This document shows positions 1 through 62,057 of a stretch of 62,057 nucleotides of DNA, piece after piece. This DNA is from Candidatus Aminicenantales bacterium (lineage in GTDB: Bacteria > Acidobacteriota > Aminicenantia > Aminicenantales > Saccharicenantaceae), in the NCBI GenBank assembly GCA_049512315.1, contig JBEKXF010000018.1, positions 1-62,057 of the forward strand, in the 5' to 3' direction. Made by a program: the position numbers and the translations under genes. The notes beneath the pieces are model-generated. The model made no database searches. It saw only the letters and a program-made list of their open reading frames with translations, and was not told the origin of the DNA. Every line of letters starts with the position of its first letter. Position 1 is the first letter of the stretch.

Positions 1-390
1 AGCTACTACGCCTCCGGGGAATTCCTGGACAGGGCCGAGCTCGAAATGGCCCGGCGCGAAACCGTGGACTACCTCGAGCGAAGCCAGTACGTCCTGCTGG
101 ATTTCCTCGGGACGCCCTCGGGCCAAGCCGCGGCCCGTCCGGCCTTAAGCATGGTCCAGGCCCGCGAGCTCCTTTCGAAAAAGAAATATCTCAACCGGGA
201 GCTCGAAAAATTCCAGATGGCCAAGGCCAAAGCGATTTGCGACCAGATTGAGATGCTCTTCCTCGAACTGGCCCAGATCAGTGGCGATCTGCCCGAGGCC
301 GATCTGGCCAAAATGCGAGACCTGGTCGAGGAGCGCCAGCTCTTCCTCAAGATTAACCTGGTCAAAAAAGAACTGCAAAATGGGGTTTAA
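1..390 (+). CDS. 5'-truncated hypothetical protein (helical C-terminus; possibly the anti-sigma-type gene of an ECF-like operon)
   Basis: Frame open from base 1 to TAA at 388-390; host-like codon usage; next ATG 1 nt after the stop. Function is a guess from context. Confidence 0.55.
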   Translation, partial: SYYASGEFLDRAELEMARRETVDYLERSQYVLLDFLGTPSGQAAARPALSMVQARELLSKKKYLNRELEKFQMAKAKAICDQIEMLFLELAQISGDLPEADLAKMRDLVEERQLFLKINLVKKELQNGV

Positions 391-391
391 C

Positions 392-1252
392 ATGAGAAAA
401 ATCATTCCGGCAATCTGTTTCGTCCTAGCCCTGGGGCTGGGATCGGCGGCCTCCGGCCGGGCCTTTCCCCAGGCTCCGACGGACGAAAAGCTTTTCCAGG
501 ACTCCAAGCTCCTGATTTTCGACAAGAAGTGGGAAGCGGCGTTGGACAAGCTCCAGGAAATCGTGGATTCAGGCGCCAAGGGTCCCTATTACAGCCAGGC
601 CGTCTTTTACAAAGGGGAATGCCTGAACTCGATCAAGGGCCGGGAGAAGGACGCGCTCTTGGCTTATAAAGAGTACATCCAGCTCCGCGACGCCAACCCG
701 AGCCTGGTCGAGAAGTCTGAGGGCTCGATCATCGATCTGGCCTGCGCTCTTTATGATAAAGGAGACCGGATGGCCTTGAAGGAGCTCGAAAGCCGGCTGG
801 ACCATCCGAACCGGGCGATCAAGTACTACGCCGCCTACAAGCTCAGCCTCGTCCCGGACAAGGCGGTCGCGTCCAAGGCGGTGCCCGTCCTCGAGCAGAT
901 CATCAGGACGGAGAAGGACCCCGAGCTCACGGACCGGGCCCGGATTGCCCTCCTCCGTGTCTCACCCGAGAGCCTCAAGTCCGTCGAGGACAGAAGGCCT
1001 TCGTCCGGGTCGCCCCGGATGCTTAGGATCCGGATCTGGAAAAAGGGCCTGAAGAACCCCGAGGTGTCCCTCAATATCCCCTGGGCCCTGGCCGACCTCG
1101 CCCTGAACGCCATGGACGAGGAAGACAAAATGGCTCTCCGCAAAAAGGGCTACGACCTCAACAAGATCATGAACGAGCTCGCCAAGTCCAAGGAGAGCAT
1201 TCTCCGGATCGAGGGGGAGGACGGCTCGATCATCGAGATCTGGATCGAGTGA
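392..1252 (+). CDS. Secreted TPR/HEAT-repeat protein with C-terminal alpha/beta domain
   Basis: ATG 392, signal peptide MRKIIPAICFVLALGLGSAA, TPR-like helices (WEAALDKLQ..YSQAVFYKGECL), HEAT-like segment (AVPVLEQIIRTEKDPELTDRARIALL). Confidence 0.7.
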   Translation: MRKIIPAICFVLALGLGSAASGRAFPQAPTDEKLFQDSKLLIFDKKWEAALDKLQEIVDSGAKGPYYSQAVFYKGECLNSIKGREKDALLAYKEYIQLRDANPSLVEKSEGSIIDLACALYDKGDRMALKELESRLDHPNRAIKYYAAYKLSLVPDKAVASKAVPVLEQIIRTEKDPELTDRARIALLRVSPESLKSVEDRRPSSGSPRMLRIRIWKKGLKNPEVSLNIPWALADLALNAMDEEDKMALRKKGYDLNKIMNELAKSKESILRIEGEDGSIIEIWIE

Positions 1253-1300
1253 TCCTGGGAACGAATAGACAATAAATAAAGGAAAGAGAGGAGAACAAAC

Positions 1301-1687
1301 ATGAGAAAGACAGCAATCGCCATCCTCGCCGCCGTGGCCATCGCCCTTCTCGCGACCCCGGTCCTGAGAGCCCAGAATCATGACGATTTCCAGGCCATCC
1401 AGAAGGCCGTCAAGCAGAACCCGGCCTACGAAGAGGGCAAGGAAGTCAAATGGTTCAAGGTCCTCATCACCGATACGAAGACCGGCAAGGACAAAGTCCG
1501 GGTTACGCTGCCCCTGGCCCTCGTCGAAGCCCTCATCAAGTGCGCCGACGACAAGAGCATGAAGTTCAAGGAAGAAGGTTGCGACGTCGATCTCAAGGTG
1601 CTGTTCGCCGAGCTGAAAAAGGTCGGCCCCATGGCCCTCATCGAGATCATGGACGAGGGCTCGCTCATCAAGGTCTGGCTCGAATAG
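1301..1687 (+). CDS. Secreted hypothetical protein, paralogous to the C-terminal domain of the upstream gene
   Basis: SD GAGGAG, signal peptide ending VLRA-Q, KVRVTLPLAL..IKVWLE pattern. Confidence 0.75.
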   Translation: MRKTAIAILAAVAIALLATPVLRAQNHDDFQAIQKAVKQNPAYEEGKEVKWFKVLITDTKTGKDKVRVTLPLALVEALIKCADDKSMKFKEEGCDVDLKVLFAELKKVGPMALIEIMDEGSLIKVWLE

Positions 1688-1718
1688 CCGGCCGCGTTCT
1701 CCAGGGAACATTCTCAAC

Positions 1719-1748
1719 GGGAGGCGGACTCCGGTCCGCCTCCCTTTT
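1719..1748 (+). terminator. Intrinsic terminator
   Basis: GGGAGGCGGAC-TCCG-GTCCGCCTCCC 11-bp stem followed by TTTT. Confidence 0.8.
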
Positions 1749-1750
1749 CA

Positions 1751-1779
1751 TTGACAAGGCCTCCCCGCGCCCATAAAAT
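1751..1779 (+). promoter_or_regulatory. sigma70 promoter of the LeuC/D/B-family operon
   Basis: TTGACA-17bp-TAAAAT, then SD AGGAGG at 1789-1794. Confidence 0.8.
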
Positions 1780-1799
1780 GGGAGGGCCAGGAGGTCGAT

Positions 1800-3053
1800 T
1801 TGGGCAAGACTCTGACGGAAAAAGTCCTCGGGCTCAAGGCCGGGAAGGACGTCCAGGCCGGTGAGGTCATCACGGTCTCCCCGGACTACGTCCTCTCCCA
1901 CGACAACTCGGCGGCCATCATCCAGGAATTCAGGAAAATCGGCGTCAAAAAAGTCCGCGCCCCAGAGAAAATTGTCATCGTCCTGGACCACATCGTCCCG
2001 GCCTCAGAAGAAAAATACGCCCAAAACCACAAAACGATCCGGGAATTCGTGGCCGAACAGGGGATAGAGAACTTCTTCGATATCAACTTCGGCATCTGTC
2101 ATCAGGTCCTGCCGGAGCAGGGGTTCGCCGTGCCGGGGAAAGTCATCGTCGGGAGCGACTCCCACACGCCGAGCTACGGCGCGCTCGGGGCCTTCGCCAC
2201 GGGGATCGGCCGGACCGAGACGGCCTGCACCTGGGCGACCGACGAGATCTGGCTCCGGGTTCCCGAAACCATGCGGATCGACCTCGCGGGCCGCCTCTCC
2301 GCCGGAGTCTCGGCCAAGGACCTCAGCCTGAAGATCATCGGCGACCACGGCGCCGAGATGGCCAACTATAAGGCCGTGGAGTTCGCGGGCCCGGCCGCGA
2401 AAGAGCTCAGCGTCGGGGCCCGGCTGACCCTGGCCAATATGTCGGCGGAAATGGGGGCCAAGAACGGCTACTTCGCTCCCGACGAAAAGGCGTTCGAATG
2501 GCTTAAGGGACGGGCCCGCGGGCCTTTCCAGCCCGTTGCCTCCGACCCTGACGCTCTGTTCGAGAGCGTCCTCGCCTATGACCTCTCCGTTCTCGAACCT
2601 CAGCTCGCCTGCCCCCACACCGTGGACAACGTCAAACCGGTGGGGGAGGTCGAGGGCAAGCCCGTCCACCAGGTCCTCATCGGGACCTGCACGAACGGCC
2701 GGCTGGAGGACCTCGACGAGGCCGCCCGGATCGTAAAGGACAGGCAGATTCATCCCCGCGTCCGGGCGCTCGTCATCCCCGCGTCTTGGGAGGTCTACCG
2801 GGAAGCCCTGAAGTCCGGGACCCTGGCCGTCCTGGCCGACGCCGGCTGCGTCATCCTCAACTCGGGCTGCGGGCCGTGCCTCGGCGCCCACGAAGGGCTT
2901 CTGGCCGCGGGCGAGGTCTGCGTCAGCACCTCGAACCGGAATTTCCGGGGCCGCATGGGCCACAGGGATTCGGAGATCTACCTGGCCTCCCCGGCCACGG
3001 CCGCCGCCTCGGCGATCGAGGGGAAGATCGCCGACCCGAGGAGGTACCTATGA
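1800..3053 (+). CDS. 3-isopropylmalate dehydratase/homoaconitase family large subunit
   Basis: TTG start with SD; GICHQV, GSDSHT, [4Fe-4S] ligands IGTCTNGR and SGCGPCLG, STSNRNFRGRMG. Confidence 0.92.
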   Translation: MGKTLTEKVLGLKAGKDVQAGEVITVSPDYVLSHDNSAAIIQEFRKIGVKKVRAPEKIVIVLDHIVPASEEKYAQNHKTIREFVAEQGIENFFDINFGICHQVLPEQGFAVPGKVIVGSDSHTPSYGALGAFATGIGRTETACTWATDEIWLRVPETMRIDLAGRLSAGVSAKDLSLKIIGDHGAEMANYKAVEFAGPAAKELSVGARLTLANMSAEMGAKNGYFAPDEKAFEWLKGRARGPFQPVASDPDALFESVLAYDLSVLEPQLACPHTVDNVKPVGEVEGKPVHQVLIGTCTNGRLEDLDEAARIVKDRQIHPRVRALVIPASWEVYREALKSGTLAVLADAGCVILNSGCGPCLGAHEGLLAAGEVCVSTSNRNFRGRMGHRDSEIYLASPATAAASAIEGKIADPRRYL

Positions 3054-3556
3054 GCGCCGGAAAAGTCTGGAAATACGGGGACAACGTCAACACGGATGTC
3101 CTCTATCCCGGCCGCTACACTTACCAGATCCTCTCGCCCGAGGAGATGGCCAAGCACGCCCTCGAGGACCTTGACCCCGATTTCGCGGCCAACGTCCGGC
3201 CCGGAGATATCATCGTGGCCGGCAAGAATTTCGGCTGCGGAAGCTCCCGGGAACAGGCCGCCGCCTGCCTGAAATACGCCGGCCTCAAGGCCGTGGTCGC
3301 CAGATCGTTCGGCCGGATCTATTTTCGGAACGCCATCAACCTGGGTCTGCCCGTCGTCCAGTCCGAGGAGGCTTGCGATTCCCTGGAGAGAGGCGACGAA
3401 GCCGAGATCGACTTCGCCCGGGGCGAGATCCGCTCGCCGCGCGGGACGTTCCGGTTCCTGCCGCTCCCGGAATCCGTCATCGGCATCCTCCAGGCCGGCG
3501 GGCTCCTCGAGTACACGAAGAAGAAGCTGGCCTCCGCCGTCCCGCCGAAATCCTGA
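3050..3556 (+). CDS. 3-isopropylmalate dehydratase/homoaconitase family small subunit
   Basis: ATGA overlap; GKVWKYGDNVNTD, NFGCGSSREQA, SFGRIYFRNAINLG. Confidence 0.92.
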   Translation: MSAGKVWKYGDNVNTDVLYPGRYTYQILSPEEMAKHALEDLDPDFAANVRPGDIIVAGKNFGCGSSREQAAACLKYAGLKAVVARSFGRIYFRNAINLGLPVVQSEEACDSLERGDEAEIDFARGEIRSPRGTFRFLPLPESVIGILQAGGLLEYTKKKLASAVPPKS

Positions 3557-3571
3557 AGCAAGGAGCCATCC

Positions 3572-4687
3572 ATGTCCAAGTATAAGATCGCCATCCTCCC
3601 CGGTGACGGGGTCGGCAAGGACGTCGTCGAAGCCACGATGATCGTCCTCAACAAGATCGGTCTCGACGCCCAATACATCCCCGGCGACATCGGCTGGGAA
3701 TTCTGGCGCCGGGAAGGCAACCCCCTGCCCGACCGGACGGTCAGGCTGCTCAAGGAGACCGATGCCTGCCTGTTCGGGGCCATCACCTCCAAGCCCAAGG
3801 AGGACGCGAGCCTGGAGCTCGCTCCCGCGCTCAGGGCCAAGGGATTGTCCTACTTCAGCCCGATCGTCCGCCTCCGCCAGGAATTCGACCTCTACCAGAA
3901 CCTCAGGCCCTGCAAGGCCTACGCCGGGAATCCTCTCAATTATAAGGAAGGGATCGACCTGGTCATCTTCCGCGAGAACACCGAGGGGATGTATGCCGGG
4001 GTCGAGTTCTTCCCCCTGCCCCAGGTCGTCCGCGACGCCCTCCTCACGAACCCCAAAATGAAGCGCTTCAAGGACGTCCCGGCCAACGAAATCGCCGTCT
4101 CCACCCGGATCATGACCAAAGCCGCCTGCGCCAGGATCACCAAGGCGGCCTTCGAGTTCGCCCGGAAATACAAGAGGAAATCCGTGACCCTCATCGAGAA
4201 GCCGAACGTCCTCCGCGAGACGGGCGGCCTGATGCTCGACGCCGCCCGCGAGGTCGCCAAGGCCTACCCGGACATCAAGTTCTGGGACGTCAACGTGGAC
4301 GCCATCTGCATGTGGCTCCTCAAAAACCCCCACGATTACGACGTCCTCGTCGCCGAAAATCTGTTCGGCGACATCGTCTCGGACCTGGCCGCCCAGCTCG
4401 TCGGCGGGCTGGGGTTCGCCTGCAGCGGCAACATCGGCGACACGTACGGGGTCTTCGAGCCCACCCACGGCTCGGCCCCGAAATACTCCGGGATGTACAA
4501 AGTCAACCCCATCGCCACGATCCTGGCGGCCAAGATGATGCTCGACTGGATCGGCGAGACGGCCAAGGCTGCCTTGATCGAGGACGCCGTGGCCGCCGTC
4601 ATCAAGGAAGGCCAGGTCCGGACCTACGACATGGGAGGGTCCTCGACGAGCCTGGACGTCGGCCGGGCCGTGGCCGGCAAGCTCTAG
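3572..4687 (+). CDS. Isocitrate/isopropylmalate/homoisocitrate dehydrogenase family protein
   Basis: GDGVG, RENTEG, NLFGDIVSD, FEPTHGSAP motifs. Confidence 0.92.
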   Translation: MSKYKIAILPGDGVGKDVVEATMIVLNKIGLDAQYIPGDIGWEFWRREGNPLPDRTVRLLKETDACLFGAITSKPKEDASLELAPALRAKGLSYFSPIVRLRQEFDLYQNLRPCKAYAGNPLNYKEGIDLVIFRENTEGMYAGVEFFPLPQVVRDALLTNPKMKRFKDVPANEIAVSTRIMTKAACARITKAAFEFARKYKRKSVTLIEKPNVLRETGGLMLDAAREVAKAYPDIKFWDVNVDAICMWLLKNPHDYDVLVAENLFGDIVSDLAAQLVGGLGFACSGNIGDTYGVFEPTHGSAPKYSGMYKVNPIATILAAKMMLDWIGETAKAALIEDAVAAVIKEGQVRTYDMGGSSTSLDVGRAVAGKL

Positions 4688-4691
4688 CTTT

Positions 4692-5378
4692 ATGCTCATT
4701 CTCGCCGTCGATACGACAACGCCGAGCGGCTCCGTGGCCCTGCTCAGGGACGCGGAGCTCTTGGGGGAGTTCGACCTCGAGTCGCCCTCGACCCATTCGG
4801 CCCGGCTGCTGCGCTCCGTTGGCTTCCTGCTCCAGGCGAACGGCCTTGATATCCAAGCCGTCGACGCTTACGCGGTGGCCGCCGGGCCGGGCTCCTTCAC
4901 CGGCATCCGCATCGGCCTGAGCGCCGTCAAGTCCCTGGCCTTCGCTTCGGGCCGGATGGTCGCCCCGGTCTCCACCCTCGAAGCCCTGGCCTCGAAGATC
5001 GCGGCCCCTCCCGTCCGGCTGGCCTGCCCGGTCCTCGACGCCAAGAAGGGCGAGATCTACGCTGCCCTTTTCGAAGTGCGGGCGTCCCGGCTCAGCGAGG
5101 TCATCCCGCAAGGGGCCTACGACCCCGAGGCCTTTTTCGCCCGGCTGCCAGCCCACCGCGTCACGTCCTTCATCGGCAACGGCCTGTGCATCTACCGGGA
5201 CAAGCTCCTAGCCCACGTCCGGGACAAAGCCCGCTTCCCCCGCCGGTCGCCCTTCATCGCCGCCGAGGTCGGCCTGATCGGCCACAGGATGCTTCTCGAG
5301 GGGAAGGGCGTCCCGGCCGGCGGGCTCGAACCGGTCTATTTTCGAATATCCCAGGCCGAGGAGAAAAAGACAGCGTGA
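4692..5378 (+). CDS. tsaB: tRNA threonylcarbamoyladenosine biosynthesis protein TsaB
   Basis: MLILAVDTT, HSARLL, GPGSFTGIRIG, DAKKGEIY. Confidence 0.93.
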   Translation: MLILAVDTTTPSGSVALLRDAELLGEFDLESPSTHSARLLRSVGFLLQANGLDIQAVDAYAVAAGPGSFTGIRIGLSAVKSLAFASGRMVAPVSTLEALASKIAAPPVRLACPVLDAKKGEIYAALFEVRASRLSEVIPQGAYDPEAFFARLPAHRVTSFIGNGLCIYRDKLLAHVRDKARFPRRSPFIAAEVGLIGHRMLLEGKGVPAGGLEPVYFRISQAEEKKTA

Positions 5379-5845
5379 AAGCGAGCGACGGCCGCTTTTT
5401 CATCCGGCGGATGAAGGAGGAAGACCTGCCCGTGGTCCGGACTATCGAGGCCCTGTCTTTCTCGAACCCCTGGAGCGACAACACCTTCCGGGGCGAGATT
5501 CAGAACACATCCATTTCTTTTCCGCTGGTCGTCGTCCGCAAGCCCGGCGACGAGGTCGTCGGCTACATCATCTTCTGGCACATCCGGGAGGACGTCCAGG
5601 TCAACAACGTCGCCGTCCACCCGGATTTCCGCGGGCAGGGGATCGGCGAGGCCCTGATGCGCCACGTCATCGACAAGGTCCGGAAGAACGGCGCCACCTT
5701 CATGACCCTCGAGGTCCGGCCCTCGAACGCTGCGGCCGTGACGCTCTACAAAAAGCTGGGGTTCGAGATCCTGGGGACGCGGAAGAATTACTACACCAAC
5801 CCGGACGAGGACGCCTACCTGATGGGACTCGTCCTGGATCAATAA
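5375..5845 (+). CDS. rimI: Ribosomal protein S18 alanine N-acetyltransferase
   Basis: GTGA overlap with tsaB; GNAT motif VAVHPDFRGQGIG, LEVRPSN, RKNYY..EDA. Confidence 0.9.
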   Translation: MKASDGRFFIRRMKEEDLPVVRTIEALSFSNPWSDNTFRGEIQNTSISFPLVVVRKPGDEVVGYIIFWHIREDVQVNNVAVHPDFRGQGIGEALMRHVIDKVRKNGATFMTLEVRPSNAAAVTLYKKLGFEILGTRKNYYTNPDEDAYLMGLVLDQ

Positions 5846-6567
5846 TCGACCCGGACGAGGCACAACCCCTTGGCCGGAGCCGTCGGACCGGCCAGGGTCC
5901 TGTTCTTCCGGCGGAAGATCTCCTCCACGTCGTCCGGGGTGAACTTGCCCCGCCCGACCTCGAGGAGCGTCCCGACGATCGTCCGGACCATATAGCGGAG
6001 AAACCCGTTGGCTTCGACGGTATAGATGACTTCGTCGCCCCTTTTCCGGATCTCGGAGCGCCGGATCGTCCTCACGGGGCCCCGCTCCCGGTTCGAGGAG
6101 AAGGCCGTGAAGTCCGCCTTCCGGACGAAAAGGGGCGCGGCCGCCCTCATGGCCCGGAGGTTGAGCGGGTAAGGCCAGTGAAGGCCGTAGCGGAAATCGA
6201 AAGGGCCAACCTGAGGGGCGTGGACGATCCTGTACTCGTAGACCTTAGCTTTCGCCGACTTCCTGGCGTGGAAGCCCGGCGCCGCCCTCTCGAGGCCCAG
6301 GATCCGGATGTCCCAGGCAAGGACGGCGTTGAGGGCGCGGAACAGGTCCTCGTCCCTGAGCCTGGTCGTGACCCCGAAATGGGCCACCTGGCCACGGGCG
6401 TGGACGCCCGCATCTGTCCGCCCGGCGCCGTGGACGGCGACCCTTTTGCGGGTGATCTTGAAGACCGCGTCCTCGAGCGCACCCTGGACGGTCCTCTCTT
6501 CGGGCTGGCGTTGCCAGCCCCGGAAGTCCGTTCCGTCGTAGGCCAGGACGATCTTGTAGCTTTGCAT
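5839..6567 (-). CDS. truA: tRNA pseudouridine(38-40) synthase
   Basis: YDGTDFRGWQRQ, GAGRTDAGVHARGQV, NGFLRYMVR, TAPAKGLCL. Confidence 0.95.
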   Translation of the reverse strand: MQSYKIVLAYDGTDFRGWQRQPEERTVQGALEDAVFKITRKRVAVHGAGRTDAGVHARGQVAHFGVTTRLRDEDLFRALNAVLAWDIRILGLERAAPGFHARKSAKAKVYEYRIVHAPQVGPFDFRYGLHWPYPLNLRAMRAAAPLFVRKADFTAFSSNRERGPVRTIRRSEIRKRGDEVIYTVEANGFLRYMVRTIVGTLLEVGRGKFTPDDVEEIFRRKNRTLAGPTAPAKGLCLVRVDY

Positions 6568-6578
6568 GCGAGCGGGCG

Positions 6579-7034
6579 TCAGCCGAGGGCCAGCCGGACT
6601 GCCTCCTCCGGGTCGAAGGCCGGGAGGACGCCCTTGATGTCCCATGTCCCGAGGCCGACGACTTTCTTCCCGTAGATCAGCCCATAAGCGATCTCCGAGA
6701 GCGTCCCGTATTCCCCGTCGACGGCGATGACGACGTCCGCGTTCATCACAACCAGGGAATTGCGGGTGTAGCCGAGGCCGGTGGCGAGGGGGATATCGAT
6801 GGACGGATTGGCCTCGGACGGATTGGCGCCGGGAAGGATGCCAAGCGAGAAGCCGCCACCCTCTCGCACTCCGCGCGCTGCCGCTTCCATCACCCCGCCG
6901 AGCCCCCCGCACACGAGGAGCGCCCCCCTGGCCGCGATCAACCGCCCGACCTCGAAGGCCTGGTCCAGGGCCGCCCGGCCGGGCCTGCTCCCGCCGATGA
7001 CGGCCACCCGCTTCCTCTTCCTCAGATCATCCAT
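6579..7034 (-). CDS. TIGR00725-family (LOG/SLOG Rossmann-fold) protein
   Basis: CGGLGGVMEAAARG, GILPG, RNSLVV, GEYGTLSEIA. Confidence 0.85.
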   Translation of the reverse strand: MDDLRKRKRVAVIGGSRPGRAALDQAFEVGRLIAARGALLVCGGLGGVMEAAARGVREGGGFSLGILPGANPSEANPSIDIPLATGLGYTRNSLVVMNADVVIAVDGEYGTLSEIAYGLIYGKKVVGLGTWDIKGVLPAFDPEEAVRLALG

Positions 7035-7177
7035 CTCGGGTCCTTTCTTCTCCAGATTCGGGCCTGGTCTCCTCTATCTCATAGCATAAGGCGCGCCGTT
7101 CTGGCAATCGGCATCCCGACGCGCCGGACGACTAAACCAAAATGAGGCGCGGCAGCCGGATTCTCCTTCGGCGGCGT

Positions 7178-7206
7178 TTGACTTCACGCGTTGCGTATGT
7201 TAGAAA
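7178..7206 (+). promoter_or_regulatory. Putative sigma70 promoter of the MglA-like gene
   Basis: TTGACT-17bp-TAGAAA with TG at the extended -10 position. Confidence 0.5.
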
Positions 7207-7234
7207 TGGATAAGCAATGAGGGTTGCATAGGAT

Positions 7235-8041
7235 ATGGCAGTCGTTAACTACGCGACCAAGAACCTAGCCATCAAGATCGTCTATTACGGGCCGGGCCTG
7301 AGCGGCAAGACGACCAACCTCCGCTACATCTATTTCAAGCTCGACCCAGCCTCCCGGGGCGACCTCGTCTGCCTGGAAACTGAAACGGAGCGGACGTATT
7401 TCTTCGACCTCCTGCCGATCAAGGCGGGAATGATCGGCGAGTTCAAGGTCCATTTCCAGCTCATGACTGTCCCCGGCCAGGTCTTTTACGAGGCCTCGCG
7501 CAAGAGCGTCCTCAAGGGCACGGACGGGATCATTTTCGTCGCCGATTCCCAGATTCCGCTCCTCGATGCCAACCTGGAGAGCTTTGACGGCCTGCGCCGG
7601 AATTGCCTTCAGCACGACATCGACCTCAACAAGATCCCCCTGGTCTTCCAGTACAACAAGAGGGACCTCAGTTATCTCATCCCGGTGGAGACCTTCAACA
7701 ATCTCCTGAACCCCAGGAAATGCCCCTACATCGAGGCCGTGGCCGTCAACGGGGCCGGCGTTTTTGAGACCCTCCGGGAGATCGCCAAGCTGACCGTCCC
7801 CGCGGTCCGGGAAAAATATTTCGGGGAGAAGCGCCGGACAGAGACCGTCCAGCCTGAAACGGCCGGCCAGGAGATCGATCACCTGATGGGATCACCGAGG
7901 GCCGCCCGCGAGAACATCGAATTCGTGGCGCCGGACCAGGCGGAGCCCCTCCAGGTCACGAAGGTCAAGATCAAGTCCCCGCAGGACGTCGAGGGCGAGC
8001 TCGAGAAGCTCTCCAAAGAATACGGCGAAAAGTCGAAATAG
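7235..8041 (+). CDS. mglA: MglA-family small Ras-like GTPase with C-terminal extension
   Basis: KIVYYGPGLSGKTTNL, ERTYFFDLLP, TVPGQVFY, QYNKRDL. Confidence 0.85.
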   Translation: MAVVNYATKNLAIKIVYYGPGLSGKTTNLRYIYFKLDPASRGDLVCLETETERTYFFDLLPIKAGMIGEFKVHFQLMTVPGQVFYEASRKSVLKGTDGIIFVADSQIPLLDANLESFDGLRRNCLQHDIDLNKIPLVFQYNKRDLSYLIPVETFNNLLNPRKCPYIEAVAVNGAGVFETLREIAKLTVPAVREKYFGEKRRTETVQPETAGQEIDHLMGSPRAARENIEFVAPDQAEPLQVTKVKIKSPQDVEGELEKLSKEYGEKSK

Positions 8042-8086
8042 GGTGAAATAGAAGAGGCCGCTGCTCCGTCTTTATCAATAGGACGG

Positions 8087-9607
8087 ATGCTGTTCAAGAT
8101 CTCAAGCGCTTCGCTTCTCGGGATCGAGGGATACCCGGTCGAGGTTGAAGTTGACATTTCTGCGGGGCTGCCGACGTTCGTCACCGTCGGGCTTCCGGAC
8201 CCCGCCGTCCGGGAGAGCAAGGAGCGGGTCCGGGGCGCGCTCAAGAATTGCGGCTGGGATATCGAGTCCCGGAAGGTCACGATCAACCTGGCCCCGGCCG
8301 ACCGTAAAAAAGAAGGCTCCGCGTTCGACCTGCCGATCGCCCTCGGGTTTCTCGCCTACCTCGACGTCGTGCCTGGCGACCGGCTCCACGATTTTCTTTT
8401 CGTCGGCGAACTGGCTCTCGACGGGCGGCTGAAACCGGCCCGCGGGGTCCTGCCGATCGCCCTGATGGCCAAGAAGGCCGGCTTCCAGGGGATCGTCGTC
8501 CCCCAGGCCAACGCCAGGGAAGCGGCCCTGGTCCCGGACCTGCCGGTGTTCGGGCTCGAGAACCTTATCCAAGTCGTCCGCTTCCTCGCGGCCCCCGGCG
8601 AGGTCGCTCCCTGCCGGTTCTCCCTCGACGACCTCGTGTCCCCGAACTCCGAGACCCTCGATTTCGATGAGGTCAAGGGCCAGTACCACGTCAAGAGGGC
8701 GCTCGAGGTGGCCGCCGCAGGGGCCCACAACCTCCTCCTCATCGGACCGCCCGGCGCCGGGAAGACGATGCTCGCCCGGAGGCTGCCGACCATCCTGCCC
8801 GAGATGACGTTCGACGAGATGGTCGAGGTGACCCAGGTCTGGAGCGCCGCCGGCCTCCTCCACGAGGCGGGCGCCGTGAGCCGCCGGCCGTTCCGGGCCC
8901 CGCACCACACGATCACCGACCCGGCCCTGATCGGCGGTGGGCTCGTGCCCAGGCCGGGGGAGGTGAGCTTGGCCCATCGCGGGGTCCTGTTCCTCGATGA
9001 ACTGCCCGAGTTCCGGAGGCGGGTCCTCGAGGACCTCCGGCAGCCCATCGAGGACGGCCGGGTCACGGTTTCCCGCTCGGCGATGAGCGCCGTCTTCCCC
9101 TCATCGTTCATGCTGGTGGCGGCCATGAACCCCTGCGAGGACGTTTTTCGCGGGCTGGCCGGGTCGAAAGGCGGCTGTACCGAAAGCGAGAAGGCCCGCT
9201 ATTACTCGAGGATCTCGGGACCCCTCCTCGACCGGATCGACATCCAGGTCGAGGTCCCCGAGGTCAAGTTCCGCGACATCGTTTCCCGGACGCCGGCCGA
9301 ATGCTCGGCCTCGATCCGGACCCGGGTGACGGCGGCGAGAGAGAGGCAACTCGTCCGATTCAAGGGGCGGAAAATTTACGCCAACGCCCGGATGGAACCG
9401 AAGGACATCAAGCGCCACTGCGCGATCCCGGACGAGGCCGAAAAGCTCCTCGAGACGGCTGTAACCCGGCTCGGCTTCAGCGCCCGGGCCTACGACCGCA
9501 TCCTCAAAGTCGCCCGGACGATCGCCGACCTCGAGGCCAGGGACACGATTGCAACCGTCCACGTCTCCGAGGCGGTCCAATACCGGATGATGGACAAGTT
9601 CCGATAA
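8087..9607 (+). CDS. comM: YifB/ComM family Mg-chelatase-like AAA+ ATPase
   Basis: VGLPDPAVRESKERV, GPPGAGKT, PFRAPHHT, GVLFLDE, SGPLLDRID, SARAYDRILKVARTIADL. Confidence 0.92.
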   Translation: MLFKISSASLLGIEGYPVEVEVDISAGLPTFVTVGLPDPAVRESKERVRGALKNCGWDIESRKVTINLAPADRKKEGSAFDLPIALGFLAYLDVVPGDRLHDFLFVGELALDGRLKPARGVLPIALMAKKAGFQGIVVPQANAREAALVPDLPVFGLENLIQVVRFLAAPGEVAPCRFSLDDLVSPNSETLDFDEVKGQYHVKRALEVAAAGAHNLLLIGPPGAGKTMLARRLPTILPEMTFDEMVEVTQVWSAAGLLHEAGAVSRRPFRAPHHTITDPALIGGGLVPRPGEVSLAHRGVLFLDELPEFRRRVLEDLRQPIEDGRVTVSRSAMSAVFPSSFMLVAAMNPCEDVFRGLAGSKGGCTESEKARYYSRISGPLLDRIDIQVEVPEVKFRDIVSRTPAECSASIRTRVTAARERQLVRFKGRKIYANARMEPKDIKRHCAIPDEAEKLLETAVTRLGFSARAYDRILKVARTIADLEARDTIATVHVSEAVQYRMMDKFR

Positions 9608-9618
9608 TGCCCGGGCCG

Positions 9619-9650
9619 AATTATGGTGGCACATAACTCATTACCGAATT
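9619..9650 (+). repeat. Solo REP-like copy related to the RAYT terminal repeats
   Basis: AATTATGGTGGCACATAACTCATTACCGAATT matches 60538-60569 at 27/32 positions. Confidence 0.75.
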
Positions 9651-9777
9651 AAGCAGAGGCTCCTTTATAATGTATTGGGCAGGGCGTCACCGAAATCCTT
9701 GACGAGAAGATCGAAAGGTGATAACAAACTGAGACCAGAGGCTGATGGAGTGAGTTAAGAACTCTGGAGGTTTCAGC

Positions 9778-10395
9778 ATGAAAGCAATACCCATAAAAAG
9801 ACCGTTTTTAGCCGCCTTGCTCCTGCTTCCCGTCTTAACTTGGGCCCAGGGGCAGGAGCTCCGGACCATCAAATTAAATGAACCGAACAAGACGCGGGGG
9901 CTGCCCGTCATGCAGGCCCTGTCCGTCAGGGCCTCCGTCAGGGATTGGTCCGATAAGGATTTCAGCCTCCAGGATCTGTCCGACCTGTTGTGGGCCGCCG
10001 GCGACTATCGAAACGAGATCGGCATGCGGCCGGGCGGCGGGCCGGGCGGCGCGCCGAGGGCAAAACCGGAAGGTTCGCCCCCGACAGGAACCAAGCCGGA
10101 AGGTCCTCCGGGAGCCAAGCCGGGCGGCCCGCAGTCTACCGCGCCCATTCTGCTGGTCCTGGTATCGGATATTTCCCGGTTCGGCGGCGGAACTCCGGAA
10201 TTGAAAAAAGAATGGGGGGCCATTGATACGGGAATCGTCTCGCAGAATATCTCGCTGTTTTGCGCCGCGACGGGAATGGCCACGAGACCCCGCGCTGGAA
10301 TGAACCATGACCGGATCAAGGAGCTCCTGAAGCTGAAAGATACCCAATACGCCATGCTGAACCATCCGATCGGGTATCCGAAAAAAGCCGGGTGA
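9778..10395 (+). CDS. Secreted SagB/ThcOx-like nitroreductase-family protein with apparent internal in-frame deletion and a Pro/Gly-rich insert (possible pseudogene)
   Basis: Signal peptide, MQALSVRASVR, LSDLLWAA, IDTGIVSQNISLFCAATG; lacks the RTAPSA-containing segment expected after LWAA. Confidence 0.7.
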   Translation: MKAIPIKRPFLAALLLLPVLTWAQGQELRTIKLNEPNKTRGLPVMQALSVRASVRDWSDKDFSLQDLSDLLWAAGDYRNEIGMRPGGGPGGAPRAKPEGSPPTGTKPEGPPGAKPGGPQSTAPILLVLVSDISRFGGGTPELKKEWGAIDTGIVSQNISLFCAATGMATRPRAGMNHDRIKELLKLKDTQYAMLNHPIGYPKKAG

Positions 10396-10418
10396 CAAGT
10401 CCCTCTTAAGGAGAAACC

Positions 10419-11804
10419 ATGGACCAGAATATTCAAGCCTGCGCGTCTGTCGATAAGACGAAGATCGCCCTGCCGCGAGTCCTCAGCCTCTGGGACGTCA
10501 TCATGATCGTCGTCGGCGGCGTCATCGGCTCGGGGATTTTCCTCTCGCCGTCGGAGATCGCCTCGGCCGTTCCCGCCCCGCTCTTGATGCTCGGGGTCTG
10601 GGTCGTCGGCGGCATGTTCAGCTTCTTCGGCGCCGTCGCCTTCGCCGAGCTCGGCGCGGCCATGCCCGAGGCCGGCGGCATTTACATCTACCTCCGGGAG
10701 GCCTACGGCCCGTTGCTGTCCTTTCTCTTCGGCTGGACCCTCTTCCTTGTCATCGACTCGGGGTCCATCGCCACCCTGGCCGTCGCTTTCTCCCATAACA
10801 TGTTGCCCCGCTTCGTCGACATGACGCAGCTTACGAAGCAGCTCATCGCCGCAGGCTTCGTCGCCTTCCTGGGCGCCGTCAACTACGTCGGCGTGCGCTG
10901 GGGCTCCCGTCTCCAGAACGTCCTGACCTACATCAAGACGGGCGCCATCGGCATCGTCGTCGTGGCCGTCTTCTTCTTCACCAAGGGCCACGGCCATCCC
11001 GCGAATTTCGTGGAACCCGGCCCCGGCCCCTTCAACCTCCCCCTTCTGGGGGCGTTCGGCGTCGGCCTGGTCGCTTCCCTCTGGGCGTACAAGGGCTGGG
11101 AAGCGGCGACATACAGCGCGGGCGAGGTCAAGAATCCCCGCCGTAACCTGCCTCTCGGCATCCTTATCGGAACGATCACGGTCATCGTCCTCTACGTCCT
11201 GGCCAACCTGGCCTACCTCTACGTCCTGCCGGTCGGCAAGATCGCCGCGTCCGAAGGCCGGGTCGCGCTCGAGGCCATGGAGATCGTCACCGGGCCGTTC
11301 GGGGCTTCCCTCATTGCCTTCCTGATCCTGTTCTCGATCCTGGGCGCCGCGAACCAGAACATGCTGACCTCGCCCCGCGTCTATTTCGCCATGGCTCGCG
11401 ACGGCATGTTCTTCAAGAAGATCGCCGAGTGCCACCCGAAATTCCTGACCCCCCACATCTCGATCATCGCCATCACCGTCTGGAGCATCCTCCTCACCCT
11501 GACGGGGACGTTCAAGCAGCTCTTCACCTACGTCATCTTCGGCGAGTGGATCTTCTTCGGCCTGACGGTCGCCGCGGTCATCGTCCTGCGCAAGAAGCGG
11601 CCGGATCTTGACAGGCCTTATAAAACCTGGGGCTACCCGGTGACGCCGATAATCTTCGTCCTGGCCGCGGTCTATGTCGCCGTGGGGGCGCTCCTCGGCT
11701 CCTTCAAAAACGCCATGTTCGGACTGCTGATCATCTGCCTCGGCATCCCGGCCTACCTTTACTGGAAGGGAAAGCTCGCCAAGGCCGGACCGTCCGCGTC
11801 CTGA
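10419..11804 (+). CDS. APC-family amino acid permease
   Basis: IGSGIFLSP, AELGAAMPEAGGIYIYL, WAYKGWE, EVKNPRRNLP; about 12 hydrophobic segments. Confidence 0.92.
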   Translation: MDQNIQACASVDKTKIALPRVLSLWDVIMIVVGGVIGSGIFLSPSEIASAVPAPLLMLGVWVVGGMFSFFGAVAFAELGAAMPEAGGIYIYLREAYGPLLSFLFGWTLFLVIDSGSIATLAVAFSHNMLPRFVDMTQLTKQLIAAGFVAFLGAVNYVGVRWGSRLQNVLTYIKTGAIGIVVVAVFFFTKGHGHPANFVEPGPGPFNLPLLGAFGVGLVASLWAYKGWEAATYSAGEVKNPRRNLPLGILIGTITVIVLYVLANLAYLYVLPVGKIAASEGRVALEAMEIVTGPFGASLIAFLILFSILGAANQNMLTSPRVYFAMARDGMFFKKIAECHPKFLTPHISIIAITVWSILLTLTGTFKQLFTYVIFGEWIFFGLTVAAVIVLRKKRPDLDRPYKTWGYPVTPIIFVLAAVYVAVGALLGSFKNAMFGLLIICLGIPAYLYWKGKLAKAGPSAS

Positions 11805-11814
11805 GCGGCCGGGC

Positions 11815-12249
11815 ATGAAATATTTTGTATTCGGCCCGACCTACGTCATCCGCCTGGACGACGGGGAGAGGATCATTGATTCGCTCCGGGCCCTCTGCGA
11901 ACAGGATAAGATCGGGGCGGGGGTGATCAGCGGCCTCGGCGCGGTCCGCGAGGCCGAGCTCGGCTGGTTCGACCGCAAGGCCAAAGACTACTGCACGGTC
12001 CTCATCCAGGAACCCTGCGAGATCGTCTCCCTCCACGGGAATATCTCCCTCCTCGACGGCAAACCGTTCCTCCACTGCCACATCGCTCTGGGGGACAGGT
12101 CGTTCGGGGTCCGGGGAGGGCATCTGCGGGAGGCCGTCGTTTCGGCAGCCTGCGAGATCACCCTGACGCGGTTTTTCGATGAGATCGGACGGAGGAGGGA
12201 CGAGACGACAGGCGCCTGCCTTCTCGACCTGAAGCCCGACGGGGATTGA
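11815..12249 (+). CDS. DUF296/PPC-domain protein
   Basis: IRLDDGE, EIVSLHGNIS, HCHIALGD, GGHL. Confidence 0.88.
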   Translation: MKYFVFGPTYVIRLDDGERIIDSLRALCEQDKIGAGVISGLGAVREAELGWFDRKAKDYCTVLIQEPCEIVSLHGNISLLDGKPFLHCHIALGDRSFGVRGGHLREAVVSAACEITLTRFFDEIGRRRDETTGACLLDLKPDGD

Positions 12250-12272
12250 CCCGGCGCCGACCTGCGGAACAT

Positions 12273-12337
12273 ATTTCGGGGACACGATCCCAATGTCCGG
12301 AGAAATTGGGTCATGTCCCCGAAATTCCCGTAATTCC
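12273..12337. repeat. REP-doublet-like inverted repeat between convergent genes
   Basis: ATTTCGGGGACACGATCCCAAT (12273-12294) pairs with ATTGGGTCATGTCCCCGAAAT (12305-12325). Confidence 0.75.
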
Positions 12338-12385
12338 TGATCCGGATAAGGTTGAGAACGTAGAACCCCGGTCTGATCCGGCCGT

Positions 12386-13669
12386 TCATCGGGCGGCGTC
12401 CACCTTCCGGCCGTCCTTCACCACGACTTTCCCGTTCTTGAGGACATGACGGACGGGGTTTCTCCCCAGCTGATAAACTAGGGAGATATAATCGGCCACG
12501 TCCAGGAGCAGGAGGTCCAACTTCTTTCCGGGTTCGAGCGTCCCCACATCGTCGTGACGGTCGATAGCGTAGGCCGCGTTGGCCGTGCAGGCGTTGAAGG
12601 CCTCCTCGACCCCCATCCGGAGCGTGTAGACGCCCAGCTGGAGGACGAAGAGCATGGAGAGGAGGTGCGAGCTCCCGGGATTGAAGTCCGTGGCCAGGGC
12701 AACGACGGCCCCGGCGTCGATGAGCCGCCGCGCCGGCGCCCGCTTGTCCATCATCAGGAAAAAGGAGACGCCGGGGAGGAGAATGGCCGCCGTCCCGGCC
12801 GCGGCCAGCTTCCGGATCCCCTCGTCGGAAACAACGATGAGGTGCTCCGCGGAAACCGCCCCCAAGCGGGCCGCCAGTTCGGCCCCGCCGAGGGTGACGA
12901 ACTCGTCGGCGTGGACCTTGACCTTGAAGCCTGCGTCCTTAGCCGCCCGGATGAGGGCGGCCGTCTCGTCCAGGGAGAAGATTCCCGGCTCGCAGAAGAC
13001 GTCGAAGAACTCCGCCAGGCCCCGGCGTCTCACTTCGGGGATGAGGGTTCGGATAAGGAGGTCGATATACTCATCCCTGCGGTCCCGGAATTCCGGCGGG
13101 ATCTCGTGGGCGCCCATGAAGGTGGGGACGACGTCCACGGGATGGAGCGGGCCGAGGTCCCTCAGGACCTCGAGCTGCTTGATCTCGTCGTCGACGTTCA
13201 GGCCGTAGCCGCTCTTGGCTTCGACGGTCGTTGTCCCGGTGAGGAGCATTTCGTCGAGTCGCCGCAGGCAGAGGGCGCGGAGCTCGTCCCTGGTCGCGGC
13301 CCGGGTGGCCTTGACCGTTGTCTGGATGCCCATGCCCTTCGCGGCCAGGTCCTGGTAGGTCCAGCCCTGGAGCCGGAGCCCGAATTCCCGCTCCCGGTCC
13401 CCGGCGAAGGGGAGGTGGGTGTGGGAGTCGACGAAGCCCGGGCAGCCCACCATCCCGCTCGCGTCGATCCACGTGGCGTCGCCGGTCGCCCGGACGTTGG
13501 CCCGACACTCCCGCTCGGTCCCGATGAAAACGATCCGGCCCCGCTCGGACGCGATCCAGCCGTTCTCGACGACGCCGAGGTCGCGGAGGGCCTCCTTGCG
13601 CTTGGGAACGGGCCCCCCGCAGGTCAGGAGCTGGCGGCAGCCGGCGACGACGCAATCAGCCGATATCAT
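12386..13669 (-). CDS. hutI: Imidazolonepropionase
   Basis: [47 protein letters not shown]. Confidence 0.93.
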
Positions 13670-14873
13670 GGGGCGTTTTTCTCAGGGACGAGTGCTTGGT
13701 CCTGCGGATGAAGGACGGGGTCTCGTAGGAATCCCACTGCTTGTCGCTGAAGCCCGGCTCCCAGGCCGGCGCGCCACCGCTCTTGGGCTCGAAGATGTAG
13801 GTCGGCGTGTCCTGCCGGACGGGGAAGGGGGGCGGCGTCTTGCCCCGGGCCGGCGTCCGGGCCGGGGGCTCGGCCGGTCCGAGCTCCTTCACCGGGCTCT
13901 CATCGAAGCCCGTCGCGATCACGGTCACCTTTACGGTATCTTTCATGCTCTCGTCGATGACCGTGCCGAAAATGATGTTGGCCTCCGGGTCGGCCAGGCT
14001 GTGGATGAGCTGGGACGCTTTGGAGACCTCGTGAAGGGTCATGTCCTTTCCGCCCGTGATGTTGATGAGGACCCCGTGCGCGCCTTCGATGGACGTGTCC
14101 ACGAGGAGCGGGCTGGAGATGGCCTTCTGGGCTGCGTCGAGGGCCCGGCTCTCGCCCGAGGCGAGCCCGGTGCCCATGAAGGCGACGCCCATGCCTTTCA
14201 TGACGGATTTGACGTCGGCGAAGTCCAGGTTGATCAGCCCGGGCTTGGTAATGAGGTCGGAGATGCCCTGGGCCGCCTGCCTCAGGATGTCGTCGGCCAT
14301 CCGGAAGGCGTCCTGGATGGACGTGTTGAGGTTGACCGTCTGGAGGAGCCGCTCGTTCGGGATGGCGATGACCGTGTCCACGGCCGACTTGAGCTCCGCG
14401 AGCCCGTCCTCCGCCTGCTTGGCCCGGACCCGGCCTTCGAACTCGAAGGGCAGGGTGACGATGGCGATCACGAGGATGTCCATCTCGGCGGCCAGGTTGG
14501 CGATGATGGGCGTCGAGCCCGTCCCCGTGCCGCCGCCCAGGCCGGCCGTCAGGAAGACCATGTCGGCGCCCTGGAGGATCTCGATCAGGCGCTCCGTGTC
14601 CTCCATGGCCGCCTGTTTTCCGACCTCGGGATGCCCGCCCGAGCCGAGGCCCTTGGTCAGCTGGTGGCCGATCTGGATCTTCGTCCGCGACCGGTTGGTG
14701 TTCAGGGCCTGGAGGTCCGTGTTGACGGCGATGAACTCGACGCCTTGGACGCCGTGGTCGATCATCCGGTTCACGGCGTTCCCTCCGCCCCCGCCGAGGC
14801 CGACGACCTTGATCTTGGCCCCGAGGTGGTCCTCGACCAGGTGGAATTTCAGTCTGCCGGCGTCATCACTCAT
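13656..14873 (-). CDS. ftsZ: Cell division protein FtsZ
   Basis: [22 protein letters not shown] tubulin signature, INLDFADV, C-terminal ETPSFIRR. Confidence 0.98.
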
Positions 14874-14883
14874 GTTTGCCTCC

Positions 14884-16107
14884 TTATCCTTCCTTGAACC
14901 ATTCTTTGAATTTTGTGAACGTGCCCTTTTTTCTGTCCCTGGACAGGCCTCTCTCCTGCCAGATATGAAAACCGTACAGGGTGAGTCCGACCGATGTTGC
15001 GAAATCCGGCGTCGAGACCCGGTCGACCAGGCCGCCGACGCCGCTCGGGTCGCCCCGGCGCACCGGGAGGTCGAAGATCTCCTCGGCGACCTCCTCCAGG
15101 CCCTCGAGGAGGGCCGTGCCGCCGGTCAGGACGATCCCGGAGTTCAGCGATTTGTCGTAGCCCATCCTCTTGATGTCGGAGTCCACGAGCCGGAAGATCT
15201 CCTCCGCCCGGGGCTGGATGATGTCGGCCAGGAGCTGGCGGGACAGGACCCGCGGCTTCCGGCCCTTGCCGACCGAGGGAACCTCGATCGTCTCCTGTTC
15301 CTCGACGAGGGGGCCGGCGACGCAGCCGTATTTTTTCTTGATCTTCTCGGCCTCGGGGATGGGCGTCCGGAGGCCGACGGCGATATCGTTCGTGACGTTG
15401 TCCCCGCCGATGGGGATGGTCGAGGTGTACCAGAGGCTGCCGCGCTCGAAGATGGCGACCTCGGTCGTCCCGGCGCCGATGTCGATCTGGCCGACGCCGA
15501 GCTCCCTCTCGTCGGAGGTCAGGATGGAATAGGACGTCGCGATCTGGTTGAGGACGATCTCCTCGATGCCGATCCCGGCCCGCTCGATGCAGCTCTTGAG
15601 GTTCTGGACCGACGTCAGGGCGGCCGTGATGATGTGGACGTTGACCTCGAGCTTGATGCCGCTCATGCCCGCGGGGTCCTTGATGCCGTCCTGGTCGTCG
15701 ACGATGAACTCCTGGGGGATGATGTGGATGATCTCCCGGTCGGGCGGGATGGGGATGGCCTTGGATTGGTCGACGACCCGCCGGACGTCCTCCCGGGTGA
15801 TCTCCCGGTTCTTCCCGGAGGCGGCGACGACGCCCTTGCTGTTGAAGCTCTTGATGTGGGCTCCGGAGATGCCGAAGAAGGCGGAGCCGATCTCGACCCC
15901 GGCCATGAGCTCGGCCTCTTCCTGGGCTTTTTTGATGGCCGACGTCGTCGCCTCGAGGTCCACGACGACGCCCTTCCGGAGCCCGTGCGAGTCCGCGGTG
16001 CCGATGCCGATGATCTCGACCTTGCGCTCGTCGGTGATCTCGCCGATGATGGCGACGACCTTTCTCGTCCCGATGTCGAACCCAGTGATGTAGGTGCTCT
16101 TGGCCAT
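14884..16107 (-). CDS. ftsA: Cell division protein FtsA
   Basis: [32 protein letters not shown]. Confidence 0.97.
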
Positions 16108-16979
16108 TATTCGGCCTCCTTTTGAGACTTGGCGGGCGGGGCGTCGGCCTGCGGCCCCCGGGGCCGGACGATCACCCGGCCGTCGAAGCGCAGGTCGACG
16201 GTGTCAAAAGCCCCGAACTCGCCTTCCCACACTTCCCTGTGGGCCGCGAAAAAGTCCAGCCTCTCCCGGACGAACGTTCCGTCTAGGATAAAGCGCAGAG
16301 GGTCCTCCCTGAACTGGAGCGTGATCCGGCCGTCGTCCGAACATTCGAGGGTGGCGAGCCGGGCCCTTTCGGCGGGGGACAGGCCTTCGAGGCAGGCCCT
16401 GGCGGTCTCCCATTTCTCCTCGAAGCGGTTGAGGAACGAGCCTTCATCCCTGACCACGGGCAGGGCCCACTCTCCGACGGGGACGGACGGCTCGAGGACG
16501 GTCCCGTCCTCGGCCAGGAGCGACAGGCTCCCCCTTTCGAGAAGGGCGAAGGGAACCCTTTCTGTGATCTCGATCTTCAGGGCGGACGGGAAGACCTTCT
16601 GGACGCGGGCGTCCTTGACCCAGGAGTAGGACTTGAGCTCCTTCTGGAGAAGCGGGAGGTCGCAGAGCAGGACGTTGCCGAGGGGGCGGGACGAGAGGTA
16701 CCGGCCGATGGTCCGGCGCACCCGCTCGCGGCCGCCGCGGAGCTCGTAGGTCCGGATCGTCAGCCTGTCCCAGGAAACGAGGAAGAGATACGTCCTTTCG
16801 AGGGCGAAGAAGAAGGCGGCCAGAACGGCGAACAGGGCCAGGACATGCTTGGGGCGAAGGGTCAGCCTTTTCCGGCTTCTTTGCAGAGAGGGGAACCCGT
16901 GGCCTCGCTGGAAGACCAGCGGCCGGCTGCCAAGGGCGATCCCTTTGCCGCCGGACCCGTGATCGATCAAAGTGGCCAT
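16107..16979 (-). CDS. ftsQ: Cell division protein FtsQ/DivIB
   Basis: Single TM helix, POTRA motif WVKDARVQKVFPSALKIEITER, C-terminal VDLRF; position before ftsA. Confidence 0.85.
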   Translation of the reverse strand: MATLIDHGSGGKGIALGSRPLVFQRGHGFPSLQRSRKRLTLRPKHVLALFAVLAAFFFALERTYLFLVSWDRLTIRTYELRGGRERVRRTIGRYLSSRPLGNVLLCDLPLLQKELKSYSWVKDARVQKVFPSALKIEITERVPFALLERGSLSLLAEDGTVLEPSVPVGEWALPVVRDEGSFLNRFEEKWETARACLEGLSPAERARLATLECSDDGRITLQFREDPLRFILDGTFVRERLDFFAAHREVWEGEFGAFDTVDLRFDGRVIVRPRGPQADAPPAKSQKEAE

Positions 16980-16980
16980 G

Positions 16981-18369
16981 TCAGGTCCGGGCCTCAAGTC
17001 TGGCGATGATGTCCGGGATGATCCGGTTGACGTTCCCGGCCCCGAGGATGATGAGCATGTCGCCCGGCGCCGCGACCTTCTCGACAAGGGCAGGGATACT
17101 CTTGAGGTCGGGCTCGAAGCGGACGTTCTTGTGGCCGAACTGCCGGACCTCATCGAACAGAGCCCGGCCCGAAACGCCGGGGATGGGATCCTCGCCGGCC
17201 GGATAGATCTCGGTCAGGACGAGCACGTCGGCCTGGTCGAAGGAGGTGGCGAACTGGGTCATGAGCTTGGAGAGCCGGGTGTAGCGGTGGGGCTGGAAGA
17301 CGGCCACCACGCGGCGCGTCCAGCCCCGCCTGGCGGCCTCGAGGGTCGCCTTGATCTCGGTCGGGTGATGGGCATAATCCTCGATGACCATGATATCCCC
17401 GACGGTCTTCCTGAGCTCGAACCGGCGGCCCGTCCCCGTGTAGTTCCCCAGGGCCTCGAGGATGGTCTCGGCCGGGATCCCCAGGTCGAGCCCGACGGCC
17501 GTCGCGGCCATGGCGTTCGAGATGTTGTGCAAGCCGGGAACCTGGAGCCTGAGGTCGCCGAGCTTTTTCCCCTTGTAGAAAACGACCGACGAGCTCCGGA
17601 AACCGTCGAACCCGAAGTCCCGGGCCGAGACGTCGGACGGAGCGGAGAACCCGTAGGTGATAATCTTCCGCTCGATCTCCGGGATGATCCCCTGGAGGTT
17701 GGGGTCGTCGAGGCAAAGGATGACCGGGCAGTAGAAGGGGACCTTGTTGGCGAAGTTGACGAAGGTCTTCTTGATGTCGTCGAGGCTCCGGTACTGGTCC
17801 AGGTGTTCCTCGTCGATGTTCGTCAGGACGGCGATGAAGGGGGAGAGGTAGAGGAAAGACCGGTCGCTCTCGTCCGCCTCGGCCACGATGAAGTCGCCGG
17901 CGCCGAGCTTGGCGTTGGCCCCGATCGTGTTCAGCCGGCCGCCGACGATGATCGTCGGGTCGTATCCGCCCGCTTCGAGGACCAGGGCTGTCATGGAGGT
18001 CGTGGTCGTCTTGCCGTGGGACCCGGCGACGGCGATGCCGTATTTCATGCGCATGAGCTCGGCCAGCATCTCCGCCCGGGGGATGACCGGGATGAGCCGG
18101 GCCCTGGCCCGCTGGACCTCGACGTTGTCTTCGCGGACCGCCGAGGAGATGACGACGACGTCCGCGGCCTTGACGTTTTCGGCCTTGTGGCCGATGGAAA
18201 TGTCGGCGCCGAGGCGGGCCAGCCTCTGTGTCGCCTCGTTCTCCTGCAGGTCGGAGCCCGAGACCCGATAGCCGAGGTTGAGGAGGACTTCGGCGATCCC
18301 GTTCATGCCCGTCCCCCCGATTCCCACCATATGGATATGGTTCAGCTTGCGGTAGACTTTTTTCGTCAT
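16981..18369 (-). CDS. murC: UDP-N-acetylmuramate--L-alanine ligase
   Basis: HMVGIGGTGM, GSHGKTTTT, EADESD, DYAHHPTE, FQPHRYTR. Confidence 0.97.
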   Translation of the reverse strand: MTKKVYRKLNHIHMVGIGGTGMNGIAEVLLNLGYRVSGSDLQENEATQRLARLGADISIGHKAENVKAADVVVISSAVREDNVEVQRARARLIPVIPRAEMLAELMRMKYGIAVAGSHGKTTTTSMTALVLEAGGYDPTIIVGGRLNTIGANAKLGAGDFIVAEADESDRSFLYLSPFIAVLTNIDEEHLDQYRSLDDIKKTFVNFANKVPFYCPVILCLDDPNLQGIIPEIERKIITYGFSAPSDVSARDFGFDGFRSSSVVFYKGKKLGDLRLQVPGLHNISNAMAATAVGLDLGIPAETILEALGNYTGTGRRFELRKTVGDIMVIEDYAHHPTEIKATLEAARRGWTRRVVAVFQPHRYTRLSKLMTQFATSFDQADVLVLTEIYPAGEDPIPGVSGRALFDEVRQFGHKNVRFEPDLKSIPALVEKVAAPGDMLIILGAGNVNRIIPDIIARLEART

Positions 18370-19466
18370 GAGTGCAGCTCCGGGGCGTGCCCGTCCATGA
18401 GGGAGAGGCAGAGGCCGGCGATCTTCGAGGCCGGGTTCTCCGTCCTGAGGGAGAGAAGGCTCGTCTCCATGGCGTCGAGATCGGCCGGCCGGCTCAGGTA
18501 ATGGAAGAGGCGTCCGGCCACCGTCTCGGGAGTGAGCCGGACCTCGGGGATGACCTCGGCCCCGCCGACCCACTCGAGCTCGCGGGCGTTGGCTGTCTGA
18601 TGGTCCTCCGACGCCCCCGCGAAGGGGACGAGGATAGCCGCTTTCCGGGCCGCGATGATCTCGGCCAGGGTCGTGGCCCCGGCTCGGCTGACAACGAGGT
18701 CGGCCCGGCCGAAAGCCCCGGGCATGTCCGAGATGTAAGGAGCCACGGCGTCCGGGTCGAAACCGCTGGCCCGGTATTTCGAAACCACCCAGTCCAGGTC
18801 CCTCGTTCCGGTCTGATGGACGATCCGGAACCTGTCCCTGAGCGGCACGAGGAGGGGCAGGGCCGCGGTGACTTTTTCGTTGAGGAAGCGGGAACCCTGG
18901 CTTCCTCCGAAGACCAGGACCGAAAGCGGCCCGCTCCTGGCCTTGGCCGGCAGGGCGTAAAACTCCTCCCGGACCGGGTTGCCGAGGCAGACCCCCTTGC
19001 CCCTGAAATAGGGGAGGGAGCTCTCGAAAGCGACGACCGCTTTTCGGACCCAGCGGGCCAGCAGCCGGTTGGTGAAGCCCGGATGCGCGTTCTGTTCCAT
19101 GATGAGCGTCGGGATCCCTTGCCAGGATGCCAGGAGGACGATCGGGCCCGAGCTGTAGCCGCCGACACCGATGACCAGGCCGGGCTTTGTCCGGCGCAGG
19201 ATGGAGAATGATTGGGCGAACGAGAGGGGAAGGATGGCCAGCGCTTTCAAACTCCTGAAGCCCCGGCCCTTCAGGCCCTCGATCCGCATCGGGATGAACC
19301 GGACCCCGTATTCGTCCATAATCTTCTTTTCCACGTCCCGGTGCGTCCCGATATAGGTGAGCTCGATCGACCCATCCATTTCCCGGAGCTTCCGGCCGAC
19401 GACCAGGGCGGGGTAGAGATGCCCCCCCGTGCCGCCGCCGCTGATGATGATCATCCGCTCTTTCAT
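18366..19466 (-). CDS. murG: Undecaprenyl-PP-MurNAc-pentapeptide GlcNAc transferase
   Basis: GGGTGGHLYP, EQNAHPG, GNPVR, GGSQGS, SRAGATT, HQTANA. Confidence 0.97.
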   Translation of the reverse strand: MKERMIIISGGGTGGHLYPALVVGRKLREMDGSIELTYIGTHRDVEKKIMDEYGVRFIPMRIEGLKGRGFRSLKALAILPLSFAQSFSILRRTKPGLVIGVGGYSSGPIVLLASWQGIPTLIMEQNAHPGFTNRLLARWVRKAVVAFESSLPYFRGKGVCLGNPVREEFYALPAKARSGPLSVLVFGGSQGSRFLNEKVTAALPLLVPLRDRFRIVHQTGTRDLDWVVSKYRASGFDPDAVAPYISDMPGAFGRADLVVSRAGATTLAEIIAARKAAILVPFAGASEDHQTANARELEWVGGAEVIPEVRLTPETVAGRLFHYLSRPADLDAMETSLLSLRTENPASKIAGLCLSLMDGHAPELHS

Positions 19467-20581
19467 ATCCTCTCCTTGGCCCCGTTCTCGGCCTTCTTCT
19501 GGCTGATATGGAGGAGGAGGCCCACGGCAGCCAGGCTGCAGAAAAGCGAAGACCGGCCATAGGAAATGAGAGGCAGGGGGATCCCCTTGGTCGGCCCGAG
19601 CCCGAGGACGATGGTGATGTTCATGAGGGCCTGGGCGACGATGGCGAAGGTGACGCCGGCGGCGATCATCCGGCGGGTCGGGTCGGGCGCCGCCAGGGCG
19701 ATCCGGACGCCCCTCCAGAGGAAAAGGAGATACAGGGCGAGGGTGATCACGGCTCCGGCGAGCCCGGTCTCCTCGCCGAGGATGGCGTAGATGAAGTCGG
19801 TGTGGGCGAAGGGGAGGAAATAGAGCTTCTGGGTGCTTTGGCCGAGGCCCACCCCGATGAGTCCCCCGGCGCCCACGGCGATCTTCGACTGGTCGACCTG
19901 GTAATAGGAGCCGAGGGGGTCCTTGGACTGGGAGAAGAAGCCATGGATACGGCCGATGCGGTAGGAGGCGGAGAAGAGGAACAGGGTGAACAGGATGAGA
20001 AAGGCCGCGCCCAGGATCAGGAAATTCTTGACCTTGACCCCGCCGATGTAGAGCATCAGGCAGGCCATCATGGCGAGGAGGATGGCGGTGCCGAAGTCAG
20101 GCTCCATCAGGACCAGGAAAAGCATGACGACGAGGACGCCCAAGGGGAGGGCCAGCGTTTTCCATTCGTTCAGGCGGTCCTTCCTGTTCTCACAGTACCA
20201 GGCGAAGAAGAGGATCAGGCTGAGCTTGGCCAGCTCCGAGGGCTGGAAGCGGAATCCGAAGAAGACGATCCAGCGGTTGGTGTGGGCGATGCTGGGCATC
20301 GCCAGGCAGAGCGTCAGTAGGAACGCGGAGACGGCCATGAGCCCGTAGACGAAGGCCGGATGGAGGTAGAAGGTCTTCCGGATCGAGAGGAGGACGAGGA
20401 TCAGGGCGAAGCCGGCGGCCGCTCCCATGACCTGCTGGATGAGGTAGTAGGTCATCTGGTGGTGGGTCTCTTCCGCCACGTATCCCGAAGACGAAAAGAC
20501 CATGACGATCCCAATGGTCACCAGGAACAGGGTGATGAGAAAGAGCGGGATGTCGAAGCCGATCCGTCGGTAGGCACGCAT
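19463..20581 (-). CDS. ftsW: SEDS-family peptidoglycan polymerase FtsW
   Basis: RWI..FQPSELAK, EPDFGT, LPFAHTDFI, GIPLPLISYG. Confidence 0.95.
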   Translation of the reverse strand: MRAYRRIGFDIPLFLITLFLVTIGIVMVFSSSGYVAEETHHQMTYYLIQQVMGAAAGFALILVLLSIRKTFYLHPAFVYGLMAVSAFLLTLCLAMPSIAHTNRWIVFFGFRFQPSELAKLSLILFFAWYCENRKDRLNEWKTLALPLGVLVVMLFLVLMEPDFGTAILLAMMACLMLYIGGVKVKNFLILGAAFLILFTLFLFSASYRIGRIHGFFSQSKDPLGSYYQVDQSKIAVGAGGLIGVGLGQSTQKLYFLPFAHTDFIYAILGEETGLAGAVITLALYLLFLWRGVRIALAAPDPTRRMIAAGVTFAIVAQALMNITIVLGLGPTKGIPLPLISYGRSSLFCSLAAVGLLLHISQKKAENGAKERI

Positions 20582-20585
20582 CGTC

Positions 20586-21953
20586 CTATCCCCTCCGTCC
20601 CCGGGCCCGGCCGGCGAGCTTCCGGACCTCGCTCTTGAAGGTCCGGCCCCGTTCCTCGAAATTCTTGAACATGTCCCAGCTCGTGCAGGCCGGCGCGAGA
20701 AGGACGATGTCCCCGGGCGAGGCCTTGTCGAAGGCCAGGCGGACGACGTCGCGGTACGTGGCGGCCCGCTCCGTCGGGACCGTCCCCTCGAGCGCGGCCT
20801 CGATCTTCCCGGCGGCCTCGCCGACCAGGACGACCGAGCGGACGTTCCTCCTGACGGCCCGGCGGAGGGGCGCGAAGTCGGCGCCCTTGTCCCGGCCGCC
20901 CAGGATGAGGACGATCTTGTGGTCGAAGCTCGCCAGCGCCTTCAGGGCAGCATCCACGGTCGTCGCCTTCGAGTCGTTCACGAAACGGACGCCCCGGAAG
21001 GTCAGAACGTCTTCCAGCCGATGCTCGAGTGCCCGGAAGGTCAGAACGGACCGCCTGATCCCGGCCGCCGGCACGCCGAAGATGTGCCCGATGAGGGCCG
21101 CCGCCATCACGTTCTCCTGATTGTGGGTCCCCGGGAGCGGGATCCGGGACGTCCGGATGAGCCTCTCCGCCTTCCCGTCGCGGACGACGATCCAGCCTTT
21201 CTCAAGCCCCGCGCCCGGGACCGGCTTCCTCTTCCGGCTGAAACCGTAGACGGCCGCCGCGGTCTCTTTGGCCAGTCCCCAGACCAGCGGGTCGTCGCGG
21301 TTGAGGATGACCGAGGCCTCCGGGCCCGGCCGGAGAAAAAGCTTTTTCTTGGCGGCGGAGTAGCCGTGGAAGCTCTTGTGCCAGTCCAGGTGGTTCTGCG
21401 AGATGTTGAGGAAGGCGGCGACGTCGGCTTTGAAGAGCTCGGTGTATTCGAGCTGGAAGCTCGAGATCTCGGTGACGTAGATCTGGTCGCTCCGGCTTCT
21501 GTCCGCGAAGGAGATGAGGGGGGTGCCGATATTCCCCGCCAGGCGGGCCTTGAGCCCGGCCTCCTTCAGGATCTTGTGGGCCAGGGTCGTGGTCGTTGAT
21601 TTCCCATTGGACCCGGTGATGGCCACGATCTTTCCCTCGAGGAACCGGTAGGCCAGCTCGATCTCGGAAAGGACGGGGATCCCCTTCTCGCGCGCGGCCT
21701 TGATCTCCGGCAGGGGAGGCACCCCCGGGCTGGGGATGATGAGGTCGGCATCGAGGAACGTCTGGAGCCTGTGGCCGCCCGTCTCGAACAGGACCCCCCG
21801 CTCCCTCCACGGCCCGATCTTTTTCGCGAGCTCCGCCTCGGGCTTTTTCTCGGTCACGAGGACCCGGGCGCCCCGGCCGGGCAGGAACCGGCAGAGGGCT
21901 TCGCCCGTCCGCTCGAAGCCGACGATGAGGACTTTTTTATCCCGCAGCTCCAT
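20586..21953 (-). CDS. murD: UDP-MurNAc-L-Ala--D-glutamate ligase
   Basis: SPGVP, ITGSNGKSTTT, EISSFQL, NDSKAT, SWDMFKNFEERG. Confidence 0.96.
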   Translation of the reverse strand: MELRDKKVLIVGFERTGEALCRFLPGRGARVLVTEKKPEAELAKKIGPWRERGVLFETGGHRLQTFLDADLIIPSPGVPPLPEIKAAREKGIPVLSEIELAYRFLEGKIVAITGSNGKSTTTTLAHKILKEAGLKARLAGNIGTPLISFADRSRSDQIYVTEISSFQLEYTELFKADVAAFLNISQNHLDWHKSFHGYSAAKKKLFLRPGPEASVILNRDDPLVWGLAKETAAAVYGFSRKRKPVPGAGLEKGWIVVRDGKAERLIRTSRIPLPGTHNQENVMAAALIGHIFGVPAAGIRRSVLTFRALEHRLEDVLTFRGVRFVNDSKATTVDAALKALASFDHKIVLILGGRDKGADFAPLRRAVRRNVRSVVLVGEAAGKIEAALEGTVPTERAATYRDVVRLAFDKASPGDIVLLAPACTSWDMFKNFEERGRTFKSEVRKLAGRARGRRG

Positions 21954-21955
21954 GG

Positions 21956-23059
21956 CTATCTCAACTTCAGGGTCGAAAGGCTGAACAGGGCGAAGATGAT
22001 CCCGATGATCCAGAAGCGGATGACGATCTTCTCTTCCGGCCAGCCCGAGAGCTCGAAGTGATGGTGGAGGGGCGCCATCTTGAAGATGCGCTTGCCTCCC
22101 GACAGCTTGAAATACGAAACCTGGAGAAGGACCGAGGCCGCCTCCAGGATGAAGACGCCGGCCAGGGCGAACAGCAGCAGCTCCTGCTTGATGAGGATGG
22201 CGATGATGCCGAGTGTCCCCCCCAGGGCGAGGGCGCCGACGTCGCCCATGATGACCTGGGCGGGGTGGGCGTTCCACCAGAGAAAACCGAGGCAGGCCCC
22301 GGTCAGGGCGCCGCCGAAAACGGTCAGCTCGGCGGCCAGGCGGACGTGGGCGAGGTCCAGGTACTGGGACCAAAGGGCGTGGCCCGAGACATAGGTCAGG
22401 GCCGTCAGGGCCGTGGCCGTGATCAGGGTCAGGCCGATCGCCAGGCCGTCCAGCCCGTCGGCCAGGTTCACCGCGTTCGATGAGCCGACCAGGATGAACG
22501 CGATCCAGGGCAGGTAGAGCCAGCCCAGGTAAGGAGTCCAGGACTTGAAGAACGGCGGGAAGAGCCGGAGGTCGAATTTCTTGATGGGGCCGAAGTTGTG
22601 GAGGCCGAGATAAACCAGGACGCCGCCCAGGGCGCAGGCCAGGAGGACCTGGAGACCCAGCTTGGTAAAGACCCGGAGCCCCAGGGACCGCTTTTTTCGG
22701 ACCTTGAGATAGTCGTCGAGAAAACCGATGAGCCCGAAAAAGAACATGGCCGCCATGGCGATGCAGACGTAGGGGTCCTCGAGGTTGCCCCAGAGCAGGG
22801 TGGTGATGAGGGTTGCCCCGATGATGAGGACCCCGCCCATGGTTGGGGTCCCCTTTTTCGCATAATGGGACTGGGGCCCGTCGCTCCGGATCTCTTGTCC
22901 GATCTGATATTTCTTCAGCATCCTGATCAGCCACGGGCCGAGGAAGAGGCTCAGGACGAGCGCCGTGACGCCGGCCAGGGCCGTCCGGACCGTGATGAAG
23001 CGGAAGACCCGGAAAAAGGAAATGCGGCTTTGCAGCGGGACCAGAAGCCAGTACAGCAC
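21956..23059 (-). CDS. mraY: Phospho-N-acetylmuramoyl-pentapeptide transferase
   Basis: KKGTPTMGG, GFLDDY, NAVNLADGLDGL, MGDVG, MAPLHHHFE. Confidence 0.97.
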   Translation of the reverse strand: MLYWLLVPLQSRISFFRVFRFITVRTALAGVTALVLSLFLGPWLIRMLKKYQIGQEIRSDGPQSHYAKKGTPTMGGVLIIGATLITTLLWGNLEDPYVCIAMAAMFFFGLIGFLDDYLKVRKKRSLGLRVFTKLGLQVLLACALGGVLVYLGLHNFGPIKKFDLRLFPPFFKSWTPYLGWLYLPWIAFILVGSSNAVNLADGLDGLAIGLTLITATALTALTYVSGHALWSQYLDLAHVRLAAELTVFGGALTGACLGFLWWNAHPAQVIMGDVGALALGGTLGIIAILIKQELLLFALAGVFILEAASVLLQVSYFKLSGGKRIFKMAPLHHHFELSGWPEEKIVIRFWIIGIIFALFSLSTLKLR

Positions 23060-23062
23060 GGC

Positions 23063-24448
23063 CTACTCCTTTCCCCTCGCCCTCAGCTTGTCGACGATGA
23101 GGTCGGTCCGCAGGCCCCGCGAGCCCTTGACCAGGACGAGGTCGCCCTCGCGGACGACGACGTTGATCTCCGCGGCCGCGGCCCGCGAGTCGGGGAACGT
23201 CAGGATGTTTCCCCGCGGCATCCCGGAGGTCGCCGCTTCCTCCGCGATGTGGGCGGCCAGCGGGCCGACGGCGACCAGGATATCCCAGCCCGTGCGGACG
23301 ACGGCCGCGCCCGCCTGGCGGTGGAATTCCCGCTCGTCCTCCCCGAGTTCGAGCATGTCGGCGAGGACGGCGACCTTCCTGCCCGCGGGAAGCCCGCCCA
23401 GGCTTTTCAGCGCGGCCTCCAGGGCCCGGGGGTTGGAATTGTAGGAATCGTCATAAAGGCGAACGCCGCCGGCAAGCTGAACCAGGATGCCCCTCATGGA
23501 GAAGGGCCTGAGGCCGGCGATCCCGGGGCGGACCTCTTCGAGCGACAGGCCGAGGGCCCGGCAGACGGCGGCCGCGGCCAGCAGGTTCGGGACGAAGGCT
23601 TCGTTGATGAACGGGAAGTCGACCCGGGCTTTTTCTTTTCCGGATAGGATCAGGAATTGCATCCCTTCGTAGCCCTTGTGTCGGATGTCTTCCGCCCTGA
23701 CATCGCAGGCCGGGCCGAGGCCGAAGGTCACCTTCGGGCCCTCCCAGCTGGCGGCGATCTTCATGACCAGTGGGGAATCCCCGTTGAGGACCGCGGTGGC
23801 GCCTTCCCTAGCCCCGTCGAGGATCTCTTTCTTGGCTGCGGCGATCTCCTCCATGTTCTTGAAGAACTTGAGGTGGACGGGATGGATATTGGTGATCACC
23901 GCAACGTCCGGCGGCGCGACCGCGGTGAGCGCCCGGATCTCGCCCGGGGCGCTCATCCCCATCTCGAGGACCGCCGCCTCATGATGCCGTTCGAGCCGGA
24001 GCAGAGACAGGGCTAGGCCGAGCTGGTTGTTGAAATTCCTCTCGGACCTCAGGACATCCAGGCGCGACGAAAGGAGCTCGGCCGTGAACTCCTTGGTCGT
24101 CGTTTTTCCGATACTCCCCGTGATGCCGACGACCTTGACGTGGTGATCGGCCAGGACCGAGCGGGCGAGGGACCCGAGGGCCGCGACGGTGTCGTCGACC
24201 TTGACCAGCCCGAACGAGGGGTCCGGGAGGGCGACCTGCCTGGAGACGACTGCGCCGGCGGCGCCCCGGAAGGCCGCCTCAGCCACGAAATCGTGCCCGT
24301 TCCTCCGGCCGACGATGGCGAAAAAGAGCTCGCCCGGGACCGTGAGGCGCGAATCGATCCCAAAGGATGCGAAAACCAGGGCTGGGGAACCCTGCAGGAT
24401 CGTGCCTCCCGTCCTCCGGGCGACCTCGTCCATCCGCAGCGTCGCCAT
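23063..24448 (-). CDS. murF: UDP-MurNAc-tripeptide--D-Ala-D-Ala ligase
   Basis: IDSR, GHDF, ITGSIGKTTTKE, NFNN, DDSYNSNP, DMLELG, LVKGSRG. Confidence 0.96.
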   Translation of the reverse strand: MATLRMDEVARRTGGTILQGSPALVFASFGIDSRLTVPGELFFAIVGRRNGHDFVAEAAFRGAAGAVVSRQVALPDPSFGLVKVDDTVAALGSLARSVLADHHVKVVGITGSIGKTTTKEFTAELLSSRLDVLRSERNFNNQLGLALSLLRLERHHEAAVLEMGMSAPGEIRALTAVAPPDVAVITNIHPVHLKFFKNMEEIAAAKKEILDGAREGATAVLNGDSPLVMKIAASWEGPKVTFGLGPACDVRAEDIRHKGYEGMQFLILSGKEKARVDFPFINEAFVPNLLAAAAVCRALGLSLEEVRPGIAGLRPFSMRGILVQLAGGVRLYDDSYNSNPRALEAALKSLGGLPAGRKVAVLADMLELGEDEREFHRQAGAAVVRTGWDILVAVGPLAAHIAEEAATSGMPRGNILTFPDSRAAAAEINVVVREGDLVLVKGSRGLRTDLIVDKLRARGKE

Positions 24449-24449
24449 G

Positions 24450-25916
24450 TCAGGCGGCCTCCATCCGGCCGAGGATCTCTTTGATGACTTCGATGTCGTT
24501 GAAAGGGATGGTCCGGTCCTTGAGGATCTGATAGTCCTCATGCCCTTTCCCGGCCACGAGGACGTAGTCCCCTTTGCTGGCCATGGCCAAGGCCCGGACG
24601 ATGGCCTCTCTCCGGTCCGGAACGACTTCGTACGTCCGGGAGGCCTCCTTCGCGAACCCGTTCTCGATGGCGGCGATGATCTCCAGTGGGTCTTCGTTCC
24701 TGGGGTTGTCGGAAGTGATGACGGTCCAATCGGCCAGGCGGGCGGCCACCCGTCCCATGCGCTCGCGCTTGTCCTTGTCCCTGTTGCCCCCGGCCCCGAA
24801 AACGAGGATGACCCGGCGCGGCTTGAATTCCCGGGCCGTTGCCAGAAGGTGTTCCAGGGCGCTGTCGGTATGGGCATAATCGACGACGACGTGGATGCCG
24901 CGGGAGTTCTCGACCTTTTCGAACCGCCCCGGGACGCCCTTGAGCGCGGCGATGCCCCGGGCGATGTCCTGGGGGGCCACGTTGAGAGCGAGGGCGGCGG
25001 CCGTGGCGGCCAGGATGTTGTAAACGTTGTGCTTCCCCACCAGCCGGGATTGGACGCTGAGGATGTTGCCGGGGTGGGCGATCTGGACTTCCATCCCGTC
25101 GTCGGTCAGGCTGGACCTGACCGCCCTGACGATGGCCGCGGGCCCGAGCCCGAAGGTAATGGTTTTCATGGGCAGCTCGGCGATGAGCCTCTGGCCCCAT
25201 GGGTCGTCCATGTTGACGATGGCGGCGCTCCTTTTGTGGTTGATGTAAAAGAGCTTCCGCTTGGCCTCGAAATAGTTCTCCATAGACCGGTGATAGTCGA
25301 GGTGCTCGCCAGTCAGGTTGGTGAAGACGGCCACGTCGAAGCTCACGCCCCAGACCCGCTTCTGCTCCAGGGCATGGGACGAGACCTCCATCAGGCAGTG
25401 CGTAGCCCCCGCGTCCAGGAGATCCCTGAGCATGGCCTGGAGGTCAGACGCTTCGGGCGTCGTCCGCGCGGCCTGGGCCTTCAAGCCGGGTCCGCGATAT
25501 TCGATCGTCCCGACGACCCCAGGTCGGCCGCCGGCGGTCCTCAGGATCTCCTCCAGGATGTACGTGATGGTCGTCTTGCCCTTGGTTCCGGTGATGCCGA
25601 TGACCTTCAGGCCGTCGGACGGGTGGCCGAAAAAGTTCGACGAAGCCAGGGCCAAAGCTTCCCGGGCGTCGGAAACCTGGATCCAGGCCAGCCTGCAGGC
25701 CGGCGGCTTCGGCCAGGAGGAGAGGACGGCGCCCGCCCCCCCGGCCTCCGCCTCGACCACGAAGTCCATCCCGTTCCGGCTTTCCCCCTTCAAGGCGGCG
25801 AAGAGGAACCCGGCCTTGACCGATTTGGAGTGATATGCGATCCCCCGGATCTCCTCGTCGCCGCTCGCGCCGGACGTGAGGACCGGGATCCCTTGGAGGA
25901 CGTCCCTGAGCTTCAT
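24450..25916 (-). CDS. murE: UDP-MurNAc-L-Ala-D-Glu--meso-diaminopimelate ligase
   Basis: ITGTKGKTT, TTPE, MEVSSH, DYAHT, DNPR (mDAP-type motif), AGKGHE. Confidence 0.96.
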   Translation of the reverse strand: MKLRDVLQGIPVLTSGASGDEEIRGIAYHSKSVKAGFLFAALKGESRNGMDFVVEAEAGGAGAVLSSWPKPPACRLAWIQVSDAREALALASSNFFGHPSDGLKVIGITGTKGKTTITYILEEILRTAGGRPGVVGTIEYRGPGLKAQAARTTPEASDLQAMLRDLLDAGATHCLMEVSSHALEQKRVWGVSFDVAVFTNLTGEHLDYHRSMENYFEAKRKLFYINHKRSAAIVNMDDPWGQRLIAELPMKTITFGLGPAAIVRAVRSSLTDDGMEVQIAHPGNILSVQSRLVGKHNVYNILAATAAALALNVAPQDIARGIAALKGVPGRFEKVENSRGIHVVVDYAHTDSALEHLLATAREFKPRRVILVFGAGGNRDKDKRERMGRVAARLADWTVITSDNPRNEDPLEIIAAIENGFAKEASRTYEVVPDRREAIVRALAMASKGDYVLVAGKGHEDYQILKDRTIPFNDIEVIKEILGRMEAA

Positions 25917-27670
25917 GGCCTTTCCTTCTGCTTGAGCTCGGCCGTGATCATGCCTTTGGTGACCGGCCTGTCGGGCTCCACTCCGAGGTAGCGGAGGACC
26001 TGCCGGGCGACGTCCCGGAAGATCGGGGCGCACACCTGGCCGCCGTAGTAGAAGCCTTCCTTGGGATCGTCGAGGACGACGATCATGGAGATGGCGGGCC
26101 GGCGGGAGGGGACGAAGCCCACGAACGAGGCCGTGTGGCTGTGCGTCGAATAGGCTTTGAGCGTCGGGTCGTACCGTTGGGCCGTGCCCGTCTTGCCGGC
26201 GGCCCAGAACTCCTCGAGCCGGCCGAGCTTCGCCGTCCCTTCCTCGACGACCTTTTCGAAGACCCGGGTTCTCAGGCCCTCGGCCAGGTCCTCGCCGATG
26301 ATCTTATCTTCGGGCGGTGGACCTTGGACCGGACCGGCCGGGACGGCCGGCGATCTCCGGACGATGCGCGGCCGGACGAGCCTGCCCCGGGTCGCGAAGA
26401 CGTCCATGGCCCGGAGGATCTGGAGGGGAGTCACGTTGATCTCGTAACCGATGGCAATGTGAGGTTGGGAAACGACCTTGTTCCATTCCGCCACGGGGCG
26501 GACGCGCCCGGGTTCTTCGGCCGGCAGGTCGATCCCCGTCCGGCTGCCGAACCCGAATCTCCGGATCATCTCGTAGAGCTCGGCCTGGGCGAGCCGCGAG
26601 GCGAACTTCACGGTCCCGACGTTGGAGGACTCGATGAGGACCTTGGGGAAGGGCAGGATCCCCATGGGTTCGTGGTCGCGGATCGTCAGGGGGCCGACCT
26701 TGATGAATCCGGCGCTGCAGTCGTAATAATCGCTATAATTGACGACGCCTTTTTCCAGGGCCGCGGCCGCGGCCACGATCTTGAAGGTCGAGCCCGGCTC
26801 GTAAGGAGACCCGATCGCCCGGTTCAGCCAGGCTCCTTTCGACTCCGTGTAATTGTTGGCGTCGTATGTCGGATAATTGGCCATCGCCAGGATCTCCCCC
26901 GTGGCCGGCTCGCAGATGATGATCGTCCCGCTCGCGGCGGAATGATCGTCGATGGCCCCGGCGAGGGCCCGCTCGGCGATGTGCTGGACCGTCGCGTCGA
27001 TGGTCAGGAAGACGTCCTGGCCGGAGACGGGCGGCTTGGTGACCTGGCTCTGATATTCCCGTTTTTTGTTGTCTTTGAAAACGATCTCCCGGCCGTCCTC
27101 GCCCCTGAGGACGGGGTTGTACCTGGACTCGACGCCGGCCTGCCTGGATTCGTCGGCGTTGACGCCGCCGATGACATGAGCGGCCAGCGAACCGTTCGGG
27201 TAGACGCGCCTGTTCTCCTCATCGAACCCGACCCCGGGGAGTTTGAGGTCCCGGACCCGGGCCGCGACCTCCGGGGAAACCTTCTTCTTGACGAAGGTGA
27301 ATGAGTCGTTGTCGCGGAGGCTCTTCAGGATGTCCGCAACCTCCTTTTCCGAGAGGTCCAGGACCGCTTGGAGGCGCCTGACCTTTTCCGTTTCCTGGGC
27401 AGGGTTCTCTTTTTCGACGGGGCTCAGCTTGACCGTGAAGACCGGAAGGCTCGCTGCCAGGACCTTGCCGTTGCGGTCGTAGATCGTCCCCCGCCGGGCC
27501 TGGACGGTGACCTTCGCCCGGCTCTGGCGGGAGGCCCGGGCCTCGAAGCCGGCGTGGTCGATGACCTGGAGCTGGAGCAGCCGGAGGAAGAGGACGGCGA
27601 ACCAGGCCGCCAGAAGGAAGCTGACGACAAGCGTCCGTCTCCGGATGTCGCTCTCGTGGTAGGTCCTCAT
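25913..27670 (-). CDS. ftsI: Class B penicillin-binding protein FtsI
   Basis: RGTIYDRNG, EPGSTFK (SxxK), SSN, KTGTAQ. Confidence 0.93.
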   Translation of the reverse strand: MRTYHESDIRRRTLVVSFLLAAWFAVLFLRLLQLQVIDHAGFEARASRQSRAKVTVQARRGTIYDRNGKVLAASLPVFTVKLSPVEKENPAQETEKVRRLQAVLDLSEKEVADILKSLRDNDSFTFVKKKVSPEVAARVRDLKLPGVGFDEENRRVYPNGSLAAHVIGGVNADESRQAGVESRYNPVLRGEDGREIVFKDNKKREYQSQVTKPPVSGQDVFLTIDATVQHIAERALAGAIDDHSAASGTIIICEPATGEILAMANYPTYDANNYTESKGAWLNRAIGSPYEPGSTFKIVAAAAALEKGVVNYSDYYDCSAGFIKVGPLTIRDHEPMGILPFPKVLIESSNVGTVKFASRLAQAELYEMIRRFGFGSRTGIDLPAEEPGRVRPVAEWNKVVSQPHIAIGYEINVTPLQILRAMDVFATRGRLVRPRIVRRSPAVPAGPVQGPPPEDKIIGEDLAEGLRTRVFEKVVEEGTAKLGRLEEFWAAGKTGTAQRYDPTLKAYSTHSHTASFVGFVPSRRPAISMIVVLDDPKEGFYYGGQVCAPIFRDVARQVLRYLGVEPDRPVTKGMITAELKQKERP

Positions 27671-27682
27671 GGTCGATCGGGC

Positions 27683-27982
27683 TCAGCGTGACGCCCGGGC
27701 GTCCCCGTAGATGATCTCGCCGGGTTTGGGGTCGACGAGCCCGAGAGCCTCCCGGGCGATCTTCTCCACCCGCTCCGGCGTGAGCAGGGCGGCCTTGCGG
27801 AGCTCCAGCCGCAGGATGTCGTTCTTGAGGGCCTTGATCTCTTCCTCCCGTTTTCCGATGTCGACGCCGAGGCGGACGGCCTCGGTCTGGTACCAGACGT
27901 AGAAAGTCAGGAGGGCAACGAGGGCCAGGAGGAACCCCGCCCCCAAGGCGATCTCTCTCGGGCTCCATTTCCTGCGGATCAT
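27683..27982 (-). CDS. ftsL: Cell division protein FtsL
   Basis: TM helix + coiled coil + PERVEKIAREALGL; lies between rsmH and ftsI. Confidence 0.85.
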   Translation of the reverse strand: MIRRKWSPREIALGAGFLLALVALLTFYVWYQTEAVRLGVDIGKREEEIKALKNDILRLELRKAALLTPERVEKIAREALGLVDPKPGEIIYGDARASR

Positions 27983-28879
27983 TCAGGCCCTCTCCGCGGC
28001 CCGCAGCTTGGCGGAGCGCGCCCGGGAATTCCCGGCGACCTCGTCGGGGCCGGCCATCACCGGCTTCCGGGTCAGGATGGTGAGCAGCGGCTCCCGGTCC
28101 CGGGGCGAGGCGAGGCCGGCGAACGTGTGCTTGACGATCCGGTCCTCCAGGGAGTGGAAGGAGATGGCGACGAAGCGCGTCCCGACGACGGACATCCGGA
28201 CGGTCTCTTCGAGGAATTCCGCTAGCCCCTCGAGCTCCCGGTTGACCTCGATCCTGAGGGCCTGGAAGGCCTTGGCCGCGGGGTGGATCTTGCCTTTCTG
28301 GGGCCGCCAGCGATAGACCTCTTCGATGATCCGCCTGAGGTCGGAGGTCGTTTCGACGCGGCCGAGCTTTCGCAGGCGGACGACCTCCCGGGCCAGCCGC
28401 CGGCTGTGCGGGAGCTCGCCGCAGGTCTCGAACAGGTCCGCGAGCTTCTGCTCGGAATAGGTGTGGAGCACCTTGCTGGCTGTGATCTTGCTTCTCTGGT
28501 CCATTCGCATGTCCAAGGGGCCTTCCTGGCTGAAGCTGAACCCCCGCTCGGGGGAGTCGAGCTGGAACGAGGACATCCCGAGGTCGACGAGGACCCCGCG
28601 GACGTCCCGGAAATCGATGCCCAGCGCGGGGAGATACTTGAAGTCCGTATGGAAGAGCCGGACCCTCCCGCCGAAGGGCATCAGCCTCTCCCGGGCCTGC
28701 CGGAGCGAGATCTCGTCGCGGTCCAAACCTACCAGGGAGGCTCGGGGATTCCTCTCCAGGATCGCGACGGCGTGTCCGGCCAGGCCCAGGGTGCAGTCAA
28801 CGTATACGCCTTCCCGCCCGACGCTCAACAGCTCGAGGACTTCTGTCAGCAGGACTGGGCAATGTCCTTGCTCCGTCAT
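27983..28879 (-). CDS. rsmH: 16S rRNA m4C1402 methyltransferase
   Basis: HCPVLL, DCTLGLAGHA, DLGMSSFQLD, GPLDMRM, FQALRIEVN, SFHSLEDR, RARSAKLR. Confidence 0.97.
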   Translation of the reverse strand: MTEQGHCPVLLTEVLELLSVGREGVYVDCTLGLAGHAVAILERNPRASLVGLDRDEISLRQARERLMPFGGRVRLFHTDFKYLPALGIDFRDVRGVLVDLGMSSFQLDSPERGFSFSQEGPLDMRMDQRSKITASKVLHTYSEQKLADLFETCGELPHSRRLAREVVRLRKLGRVETTSDLRRIIEEVYRWRPQKGKIHPAAKAFQALRIEVNRELEGLAEFLEETVRMSVVGTRFVAISFHSLEDRIVKHTFAGLASPRDREPLLTILTRKPVMAGPDEVAGNSRARSAKLRAAERA

Positions 28880-29343
28880 TCCGTCTTGCCTCGAGGGATG
28901 AGTCGGGCGATACTCTCGAAATCGGCGTCCGAGAGCGGCTTCTCCTCGAGAATTCCATCCAGGGCGTCCTTGTTCCAGACCTCCAGGTGATCGGAGAGGC
29001 CGATGACCTCGACCTCTTCCTGGAACCGGGCTTTTTCTCTCAGGGCCTGGCTGATCAGGACCCGGCCCTTGGAATCGAGCTCGTGACGGGACCCGTTCCG
29101 GTTGACCCGGAGCATGAATTTCCGGACGTCGGGCCGGAGCTGAACGGCGCCTTCGGAGGTCATCCGGGTCATCTCCAGCCAGACGGTCAAGGGATAGATG
29201 TGAACGGACTCGTCCAGCATCGAAGTGACGAACAGGTCCCGGCCGTAATTGGCCTGGATGACCTCGCGGAATTTCTCAGGGATCTTGATGCGGCCGCTGG
29301 CATCGAAGCGAGCCGTGTAGCTGCCGATCAAAACGTCTGCCAT
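28876..29343 (-). CDS. mraZ: Division/cell wall cluster transcriptional repressor MraZ
   Basis: Two DxxGR repeats (FDASGRIKIP, LDSKGRVLI), HLEVW; first gene of the dcw cluster. Confidence 0.9.
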   Translation of the reverse strand: MADVLIGSYTARFDASGRIKIPEKFREVIQANYGRDLFVTSMLDESVHIYPLTVWLEMTRMTSEGAVQLRPDVRKFMLRVNRNGSRHELDSKGRVLISQALREKARFQEEVEVIGLSDHLEVWNKDALDGILEEKPLSDADFESIARLIPRGKTE

Positions 29344-29351
29344 TATGGTTT

Positions 29352-29376
29352 GTCCCGATTTGTCCCGTTTCGTCCC
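29352..29376 (-). promoter_or_regulatory. MraZ-binding direct repeats (dcw box)
   Basis: Three GGGAC repeats with exact 10-bp period between the -10 element and the mraZ ATG. Confidence 0.75.
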
Positions 29377-29377
29377 A

Positions 29378-29406
29378 AATATATGGTTTAAGATACCAAA
29401 AGTCAA
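29378..29406 (-). promoter_or_regulatory. sigma70 promoter of the dcw cluster
   Basis: TTGACT-17bp-TATATT on the minus strand. Confidence 0.7.
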
Positions 29407-29526
29407 GCAAAATCGTGCCGAAAATCGAGAAAAAACAAGGGCCCAAAATGGAGGGTGAAATCAGGCGGGAAGGACAAGGAATAGTGGGGACGGCGAAGGC
29501 CTGAATGGCCGGCCGTTTTCGGGGGC

Positions 29527-29841
29527 TTACTGCGGAGGCTGTTTCGGCTCCTCCGGACCGCCTCCTTCATCGGGCGCGGGCATGCTGGCCATCAGCGCCC
29601 TGGCCGTTTCGAGGTCTTTTTCCTGGACGAAGATCTTGAATTCTGCCAGCCCGTCCACGGTGAAGGGATAAACGAAGGGAACCATCCGGCCCCGGATCAA
29701 GCAGGTGATCCCGTTGCTCTCGAGGAAGCTCTTGACGACATCGGCCTCGAAGGGGCCCCAGACGCGGCAGAGTTCCTTGAGGTCTAAGGCCGCGTCCTCG
29801 TCTTGTTCGGGCTTCGGGCCGGCTTTCTTTTTTTTGTCCAT
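29527..29841 (-). CDS. DUF2007-like (putative signal-transducing) small protein
   Basis: [14 protein letters not shown]...[14 protein letters not shown] pattern. Confidence 0.75.
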
Positions 29842-30266
29842 GGAAAGCGTCCTTCCTTGAAGGCGATATAATCGTCTAGGATTTTCCGGTGGTCAAAAGC
29901 CAGGGGCAGACTGACCTTGCGGGGTCCAACGACGCGGGCTTCCCGGGCGTCATCGGCCGCCCGCGGCCGCCCGGCGGCCCGAGCGATGAACACGGTCGAG
30001 ATGGTGTGCTGCCTCGGGTCGCGGCCGGGTTCGGAGTAGGTGTGGAGCTGGCCTAGGAGCCGGACGTCGAGGGACGTCTCCTCCCGGGCCTCCCGGACCG
30101 CGGCCTCTTCGAGGGATTCCCCATAATCCACGAACCCCCCCGGCAGAGCCCAGCCGAAAGGCGGGTTTTTCCTTTTGATGAGGACGATGTCCGGGGCCGG
30201 CCGGGAGCCGATCTCGATGATGATGTCGACCGTCGGCGCGGGGTTTCTCGGTATTTTCGGAGGCAT
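29784..30266 (-). CDS. NUDIX hydrolase
   Basis: Nudix box [32 protein letters not shown]; 58-nt overlap with the downstream gene. Confidence 0.9.
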
Positions 30267-30289
30267 TGGCACTCCCTGCCCTACCTATC

Positions 30290-30298
30290 TGTGGATAA
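30290..30298 (-). promoter_or_regulatory. DnaA box (TTATCCACA)
   Basis: Perfect 9-mer immediately downstream of the -10 of the NUDIX promoter. Confidence 0.5.
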
Positions 30299-30327
30299 GT
30301 ATATCGGCGGCCTTCCCGGCTTGTCAA
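30298..30327 (-). promoter_or_regulatory. sigma70 promoter of the NUDIX-DUF2007 unit
   Basis: TTGACA-18bp-TATACT. Confidence 0.65.
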
Positions 30328-30445
30328 TCGACCGCGTTTCCAAGGTTGAGCTCGGGGGGTTCCCTCGCTAAGGAACGAAATGTGACAGATGTCCTGATTA
30401 AAAGACAATGTCGGAGGCCGGTTTCTTGGGCGGCTCCGTCAATAG

Positions 30446-30462
30446 TTGGCACGAATAGTGCT
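30446..30462 (+). promoter_or_regulatory. sigma54 (-24/-12) promoter
   Basis: TTGGCACGAATAGTGCT, GG-N10-GC. Confidence 0.75.
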
Positions 30463-30504
30463 ATAATTAATTGTGGAACTCAGGGTGGATGGAAGGAGGG
30501 GGTC

Positions 30505-32517
30505 ATGAGACAAAAGACATTATTGGTGGTCATCGCGTGGGCCGTCCTTTTGTCGGCGCCCGTCCTCCTCCAGGCCTCCGGGAAGTCCAGGTACAAGGTC
30601 CTGAACGGGCCGGAAGACTTTTATTACGGCCACATCAGCTACACCGAAGCGAAGGCCGACGGGAACGACCCGGTCGTCCTGCGGGAGGGAGCCGGCGCGC
30701 CCGAAGCGGCGGTCCTCAACCTGCCGCTCGGCCCCGGGGATACGATCCGGACGACCGCCGACCGTCGCTGCGAAATCCAATTCGATACCGGGACGATCAT
30801 CCGGCTCGACGTCGCGACCGAGCTCAGGCTGGAGACAATCCTGGCCCGTAGCCTGAGCACCTCCCGCCAGCTCTCGAACCTGACCCTGACGAAGGGCCGT
30901 ATCTACGTCATGTATAAACAGTACTCCTCCGGCGAGATGTTCCAAGTCCTGACGCCCAACGCGGCGGTTATGATGAAGCACAACACCGTGGCCTCCATCA
31001 GATTGACGGCCGACGGCGCGACCGACGCCCAAGTAAGATATGGAAAAGCCTCCGTCCTTTTCGGCCCCGACGAAAAATCCCTCAGGAACGAGGCGGTCGG
31101 AAAAATGGGCCGCCTGGTCGTCAACGGCGGCAACCAATCCCAGCATGCCACCTACGTCGCCGGTTCGGACTTCGAGCTCTGGAACGACGAGATCAACGCC
31201 CGTTTCGATGAGCTCCATAAGGGCCAGAGCGCTCTGCCCAAGCCGGTCCAGAAGCTTCCGCAGGCCGTTTTCGATTTCGCCCAGCAGTTCGGGAACCTCT
31301 ACGGCGAATGGCTATGGGATAGCCTGTACGGATACGTCTGGCGGCCTTTCCTGAACAATGGCACGTATCCCTGGGGGAACTGGCAGCCCTATTTCTACGG
31401 TCGCTGGTCCTCTGCGGGCGGGCAGATGTACTGGGTGCCCGAAGAGCCTTGGGGCTGGATCCCTTATCATCTCGGCATCTGGCAATGGGACAAGAAGCTC
31501 GGCTGGGTCTGGCTGCCGGGGTCCCTGTTCGCTCCGGCCTGGGTGGACTGGGAATTTTTCTTCGGCTATTGCGGCTGGCGGCCCGACAGCCTGTTCGACT
31601 TTTTCGATGGCTTTTATACCGACTTCTCTTTCTTTGACGGCGGCTGGAATTACGCTTTGTCGGGCCCAACGACCGGACCCTCCACAGGCGCGACGCCTCC
31701 TTTGACCACGATCCACAAAAACCAGCTGAAGCAGCCCGGCGCTTCTTCTTCCTCCCTCCCCAAGGAGCTCAAGAGCGTGTCCAAGAGATTGCTCGCGGCC
31801 TACAAGGGCGGAGACCCGCGGGTCCTCGACTCTATGAAGCGGGTTTCTTCCCAAACGGTCTTCGTCGCCAAGGACAGCCTGAACGGGCCCAAGATCCGGG
31901 ACCAGGCCCTGACCTGGGAAAACGTCCCGAAGATCGGCGCGCGGCCGGTCAAGGATGGCCCGGGGGCTTTCCGGCGGCCGTCCGATCCCGGACGGGAGGC
32001 GGCGCGGATATTCCGCAATAACGAATTCCACATGAATGGCGCCGTCTCGAAGCCCAAAGCCGTCCCCGCAGCTGCGGGCCCGAAAGCGGACCGGACGGAC
32101 GAAGTGAAGAGCGTCCCGTCGCCCGCCCCGTCCTCGCGCCGGGATGCCGTTGGTCAGAGCACAGCCGGGGCGGTGGCCCGCGGGGCCGCGATGTCCGGGC
32201 CGTCCGCAGCCGGCCGGCGCTTTCTGGATTGGAACCCGGACGTCAGGGTCGCCAGGGAACTCGGCGTCCATATCGAGTATTCCAGCGGGAAAAATGAAGT
32301 CCGCTGCCCCGAGCTGAAGATCACCTCGGCGGACCGTGAGCGTGGCTCGGGATATGTGCCCAACCTGACGACCAGCGGAATAAGCTATGTCCCCGCCTCC
32401 TCCGCCGTCGGTTCTTCGTCCGGGACTCCGGCGTCCTCTTCTTCCCCCGGGACTGCCGGTCATGCCGCGACTAAAGAGGGTTCCGGGGGAAGCGGCGGGG
32501 GGAAGATCAAAAACTGA
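30505..32517 (+). CDS. Secreted FecR-domain + DUF6600-like (Trp/Gly-rich) protein
   Basis: SD AAGGAGG, signal peptide, FecR-like NLPLGPGDTIRT..EIQFDTGTIIRLD, then YGEW..YGYVWRP..EPWGWIPYHLGIW..WVWLPG..APAWVDW. Confidence 0.8.
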   Translation: MRQKTLLVVIAWAVLLSAPVLLQASGKSRYKVLNGPEDFYYGHISYTEAKADGNDPVVLREGAGAPEAAVLNLPLGPGDTIRTTADRRCEIQFDTGTIIRLDVATELRLETILARSLSTSRQLSNLTLTKGRIYVMYKQYSSGEMFQVLTPNAAVMMKHNTVASIRLTADGATDAQVRYGKASVLFGPDEKSLRNEAVGKMGRLVVNGGNQSQHATYVAGSDFELWNDEINARFDELHKGQSALPKPVQKLPQAVFDFAQQFGNLYGEWLWDSLYGYVWRPFLNNGTYPWGNWQPYFYGRWSSAGGQMYWVPEEPWGWIPYHLGIWQWDKKLGWVWLPGSLFAPAWVDWEFFFGYCGWRPDSLFDFFDGFYTDFSFFDGGWNYALSGPTTGPSTGATPPLTTIHKNQLKQPGASSSSLPKELKSVSKRLLAAYKGGDPRVLDSMKRVSSQTVFVAKDSLNGPKIRDQALTWENVPKIGARPVKDGPGAFRRPSDPGREAARIFRNNEFHMNGAVSKPKAVPAAAGPKADRTDEVKSVPSPAPSSRRDAVGQSTAGAVARGAAMSGPSAAGRRFLDWNPDVRVARELGVHIEYSSGKNEVRCPELKITSADRERGSGYVPNLTTSGISYVPASSAVGSSSGTPASSSSPGTAGHAATKEGSGGSGGGKIKN

Positions 32518-33793
32518 AAAAGAACGGCGAGGTCCGGAGGATCCGGGGCGCGTCGAGCAGCATCCGGAGTCTCCGGGCTTCGTTTTTATAAGCGTCCAGG
32601 AATTCCTTCCGGACCGGGTCCGCGGGCTTGAACTTCTGGCCGAGCGGGTTGACGGGGCTGCCGTGATAACTGACCCGGTAATCCAGGTGCGGCCCGGTCG
32701 CGTCGCCCGTGGCTCCCACATAGCCGATGACGTCACCGCCCTTGACCTGAGCTCCCGCCCTGACCCCGGGGCCGAAACCGCTCAGGTGGAGATACATGGT
32801 CTCGTAGGAATTCTTGTGCTGGACCTTCACCTTACGGCCCGAAGGGCCGTCCCAGCCGGCGAAGGTCACCTTCCCGTCGGCCGTGACCTGGACCGGAGTC
32901 CCTTCCGGAGCGCCGTAGTCCACGCCGTAGTGGGGACGGTAGACCTTGTAGATCGGGTGGAGCCGGCTGCTGGTGAAGCGCGAGGTGATGTGGGCCCCGT
33001 ATTTGAAGGGCGACTTCAGGAACTCCTTCCGCTTGGACAGGCCCGCTTCGTCGAAATAGTCCGCGGCGCCGGAGTCGGGGTAGGTGAAGCGGAAGGCCTG
33101 GAAGACCTTCCCTTCGTTCGTGAACTCCGCCGCCAGGATGTTCCGGTAGCCGGAGAATTTGCCGTCCAGGTACTTTTTCTCGACCAGGATCCGGAAGGCG
33201 TCCCCTTTCCGAAGGTCGGTGTAGAAATCGATGTCCCAGCCGAAGCAGCGCTCCGCGAGATCGTAGGCGAGGACGTCCTCCTCGCCGGCCCCGGCCATGG
33301 CGGCCACGGGAGTGGTCTCGATGACGCCGAAGACCAGGGCGGGCTTGATCTCGAAGGGGTAATACTTGACCTCAGCCCTGATCCCCTCGCTCTCGTTCCG
33401 CACCACGAGGTAGCGGGTCTCATCGATGTCGTATTCGAGGGCCTTCCAGACGTTGTCGGGCGCCTTGAAGAGGCGCATCTCGTGGCCCGCCGCTATCTTG
33501 GACAGGTCGTAAACGGGCTTGACGGATTCCTTCAGCCTGTGGATCTCCCGGTTATCGAAGTCCTGCCTTTTGAGGAGGCTGGCCAGGTTCGTCCCCCGGG
33601 GGATGATGATCTTCTCTTCCCGGAGCGGAGGCGGCGGGGCGGTGGGGGGGGCGGTCAGGGCGGCCGAGGTTTTTTCGACGTCGACGGACGGCCCTCCTTC
33701 TTGAAAGAAAAAATGCCGGACGGCCAGAATGGCAAGGATCAGGGCGACCAGGGGGACGGCGGCAACCAGGAGGACTCTTTTCCAGCGCTGCAT
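32507..33793 (-). CDS. M23-family peptidoglycan DD-endopeptidase (MepM-like)
   Basis: N-terminal TM helix, HYGVDYG, YLHLS, TGPHLDY; alternative GTG start at 33817. Confidence 0.9.
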   Translation of the reverse strand: MQRWKRVLLVAAVPLVALILAILAVRHFFFQEGGPSVDVEKTSAALTAPPTAPPPPLREEKIIIPRGTNLASLLKRQDFDNREIHRLKESVKPVYDLSKIAAGHEMRLFKAPDNVWKALEYDIDETRYLVVRNESEGIRAEVKYYPFEIKPALVFGVIETTPVAAMAGAGEEDVLAYDLAERCFGWDIDFYTDLRKGDAFRILVEKKYLDGKFSGYRNILAAEFTNEGKVFQAFRFTYPDSGAADYFDEAGLSKRKEFLKSPFKYGAHITSRFTSSRLHPIYKVYRPHYGVDYGAPEGTPVQVTADGKVTFAGWDGPSGRKVKVQHKNSYETMYLHLSGFGPGVRAGAQVKGGDVIGYVGATGDATGPHLDYRVSYHGSPVNPLGQKFKPADPVRKEFLDAYKNEARRLRMLLDAPRILRTSPFFFSF

Positions 33794-33813
33794 GGCCGGC
33801 CGCGCCGTGCGAG

Positions 33814-34566
33814 TCACGAGGGGTTTTCTTTGGCCGCGGGCTTTCTCTTCAGGCCCTTCTTCCCGGCCCGGGCCAGGACCGTCGCCGGCCCGGAGAGGAC
33901 GTTGAGGCCGGTGAGGACGAGGAGGGCGACCCGCGGATAAAAGATGAGGCCCGCGATAGATACCGCCGCGAGGAGCGCGGTCAGGATGTCGATCCGACGG
34001 CCCTGCAGGACTTTCGTGTAATTGCGGTAGGGGAAGGTGCTGACCATGCAGAGGGCCACGAGAAACGTCAGGGCGATCAGCCCGATGGCCAGCTCCCGCG
34101 TTTCGAGCGGGGCCGGGTGGAAGATGACCAGTGAGCCCATGAAGATGGCCGCCGAGGGAACGGTCAGCCCCTGGTAGTGCTTCCGGTCAGGGAGCGACTT
34201 GGTCCGGATGTTGTAGCGGGCCAGCCGGAGGACCCCCGCCGTGAGGAAGAGGAAGCTGAAAAAAATGGCCGGAGGCCCGGCGAGCTTCATCCCCCAGAAA
34301 TAGAGGAGGACGGAGGTCGCGAGGCCGAACGAGACCGCGTCGGAGAGCGAGTCGAGCTCGATCCCGAAATCCGACGGCGCCTTCATGGCCCGGGCCACGA
34401 GCCCGTCCATGCCGTCCATCAGGGCCGCCACGACGATCCAGAGGGCGGCCATTCTGTATCTTCCGTGATAGGTCAGGAGGATGCTCATAAACCCGAAGAA
34501 CAGGTTGGTGAGGGTGAAGAGGCTTGGGACGAGGTAAATGCCCTTGTGGAGCTTTTTCGTCTTCAT
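33814..34566 (-). CDS. pssA: CDP-diacylglycerol--serine O-phosphatidyltransferase
   Basis: CDP-alcohol motif DGMDGLVAR..FGIELDSLSD, LRLARYN; adjacent to psd. Confidence 0.9.
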   Translation of the reverse strand: MKTKKLHKGIYLVPSLFTLTNLFFGFMSILLTYHGRYRMAALWIVVAALMDGMDGLVARAMKAPSDFGIELDSLSDAVSFGLATSVLLYFWGMKLAGPPAIFFSFLFLTAGVLRLARYNIRTKSLPDRKHYQGLTVPSAAIFMGSLVIFHPAPLETRELAIGLIALTFLVALCMVSTFPYRNYTKVLQGRRIDILTALLAAVSIAGLIFYPRVALLVLTGLNVLSGPATVLARAGKKGLKRKPAAKENPS

Positions 34567-35192
34567 GGCTTCTCCTCGGCGATGACGGATCGGCCGGCCT
34601 TGACCTTCCGGTTGAGGCCGACCTTGAGGGCGATGTCCCGGGGCAGGGTGATCTCGACCCGCGACCCGAAATACATGAGGCCGACTTTCTCCCCCCGGGC
34701 CACGGCCTGCCCTTCCTTGACGAAGCACTTGATCCGGCGGGCCGCGACGCCGACGATCTGCTTCATGACGAGGCTTGCCCTCCCGCCCTTGAGGACGAGC
34801 GTGTTCGACTCGTTGGCCGTGCCGGCCTCGGGCTTGTAGGCCGGCAGGAATCGGCCGGGGTGATATTCCACTTTCCCGACGGTCGCCGCGAGTGGGGATC
34901 GGACGAGATGGACGTCGAGAAGCGAAAGGAAGATCGTGATCCGGTTGACCGGTCCGGCGAGCTCCGGGTGGGACGGCAAGGCCTCGATCGCCAGGACCCG
35001 GCCGTCGGCGGGAGAAACGATAAGATGCTCGCCGGCCGGCGGAGTCCGCCGCGGGTCACGGAAAAAGAACAGGAAGGCGAGGGCGAGGGCGAGGAAAAAG
35101 ACCGCTGCCGGCCACCAGCCGAGCGCCCATGAGGCGGCGGCCAGGATGGCGGCGGGGAGGATGAATCTCAAGCCTTCTTTGGCGATCGGCAT
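34563..35192 (-). CDS. psd: Phosphatidylserine decarboxylase proenzyme
   Basis: FFFRDPRR, SPADGRV, DVHLVRSP, FGSRV self-cleavage motif. Confidence 0.92.
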   Translation of the reverse strand: MPIAKEGLRFILPAAILAAASWALGWWPAAVFFLALALAFLFFFRDPRRTPPAGEHLIVSPADGRVLAIEALPSHPELAGPVNRITIFLSLLDVHLVRSPLAATVGKVEYHPGRFLPAYKPEAGTANESNTLVLKGGRASLVMKQIVGVAARRIKCFVKEGQAVARGEKVGLMYFGSRVEITLPRDIALKVGLNRKVKAGRSVIAEEKP

Positions 35193-35201
35193 CACTTCTC
35201 C

Positions 35202-36695
35202 CTAGCGGTCCGCCCAGAGATAGGAGGCCAGGAACGACACCTTCGCGGCTTCGGCCATGATCTCGGGATTGATCCGGAAGATCGTGTCCCCGCTCTGGTG
35301 ATAAGCGATATGCGGCCCGTTCGACCCGAGGCTGGCCGACGGGATCCCCTTCTGGAAGAACGGGGCGAAGTCCGAGCCGCGGACTCCGACGCTCCTGATC
35401 ACGCCGAGGCCGCGGATGATCCCGACGGACTTGTCGGCCTCTTCGATGGCCTTCTTGAGCTCGGCGGGCTCGGCGGACACGGCTCCCCAGAGCCCGTCAC
35501 CCTCGCCCGTCATGTCGTAATTGAACATGCCATCGACCTTTCCCAAGGACGCGGGCACGTGGTCGACGAAATAGGTCGAGCCCTGGAGCCCCAGCTCTTC
35601 GCCGCCGAACAGCACGAACGCGACGGAGCGCTTGGGTCTCCGGGTGAGAGAGGCGTAAGCCCTCGCGATCTGCATGACCGTGGCGCTGCCGCTGGCGTTG
35701 TCGTCCGCGCCGGGAAAGAGGAGCCCCATGTGCCGTCCGCAGTGGTCGAGATGGCCGCCGATGACGACGCACTCTTTCCGGAGCTGGGGGTCGGAGCCGT
35801 CGACAAAGCCGACGACGTTGTAGCCGACGGCGTTGGGGAAGTGCCGCGAGGCAACCATCACTCTGATCTTCATCTGGAGGGGGAACGAGATGGGCCGCTT
35901 GTAGGTCGTCAGGGACTTCTTGAGGTCCGCCGAGCTCGAGCCGACCTCCTTGAGGACCGTGTCCATGACCTTTTCGCTGATCATGGCCGGGGTGAATCCC
36001 TCGAGCCAGTCCCCGTTGGGATTGGAGGCGATCTCGGAATAGATGTAGACGATGCCGAGCGCGCCCTTGTCCCGGGCCGTTTTCATCCGGGTCCGGTGCT
36101 CGTCATAATACTGGTATTTTTTATCGTTGTCCGGGGTGCCCCGGAAGCAGAGGACGAACTTCCCCTTGACGTCGATCCCGGCGTAGTCGTCGTAATTGAT
36201 CTCCGGCGCCGAGATGCCCCATCCGGCGAAAACCGTCTCGGCCGTCCGGTCGCCGCTGTCCGAGTAGAGGAGCGGCAGGAAGTCTTTCTCGGGGACGAGC
36301 TTCATCTCCTTGTAGGATGGGGCCTTCCCGGGATCCGGCGTTCCTCCGGGGAGAAGGAGCGTCATCTCGGCCTTGTCCACGATCGTACAAGGGGACGGGA
36401 AGGGTTGGAGATAGCCGTCCTTGGCATTCAGAGGCCTGAGCCCCCACGCTTTGAACTTGCCGGCGGCCCACTTGGCCGCGGCGGCAAATCCGGCCTCGCC
36501 CGTCAGGCGACCGCCGAATCCCGGCGAAGCGAGGGTCCGGACGGTGTCATAGGCTTCTGATGCGCTGATGGCCTTGAGGGCCGTTTCCAGGTTCTTGTCG
36601 AGAGACTGCGACCGGGAGGGGAGGGACAGGGCCGGCAGCAGGAGCGCGACCGCCAGGCCGCAGCGCGCGATTTTCGCTATCTGGATCTTATTCAT
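35202..36695 (-). CDS. Secreted M28-family peptidase with PA domain
   Basis: DDYAGIDVKGK, GGHLDH, GADDNASG, GEELG, GSDF, YHQSGD. Confidence 0.9.
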   Translation of the reverse strand: MNKIQIAKIARCGLAVALLLPALSLPSRSQSLDKNLETALKAISASEAYDTVRTLASPGFGGRLTGEAGFAAAAKWAAGKFKAWGLRPLNAKDGYLQPFPSPCTIVDKAEMTLLLPGGTPDPGKAPSYKEMKLVPEKDFLPLLYSDSGDRTAETVFAGWGISAPEINYDDYAGIDVKGKFVLCFRGTPDNDKKYQYYDEHRTRMKTARDKGALGIVYIYSEIASNPNGDWLEGFTPAMISEKVMDTVLKEVGSSSADLKKSLTTYKRPISFPLQMKIRVMVASRHFPNAVGYNVVGFVDGSDPQLRKECVVIGGHLDHCGRHMGLLFPGADDNASGSATVMQIARAYASLTRRPKRSVAFVLFGGEELGLQGSTYFVDHVPASLGKVDGMFNYDMTGEGDGLWGAVSAEPAELKKAIEEADKSVGIIRGLGVIRSVGVRGSDFAPFFQKGIPSASLGSNGPHIAYHQSGDTIFRINPEIMAEAAKVSFLASYLWADR

Positions 36696-36752
36696 GTACA
36701 AATCTCCACCTTGAATGATAGGCTCTTTGGACCAAAAAGTAAATCCGCGCCC

Positions 36753-36953
36753 TCAGGCCTTTTTCTTGAGGCCCCGCCGGCGGGCGATCTCCTTGACGAC
36801 GGCGGGATGGAGGACGAAGTAGTAATAGGCCGTCAGGAGGACGATGATCAGGGCGAAACGGAGGACGTTCCCCCGAGCGAGGGAGTAAACTGCGTAGCCT
36901 AGAGCGGCCAGGAGGCCGCCCAGGTGAAGGAAAGCGAACACCCAATCAAACAT
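36753..36953 (-). CDS. Small two-TM membrane protein
   Basis: 66-aa ORF with two hydrophobic helices and a basic tail; host-like codons; co-oriented with neighbours. Confidence 0.6.
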   Translation of the reverse strand: MFDWVFAFLHLGGLLAALGYAVYSLARGNVLRFALIIVLLTAYYYFVLHPAVVKEIARRRGLKKKA

Positions 36954-37000
36954 GGGCCGCCACCGGATCTCCCCCGGCGCCGAAGCCCTGAGCGGGCTCC

Positions 37001-37588
37001 TTATTTTCCGCCGATGACCTGGACCGAGATGATGGTGATGGGCTCCAACGGAACGTCCTGGAGGCCGTGCTTCGTCCCGGTCTTGACCTTGGCGATGGCG
37101 TCGACGACGTCCATCCCGGCCACGACCTTGCCGAAGACGCAATAGCCGAAGCCGTCCGGCGTGTCGCCCTTGTGGTCCAAGAAGCCATTGTCTTTGAGGT
37201 TGATGAAGAACTGACAGGTCGCGCTGTCCACGGTGCCGGTCCGGGCCATGGCGATCGTCCCCCGGGCGTTCTTCAGGCCGTTCCCCGCCTCGTTCTTGAT
37301 AGGGGGCTTGGAAAGCTTTTCGCTCATCTCGGCGGTCATGCCTCCGCCCTGGATCATGAAGTTGGCGATGACCCGGTGGAAAATCGTGCCGTCGAAATAC
37401 TTATCCTTGACGTAGGACAGGAAGTTCTTGACCGTGCCCGGCGCCTTGGCCGCGTTGAGCTCGATCGTGATGTCGCCCTTGCTCGTCTTCATGAGGACCT
37501 TGGTGGCCGCCGCCGGCGTCTGGGCGATCGCCAGGCCGGCCAGGAAGGAACCGGCCACGAATAAGGTCAGAAGGAACTGTCTGGTCAT
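37001..37588 (-). CDS. Secreted cyclophilin-type peptidyl-prolyl isomerase
   Basis: SD AAGGAGG, signal peptide, [35 protein letters not shown]. Confidence 0.95.
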
Positions 37589-37720
37589 CGGGACCTCCTT
37601 GATTTCGGACTCCGGAAACATGTCACGATAACAGAATCAGCTGCCCAAATCAACCGCCCCTTGCCTTTTCTCCTTCCGTTTCATTATGATAATCCCTATT
37701 TTTTTTGGAAGGAGGACGGC

Positions 37721-39259
37721 ATGAAAAAGCTCCGCTTCTTCGCGGCCGTGGCCGCGCTTCTGGCCTTCTCCGGCTTTCTCTCCCTGGCGGCTCAGGAAGT
37801 TCAAAAGCCGGCGGACGACCAGTCGAAGATCGTCGAGGCCATGCACCTCGTTTCGAGCAACGTGCTCTACGATTACGTCAAGGAGCTCGTCTCCGAGAAG
37901 TACGGCGGCCGGCTGACCGGGACCAGGGAGTTCGAGGCCTGCGCGGCCTGGGTCGAATCCCTTCTCCGGAAGTGGGGCGTCCAGCCCGCGGGCGACAACG
38001 GCACCTACCGCCAGAATTTCCCCAATCCCTACACCAGGGTCTTCCCGGGCGGCGAATGTGTCATGCTGATCCCGGACAAGAAAGACGTCATCAGGAAATA
38101 TTACCGTTACGAGGACGAGTTCATCCCCGGCGGGACGTCGGGGTCGGGCGAAGTGACCGCCGAGGTCGTCTACGTGGGATACGGCGTTACGGCTCCCGAG
38201 CTCGGCTACGACGACTACAAGGGCGTTGACGTCAAGGGCAAGATCGTCCTCATGGATTCCGAGGTGCCGGTCAGCCCAGGCGATAAGACGCTGGACCTGT
38301 TCATGAAGTGGCGACCATATTCCTTCCACCAGTACAAGCTCAAGAACGCGGCCGCCCACGGCGCGAAAGGGATGCTTTACAATTACGGGCCCATCGGCAA
38401 CCCCAACAACGCCTACGTGGAAGGGTTCATCTACCATCACGTCGGGGAGGCCGTCGTCAGCGACGTTTTCGCCGGGACGGGCAAAACCTACAAGGATACC
38501 GTCGGCCAGATCCGCAAGGAGCTCAAGCCCCAGTCCTTCGCCACGGGGAAGACCTTCACGATCAAGAACGTCACCGAGCATCACCCCGACGGCGTGGGCT
38601 TCAACGTCCTCGGAGCCATTCCCGGGACGGATCCGGTCCTCAAAAACGAGGTCATCCTGATCGCCGGTCACCTCGACCACCTCGGCCGGATGTGGGAGCT
38701 CATGCCGGGGGCCAACGACAACGCGACGGCGGTCGCCGTCGGGCTCGGGGTCGCCGAGGCCATGGCCAAGTGCGCCGTCAAGCCGGAGCGGACCGTCGTC
38801 TTCGCCTTTTTCGGCAGCGAGGAGCAGAGCGAAAACCAAGGAACGGAGGGATCACATTACTACACCGAGCACCCGATCTTTTCTCTCGACAAGACCGTGG
38901 TCATGATCAATATGGAGGGCCCGGGCAGCGGCGATAAGATCTCGGCCTCGGGCGGCAAGACCTATCCCGCCTTCTGGAGTTTCATCGAGAAGGCCAACAA
39001 CACCTACATCCACCGGCCGCTCGCGACGGGCTTCACGTCCTATCCCGGCCGGCCGCGGCAGGATTCGGCCTGGTTCTTCTGGAAGGGCGTGCCGGCACTC
39101 ACCTTCGGCTCCTACGGCTTCAACCCCGGCCGGCCGACCTACCATACTCCGCATGACGATATCAGCCTCGTCACGCCGGAGATCATGGAGGACATCGCCC
39201 AGCTCCTGTTCATGGCCGTCATGGACATGAGCGGCCAGCCCGCGCTCAAATTCCGATAA
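37721..39259 (+). CDS. Secreted M28-family peptidase with PA domain
   Basis: SD GGAGG, signal peptide, DDYKGVDVKGK, GHLDH, GANDNA, SEE, YHTPHD. Confidence 0.9.
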   Translation: MKKLRFFAAVAALLAFSGFLSLAAQEVQKPADDQSKIVEAMHLVSSNVLYDYVKELVSEKYGGRLTGTREFEACAAWVESLLRKWGVQPAGDNGTYRQNFPNPYTRVFPGGECVMLIPDKKDVIRKYYRYEDEFIPGGTSGSGEVTAEVVYVGYGVTAPELGYDDYKGVDVKGKIVLMDSEVPVSPGDKTLDLFMKWRPYSFHQYKLKNAAAHGAKGMLYNYGPIGNPNNAYVEGFIYHHVGEAVVSDVFAGTGKTYKDTVGQIRKELKPQSFATGKTFTIKNVTEHHPDGVGFNVLGAIPGTDPVLKNEVILIAGHLDHLGRMWELMPGANDNATAVAVGLGVAEAMAKCAVKPERTVVFAFFGSEEQSENQGTEGSHYYTEHPIFSLDKTVVMINMEGPGSGDKISASGGKTYPAFWSFIEKANNTYIHRPLATGFTSYPGRPRQDSAWFFWKGVPALTFGSYGFNPGRPTYHTPHDDISLVTPEIMEDIAQLLFMAVMDMSGQPALKFR

Positions 39260-39263
39260 GGCC

Positions 39264-39420
39264 AAAAGCTCGGGGGATTCCCTCCGTCGGGTCGCGGGTT
39301 TGTCCCGGCGAGCCAAACCCGCTTCGGTTCCGGGCCTCGCTCTCCTCGCCAAAGGGCGAGGATCCATGCCCGCTCGGCCCTCCACACGCCCTCCTCCGGG
39401 AACACCCCCTGCGCTTTTTT
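39264..39420. repeat. Structured intergenic element (MITE/REPIN-like)
   Basis: Imperfect terminal inverted repeats (AAAAGC..GGGGG..TTCCC / GGGAA..CCCCC..GCTTTT), internal hairpins GCGGGTTTG/CAAACCCGC and TCCTCGCC/GGCGAGGA; 17/18 match to 30349-30366. Confidence 0.5.
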
Positions 39421-39486
39421 CTTCTATCTTATATGTGGAGCTCGACGATGCCCTCGCCGACGAGGACATCGCCCAGTTCAGTTGTT

Positions 39487-40479
39487 TCAGATATGCAACT
39501 CGACGATGTCCTCGTCGGCGAGGACGTGGTCACGGGTGACGCGGAGCCCATCGATCCCTCCGCCTCGGCTCCAAACGCGGGCGTAGGCGAGCTTCTCGGA
39601 GAAATCCTTGTGGACGGCCCTGGCCATTTCGAGGACCGTGATCCCCTTACGCAAGGTGAAAGGCGAAGCGCTCTCCGGCTTTTTCCCCGGGATTTTGCTG
39701 TACACCCGGATGATGTGGAGCAGCCGGAAGATCGTCCTTCGCAGCTCCTCGAGTCCCCGGCCGGAGGCCGCGGATACGGGGATCTTTTCGACCGGCGTTT
39801 CGAGAAGGGCACCGAGCTCTTCGAGGCGGGCCGCTGCGCCCTCGGCGTCGATTTTGTTGGCCGCGATGGCGGCCCGCTTGAGGAACGGAAAGCGCTCGGG
39901 CGGGATGCCGGTGTCCGCCGGGACGAGCTCCACCTTCCGCTCCCTGAGCCGCTTGATGATGCCGTCGAGGACATCTGCGGCCGCCGAATCGGAGAGGTCG
40001 GCCACGAGGAGGGCGGCGTCGGCCATCTTGACCATCTCGGGGAACCAGGCCTCCATGAAGTCAGGCATCACGGGCGGCGTGTCGATGAGCTGAGCCTGGA
40101 TATTCTCGAAAGGCATCATGTAGGGCGCCGGGCGGAGTGTGGTGAAGGGGTAATCGGCGACCTCCGGCTCCGCACCCGTGAGGACCTTGACCAGAAGGGA
40201 CTTGCCGGCGTTCGGCGGACCCACGAGGACGACCTGCCCGGCCCCGGACTTTTCGATCTTGTGCCCCGTGCCGTGCTTGGCGGTCGACGGCCGGCGCTCG
40301 ATCTCCTCCTTGGCCTTGGCGATCTTCTGCCGGTACATCGCGATGAGCTTGTCCGTGCCTTTGTGGTGGGGGATGACGGCGATCAGCCGCTCGTAGATGT
40401 CGATCTTCTCCCGCGGATCGCGGGCCGTCCGCAGCTCGCTCTCGATCTTATGATATTCAGGCGGCAGGTTGGCCGGCAT
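39487..40479 (-). CDS. DRG/Obg-like GTPase with C-terminal TGS domain
   Basis: MPANLPPEY, IPHHKGTDKL, GPPNAGKS, YPFTT, DTPP, NKID, TGS end HVLADEDIVELHI. Confidence 0.88.
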   Translation of the reverse strand: MPANLPPEYHKIESELRTARDPREKIDIYERLIAVIPHHKGTDKLIAMYRQKIAKAKEEIERRPSTAKHGTGHKIEKSGAGQVVLVGPPNAGKSLLVKVLTGAEPEVADYPFTTLRPAPYMMPFENIQAQLIDTPPVMPDFMEAWFPEMVKMADAALLVADLSDSAAADVLDGIIKRLRERKVELVPADTGIPPERFPFLKRAAIAANKIDAEGAAARLEELGALLETPVEKIPVSAASGRGLEELRRTIFRLLHIIRVYSKIPGKKPESASPFTLRKGITVLEMARAVHKDFSEKLAYARVWSRGGGIDGLRVTRDHVLADEDIVELHI

Positions 40480-40720
40480 GGCGTCCTCGCTGTGGGGAAT
40501 TATATCGAAAACGATCGCCCAGGGACAGCCCCCCAGGAGCGGGCTGTCTATCTTTTTTCGTCCGCCGAGGGGCCCTGGGCCGCCGCTAACTGTGAGAAAA
40601 ACAGCCCCCCTCGGACGTCCTTTATCCTGTCGCCGGACTCCGGCGCAGGGCTGGAGGGCCGGGATGATTATAAATACCAGATAACAAAATAATTAAAATT
40701 AAAAAAAATGAGAAAAAGGC

Positions 40721-40750
40721 TTTACTTTTGGGCCTTTTTTTTGCTATAAT
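40721..40750 (+). promoter_or_regulatory. gyrB promoter with AT-rich upstream tract
   Basis: TTTACT-18bp-TATAAT with TG extended -10; A-tracts at 40680-40717. Confidence 0.65.
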
Positions 40751-40783
40751 AAAGTCTTGAAAAATGCCCATCGGGTGCCTTGA

Positions 40784-45692
<4,909 letters not shown>

Positions 45693-45708
45693 GCCGGTTA
45701 TTAGGAAA

Positions 45709-45727
45709 TGTGCTTTTTTATAGCACA
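45709..45727. promoter_or_regulatory. Putative enhancer (UAS) for a sigma54 activator
   Basis: Perfect palindrome TGTGCT-N7-AGCACA about 130 bp upstream of a -24/-12 promoter; variants at 48111 and 49869. Confidence 0.65.
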
Positions 45728-45852
45728 ACTTCTTGGCCGGGAAAACAACTGATTTCGTCCGGCCGGAGGCTTTGAATTGCCGGTCACCTGAAATTCCGCC
45801 TTTTTCCAGAGAGGAAATCAATTTCAAGACATTCTGAGAACGCGGAAAGATT

Positions 45853-45869
45853 CTGGCATGAAAACTGCA
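45853..45869 (+). promoter_or_regulatory. sigma54 promoter
   Basis: CTGGCATGAAAACTGCA, GG-N10-GC. Confidence 0.75.
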
Positions 45870-45964
45870 CTTATAGTATAAGTAGTTTCTCCCGAGTCCA
45901 TCGTGCCGTCCAATAGCGGCCGGGCGCGGGATGGCGAGATGGAAAAGAAAAAAAGGAGGTTTCT

Positions 45965-46111
45965 ATGCTTTGGACAATCCTGATCGTCCTGTTTATTTTA
46001 TGGGCCCTGGGATTTTTCGCGTTCCACGCCGGCGGCCTGATCCATATTCTTCTGGTCATCGCCGTGATCGTTCTGATCGTCCGACTGGTACAGGGACGGA
46101 GAGTTCTTTAG
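45965..46111 (+). CDS. lmo0937-family (DUF5670-like) 48-aa membrane protein, copy 1
   Basis: SD AAGGAGG; MLWTILIVLFILWALGFFAFHAGGLIHILLVIAVIVLIVRLVQGRRVL; below the ORF-track cutoff. Confidence 0.88.
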   Translation: MLWTILIVLFILWALGFFAFHAGGLIHILLVIAVIVLIVRLVQGRRVL

Positions 46112-46296
46112 AGGAAGATCTGACGGGGAGTCATTCTCCCGACTGATCTGAAAAGGGCGTCCTCTCGCGGGGGAAGACGCCCATTCTTACTCTGCTGGGG
46201 GCATTTTCCGAATTCAGCCGTGGTGAAAATCGATGTGACGGGCAATGGAAAATCCAAGGAGATCCCCCGATTTTAGGTTTGAGGAGGTCTAATTCC

Positions 46297-46509
46297 ATGA
46301 AGCTTGCGGGTATTGTTCTCATCGTTCTAGGAGCCCTGGCTCTGGCCTATCAGGGTATACGCTATACAACTCGGGAGAAGCTGATTGATATCGGCCCCCT
46401 CAAGGTCACGGCTACGGAGAAGAAGACCATCCCGCTGCCTCCGATCGTGGGCGGAGTGGCGATCGTCGCGGGTATCGCGCTGATCCTTGTGGAGCGCAGA
46501 AAGAAATAA
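46297..46509 (+). CDS. DUF3185-like small membrane protein
   Basis: SD GAGGAGG; TM helix - YTTREKLIDIGPLKVT..KTIPLPP - TM helix. Confidence 0.82.
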   Translation: MKLAGIVLIVLGALALAYQGIRYTTREKLIDIGPLKVTATEKKTIPLPPIVGGVAIVAGIALILVERRKK

Positions 46510-46579
46510 CGGAGTTTTCGCGGAGTCCGTTCCCGGCTGTCCACGACCCAGTTCCTTATCCTGACGCCCCTGCCCGGGC

Positions 46580-46608
46580 TTGACAAATCTTATTTCCTCT
46601 CTTAGAAT
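46580..46608 (+). promoter_or_regulatory. sigma70 promoter of the response regulator
   Basis: TTGACA-17bp-TAGAAT. Confidence 0.75.
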
Positions 46609-46638
46609 CTCCCTTAAACTAGAACCAGTGGAAATCCG

Positions 46639-48057
46639 ATGGCTTCTGTTCTGATCATCGATGATGATAAGCTCATTTGCGACTGGATCGCGAATGTCGT
46701 CACCCGATTAGGGCATCACGCCGTCTCGACGCACCTTCTCCGGGAGGGGCTCAGGAAAGTCCAATCCGAGTCATTCGACATCGTTTTTCTGGACGTCCAG
46801 ATGCCCGATGGAAGCGGCTTGGAGAGCATGCCGAAGATCAAAGCCGTCCGATCTTCCCCGGAAATCATCGTGATCACCGGGCGGGGCGATCCCGACGAGG
46901 CCGAACTCGCCATCCAAACCGGCGCCTGGGATTATCTGGAAAAGCCGGCTTCGTTCGAAGCCATCAAACTTCCCCTTCTCCGGGCTCTGGAATATCGAGC
47001 GGAAAGAAAACCGGGGAAGTCGTCGACCGTTTTGAAAAGAAACGGCATTATCGGAGATTCACAAAAGATCACTTCTTGTCTGGAACTTCTGGCCCAGGCG
47101 GCAAGCAGCGATGCCAATGTTCTCATCAACGGCGAAACCGGCACGGGAAAAGAGCTTTTTGCAAAGGTGGTCCATTATAACAGCCCTAGGGCCAAAAGAA
47201 ATTTCGTGGTCGTTGACTGCACGGCGCTTCCTGAGACACTCGTTGAAAGCGTTCTTTTCGGGCACGCGCGGGGAGCTTTTACCGGGGCTGAAACGAGTGA
47301 GGAGGGGTTGATCAAGCAGGCCGACGGAGGAACTCTTTTTTTAGATGAGATCGGGGAGTTGCCGTCATTGATCCAAAAAAAATTCCTCCGGGTCATTCAA
47401 GAGCACCGCTTCCGTCCTGTCGGAGGGCGTCGAGAAATCGAAAGCGATTTCAGGCTTGTGGCGGCGACAAACAGAAATCTGGAAACCATGGTCCGGGAGG
47501 GACGATTCCGGGAAGATCTCCTCTTTCGGCTTCGGACGATCGTGATTGACTCACCCCCGCTGAGAGAAATTCCCGAAGACATCAAAAAATTGACGGTCTT
47601 TTATATGGACGATTTGTGCGAGCGGTTTGGAATAGTCGCCAAACGGGCTTCTCCCGAATTCTGGGATGTCGTGGCCGAATATCAATGGCCCGGCAATGTG
47701 CGAGAACTGATCCAGGCTTTGGAGAAAGCGTTGCTTTCGGCAAAAGAAGAACCCATGCTGTTCCCCAAACACCTTCCGACGTATATTCGTATTCAGGTGG
47801 CCCGGAACTCTTTCCCGCAGAAGCCGACAAGCCAGGGCAAGCCAGAGATCCGCTCGAGCGCTCCCAAAGTGCCACCCAAATTGAAAGAGATGCGGACAGC
47901 AGCAGTTTCTGAAGCCGAGCGACAGTATCTGAAGGGCCTGATCTCTTTTGCGGGTGGAGATAACAACAAAGCATGCCGGATTTCCGGCCTGTCTCGCTCA
48001 AGATTCTATACTCTTCTCAGAAAGTACCGACCAACTGATGGGCGTTGGCCGGAATGA
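46639..48057 (+). CDS. NtrC-family sigma54-dependent response regulator (REC-AAA+-HTH)
   Basis: IIDDD, FLDVQMPD, GETGTGKE, GAFTGA, LFLDEIG, WPGNVREL, C-terminal HTH. Confidence 0.95.
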   Translation: MASVLIIDDDKLICDWIANVVTRLGHHAVSTHLLREGLRKVQSESFDIVFLDVQMPDGSGLESMPKIKAVRSSPEIIVITGRGDPDEAELAIQTGAWDYLEKPASFEAIKLPLLRALEYRAERKPGKSSTVLKRNGIIGDSQKITSCLELLAQAASSDANVLINGETGTGKELFAKVVHYNSPRAKRNFVVVDCTALPETLVESVLFGHARGAFTGAETSEEGLIKQADGGTLFLDEIGELPSLIQKKFLRVIQEHRFRPVGGRREIESDFRLVAATNRNLETMVREGRFREDLLFRLRTIVIDSPPLREIPEDIKKLTVFYMDDLCERFGIVAKRASPEFWDVVAEYQWPGNVRELIQALEKALLSAKEEPMLFPKHLPTYIRIQVARNSFPQKPTSQGKPEIRSSAPKVPPKLKEMRTAAVSEAERQYLKGLISFAGGDNNKACRISGLSRSRFYTLLRKYRPTDGRWPE

Positions 48058-48090
48058 TGCCGGTCATGGCCCTTAAAAAAACAGAGAATT

Positions 48091-48129
48091 AGTGCTTATT
48101 TATTGGAATGGGTGCTATTTAATAGAACA
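48091..48129. promoter_or_regulatory. Putative tandem UAS
   Basis: GGTGCT-N7-AGAACA at 48111-48129 plus a degenerate AGTGCT-N7-TGGAAT 20 bp upstream. Confidence 0.55.
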
Positions 48130-48208
48130 AATGGCCGCCGATTCCGGGGGAAAACGGCTCGTATAATTTCCTCATCCCTATAAAAAACTAATCTTCTGGG
48201 TTATGAAT

Positions 48209-48225
48209 TTGGCATGTTTCTTGAT
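48209..48225 (+). promoter_or_regulatory. sigma54-like promoter (variant -12)
   Basis: TTGGCATGTTTCTTGAT: good -24, -12 reads TTGA instead of TTGC. Confidence 0.5.
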
Positions 48226-48287
48226 TACGATTCAATAGGCATAAAGAGAAATGGCGCAGATTCGTTTTTAAAGGAAAATTTAAACCT

Positions 48288-48659
48288 ATGCAGCTGCTCT
48301 TTTATTCAAGTGCGGATGATCAGAATAACAAGAGACTTGAGGCGGCAGTCCATAAGGTGATCCCAGAAAGCAAAATAGAGCTCTTCAAAAGACTGGATGA
48401 TTTCAAAGAGAGACTCCGGATGCCAGTAGAACCGGATTCTATCGCAGTTCTCTCGGCTTCGGACCGGGAAGAGCTTCAGCAGATGCAGCTGCTCCGCGGG
48501 ATGCTCACGGAGATTTATGTCGTCCTCGTTATCCCGGATCGAAAGAAGGGCACCATCGAGCTCGCCCACCTCTTGTTGCCGCGATTCTTAAGCCAAAAAA
48601 ATGATAGTTTCGTAGATCTCAGCAAAGTCGTCAACAAAATGTATCGGAATTCTCACTGA
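48288..48659 (+). CDS. Hypothetical protein, receiver-like (beta/alpha)5 pattern without the canonical phospho-Asp
   Basis: SD AAGGA; alternating hydrophobic strands LLFYS/IELF/IAVLS/VVLVI/RFLS. Confidence 0.7.
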   Translation: MQLLFYSSADDQNNKRLEAAVHKVIPESKIELFKRLDDFKERLRMPVEPDSIAVLSASDREELQQMQLLRGMLTEIYVVLVIPDRKKGTIELAHLLLPRFLSQKNDSFVDLSKVVNKMYRNSH

Positions 48660-48801
48660 TCCTGTGAGATGATGGCCGGCCTTCTTCGCGGCGGGGACGG
48701 CGGATTCGGCCCCGGAAGCAGCGACGAATATGAAATTTCCCTCATAACGATCAACTTCCCGTCCCTCTCGATATCGCCGGTCATAAAAAATACTCCGGAG
48801 A

Positions 48802-49353
48802 TCAATTCTGTTTAGCTTTTTTCTCGATGTAAAGTCTCAGTTCGGTGAAAAAACTGCAATTATGATTTATTTGCATCTCGCCAACTTCTCTTTTTAAAAA
48901 ATTGACATTGAATGCAGATAAAACCTCGTCCTTATTTCCTCGGTTCCAGCCCAGCGCAAAGTCAAATCCGTGGAGATCAAATCCGTTCATAGAACCCAGG
49001 TGATGCACATTTTTGAATTTGAGCCAATGATTCTCAAAACCCAACTCGCCGAATTTTCTGATATCTTGAAGAGCATCTGTCTGTCTCTCTTTTTGATTTC
49101 TCTTGCCTGCCATTGAGCTCAGTATCTTTTCGGGAAGAGTCATTTTTAGCTCTCTCTCTATGATCGGTTTTGCGTTTTCAACCATGAGGAGGATTGCCAT
49201 TTCTTGTGCTTTTTTGTTTCTTCCCATATACCATAAGGCTATTTCATATCTCTTCCAAAAAATTAGCGAGCCGATGACAACACCGCCCACCATCAGGGCA
49301 ACGACGACTTTTCTCCAAACTCTTTTCCTGACTCTTGATCCGGTTTTGGTCAT
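48802..49353 (-). CDS. AT-rich orphan membrane-anchored hypothetical protein
   Basis: 183-aa ORF in AT-rich DNA, basic N-terminus followed by one TM helix. Confidence 0.65.
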   Translation of the reverse strand: MTKTGSRVRKRVWRKVVVALMVGGVVIGSLIFWKRYEIALWYMGRNKKAQEMAILLMVENAKPIIERELKMTLPEKILSSMAGKRNQKERQTDALQDIRKFGELGFENHWLKFKNVHHLGSMNGFDLHGFDFALGWNRGNKDEVLSAFNVNFLKREVGEMQINHNCSFFTELRLYIEKKAKQN

Positions 49354-49518
49354 TATGGCTTCTCGCTCTTATGTAGGAGGACGCCCTCTTCAAATCAAGT
49401 CGAGTGATGGACTTCCCGCCAGATCTCCCTCACGAAAATAGCCGCCGGACAGGCTCAAGCAAAGGTGGCGATGACGTCGATAACCGCAAAACGGCGTCTC
49501 TTTTTGGCGTTTTCTCCG

Positions 49519-49665
49519 CTAAAGAACTCTCCGGCCCTGCAGCAGTCGGACGATCAGAACGATCACGGCGATAACCAGGAGAATGTGGATCAAGCCGCCG
49601 GCGTGGAACGCGAAAAGCCCCAGAGCCCATAAAATAAACAGGACGATCAAGATTGTCCAAAGCAT
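49519..49665 (-). CDS. lmo0937-family 48-aa membrane protein, copy 2
   Basis: SD GAGGAGG; MLWTILIVLFILWALGLFAFHAGGLIHILLVIAVIVLIVRLLQGRRVL; 46/48 aa identical to copy 1. Confidence 0.88.
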   Translation of the reverse strand: MLWTILIVLFILWALGLFAFHAGGLIHILLVIAVIVLIVRLLQGRRVL

Positions 49666-49757
49666 GGAAACCTCCTCTTTTTCTTTTGCCTCTCGCCGTC
49701 CAGCGCCCTTTCGTTATCGGATGGCGCCATGGAATCGGAAAAGGCCACCAGTTTTAC

Positions 49758-49774
49758 TGCTATTTTCATGCCAA
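49758..49774 (-). promoter_or_regulatory. sigma54 promoter
   Basis: TTGGCATGAAAATAGCA on the minus strand, GG-N10-GC. Confidence 0.72.
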
Positions 49775-49868
49775 ATTCTTTCCGTATTTTCAGCAGGTTG
49801 AAGATCACCCTTCTTTAGGTCAAGGGCGGCCCGGCCATACGAATTGGGCTGGCTTCCTTCTCAGTAAT

Positions 49869-49906
49869 TGTCCTATTCAACAGCACATTTCCTATAAAAA
49901 CGCATA
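49869..49906. promoter_or_regulatory. Putative tandem UAS shared by divergent sigma54 promoters
   Basis: TGTCCT-N7-AGCACA (49869-49887) followed by TTTCCT-N7-CGCATA. Confidence 0.62.
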
Positions 49907-50031
49907 TTACCTGCCAAGCTGTCCCGAAAGGATTGTTAGGGGGGCCATCCTTTTCACCCCATTTGTCGTGGTATCAGGGCGTTGAAAGCGAGTCGCATAC
50001 ATGAAAGGGGAGAGGCAATAACGGAAATGAA

Positions 50032-50048
50032 TTGGCACACAATTCGCA
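50032..50048 (+). promoter_or_regulatory. sigma54 promoter
   Basis: TTGGCACACAATTCGCA, GG-N10-GC. Confidence 0.72.
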
Positions 50049-50076
50049 TAAGCTATTTAATGAAAGGAGAACGAAT

Positions 50077-51276
50077 ATGAAAAAAATCCTCTGGATCATT
50101 CCCGTGATTCTTTTGATCACGGCGGGCTACGCTGGGTATTTTTCTTCGCCTGGACTCGGCCATCCCGCTAGGGGGGGAAGTTCCATTGCCCCCAGTGCTC
50201 AAGAAGACACTTCCTTCTTTTATGATCGTTTGTCCCCCTATGGAAACTGGACCAACTTCAGCCCCTACGGCTACGTTTGGACCCCCAGGCAAATGGGCTA
50301 CCGCTGGCGGCCTTATAGCGATGGACATTGGGTCTGGACCGATGACGGCTGGACCTGGATCGCGAACGAGGAATGGGGAGATATTCCCTTCCATTATGGC
50401 CGCTGGGGCTGGGATAACGACATGGGCTGGTTTTGGGTTCCCGGCACGGACTGGGGCCCCGCCTGGGTGACCTGGAGGTCGAACGACCAATACATGGGCT
50501 GGGCGCCTCTTCCGCCTGGCGTCGAGTTCAGCGCCGGAATGAATTTCAATTCGCTTTCGATCAATATTCCCCTCAATTTCTGGGTCTTCATCCAAGGCCC
50601 GCATTTTCAGGACCAGAATCTCAATCCCTATGTCCTTCCGTTTGAGCGCAACCAGACGATCGTCAACTATACGTCGATGCACAACAACATCTACACCCGC
50701 AACAACAGGATCGTCAACGAAGGAATCGGGGTTGATGAGGTCCGTCGAATCACCGGGCGGGCCGTCCCCACCTACGGGCTGCAGGATGCCCGGCAGCCGG
50801 GACGTACGAAGGTCGTGGGCCAGGAGGTCCAGATGTTCCGGCCGGCCATCCGGCAAAATGAAGCCGCAAAACCAAAGGTCGTTTTGAACAGGGACCAGGC
50901 CCGGCAAGAGCTGGCTCCGGCCAAGATCTTCGAGCCGCGGACAAAGCAGGCCGTCAATACGGAAGCCGCGGCCGTTCAGAAGCGGCAAGCCGACGAAAAG
51001 GCCCTCCTCGAGAAAACCCAGTCGCAAGAGCTGCAGGACATGCAGCGCAAGAGCGCCGCCGCACAAGCGCAAGTCCGCGACACGGCTGCAAAAGCGAAGA
51101 TCCAGAAGGACTATCAGACCAAAACGGCCGAATTGCAGAAACAGCATCAAGCCGAGAAGCAACAGTTGACCGAACGGCACAAACAGGATACCGCGCAGGT
51201 CAAAAAGGTCGCCCAGCCGGCCAAGCAGGAGAAGCAGGCCCCGCCGGTCAAAAAGAAAAAGATCAATCAGGAGTAG
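50077..51276 (+). CDS. Secreted DUF6600-like protein with Gln/Lys-rich coiled-coil tail
   Basis: SD AAGGAG; FYDRLSPYGNW..YGYVW..WRPYSDGHWVWTDDGWTW..PFHYGRW..WGPAWVTW..GWAPLPP. Confidence 0.85.
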   Translation: MKKILWIIPVILLITAGYAGYFSSPGLGHPARGGSSIAPSAQEDTSFFYDRLSPYGNWTNFSPYGYVWTPRQMGYRWRPYSDGHWVWTDDGWTWIANEEWGDIPFHYGRWGWDNDMGWFWVPGTDWGPAWVTWRSNDQYMGWAPLPPGVEFSAGMNFNSLSINIPLNFWVFIQGPHFQDQNLNPYVLPFERNQTIVNYTSMHNNIYTRNNRIVNEGIGVDEVRRITGRAVPTYGLQDARQPGRTKVVGQEVQMFRPAIRQNEAAKPKVVLNRDQARQELAPAKIFEPRTKQAVNTEAAAVQKRQADEKALLEKTQSQELQDMQRKSAAAQAQVRDTAAKAKIQKDYQTKTAELQKQHQAEKQQLTERHKQDTAQVKKVAQPAKQEKQAPPVKKKKINQE

Positions 51277-51306
51277 GGCTGGGGTGGGTCGAGCTTTGAT
51301 CAACCC

Positions 51307-51352
51307 CTTCACGTCGGCCCCGAGAAGATACTTCTCGGGGCCGACGATGAAG
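51307..51352. repeat. Strong intergenic hairpin
   Basis: Perfect 16-bp stem CGTCGGCCCCGAGAAG-ATA-CTTCTCGGGGCCGACG; no U-tract. Confidence 0.7.
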
Positions 51353-51412
51353 AAAAGGCAGCCCATCAATCGCAGATGCGCGATCCCTAGTGTTTCTGTC
51401 AAGGAGGATGCC

Positions 51413-53008
51413 GTGACGGAACAAAAAAGGCAACGTTTTTGCGGGCTAAAATGGAAATTCGCGCTGATGGCCTTGGTCTGTTTCGCGGCCTTCATCAGCG
51501 GCGGATCACACGCGTACGGAAGCCTATTATCCGAGAGCAACGATCCTCCGCGACCGGGATCGCCTCAACCCCCGCAAGCCTATGCTGCGAATTTTTGTTT
51601 ATCTTCTTTTCGAACAAACACCGACAGCGTGAATGGAGGCGGCTCCGGGCCCATAATATTTTCCCTCCAACAACAGCCGTTTAGCGAGGCGCCCGTTCGG
51701 TTGCGGAATGACGACCCGGAGTATAACAAGAGATATCCTGTGTGGGCGGTTGCTCTCCAGGTTGTCACAACGAATGCTTTTATATGGGTGGTTGATCGGT
51801 TTGTTTTTAGTTATCCTTGGTCGCACATAGGACCTACGAGCTGGAAAAATAACATAAAAACGGGCTGGGTATGGGATACGGACAGGCTGGGTATGAATTT
51901 TTTCTTTCATCCCTATTCCGGGAGCGCTTTTTTTAATGCCGCTCGGGCGAACGGATATAGTTACTTCGAATCCGTGCCTTTTACCCTTTTGGGCAGTTTG
52001 ACGTGGGAGTATTTCGGGGAAACGACGCTGCCGGCGTATAACGATCTTATCAACACGACTCTCAGCGGCGCATTATTTGGAGAAATCCTTTACAGATTGA
52101 GTTCGAGTATCCTGGATGATCGGACGACCGGAGTGGAGAGATTTTTCCGGGAATTTGTGGCTTCGATTCTTAGTCCCGGGAGATCTTTCAGCAGGCTTTT
52201 GGAGGGAAAGCTGACAAGAGTCACCCCGAAAGAGGTCTATCAGAAAGAACCGCTCAATATTACGTTGTACGTTGGAACGCATTGGTTCAATGAGGGAACA
52301 AAGTTCGGGACGGGCAGCCCCCCAAACGGAATGTTCGGGATTCATCTGGATTATGGAGATCCGTTTGAGATACGACCCCGGAAGCCTTTTGATTTCTTCA
52401 AACTCCGGATAGATCTCAGTTACGGAAATACTGTGGGAAAGAAATATCTGGACAATATCACCGGCTATGGTCTTTTGTTCGGCAAGACCGTTCACTCCGG
52501 GAATTGGGATATCCTGATTGGGGCATTTCAACATTATAACTACTGGGACAGCAGGATTTTCGAACTCGCCGCTCTGGGCTTCGGCGGAGGAATCATTGCG
52601 AAGTGGCAGTTGTCCACGAGTTCCAATCTTCAATCCGCATTCCATCTCGGGGTCGTCCCTCTCGGCGCAACCAATTCGCCATATGTTGATATTGTGGAGG
52701 GCGGGATCCCTGGCCGGGATTATGATTATTCCGGCGGAGCCGAGGCCAAGTATGAGGGCACTCTGAATCTTGCGAACAGGGCACAATTGACGGCGATCTA
52801 TTACCTTTACTGGCTTCATACGTATGTCGGACCGGTTGGACACAAAATCATCTACATATTCAAACCCAGAATTGCCGTTAGACTTTTCAGCAACCTCAGC
52901 CTTGGATTCGAATATTTGTATTACCACAAGGACAACTACCTTCGGGATTTTCCCGATGTTCACAGTAGAAACAGCGAGCAGAAACTCTATCTGATGATGT
53001 ATTTTTAG
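51413..53008 (+). CDS. DUF3943-like putative outer-membrane protein
   Basis: SD AAGGAGG + GTG; WVWDTD..NFFFHPYSG..FNAARANGYS..WEYFGE..NDLINT; amphipathic beta strands ending in C-terminal Phe. Confidence 0.78.
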   Translation: MTEQKRQRFCGLKWKFALMALVCFAAFISGGSHAYGSLLSESNDPPRPGSPQPPQAYAANFCLSSFRTNTDSVNGGGSGPIIFSLQQQPFSEAPVRLRNDDPEYNKRYPVWAVALQVVTTNAFIWVVDRFVFSYPWSHIGPTSWKNNIKTGWVWDTDRLGMNFFFHPYSGSAFFNAARANGYSYFESVPFTLLGSLTWEYFGETTLPAYNDLINTTLSGALFGEILYRLSSSILDDRTTGVERFFREFVASILSPGRSFSRLLEGKLTRVTPKEVYQKEPLNITLYVGTHWFNEGTKFGTGSPPNGMFGIHLDYGDPFEIRPRKPFDFFKLRIDLSYGNTVGKKYLDNITGYGLLFGKTVHSGNWDILIGAFQHYNYWDSRIFELAALGFGGGIIAKWQLSTSSNLQSAFHLGVVPLGATNSPYVDIVEGGIPGRDYDYSGGAEAKYEGTLNLANRAQLTAIYYLYWLHTYVGPVGHKIIYIFKPRIAVRLFSNLSLGFEYLYYHKDNYLRDFPDVHSRNSEQKLYLMMYF

Positions 53009-53068
53009 ATTCATGCCCTGTTGATATGAATAACAGGAAATACGATTGGCAAGGGAGGGCCGAAAAAA

Positions 53069-53374
53069 ATGAATAGTTTATTCGTGCAAGAAACAACGAA
53101 TGCAAAACCTCTGAATGTGATCCTTCACAAGATCCTCACATTTATTTATTTTCTGGCCCATCAGATCGGTTTAGGGATCATCAAGGTCATTCAGCCGCTA
53201 TTTCCACGTAATATTTTCCCAGACAGTATTGTCGATCCCCTTGGATTCTTGATCATCTTGACCTTATTTATGTTTCTTGTTGGTGTCGCCAAGAAAATCG
53301 CCTGGGTCATTGTTTGCATAGGCTGGATTCTGTTATTCATTAGAATTCTTATGATCATTTTTAAGCTCGGCTAG
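53069..53374 (+). CDS. Small hydrophobic membrane protein
   Basis: 101-aa ORF with 2-3 TM segments; SD-like GGAGG upstream. Confidence 0.6.
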   Translation: MNSLFVQETTNAKPLNVILHKILTFIYFLAHQIGLGIIKVIQPLFPRNIFPDSIVDPLGFLIILTLFMFLVGVAKKIAWVIVCIGWILLFIRILMIIFKLG

Positions 53375-53523
53375 GCTATCGCAAAAAACAAAGTCCTCTT
53401 CTCCAGGCTCTGGCGATAGAAAGAGCGATTCCCTCTCTATTCATCCCTCGTATGACGGGATCCGAGGTATCGTCCGGCCGGGCAAATTATGATAAAATAT
53501 ATAAGAAATAGGGAGAAATATCG

Positions 53524-54006
53524 GTGATCCAGATCATAAAACGTTTTGCCGCGCTTGGCCTCTTCGTCCTGTTCTCGGCGGCGTTCGCCCTGGCCCAGCC
53601 GGCGGCGTCCTGCTGCAACTCGCCCGGCCTTTCGCCGAGCGGCCCGAAGGCCCAGGCGCCGGAGTTCAAGGACCTGCCCAAGGCCGGCAAGAAGTGCTGG
53701 ATCGGCGAGGTCTACTATTTCGTCTACGAGTTCGACAGGACCCCCAAGATGGGGACGGCGATCCTCAAGGTCCGCCTCTACGACAAGGACGGAAAACAGG
53801 TCACCGACCTGGACATCACCGGACAGTCCGAGATGCCGTCCATGCGGGGGGCCCATGATTCTGGCGAGGTCGCTTTCAAGCTCAACAAGAAGGGCGACTA
53901 TCTCCTGCCCGTCAATATCGTCATGCCCGGCGACTGGGAGGTCCGGCTGACGTTCTCCCGGACGAAGATCGTCATCTTCCGCGGCCGGCTGACCTTCGAT
54001 GTCTGA
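53524..54006 (+). CDS. Secreted FixH/YtkA-like protein
   Basis: Signal peptide, CC pair, EMPSMRGAH, VNIVMPGDWEVRL motif. Confidence 0.75.
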   Translation: MIQIIKRFAALGLFVLFSAAFALAQPAASCCNSPGLSPSGPKAQAPEFKDLPKAGKKCWIGEVYYFVYEFDRTPKMGTAILKVRLYDKDGKQVTDLDITGQSEMPSMRGAHDSGEVAFKLNKKGDYLLPVNIVMPGDWEVRLTFSRTKIVIFRGRLTFDV

Positions 54007-54079
54007 CCGGCCCGAGCCTTCGGAGGTGCGGGGATCTTTGGCAGGGCCGAGCGGCAGCCTCTGAGACGGTGATGGCCCG

Positions 54080-55060
54080 ATGAAAAAGACCGCCCTCGCC
54101 GCCGCGCTTCTCGCCCTTTTCGGCGCCGCCCCTCTCTTCGCCCAGGGCACTCTTTTCTACCTCGAGCTCCAGGCCGTCGCGGCCTATTCGACCGCAGCGG
54201 AGGCCATCCAGCTATATTCCCAAACGGCCGAAGACGTCATGCAGAAGCCGAGCTTCGGCTTTGATTTCGTCCAGCGGCTTTCGGGCAAGACCCGAGACTG
54301 GGGGGTCCTGGCGATCCAGGCCCGGGTGGCCTACAACCAGGAGGGAGATCACCGGTTCGAGCCCCAGGTGTACAACGCCTATTTCCGTCTCAAAGCCGGC
54401 TTCGCCGATATTTGGGCCGGCCACAATCGTCTGGCCCTGGGCTTGGACTACGGGCTCGACAGCCACGCCGTGCTGCTCATGGGTCCGGCCATGATGAGCT
54501 ACGGGTTCGACCGCGATTGGGGCGTCGGCCTCCAGAGGGATTTCTCCTGGGGAAACGCCGCTGCCTCGTTGACCGCGGGGAGCGGCATGCCGCTCTATTT
54601 CAAGGGCAACTATCTCGCGGCCCTGAGGGTCTCCGGCGGAGTCCTCGCCCGCGACAATTGGAGCGTCGGCGCTTCCCTCGCCTCAGGGAAGGTCCTTGAC
54701 ACGATGGGGAACCATCTCATGAGCCCCGACCCCTTGGGCTTCACGGCCGTCGCCGCGGACGCCACGTATCTCTGGAGGAACCTGGAGAACCGGGTCGAGG
54801 TCCTGGCGGGCCGGAAAGCGGAGCAGGATATTCTCTTCTTGTTCTGGCGCGCGGGCCTGAACCTGCTTCCGGAGGGGCGGCTCAAGCTCGAGGTCCAGCC
54901 CTTCGTTATGAAGACCGGCGGCGAATGGAGCTCCCAGCTGGCCGGCGGCGTGAGTTATCAGGTCACGGCCGACCTCGCGGCCCGGTCCATGATCGAGTAC
55001 GACCACGCCCGGAAGGATGCTCGATTTGTCATCCAGCTTTATTATTACAAGGGGCTCTGA
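54080..55060 (+). CDS. Putative outer-membrane beta-barrel protein
   Basis: Signal peptide ending LFA-Q, amphipathic strands, YNAYFR, FDRDWGV, aromatic C-terminus QLYYYKGL. Confidence 0.65.
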   Translation: MKKTALAAALLALFGAAPLFAQGTLFYLELQAVAAYSTAAEAIQLYSQTAEDVMQKPSFGFDFVQRLSGKTRDWGVLAIQARVAYNQEGDHRFEPQVYNAYFRLKAGFADIWAGHNRLALGLDYGLDSHAVLLMGPAMMSYGFDRDWGVGLQRDFSWGNAAASLTAGSGMPLYFKGNYLAALRVSGGVLARDNWSVGASLASGKVLDTMGNHLMSPDPLGFTAVAADATYLWRNLENRVEVLAGRKAEQDILFLFWRAGLNLLPEGRLKLEVQPFVMKTGGEWSSQLAGGVSYQVTADLAARSMIEYDHARKDARFVIQLYYYKGL

Positions 55061-55094
55061 GGAACGCCGGGTCTTTATCCAGGAGACGATCAAC

Positions 55095-55832
55095 ATGGAT
55101 AACGGAAACCGAAAGAAAATGAGAGCCAAGATCGCGCGAAACAGCCAGCCGGCGCGGCATTGCCCGGCCGGGCGGGTGGTCCTGGCAGGACTTCTCCTCC
55201 TCATCGCCGCGGCTGCCCTCCACGCGGCCGTCGGCTGCGACCTCAACGACCCTGACCGGGACGTCAAGCGCCTCTTCCCGGAATCGACCGGCTACAAAAC
55301 CCTCTACGTCTCCATCGCCAAGAAGGGGGGCGAGGCGCTCCTCAAGGAGATCGAGGCCAGGCTCGGCGATACGTTCAAGGGGCTCTTCGAGACGGCCGAT
55401 GTCCCCTACACGATGTACCAGATCTACAAGGGAAACGAGCTCATCGGCTACATCCACGGCGTCAACCAGAAGGGGACATACGGCGGGCTCCAGGTCTTCC
55501 TGGCCCTCGACCGGGAGGGAGTCATCCGCGGCTTCTACTTCCAGAAGCTGACGTCGAAGGCGGCCAAACCTTTCCGCGAGCCCGCTTTCGGGAAGCAGTT
55601 CCTCGGCCTCAGTCTCAAGGACTTCTCCCGCTACGACGTCGTGTCGGGGAAGGAAGACCCTGCCGGGCCCATCAGCCGGATCAAGAACCCCGACCCCGGC
55701 TCGGGACAGGACTTCCGGGCCACCCTGCGGGCGACCAAGAAAAACCTCATCCTCGTCGACGAATTCCTGATGGGGAATAAATATCTGAAGCTCTTTGGGC
55801 GGACTCCCTCCGAGTCCGCAACCTCAAGATGA
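55095..55832 (+). CDS. Exported hypothetical protein (FMN-binding/RnfG-like fold suspected)
   Basis: SD AGGAG; hydrophobic leader, GCDLNDP..LFP, IGYIHGVNQKGTYGGLQVFLALD..F.KQFLG. Confidence 0.6.
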   Translation: MDNGNRKKMRAKIARNSQPARHCPAGRVVLAGLLLLIAAAALHAAVGCDLNDPDRDVKRLFPESTGYKTLYVSIAKKGGEALLKEIEARLGDTFKGLFETADVPYTMYQIYKGNELIGYIHGVNQKGTYGGLQVFLALDREGVIRGFYFQKLTSKAAKPFREPAFGKQFLGLSLKDFSRYDVVSGKEDPAGPISRIKNPDPGSGQDFRATLRATKKNLILVDEFLMGNKYLKLFGRTPSESATSR

Positions 55833-55874
55833 AGAGATGGATGGACCGAGCCCAAGTTTCTAGAGGAGATAATC

Positions 55875-57080
55875 ATGGCGGACAAAAGGATTAGCCTGTT
55901 CGAGGTCGCTTATAAGAACCTTCTCCGCAAAAAGACGCGGAGCGCCCTGACCGTCGTCGGCATCGCCCTGGCCGGCTGGGTCCTGGTCAGCCTCTTCGGG
56001 TTCAACAGCGGCTACGAGAAATCGCTGAACAAGGACATCGACAACCTGGGCTTCCAGATGCTGGTCGTGGCCAAGGGCTGCCCGTACGAAGCCGCGACGC
56101 TGATGCTCAAGGGCGGGACGGGGCTCAAGTACATGAAGTCTGAGATCGCCGGCGACGTGGCCCGGGAGCCCGAGGTCGATGGGGTGACCCCCATGCTCAT
56201 GCAGGTCGTCTTCGACCCGAACAAGGGGGAGAGCGGGGGCCTGGCGGCCTTCCTCGGGGTCGATCCCCTGACGTACCCGAAATTGAAGAGCGCCCTGCCC
56301 TTCAAGGCCGGGGCCTGGTTCAAGGACCCCGAGGCGCACGAGGCGGTCTTCGGCTACGAGGTCGCGGAGCTCGAGCAGCGCGAGGTCGGCGACAAGTACC
56401 TCATCCCGGAGAAGAACGTCGAGGTCACGGTCGTCGGCATCCTGAGCCGGACCGGGACCCAGGACGACGGCACAATCTTCCTGCCCCTCGCCGCGGTCCA
56501 GAAGATCTTCGGGGTCAAGGACGTGCTGACGGCGATCGGGATCAAGGTCAAGAAGGACGTCGACATGACCAAGTTCGAGGACAAGATGTTCAAGCTCCCG
56601 GACGTGCAGGTCGTCAGCCTGACCCAGGTCAAGACGACCATCATGACCTTGGTCTCGACGGCCCGGGTCATGGTCTTCTCCATCGCCCTCATCGCCATCC
56701 TCATCGCCATGATGGGCGTCGTCAACACGATCCTGATGTCGGTCATGGAGCGGCGCCAGGAGATCGGCATCCTGAAGTCCATGGGGGCCCAGGCCTCGGA
56801 CATCTTCAAGCTCGTCTGGCTCGAGACGATCGTCCTCTGCGTCTCCGGCGGCCTCATCGGGACGGCCCTCGCCCTGGGCACGGCCAAGCTGACGGACATC
56901 CTGATCCGGAAGCTCCTGCCGTATTCGCCGAGCGGCGGCCTCGTCTCGATCGACCTCCGCCTCGTCCTCATCACCTTGGCGGTCATCACCTTCATCGGGC
57001 TCGTCAGCGGGCTCTACCCGTCCTGGAAGGCGGGCCGGATGCGTCCCCTGGAGACCATCCGGAGCGAGGAGGAGTCATGA
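55875..57080 (+). CDS. MacB/FtsX-type ABC transporter permease
   Basis: KNLLRKKTRSALT, large periplasmic domain, NTILMSVMERRQEIGILKSMGA, LYPSWKA. Confidence 0.92.
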   Translation: MADKRISLFEVAYKNLLRKKTRSALTVVGIALAGWVLVSLFGFNSGYEKSLNKDIDNLGFQMLVVAKGCPYEAATLMLKGGTGLKYMKSEIAGDVAREPEVDGVTPMLMQVVFDPNKGESGGLAAFLGVDPLTYPKLKSALPFKAGAWFKDPEAHEAVFGYEVAELEQREVGDKYLIPEKNVEVTVVGILSRTGTQDDGTIFLPLAAVQKIFGVKDVLTAIGIKVKKDVDMTKFEDKMFKLPDVQVVSLTQVKTTIMTLVSTARVMVFSIALIAILIAMMGVVNTILMSVMERRQEIGILKSMGAQASDIFKLVWLETIVLCVSGGLIGTALALGTAKLTDILIRKLLPYSPSGGLVSIDLRLVLITLAVITFIGLVSGLYPSWKAGRMRPLETIRSEEES

Positions 57081-57772
57081 GCGCGCCCGCCCGGTTTTCG
57101 ATCGAGGCCGAAAACCTCAGACGGGTCTATCGCCGCGGCGCCGAGGAGATCCCGGCTGTCGACGGCGTCTCCCTGACCCTCGAGAAAGGCTCGTTCCTGT
57201 CCATCGTCGGACCCTCAGGTTCCGGCAAGACCACCCTGATCAACGTCCTCGGCTGCCTGGATAACCCGACCTCCGGCCGGCTGCTCCTCGAGGGCCGGAC
57301 AGTTTTCGGCGACGGGAAGAGCCTCTCGGAAGCCCGCCTGACCTCGATCCGGAGAGAGGTCTTCGGCTACATCTTCCAGAAGTTCTACCTTGTGTCCACC
57401 CTGACGGTTTACGAGAACGTCATCCTTCCCTTCACCTTCTACCGGAAGCCCGGGGCCTCCGAGGACGTCGGCGATATCCTCAGGCTCCTGGGCATCGACC
57501 ACCGCAAGGACCATCTCCCGGGCCAGCTTTCGGGCGGCGAGATGCAGCGGGTGGCCATCGCCCGGGCCCTGGTCAACAAGCCCCAGATCCTGCTGGCCGA
57601 CGAACCGACCGGCAACCTGGACACAAAACGGAGCGAGGAGATCGGGATGATCCTCAAGGACCTGAACGAGAGGACGGGCCTGACCGTCGTCCTCGTCACC
57701 CACAACCTCCCGCTCGCCCGGACGGCCCAACGGACGATCGAGCTCCGCGACGGGCGCGTTTACGCCGCTTGA
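57077..57772 (+). CDS. LolD/MacB-type ABC ATP-binding protein
   Basis: [37 protein letters not shown]. Confidence 0.95.
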
Positions 57773-57797
57773 CAGGGGCAGCGGCGAAACTTAGAAT
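57769..57797 (+). promoter_or_regulatory. sigma70 promoter of the acyl-CoA ligase
   Basis: TTGACA-17bp-TAGAAT overlapping the upstream stop codon. Confidence 0.72.
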
Positions 57798-57824
57798 CAG
57801 GGCACTTTTGGATTGGAGGGCGGA

Positions 57825-59630
57825 ATGGTCTCGACGCTCACCCAGCTTCTCGCGAGCACGCTCAAGTCCTATCCCAAGGACGATCTCATGCTGGTCAAGA
57901 AAGGGGGGGCGTACGTCCCGATCTCGACCCGGGAGTTCGGGGAGGCCGTCAGGGACCTTTGCCTCGGGCTGAATTCCCTGGGCTTCCGGGCCGGCGACAA
58001 GCTCTGCCTCCTCTCGGAGAACCGGCCCGAATGGGTCATGACGGACTTCGCGACGCTCTCGGCCGGCGGCCTGACCGTCCCCATCTACACGACCCTGGTG
58101 CCGGACCAGATCCACTACATCATCGACGATTCGGACGCCACCGTCGTGGTCGTTTCAAACACCGACCACTGGAAGAAGATCGAGCCCCTGCGGGCCCGCC
58201 TGGACAAGGTCCGGCACTATGTCATGATCGAAGGCCCCGCGCCCTCCGGCGTGATTTCTTTTCAGGACCTCAGGGACAAGGGGAAGGCCCTGGGGGCGGC
58301 GATGCCCGGCCTCTTCGACGATCTCCTGGCCCGCGTCAAGCCCGGCGACGATGCCTCCCTGATCTACACGTCGGGGACGACGGGGACCCCGAAGGGCGTC
58401 ATTCTGACCCACGAAAATTTCCTGTTCAATATCCGAACGGTCCGCGGGATCATCGAGTTCACGGAAAATGACGTCTGCCTGTCCTTCCTGCCCCTCTCCC
58501 ACGTCCTCGAGCGGATGGTCACGTTCACGTATCTCTACGCCGGCTGCACGGTCGGCTACGCGGAGAGCGTGGAGGCCGTCGCCCAGAACCTCCTGGAGCT
58601 CCGGCCCCACATCATGGTCAGCGTCCCCCGCGTCTTCGAGAAGATCTACACCAAGGTCATGGACCAGATCCTGGTCAGCCCGGTCATCCGGCGGAAGATC
58701 TTTTTCTGGGCCTTGAACATCGGACGCGAGTTCGGCGCCCGGAAGCTCGCCGGGAGGCCGATCCCGGCCGGGCTCGGTCTCAGGCGGTCGATCGCCCACA
58801 AACTCGTGTTCTCCAAGATCATCGCCCGGACGGGAGGCCGCGTCCGGTTCTTCATCTCGGGGGGGGCGCCCCTGTCCCGGGAGATCGCCGAGTTCTTCTA
58901 CGCCTTCGGCCTGGTCGTCCTCGAGGGGTACGGACTGACCGAAACGGCGCCCGTGCTCGCCGTCAACACCTTCGAGAACCTCAAGTTCGGGACGGTCGGC
59001 AAGCCCATCCCCGGCGTCGAGATCCGGATCGCGGCCGACGGCGAGATCCTGGCCCGGGGCCCGAACGTCATGAAGGGCTATTACAAGAAGGACGCCGAGA
59101 CCCGGGAGGTCATGGAGGGCGGCTGGTTCCACACCGGGGACATCGGCCATCTGGACGAGGACGGCTTCCTCGTGATCACCGACCGGAAGAAAGACCTCAT
59201 CGTGACCTCGGGCGGGAAGAACGTCGCCCCCCAGCCCATCGAGAACATCCTCAAGTTGAGCCCGTACATCGCCAACGCGGTCGTCCTGGGCGACCGGAAA
59301 CGGTTCGTCTCGGCCCTGATCGTCCCCGAGTTCGAGAAGCTCGAAGCCTACGCCCGGACCCACGGCATCCCGTTCCAGGACCGTGACGAGCTCGTCGGGA
59401 ACACCCGGGTCGTGGACTTCATGCGGGCCGAGGTCGAGAAAGCCACCCCGCTCCTGGCGTCCTACGAGCGGATCAAGAAGATCGTCCTGCTCGGCCGGGA
59501 CTTCGATATCGAGAAGGGTGAGATCACCCCTTCGCTCAAGGTCCGCCGCTCCATCATCGAGGGGAAATACCAGGACCTCATCGAATCCATGTATCGGGAG
59601 GAATCGGGGGACGGCCGGAACGAGACGTGA
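57825..59630 (+). CDS. Long-chain fatty acid--CoA ligase
   Basis: YTSGTTGTPKG, SFLPLSH, EGYGLTET, FHTGDIG, DRKKDLIVTSGGKNVAP. Confidence 0.93.
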   Translation: MVSTLTQLLASTLKSYPKDDLMLVKKGGAYVPISTREFGEAVRDLCLGLNSLGFRAGDKLCLLSENRPEWVMTDFATLSAGGLTVPIYTTLVPDQIHYIIDDSDATVVVVSNTDHWKKIEPLRARLDKVRHYVMIEGPAPSGVISFQDLRDKGKALGAAMPGLFDDLLARVKPGDDASLIYTSGTTGTPKGVILTHENFLFNIRTVRGIIEFTENDVCLSFLPLSHVLERMVTFTYLYAGCTVGYAESVEAVAQNLLELRPHIMVSVPRVFEKIYTKVMDQILVSPVIRRKIFFWALNIGREFGARKLAGRPIPAGLGLRRSIAHKLVFSKIIARTGGRVRFFISGGAPLSREIAEFFYAFGLVVLEGYGLTETAPVLAVNTFENLKFGTVGKPIPGVEIRIAADGEILARGPNVMKGYYKKDAETREVMEGGWFHTGDIGHLDEDGFLVITDRKKDLIVTSGGKNVAPQPIENILKLSPYIANAVVLGDRKRFVSALIVPEFEKLEAYARTHGIPFQDRDELVGNTRVVDFMRAEVEKATPLLASYERIKKIVLLGRDFDIEKGEITPSLKVRRSIIEGKYQDLIESMYREESGDGRNET

Positions 59631-59646
59631 ACGGCCGCAGAAGCGG

Positions 59647-60375
59647 TCAGCCCGCTTTGGGGGGCTCGGGCTTGGCCGGCCAGTAGAGGATCCGGCCGCA
59701 ATTCTCGCAGAGGATGATCTTGACCTTGTCCCGGGTCTCGTTGAGCATCTGCGGCCGGATCCGCATATGGCACATGGCGCAGAAGTCGTCCTTGACGGGG
59801 GAGAGGGCGGTCCCGCCCTTTTTCAGGTAGATCGCTTCGTAGATCCCCATCTGGTCGGGGGGGATCCTGGGGAGGAGGGCTTCCCTTTCCTGGAGGAACC
59901 GGGCCCGCTTCTTCTCCATCTCTTTCGACTTCTCGTCGAGGGCGATTTTTTCTCTCCGGAGGTTCTCTTCCTCCTGGCCCTGCTTGAGCGTCGCCGCCTT
60001 GATCTCCTCCTCGATATCGTCGGCGGCCAGCATTTCGGCGATGATCGCCTCCTCGAGGGAATCGACCTTGTGCTGGGCCTCCTCGATCTCCCTGACGAAG
60101 GAGGTGTATTCCTTGTTCGTCTTGACTTCGTTCAGCTGCCGCTTGTATTTCCCGATCTGGGCCTTGATGTCCTTGACTTCGATCTCCTGATCGCGGCGTT
60201 TTTTCTGGTTTTGGGCCATTTTGTCCTTGGCCTCGGCGACCGCCTTGGAGCCGGCCTGGATCCTTTTGTCGATGTCCTGGATGAGCCGGGGGATCCCCTC
60301 GAGGACAAGCGATGTCGTGTGGATCTCGGAATCCAGGTGTTGGAGTTCTATAATCCCGTCGAAGTCGATATCCAC
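59647..60375 (-). CDS. Coiled-coil protein with C4-type zinc ribbon
   Basis: LQHLDSEI coiled coil, CAMCHM..CENCGRIL; start uncertain (60375 or 60402). Confidence 0.88.
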   Translation of the reverse strand: MDIDFDGIIELQHLDSEIHTTSLVLEGIPRLIQDIDKRIQAGSKAVAEAKDKMAQNQKKRRDQEIEVKDIKAQIGKYKRQLNEVKTNKEYTSFVREIEEAQHKVDSLEEAIIAEMLAADDIEEEIKAATLKQGQEEENLRREKIALDEKSKEMEKKRARFLQEREALLPRIPPDQMGIYEAIYLKKGGTALSPVKDDFCAMCHMRIRPQMLNETRDKVKIILCENCGRILYWPAKPEPPKAG

Positions 60376-60408
60376 TATCCCTCTGTTCTCTTCCGGCCTC
60401 ACGGCGAA

Positions 60409-60480
60409 TGGGCCTACCAGGATTCGAACCTGGGACCTGCCGGTTATGAGCCGGTGGCTCTACCACTGAGCTATAGGCCC
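60409..60480 (-). tRNA. tRNA with CAT anticodon, most likely tRNA-Ile2 (lysidine); CCA not encoded
   Basis: GGGCCTATAGCTCAGTGGTAGAGC..CCGG-CTCATAA-CCGG..GGTTCGAATCC..TAGGCCCA; paired G1, C4/C5 acceptor pattern typical of Ile2. Confidence 0.92.
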
Positions 60481-60489
60481 AGGCCCCCC

Positions 60490-60518
60490 TTTATAACAAA
60501 ATATGGTGCCCTCGTCAA
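60490..60518 (-). promoter_or_regulatory. sigma70 promoter of the tRNA
   Basis: TTGACG-17bp-TATAAA with TG extension. Confidence 0.75.
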
Positions 60519-61431
60519 TTACGGTAATTACGGTGGTAATTACGGTGACACACAACTAATTACCGAAATCATCGGGCAATGAGCAATCCGTTTCCTAGCG
60601 AGCGTCATATTCCCTATGAATAGAGAATGATCGCGTGTAGGAAGTACCAAAACATCCGTTCATAAGAGCGATCAAGCCAATGTCCCGCATTGCGAGGGTG
60701 GTCATTCCGGATTTTCCCCACCATATCGTCCAGCGAGGGAACCGCCGGCAAAAGGTATTTTTCAGCGATCAAGACCGCCAATTCTATATGCGTCTACTCA
60801 AGAAATATGGCGATGAGGCCGGAGTCACCTATTGGGCCTATTGCCTGATGGACAACCACGTCCACCTCGTCGCTGTGCCGAAGTCCCCGGAGAGCTTCAC
60901 CAAAGGACTGGGCGCAGCTCATTGGAAGTACACATTGACCATAAATATCCGCGAGGAGTGGAAAGGTTATCTATGGCAAGGGAGGTTTTTCTCTTGTCCG
61001 CTCGACGGCCGATATCTTGTAGCCGCGATGAGGTACGTCGAATGCAATCCCGTTAGAGCAGGTCTCGTTGCGCGAGCAGAAGATTATCCTTGGTCGAGTG
61101 CACATTCACACGTTTTCAAGCGGAATGACCCTCTGATCAAGAGCTGCGTAATGCGGGACGAGATCAAGGACTGGTCTGGCTTTTTATCCACTGCAGCTCC
61201 GGAGTGTGAAACGAGCAATCTGAGAAAAAGCACAATGACAGGTCGGCCTGCAGGCGATCAGGATTTTGTCGAAAGACTCGAAAAGATCACGGGAAGAATC
61301 CTGAAGATAATGAAAAGAGGCCCTAAACCTCGGCATATTTGTGCAGGACGGGCGCTTCCTCCTGAGATCTAGATGAACCGCATCTTTTAGATGAATACGG
61401 ATTTCGGTAATTAGTTGTGTGTCACCGAATT
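60517..61431. mobile_element. RAYT-type HUH transposase locus bounded by 28-bp inverted repeats
   Basis: CGGTGACACACAACTAATTACCGAAATC at 60543-60570 and its exact reverse complement at 61400-61427; visibly lower GC than the host. Confidence 0.8.
60680..61372 (+). CDS. REP-associated tyrosine transposase (Y1/IS200-superfamily HUH)
   Basis: HHIVQRGN, YCLMDNHVHL (HUH), LWQGRF, RYVECNPVRAG (catalytic Tyr), YPWSS. Confidence 0.92.
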   Translation: MSRIARVVIPDFPHHIVQRGNRRQKVFFSDQDRQFYMRLLKKYGDEAGVTYWAYCLMDNHVHLVAVPKSPESFTKGLGAAHWKYTLTINIREEWKGYLWQGRFFSCPLDGRYLVAAMRYVECNPVRAGLVARAEDYPWSSAHSHVFKRNDPLIKSCVMRDEIKDWSGFLSTAAPECETSNLRKSTMTGRPAGDQDFVERLEKITGRILKIMKRGPKPRHICAGRALPPEI

Positions 61432-61439
61432 AGACCGCA

Positions 61440-62057
61440 TTAGTGGTTGTTGGTGAAGGACTTGAGCTTCCGGCTGCGGCTCGGGTGCTTGAGCTTGCGG
61501 AGGGCCTTGGCCTCGATCTGGCGGATGCGCTCCCGGGTGACCTTGAACTGCTGGCCCACCTCTTCCAAGGTGTGCTCGTTCCCGTCGCCCAGTCCGAACC
61601 GCATCTTGAGGACGCGTCCCTCGCGCTCCGTCAACGACTTCAACGCCTCCTCGATCTGCTCCTTGAGATTGATGTGGATGACCGTGTCGGGCGGGGAGGG
61701 AATGAGCTTGTCCTCGATGAAGTCGCCCAGGTGGCTGTCCTCTTCCTCGCCGATCGGGGTCTCGAGGGAGATCGGCTCCTGGGCGATCTTGATGATCTTG
61801 CGGACCTTGCTGACGGGCAAGTCCATTTTCTTGGCGACCTCTTCGCTCGACGGCTCCCTCCCGACCTCCTGGACGAGGGCCCGCGAAACCCGGATGAGCT
61901 TGTTGATCGTCTCGATCATGTGGACCGGGATGCGGATCGTCCGGGCCTGGTCGGCGATGGCCCGGGTGATGGCCTGGCGGATCCACCAGGTGGCGTAGGT
62001 CGAGAACTTGTAGCCCCGCCGGTACTCGAACTTCTCGACGGCCTTCATCAGGCCCAT
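61440..62057 (-). CDS. rpoD: Primary sigma factor RpoD, 3' part (truncated by the window end)
   Basis: [62 protein letters not shown]. Confidence 0.97.

Follow-up and report, generated by a model that had tools for sequence, protein, structure and literature searches.

Introduction

Dedicated sigma70-family factors (sigmaS, sigmaB and EcfG) govern the general stress responses that are best known. The sigmaB regulons of Listeria and Bacillus and the sigmaS regulons of enterobacteria share a set of markers, namely lmo0937, CsbD/YjbJ, YmgE-type and BON/OsmY-like genes, and OsmY and TspO have also been linked to stress regulons of the sigmaB/sigmaS type. In Listeria, lmo0937 falls in a sigB mutant (PMC7690807), and a listing of sigmaS-controlled genes includes yjbJ/CsbD and ymgE (PMC5437024). 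Whereas those regulons depend on a dedicated sigma70-family factor, the locus described here has predicted sigma54-type promoters and an enhancer.

Binding to tandem sites, oligomerisation and opening of a sigma54 promoter constitute the standard mechanism of enhancer-binding proteins. Members of the NtrC class have the same REC-AAA+(GAFTGA)-HTH architecture as the activator studied here and tandem sites about 100 bp or more from a GG-N10-GC promoter (PMC4641369, in the part covered). The closest studied relative is LurR of the LurSR system (DVU3022-DVU3023) of Desulfovibrio vulgaris, which synteny and identity place in the same activator family; the identity, 48%, is to the activator of a LurR-type locus (kinase-activator-por-lactate permease). 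In the covered parts of the published accounts (PMC6456213; PMC4641369), LurR, as here, has several TGTC...GACA palindromes upstream of a similar sigma54 promoter, but its sites span 18 bp (TGTC-N10-GACA) rather than 19 bp, and LurR has the kinase LurS next to it and controls lactate oxidation, whereas our locus has no kinase and stress-type cargo. The LurR-controlled por promoter given there, ATTGGCACATTTCTTGTTA, resembles our promoter at 48209.

Response regulators that work without cognate kinase activity have been described. Both Rrp2 of Borrelia (PMC2940757), likewise a sigma54 activator, and BumR of Campylobacter (PMC12469816) need the receiver aspartate, and the portions of these reports covered propose acetyl phosphate as phosphoryl donor. 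Our locus differs from both in that the kinase gene itself is missing and no phosphatase partner was seen. The acetyl-phosphate model for Rrp2 has reportedly been disputed since. The DVU3305 three-component system of D. vulgaris contains a sigma54 activator assigned to general stress; unlike the activator here, it comes with a kinase of its own and a Lon-receiver partner and regulates the genes around it, and the part of its description covered made no mention of CsbD, BON or lmo0937 (PMC3333781). Our literature search found no prior description of such a regulon, and in the covered part of the PMC4641369 table our motif strings did not turn up at the sites of other regulators; a closer motif could lie in the rest of that Kazakov site table or in the Rajeev 2011 supplements.

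Results and Discussion

A LurR-family activator from a clade without an adjacent kinase

The window, the whole 62,057-nt stretch analysed (contig C18 of a Candidatus Aminicenantales genome, G000, 96.6% complete), contains the features collected in Table 1. An earlier sequence-only reading had described them as a self-contained sigma54 regulon surrounding a REC-AAA+(GAFTGA)-HTH activator with its own sigma70 promoter. The domains of the activator were confirmed as REC, Sigma54_activat (PF00158, 222 bits, with GAFTGA) and lid; its C-terminus is a helix-turn-helix-like segment with no Pfam HTH match at E<=0.01. Among the NCBIfam matches listed, the protein stayed under the cut-off of all 25 families (NtrC, TIGR01818: 331 vs 559 bits). 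The sigma70 promoter also held, and the 31 orthologues listed show a TTGACA-like -35 in their upstream regions. The genome encodes rpoN, at C4:59237-60661 (TIGR02395, 406 bits, over cut-off).

Table 1. Features of the block in the window (sites without strand marked by a dot)
Feature	Position	Strand	Basis
Weak tandem second site, overlaps gyrA stop codon	45690..45708	.	matrix score 8.6
Main enhancer site (UAS), left cassette	45709..45727	.	score 25.2, best in genome
Sigma54 -24/-12 promoter, left cassette	45853..45869	+	sigma54-like site CTGGCATGAAAACTGCA
Conserved 5' leader, predicted hairpin leaving ribosome-binding site free	45885..45942	+	folding z -3.1
lmo0937-family (DUF5670) 48-aa membrane protein, copy 1	45965..46111	+	NF033488, PF18919
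70-aa two-helix membrane protein, DUF3185-like, under cut-off	46297..46509	+	profile search
17-codon remnant of B12-binding radical SAM gene	46528..46578	+	gene precedes activator in some relatives
Sigma70-type promoter of activator, TTGACA-17-TAGAAT	46580..46608	+	consensus match
REC-AAA+(GAFTGA)-HTH enhancer-binding protein, LurR family, clade without adjacent kinase	46639..48057	+	Pfam, alignment, tree
Weak tandem second site	48091..48109	.	score 8.7; offset -20 conserved
Main UAS directly behind activator	48111..48129	.	score 21.9; same position in orthologous loci
Sigma54 promoter, variant -12 (TTGA; GA replaces GC)	48209..48225	+	TTGGCATGTTTCTTGAT
123-aa pseudo-receiver, receiver fold without phospho-Asp, large unnamed family	48288..48659	+	fold model, alignment
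183-aa membrane-anchored protein, likely on 49758 transcript	48802..49353	-	family in 9 loci
lmo0937-family membrane protein, copy 2	49519..49665	-	PF18919; 96% identical to copy 1
Sigma54 promoter, right cassette, inverted duplicate of 45853	49758..49774	-	TTGGCATGAAAATAGCA
Main UAS common to divergent promoters	49869..49887	.	score 24.2
Tandem second site	49888..49906	.	score 11.8
Sigma54 promoter of DUF6600	50032..50048	+	TTGGCACACAATTCGCA
DUF6600 protein, signal-like N-terminus	50077..51276	+	PF20245, 119 bits
DUF3943 protein, possibly on 50032 transcript	51413..53008	+	profile match
101-aa membrane protein, last gene of low-GC block	53069..53374	+	gene clustering

Judged by alignment and tree, the activator is a member of the LurR (DVU3023) family. 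We rejected it as a LurR orthologue: its locus has no kinase, por or lactate permease and its site is 19 bp long, so that only the wider family is shared. In a quick tree of 51 rows, with four duplicate loci and matches below 340 aa left out, 34 rows, the activator among them, form a clade with an SH-aLRT of 100. Its receiver pocket is intact (DD, D52, T80, K102), D52 and K102 being retained by all clade rows that extend over them, and the recognition helix SRSRFYTLL is nearly invariant within the clade.

A kinase adjoins the activator in 10 of 11 outgroup family members, and no kinase match was found at any locus of the activator clade, although 7 of the 31 close loci have less than 3 kb upstream, where one could be missed. 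The sequence-only reading had seen no kinase in the window, and indeed the sole HATPase match on C18 is GyrB. Among the 28 genomes that carry the activator (defined by an HTH identity of at least 65%), the ancestral kinase lineage is present in 8 and missing from 20, including G000, where it was not found. Elsewhere G000 encodes 11 HisKA kinases, one HisKA_3 kinase and one kinase fragment, and such kinases could cross-talk to the activator. The C64 kinase, of HisKA_3 type and on a contig that looks foreign, was rejected as a partner. Phosphoketolase was rejected as an obligatory acetyl-phosphate source; it occurs in 7/28 carriers vs 5/83 other genomes, and the G000 copy has no upstream sigma54 site.

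Directly behind the activator lies the gene that had been read as a pseudo-receiver, a call that structure prediction upheld. An alignment-based model (the single-sequence fold was poor, pLDDT 65) gave a (beta-alpha)5 fold with pLDDT 94, and the top Foldseek matches were receivers (TM 0.63-0.74). Its beta3 strand, IAVLSA, has no Asp, none is conserved in 122 homologues, and no family member matches PF00072. Profile and PDB sequence searches found nothing; the protein represents about 2,500 unnamed protein clusters without a Pfam family. Complex prediction with the activator's receiver scored zero, which is evidence neither way.

A tandem 19-bp enhancer motif tied to sigma54 promoters

Only the palindromes at 45709, 48111 and 49869, as originally proposed, match TGTGCT-N7-AGCACA in the window at up to two mismatches (0, 2 and 1, respectively), and three matches were reached in 3 of 100 shuffles. 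While the sites are real, the perfect palindrome is only one variant of a longer, asymmetric consensus, better written as TGTSCTRTTWAAYAGSACA and accompanied, 19-20 bp off, by a weaker tandem site. Main sites score 22-25 in our matrix vs 8.6-11.8 for the weak tandem sites. The second sites at 48091 and 49888 had been noticed before and were borne out, but the one at 45690 had been overlooked; a second site 19 bp upstream of the main site is the rule for the cassette described below. All four proposed -24/-12 promoters proved sigma54-like, and from motif centre to -24 GG the distances are 137, 91, 106 and 156 bp for the promoters at 45853, 48209, 49758 and 50032. An IHF consensus between UAS and promoter was absent in three of the four window pairs, the other having one weak match. 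No strong sigma70 consensus was found ahead of the target genes.

These promoters are in part copies of each other. The segment 45700-46115 recurs in inverted orientation at 49515-49900 (83% over 282 nt), so the four window promoters represent three independent types. Six G000 promoters have the site, four in the window and one each on contigs C28 and C40, and four of the six are copies of one enhancer-promoter-leader cassette of about 260 bp, two of them mutually inverted in the window and the others on C28 and C40; the six thus reduce to the same three types. The regulon is therefore not self-contained in the sense first proposed, since homologous cassettes with motif and sigma54 site lie on two other contigs and, in relatives, motif and activator are often on different contigs.

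We scanned the genome with a matrix trained on relatives' loci only. Five matches scored above 20, each with a sigma54-like site 99-164 bp away, against background rates of 51/4000 random positions and 37/1500 in low-GC DNA. Seen from the promoters, 6 of 48 strict sigma54-like sites in G000 have a strong upstream motif (>20); the next scores 11.5 and the others at most 3.5. Motif and sigma54 site are thus associated far beyond chance, and the pair occurs at 23/38 loci of closer activator homologues vs 1/37 distant ones. When metagenomes were matched with nothing but the motif, a sigma54-like site lay 110-176 bp from 13 of the 15 matches. Across the order Aminicenantales, the exact motif is present in 20/28 genomes with the activator vs 5/83 without (backward-motif control: 0/28 and 9/83). 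These genome-wide, locus-level and order-wide counts agree in pointing to a tie between the motif and the local activator. Motif, cargo and activator share an island, however, so co-occurrence partly reflects co-inheritance and the Fisher values are too strong. The exact motif is absent from 8 of the 28 activator genomes, and 21 of 66 cassette-type promoters lack the motif within 230 bp.

Five genomes have the motif without a close activator match. One of them, the single-contig G025, has cassettes and only a 57%-identical paralogue, as would be expected if the sites were read by a different enhancer-binding protein, either one of the nine others in G000 or, in relatives, the kinase-linked paralogue, and the local activator were a passenger; LurR and NrfR, in the part of their description covered, show that related activators can share sites. 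We regard this as highly improbable, given that orthologous loci have the site immediately after the activator gene, that G000 has no kinase-linked paralogue, and that its nine other activators share 31-39% identity with the local one and differ in their helices, SRSRFYTLL being found in none of those with an aligned C-terminus.

It is similarly improbable that the system is a decaying relic, its kinase lost, the activator silent in most carriers and the motif kept by recent shared descent. The many internal deletions (for example the radical SAM remnant), two close orthologues split over frames (L021, L122), the kinase lineage missing from most carriers and the patchy distribution would fit such decay. 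Yet in six families, at an overall identity of 71-90%, D52, K102, GAFTGA and the recognition helix have all been retained, and although the spacer between motif and promoter varies, with spacings clustering at 113, 144 and 174 bp, the two elements themselves stay conserved.

Cargo and proposed function of the regulon

We favour, as the probable reading, that the local activator binds the tandem 19-bp sites and drives sigma54 promoters in the block and in two other places, forming a general-stress-like regulon. The general-stress role is likely from the cargo. As the earlier reading suggested, the cargo includes stress-type genes: CsbD, BON/OsmY and lmo0937 are all present, YmgE-type genes occurring only in relatives' islands. 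Both lmo0937-like genes exceed the PF18919 cut-off, and copy 1 also that of NF033488 (64.8 bits, cut-off 30). The cassettes outside the window precede BON-CsbD (on C28, with the only CsbD of G000 and a three-BON protein) and a small membrane gene. Across genomes, CsbD and DUF5670 track the activator, in 18/28 and 24/28 carriers vs 7/83 and 9/83 others. The motif is not associated with a second BON gene, on C23. G000 also has a short sigma70-family factor beside dnaJ and many ECF-sized ones, so sigma54 need not be the sole stress route.

The cargo is nevertheless largely of envelope type and not diagnostic of stress (DUF6600, DUF3943, OmpA, AsmA, M48, lectin). The same wiring might answer a specific envelope or metabolic cue, the stress markers then belonging to a gene set for envelope remodelling. 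Exported and membrane proteins make up most of the targets, the genes behind some cassettes encode pyruvate kinase-transaldolase-phosphoglucomutase-phosphorylase or murein enzymes, and LurR, in the sources covered, responds to lactate. We consider this unlikely, because CsbD, BON, lmo0937, GlsB/YmgE-type and TspO jointly make up the usual sigmaB/sigmaS regulon signature and CsbD and DUF5670 follow the activator.

In the general-stress reading, the activator would be made constantly and phosphorylated on D52 by a non-cognate donor, which could be a different kinase or acetyl phosphate. Two dimers on tandem sites about two helical turns apart would assemble into oligomers that open sigma54 promoters at a distance of 90-160 bp. 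The pseudo-receiver may be the ancestral first target and feed back on the pathway, and the regulon may have grown through duplication of the cassette-lmo0937 unit and through internal deletions that joined the cassette to other genes. A fuller scenario, which we put forward tentatively, is that a LurR-family activator shed its kinase and became a sigma54 general-stress master switch, phosphorylated by a metabolite or non-cognate kinase and tuned by the pseudo-receiver, recruiting BON, CsbD, lectin, glycolytic and murein genes through the cassette. If true, this would amount to a so far undescribed mode of general stress control, a sigma54-plus-enhancer solution in an uncultured anaerobic lineage, and a testable case of regulon building in which a two-component activator loses its kinase and gains targets by cassette duplication and deletion-fusion. 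The individual parts are textbook, which limits the surprise. The sequence spells out the activator, six exact sites and the promoters, so E. coli could serve as host for testing the wiring, with no need to grow the organism itself.

Other genes of the block and the cassette leader

The original gene list stood for the two lmo0937-like genes, DUF6600 and the pseudo-receiver, but it missed the 183-aa gene, DUF3943 and the 101-aa gene, and its DUF3185 call for the 70-aa gene failed: the PF11381 match reaches 20.3 bits (cut-off 25.3) over residues 2-22 only. The 70-aa family occurs in 22 of 40 loci clustered. The 183-aa family lies directly 3' of the cassette in L032, L039 and L168, and DUF3943 directly behind a 50032-type promoter in L038, L094 and L113. 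Behind gyrA, four relatives have variable cargo, G004 with repeated gyrA 3' ends. No integrase was found among the genes scanned around the block, and carriage by phage or plasmid was rejected, no viral or plasmid match having been found.

The hairpin predicted in the cassette leader is paired in 81% of cells across 39 leaders. Its covariation on five measures was reached by 38, 48, 37, 5 and 32 of 500 shuffles, and Rfam gave no match of weight; the hairpin is plausible, and a structured regulatory RNA is at most a weak lead. A perfect 16-bp stem lies at 51312-51346, between the DUF6600 and DUF3943 genes.

Association of an enhancer motif with sigma54-like promoters

Rechecking bore out all of the palindrome and sigma54 promoter coordinates proposed in the sequence-only reading, and rpoN was found in the genome. 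Within the window alone, the palindrome was modestly above chance (3/100 shuffles), and two of its three main sites are non-independent, lying in inverted copies of one cassette, an enhancer-promoter-leader unit of about 260 bp. The real support for the motif comes from outside the window. From loci of relatives we gathered 37 distinct sites, each 90-175 bp before a sigma54-like site, which gave the symmetric consensus TGTSCTRTTWAAYAGSACA, with TGTGCTGTTTWAYAGGACA as the commonest form. A weaker second site lies upstream of the main one, at 19 bp in the cassette and 20 bp at the pseudo-receiver promoter. A scoring matrix was built from 35 of the 37 sites, two Desulfohalobiaceae sites being left out and none coming from the genome under study. 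Scanning that genome returned 16 matches scoring at least 12; all five scoring above 20 had a sigma54-like site 99-164 bp away, compared with 51 of 4000 random positions. In the reverse test, 6 of 48 strict sigma54-like sites had a motif score above 20, the next score being 11.5. A metagenome scan with the motif alone yielded 15 matches; in 13 of these, a sigma54-like site lay 110-176 bp from the motif.

The genome has a further set of sigma54 promoters, which carry an upstream 18-bp TGTC-N10-GACA site at LurR-like spacing. These lie mostly ahead of secreted proteins, DUF6600 paralogues included, and are presumably read by a different activator.

Coordinates of features in the window, on other contigs of the same genome (C) and in loci of relatives (L)
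Feature	Location	Remarks
Main motif sites	window 45709, 48111, 49869; C28:35144; C40:4226
Sigma54 promoters	window 45853+, 48209+, 49758-, 50032+	variant -12 at 48209
Inverted copies	window 45700-46115, 49515-49900	cassette with lmo0937-family (DUF5670) gene
Activator	window 46639-48057 (+)	REC-AAA+(GAFTGA)-HTH
Pseudo-receiver	window 48288-48659 (+)	123 aa
B12 radical SAM gene remnant	window 46528-46578	17 codons; identical junction in L034; in relatives intact or cut to various lengths, just 5' of activator
Common 55-nt stretch, inverted	window 46111-46164, 49377-49431	3' of both lmo0937 copies; distance to stop codon differs
Perfect inverted repeat, 16 bp	window 51312-51346	separates DUF6600 and DUF3943; no T run after
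tRNA-Met, then IS200-like (Y1) transposase gene	window 60408-61372
Low-GC block, left edge		gyrA stop codon
Promoters with 18-bp site	window 30380-30465; C2:64919; C25:6935; C30:57087; C37:10174
Cassette-type sigma54 promoters without upstream motif	L125:8916; L122:9980; L121; others	ahead of glycine-zipper OmpA gene; motif 3' of this gene in L122 and L125
Duplicated pseudo-receiver-type promoter	L011:6526-7131; L121:7481-8116; L122:3998-4609; L126:4934-5539	one copy drives outer-membrane beta-barrel gene
Cassette ahead of metabolic genes	L134:675-7662 (G040)	pyruvate kinase, transaldolase, phosphoglucomutase, glucan phosphorylase
Additional gyrA 3'-end copies	L163 (G004 C72):3739-3839, 5624-5687	two, downstream of gyrA
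Phosphoketolase, P-type ATPase, DUF6600 paralogue	C11:1703-14137	weak motif match at 4198; no sigma54 site
Sigma70-family factor, 280 aa	C1:130632-131474	immediately behind dnaJ and HspR-like gene
REC-PAS-PAS-HisKA_3 kinase, two CRP-like genes	C64 (L135)	short contig

Reuse of the cassette

The regulon had been described as self-contained, a claim that failed: two more sites lie outside the window, on contigs C28 and C40, within homologous cassettes. Homology spans the enhancer through the ribosome-binding site, at 81% across 239 nt in one case and 85% across 242 nt in the other. Behind the C28 cassette lie genes for a three-BON protein and for CsbD, the latter the only one in the genome; the C40 cassette is followed by a gene for a 54-aa membrane protein that Pfam does not match. 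Among related genomes, 17 of 41 have the cassette, two of the 17 being weak, leader-only matches. When 39 distinct leaders were aligned, the next gene was of the lmo0937 family in 31 and of six other families in 8 (the 54-aa protein, BON, a 79-aa secreted protein, a 183-aa protein, a B-lectin protein and pyruvate kinase). The simplest route would be duplication of the cassette-lmo0937 unit, followed by deletions that joined the cassette to other genes. This is suggested by the 183-aa gene, which lies behind lmo0937 in the window and immediately behind the cassette in loci L032 and L039, and by evident deletions 5' of the activator: across relatives, a radical SAM gene persists there in every degree of truncation. 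We saw nothing that points to an active mechanism of transposition.

Enhancer-promoter spacings in 45 cassette copies cluster at 111-115 (n=10), 142-146 (n=19) and 173-175 (n=5). The steps between clusters, of about three helical turns, are weak support for looping, since the clusters reflect a few inherited events. In G040, where the cassette precedes metabolic genes, carbon-storage metabolism may have been recruited.

Linking the motif to the activator

The genome encodes ten sigma54 activators, an eleventh match being weak. We compared 111 genomes of the order. Of the 28 whose best match to the activator's HTH region reached at least 65% identity (carriers), 20 have the exact motif, versus 5 of the other 83, and a backward control motif occurs in 0 of 28 versus 9 of 83; these counts are inflated by kinship and co-inheritance, although the carriers are nevertheless spread over six families. 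In orthologous loci the motif lies about 60 bp 3' of the activator stop codon, and within the activator clade the recognition helix hardly varies. Against the link count eight carriers from which the exact motif is missing, and one relative (G025) that has cassettes but only a 57% paralogue of the activator. Overall, the comparisons support well the arrangement of motif, promoter and activator as a real feature with a predicted function. The machinery is a textbook sigma54 enhancer system, of a standard mechanistic class.

Origin of the activator and its missing kinase

The activator passes the curated cut-offs of no named family. One member of its wider family, a Desulfovibrionaceae protein (48% identity), has the locus order kinase, activator, pyruvate oxidoreductase, lactate permease, which is that of lurSR (DVU3022-DVU3023) in D. 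vulgaris in the available text of PMC6456213. LurR sites, 18-bp TGTC-N10-GACA in the accessible part of PMC4641369, are one base shorter than the 19-bp motif here. The LurR-controlled por promoter, given in the text available as ATTGGCACATTTCTTGTTA, is similar to the window's variant promoter at 48209, a resemblance suggesting that the variant -12 is a trait of the family.

A quick tree placed the window's activator in a clade of 34 rows (SH-aLRT 100). As noted earlier for the window, no locus of this clade gave a kinase match, with 7 of 31 close loci having less than 3 kb upstream. Outside the clade, a kinase adjoins 10 of 11 family members (PAS-containing hybrids in the six scanned). Two Desulfobacterota loci, and also G037 and G150, have the order kinase, activator, sigma54 promoter, pseudo-receiver, which we read as a putative ancestral module. 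This kinase lineage is present in 22 of 111 genomes, only 8 of 28 carriers among them, and was not found in the genome under study (3.55 Mb, 96.6% complete). D52, the phosphorylatable aspartate, and K102 are retained in every clade row covering them, and the activator gene is preceded by a conserved sigma70 promoter of its own; phosphorylation is therefore likely still required, supplied from outside the locus. Most kinases of the genome adjoin other regulators. Acetyl phosphate has precedent as a phosphodonor in the available portions of PMC2940757 and PMC12469816. Phosphoketolase lies within several islands, yet only 7 of 28 carriers have any. The short contig C64 looks foreign to the genome.

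The pseudo-receiver

Pfam gave no match for the 123-aa protein and no consistent one among 121 homologues. Its profile retrieved 2,576 clusters at 50% identity, and its Atlas neighbours are mostly Thermodesulfobacteriota. An alignment-based model (pLDDT 94) matches receiver domains and the phospho-aspartate is absent, in agreement with the identity first proposed. We would guess that it feeds back on the pathway.

Proposed function of the regulon

OsmY is tied to general-stress (sigmaS-type) control. In the available texts, lmo0937 is lowered when Listeria carries a sigB mutation (PMC7690807), and yjbJ/CsbD and ymgE are listed under sigmaS control in Salmonella (PMC5437024). Islands of relatives also hold GlsB/YmgE-type, TspO, OmpA glycine-zipper, M48, AsmA, and glycogen or pentose-phosphate genes. 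CsbD is found in 18 of 28 carriers versus 7 of 83 other genomes, and DUF5670 in 24 of 28 versus 9 of 83. With this stress-type cargo, and with CsbD and DUF5670 tracking the carriers, the predicted activator-motif set fits a general-stress-like regulon, the main rival being an envelope-specific role.

Sigma54 regulons of Desulfovibrio have already been reconstructed by the same method (PMC4641369, PMC3333781), one being labelled general stress in the text available. Our literature search found no description of the regulator, motif or cargo, and the accessible part of a cross-phylum survey (PMC12316311) mentions neither Acidobacteriota nor CsbD. Novel points are the pairing of sigmaB/sigmaS-type cargo with sigma54, an activator clade that lacks a kinase, the reuse of one cassette, and a pseudo-receiver family that has no name.

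Genomic setting behind gyrA

Orthologues closest to the activator (72-90% identity) are nearly all in Candidatus Aminicenantes assemblies, the group to which we accordingly assign the genome. In the window (contig C18), the block with the regulon has a GC content of 50%, compared with 62-64% in the flanks. The genes scanned around it included no integrase. What lies behind gyrA differs in four same-genus relatives: G002 carries the same genes in changed order, and G001, G004 and G006 carry unrelated ones. Judged by these assemblies, the position is a variable-cargo site. In G004 the gyrA 3' end is repeated, and the extra copies suggest that integration occurred there more than once. The region on contig C11 is perhaps a further island fragment; its phosphoketolase DNA is 93% identical to the copy in the G006 island.
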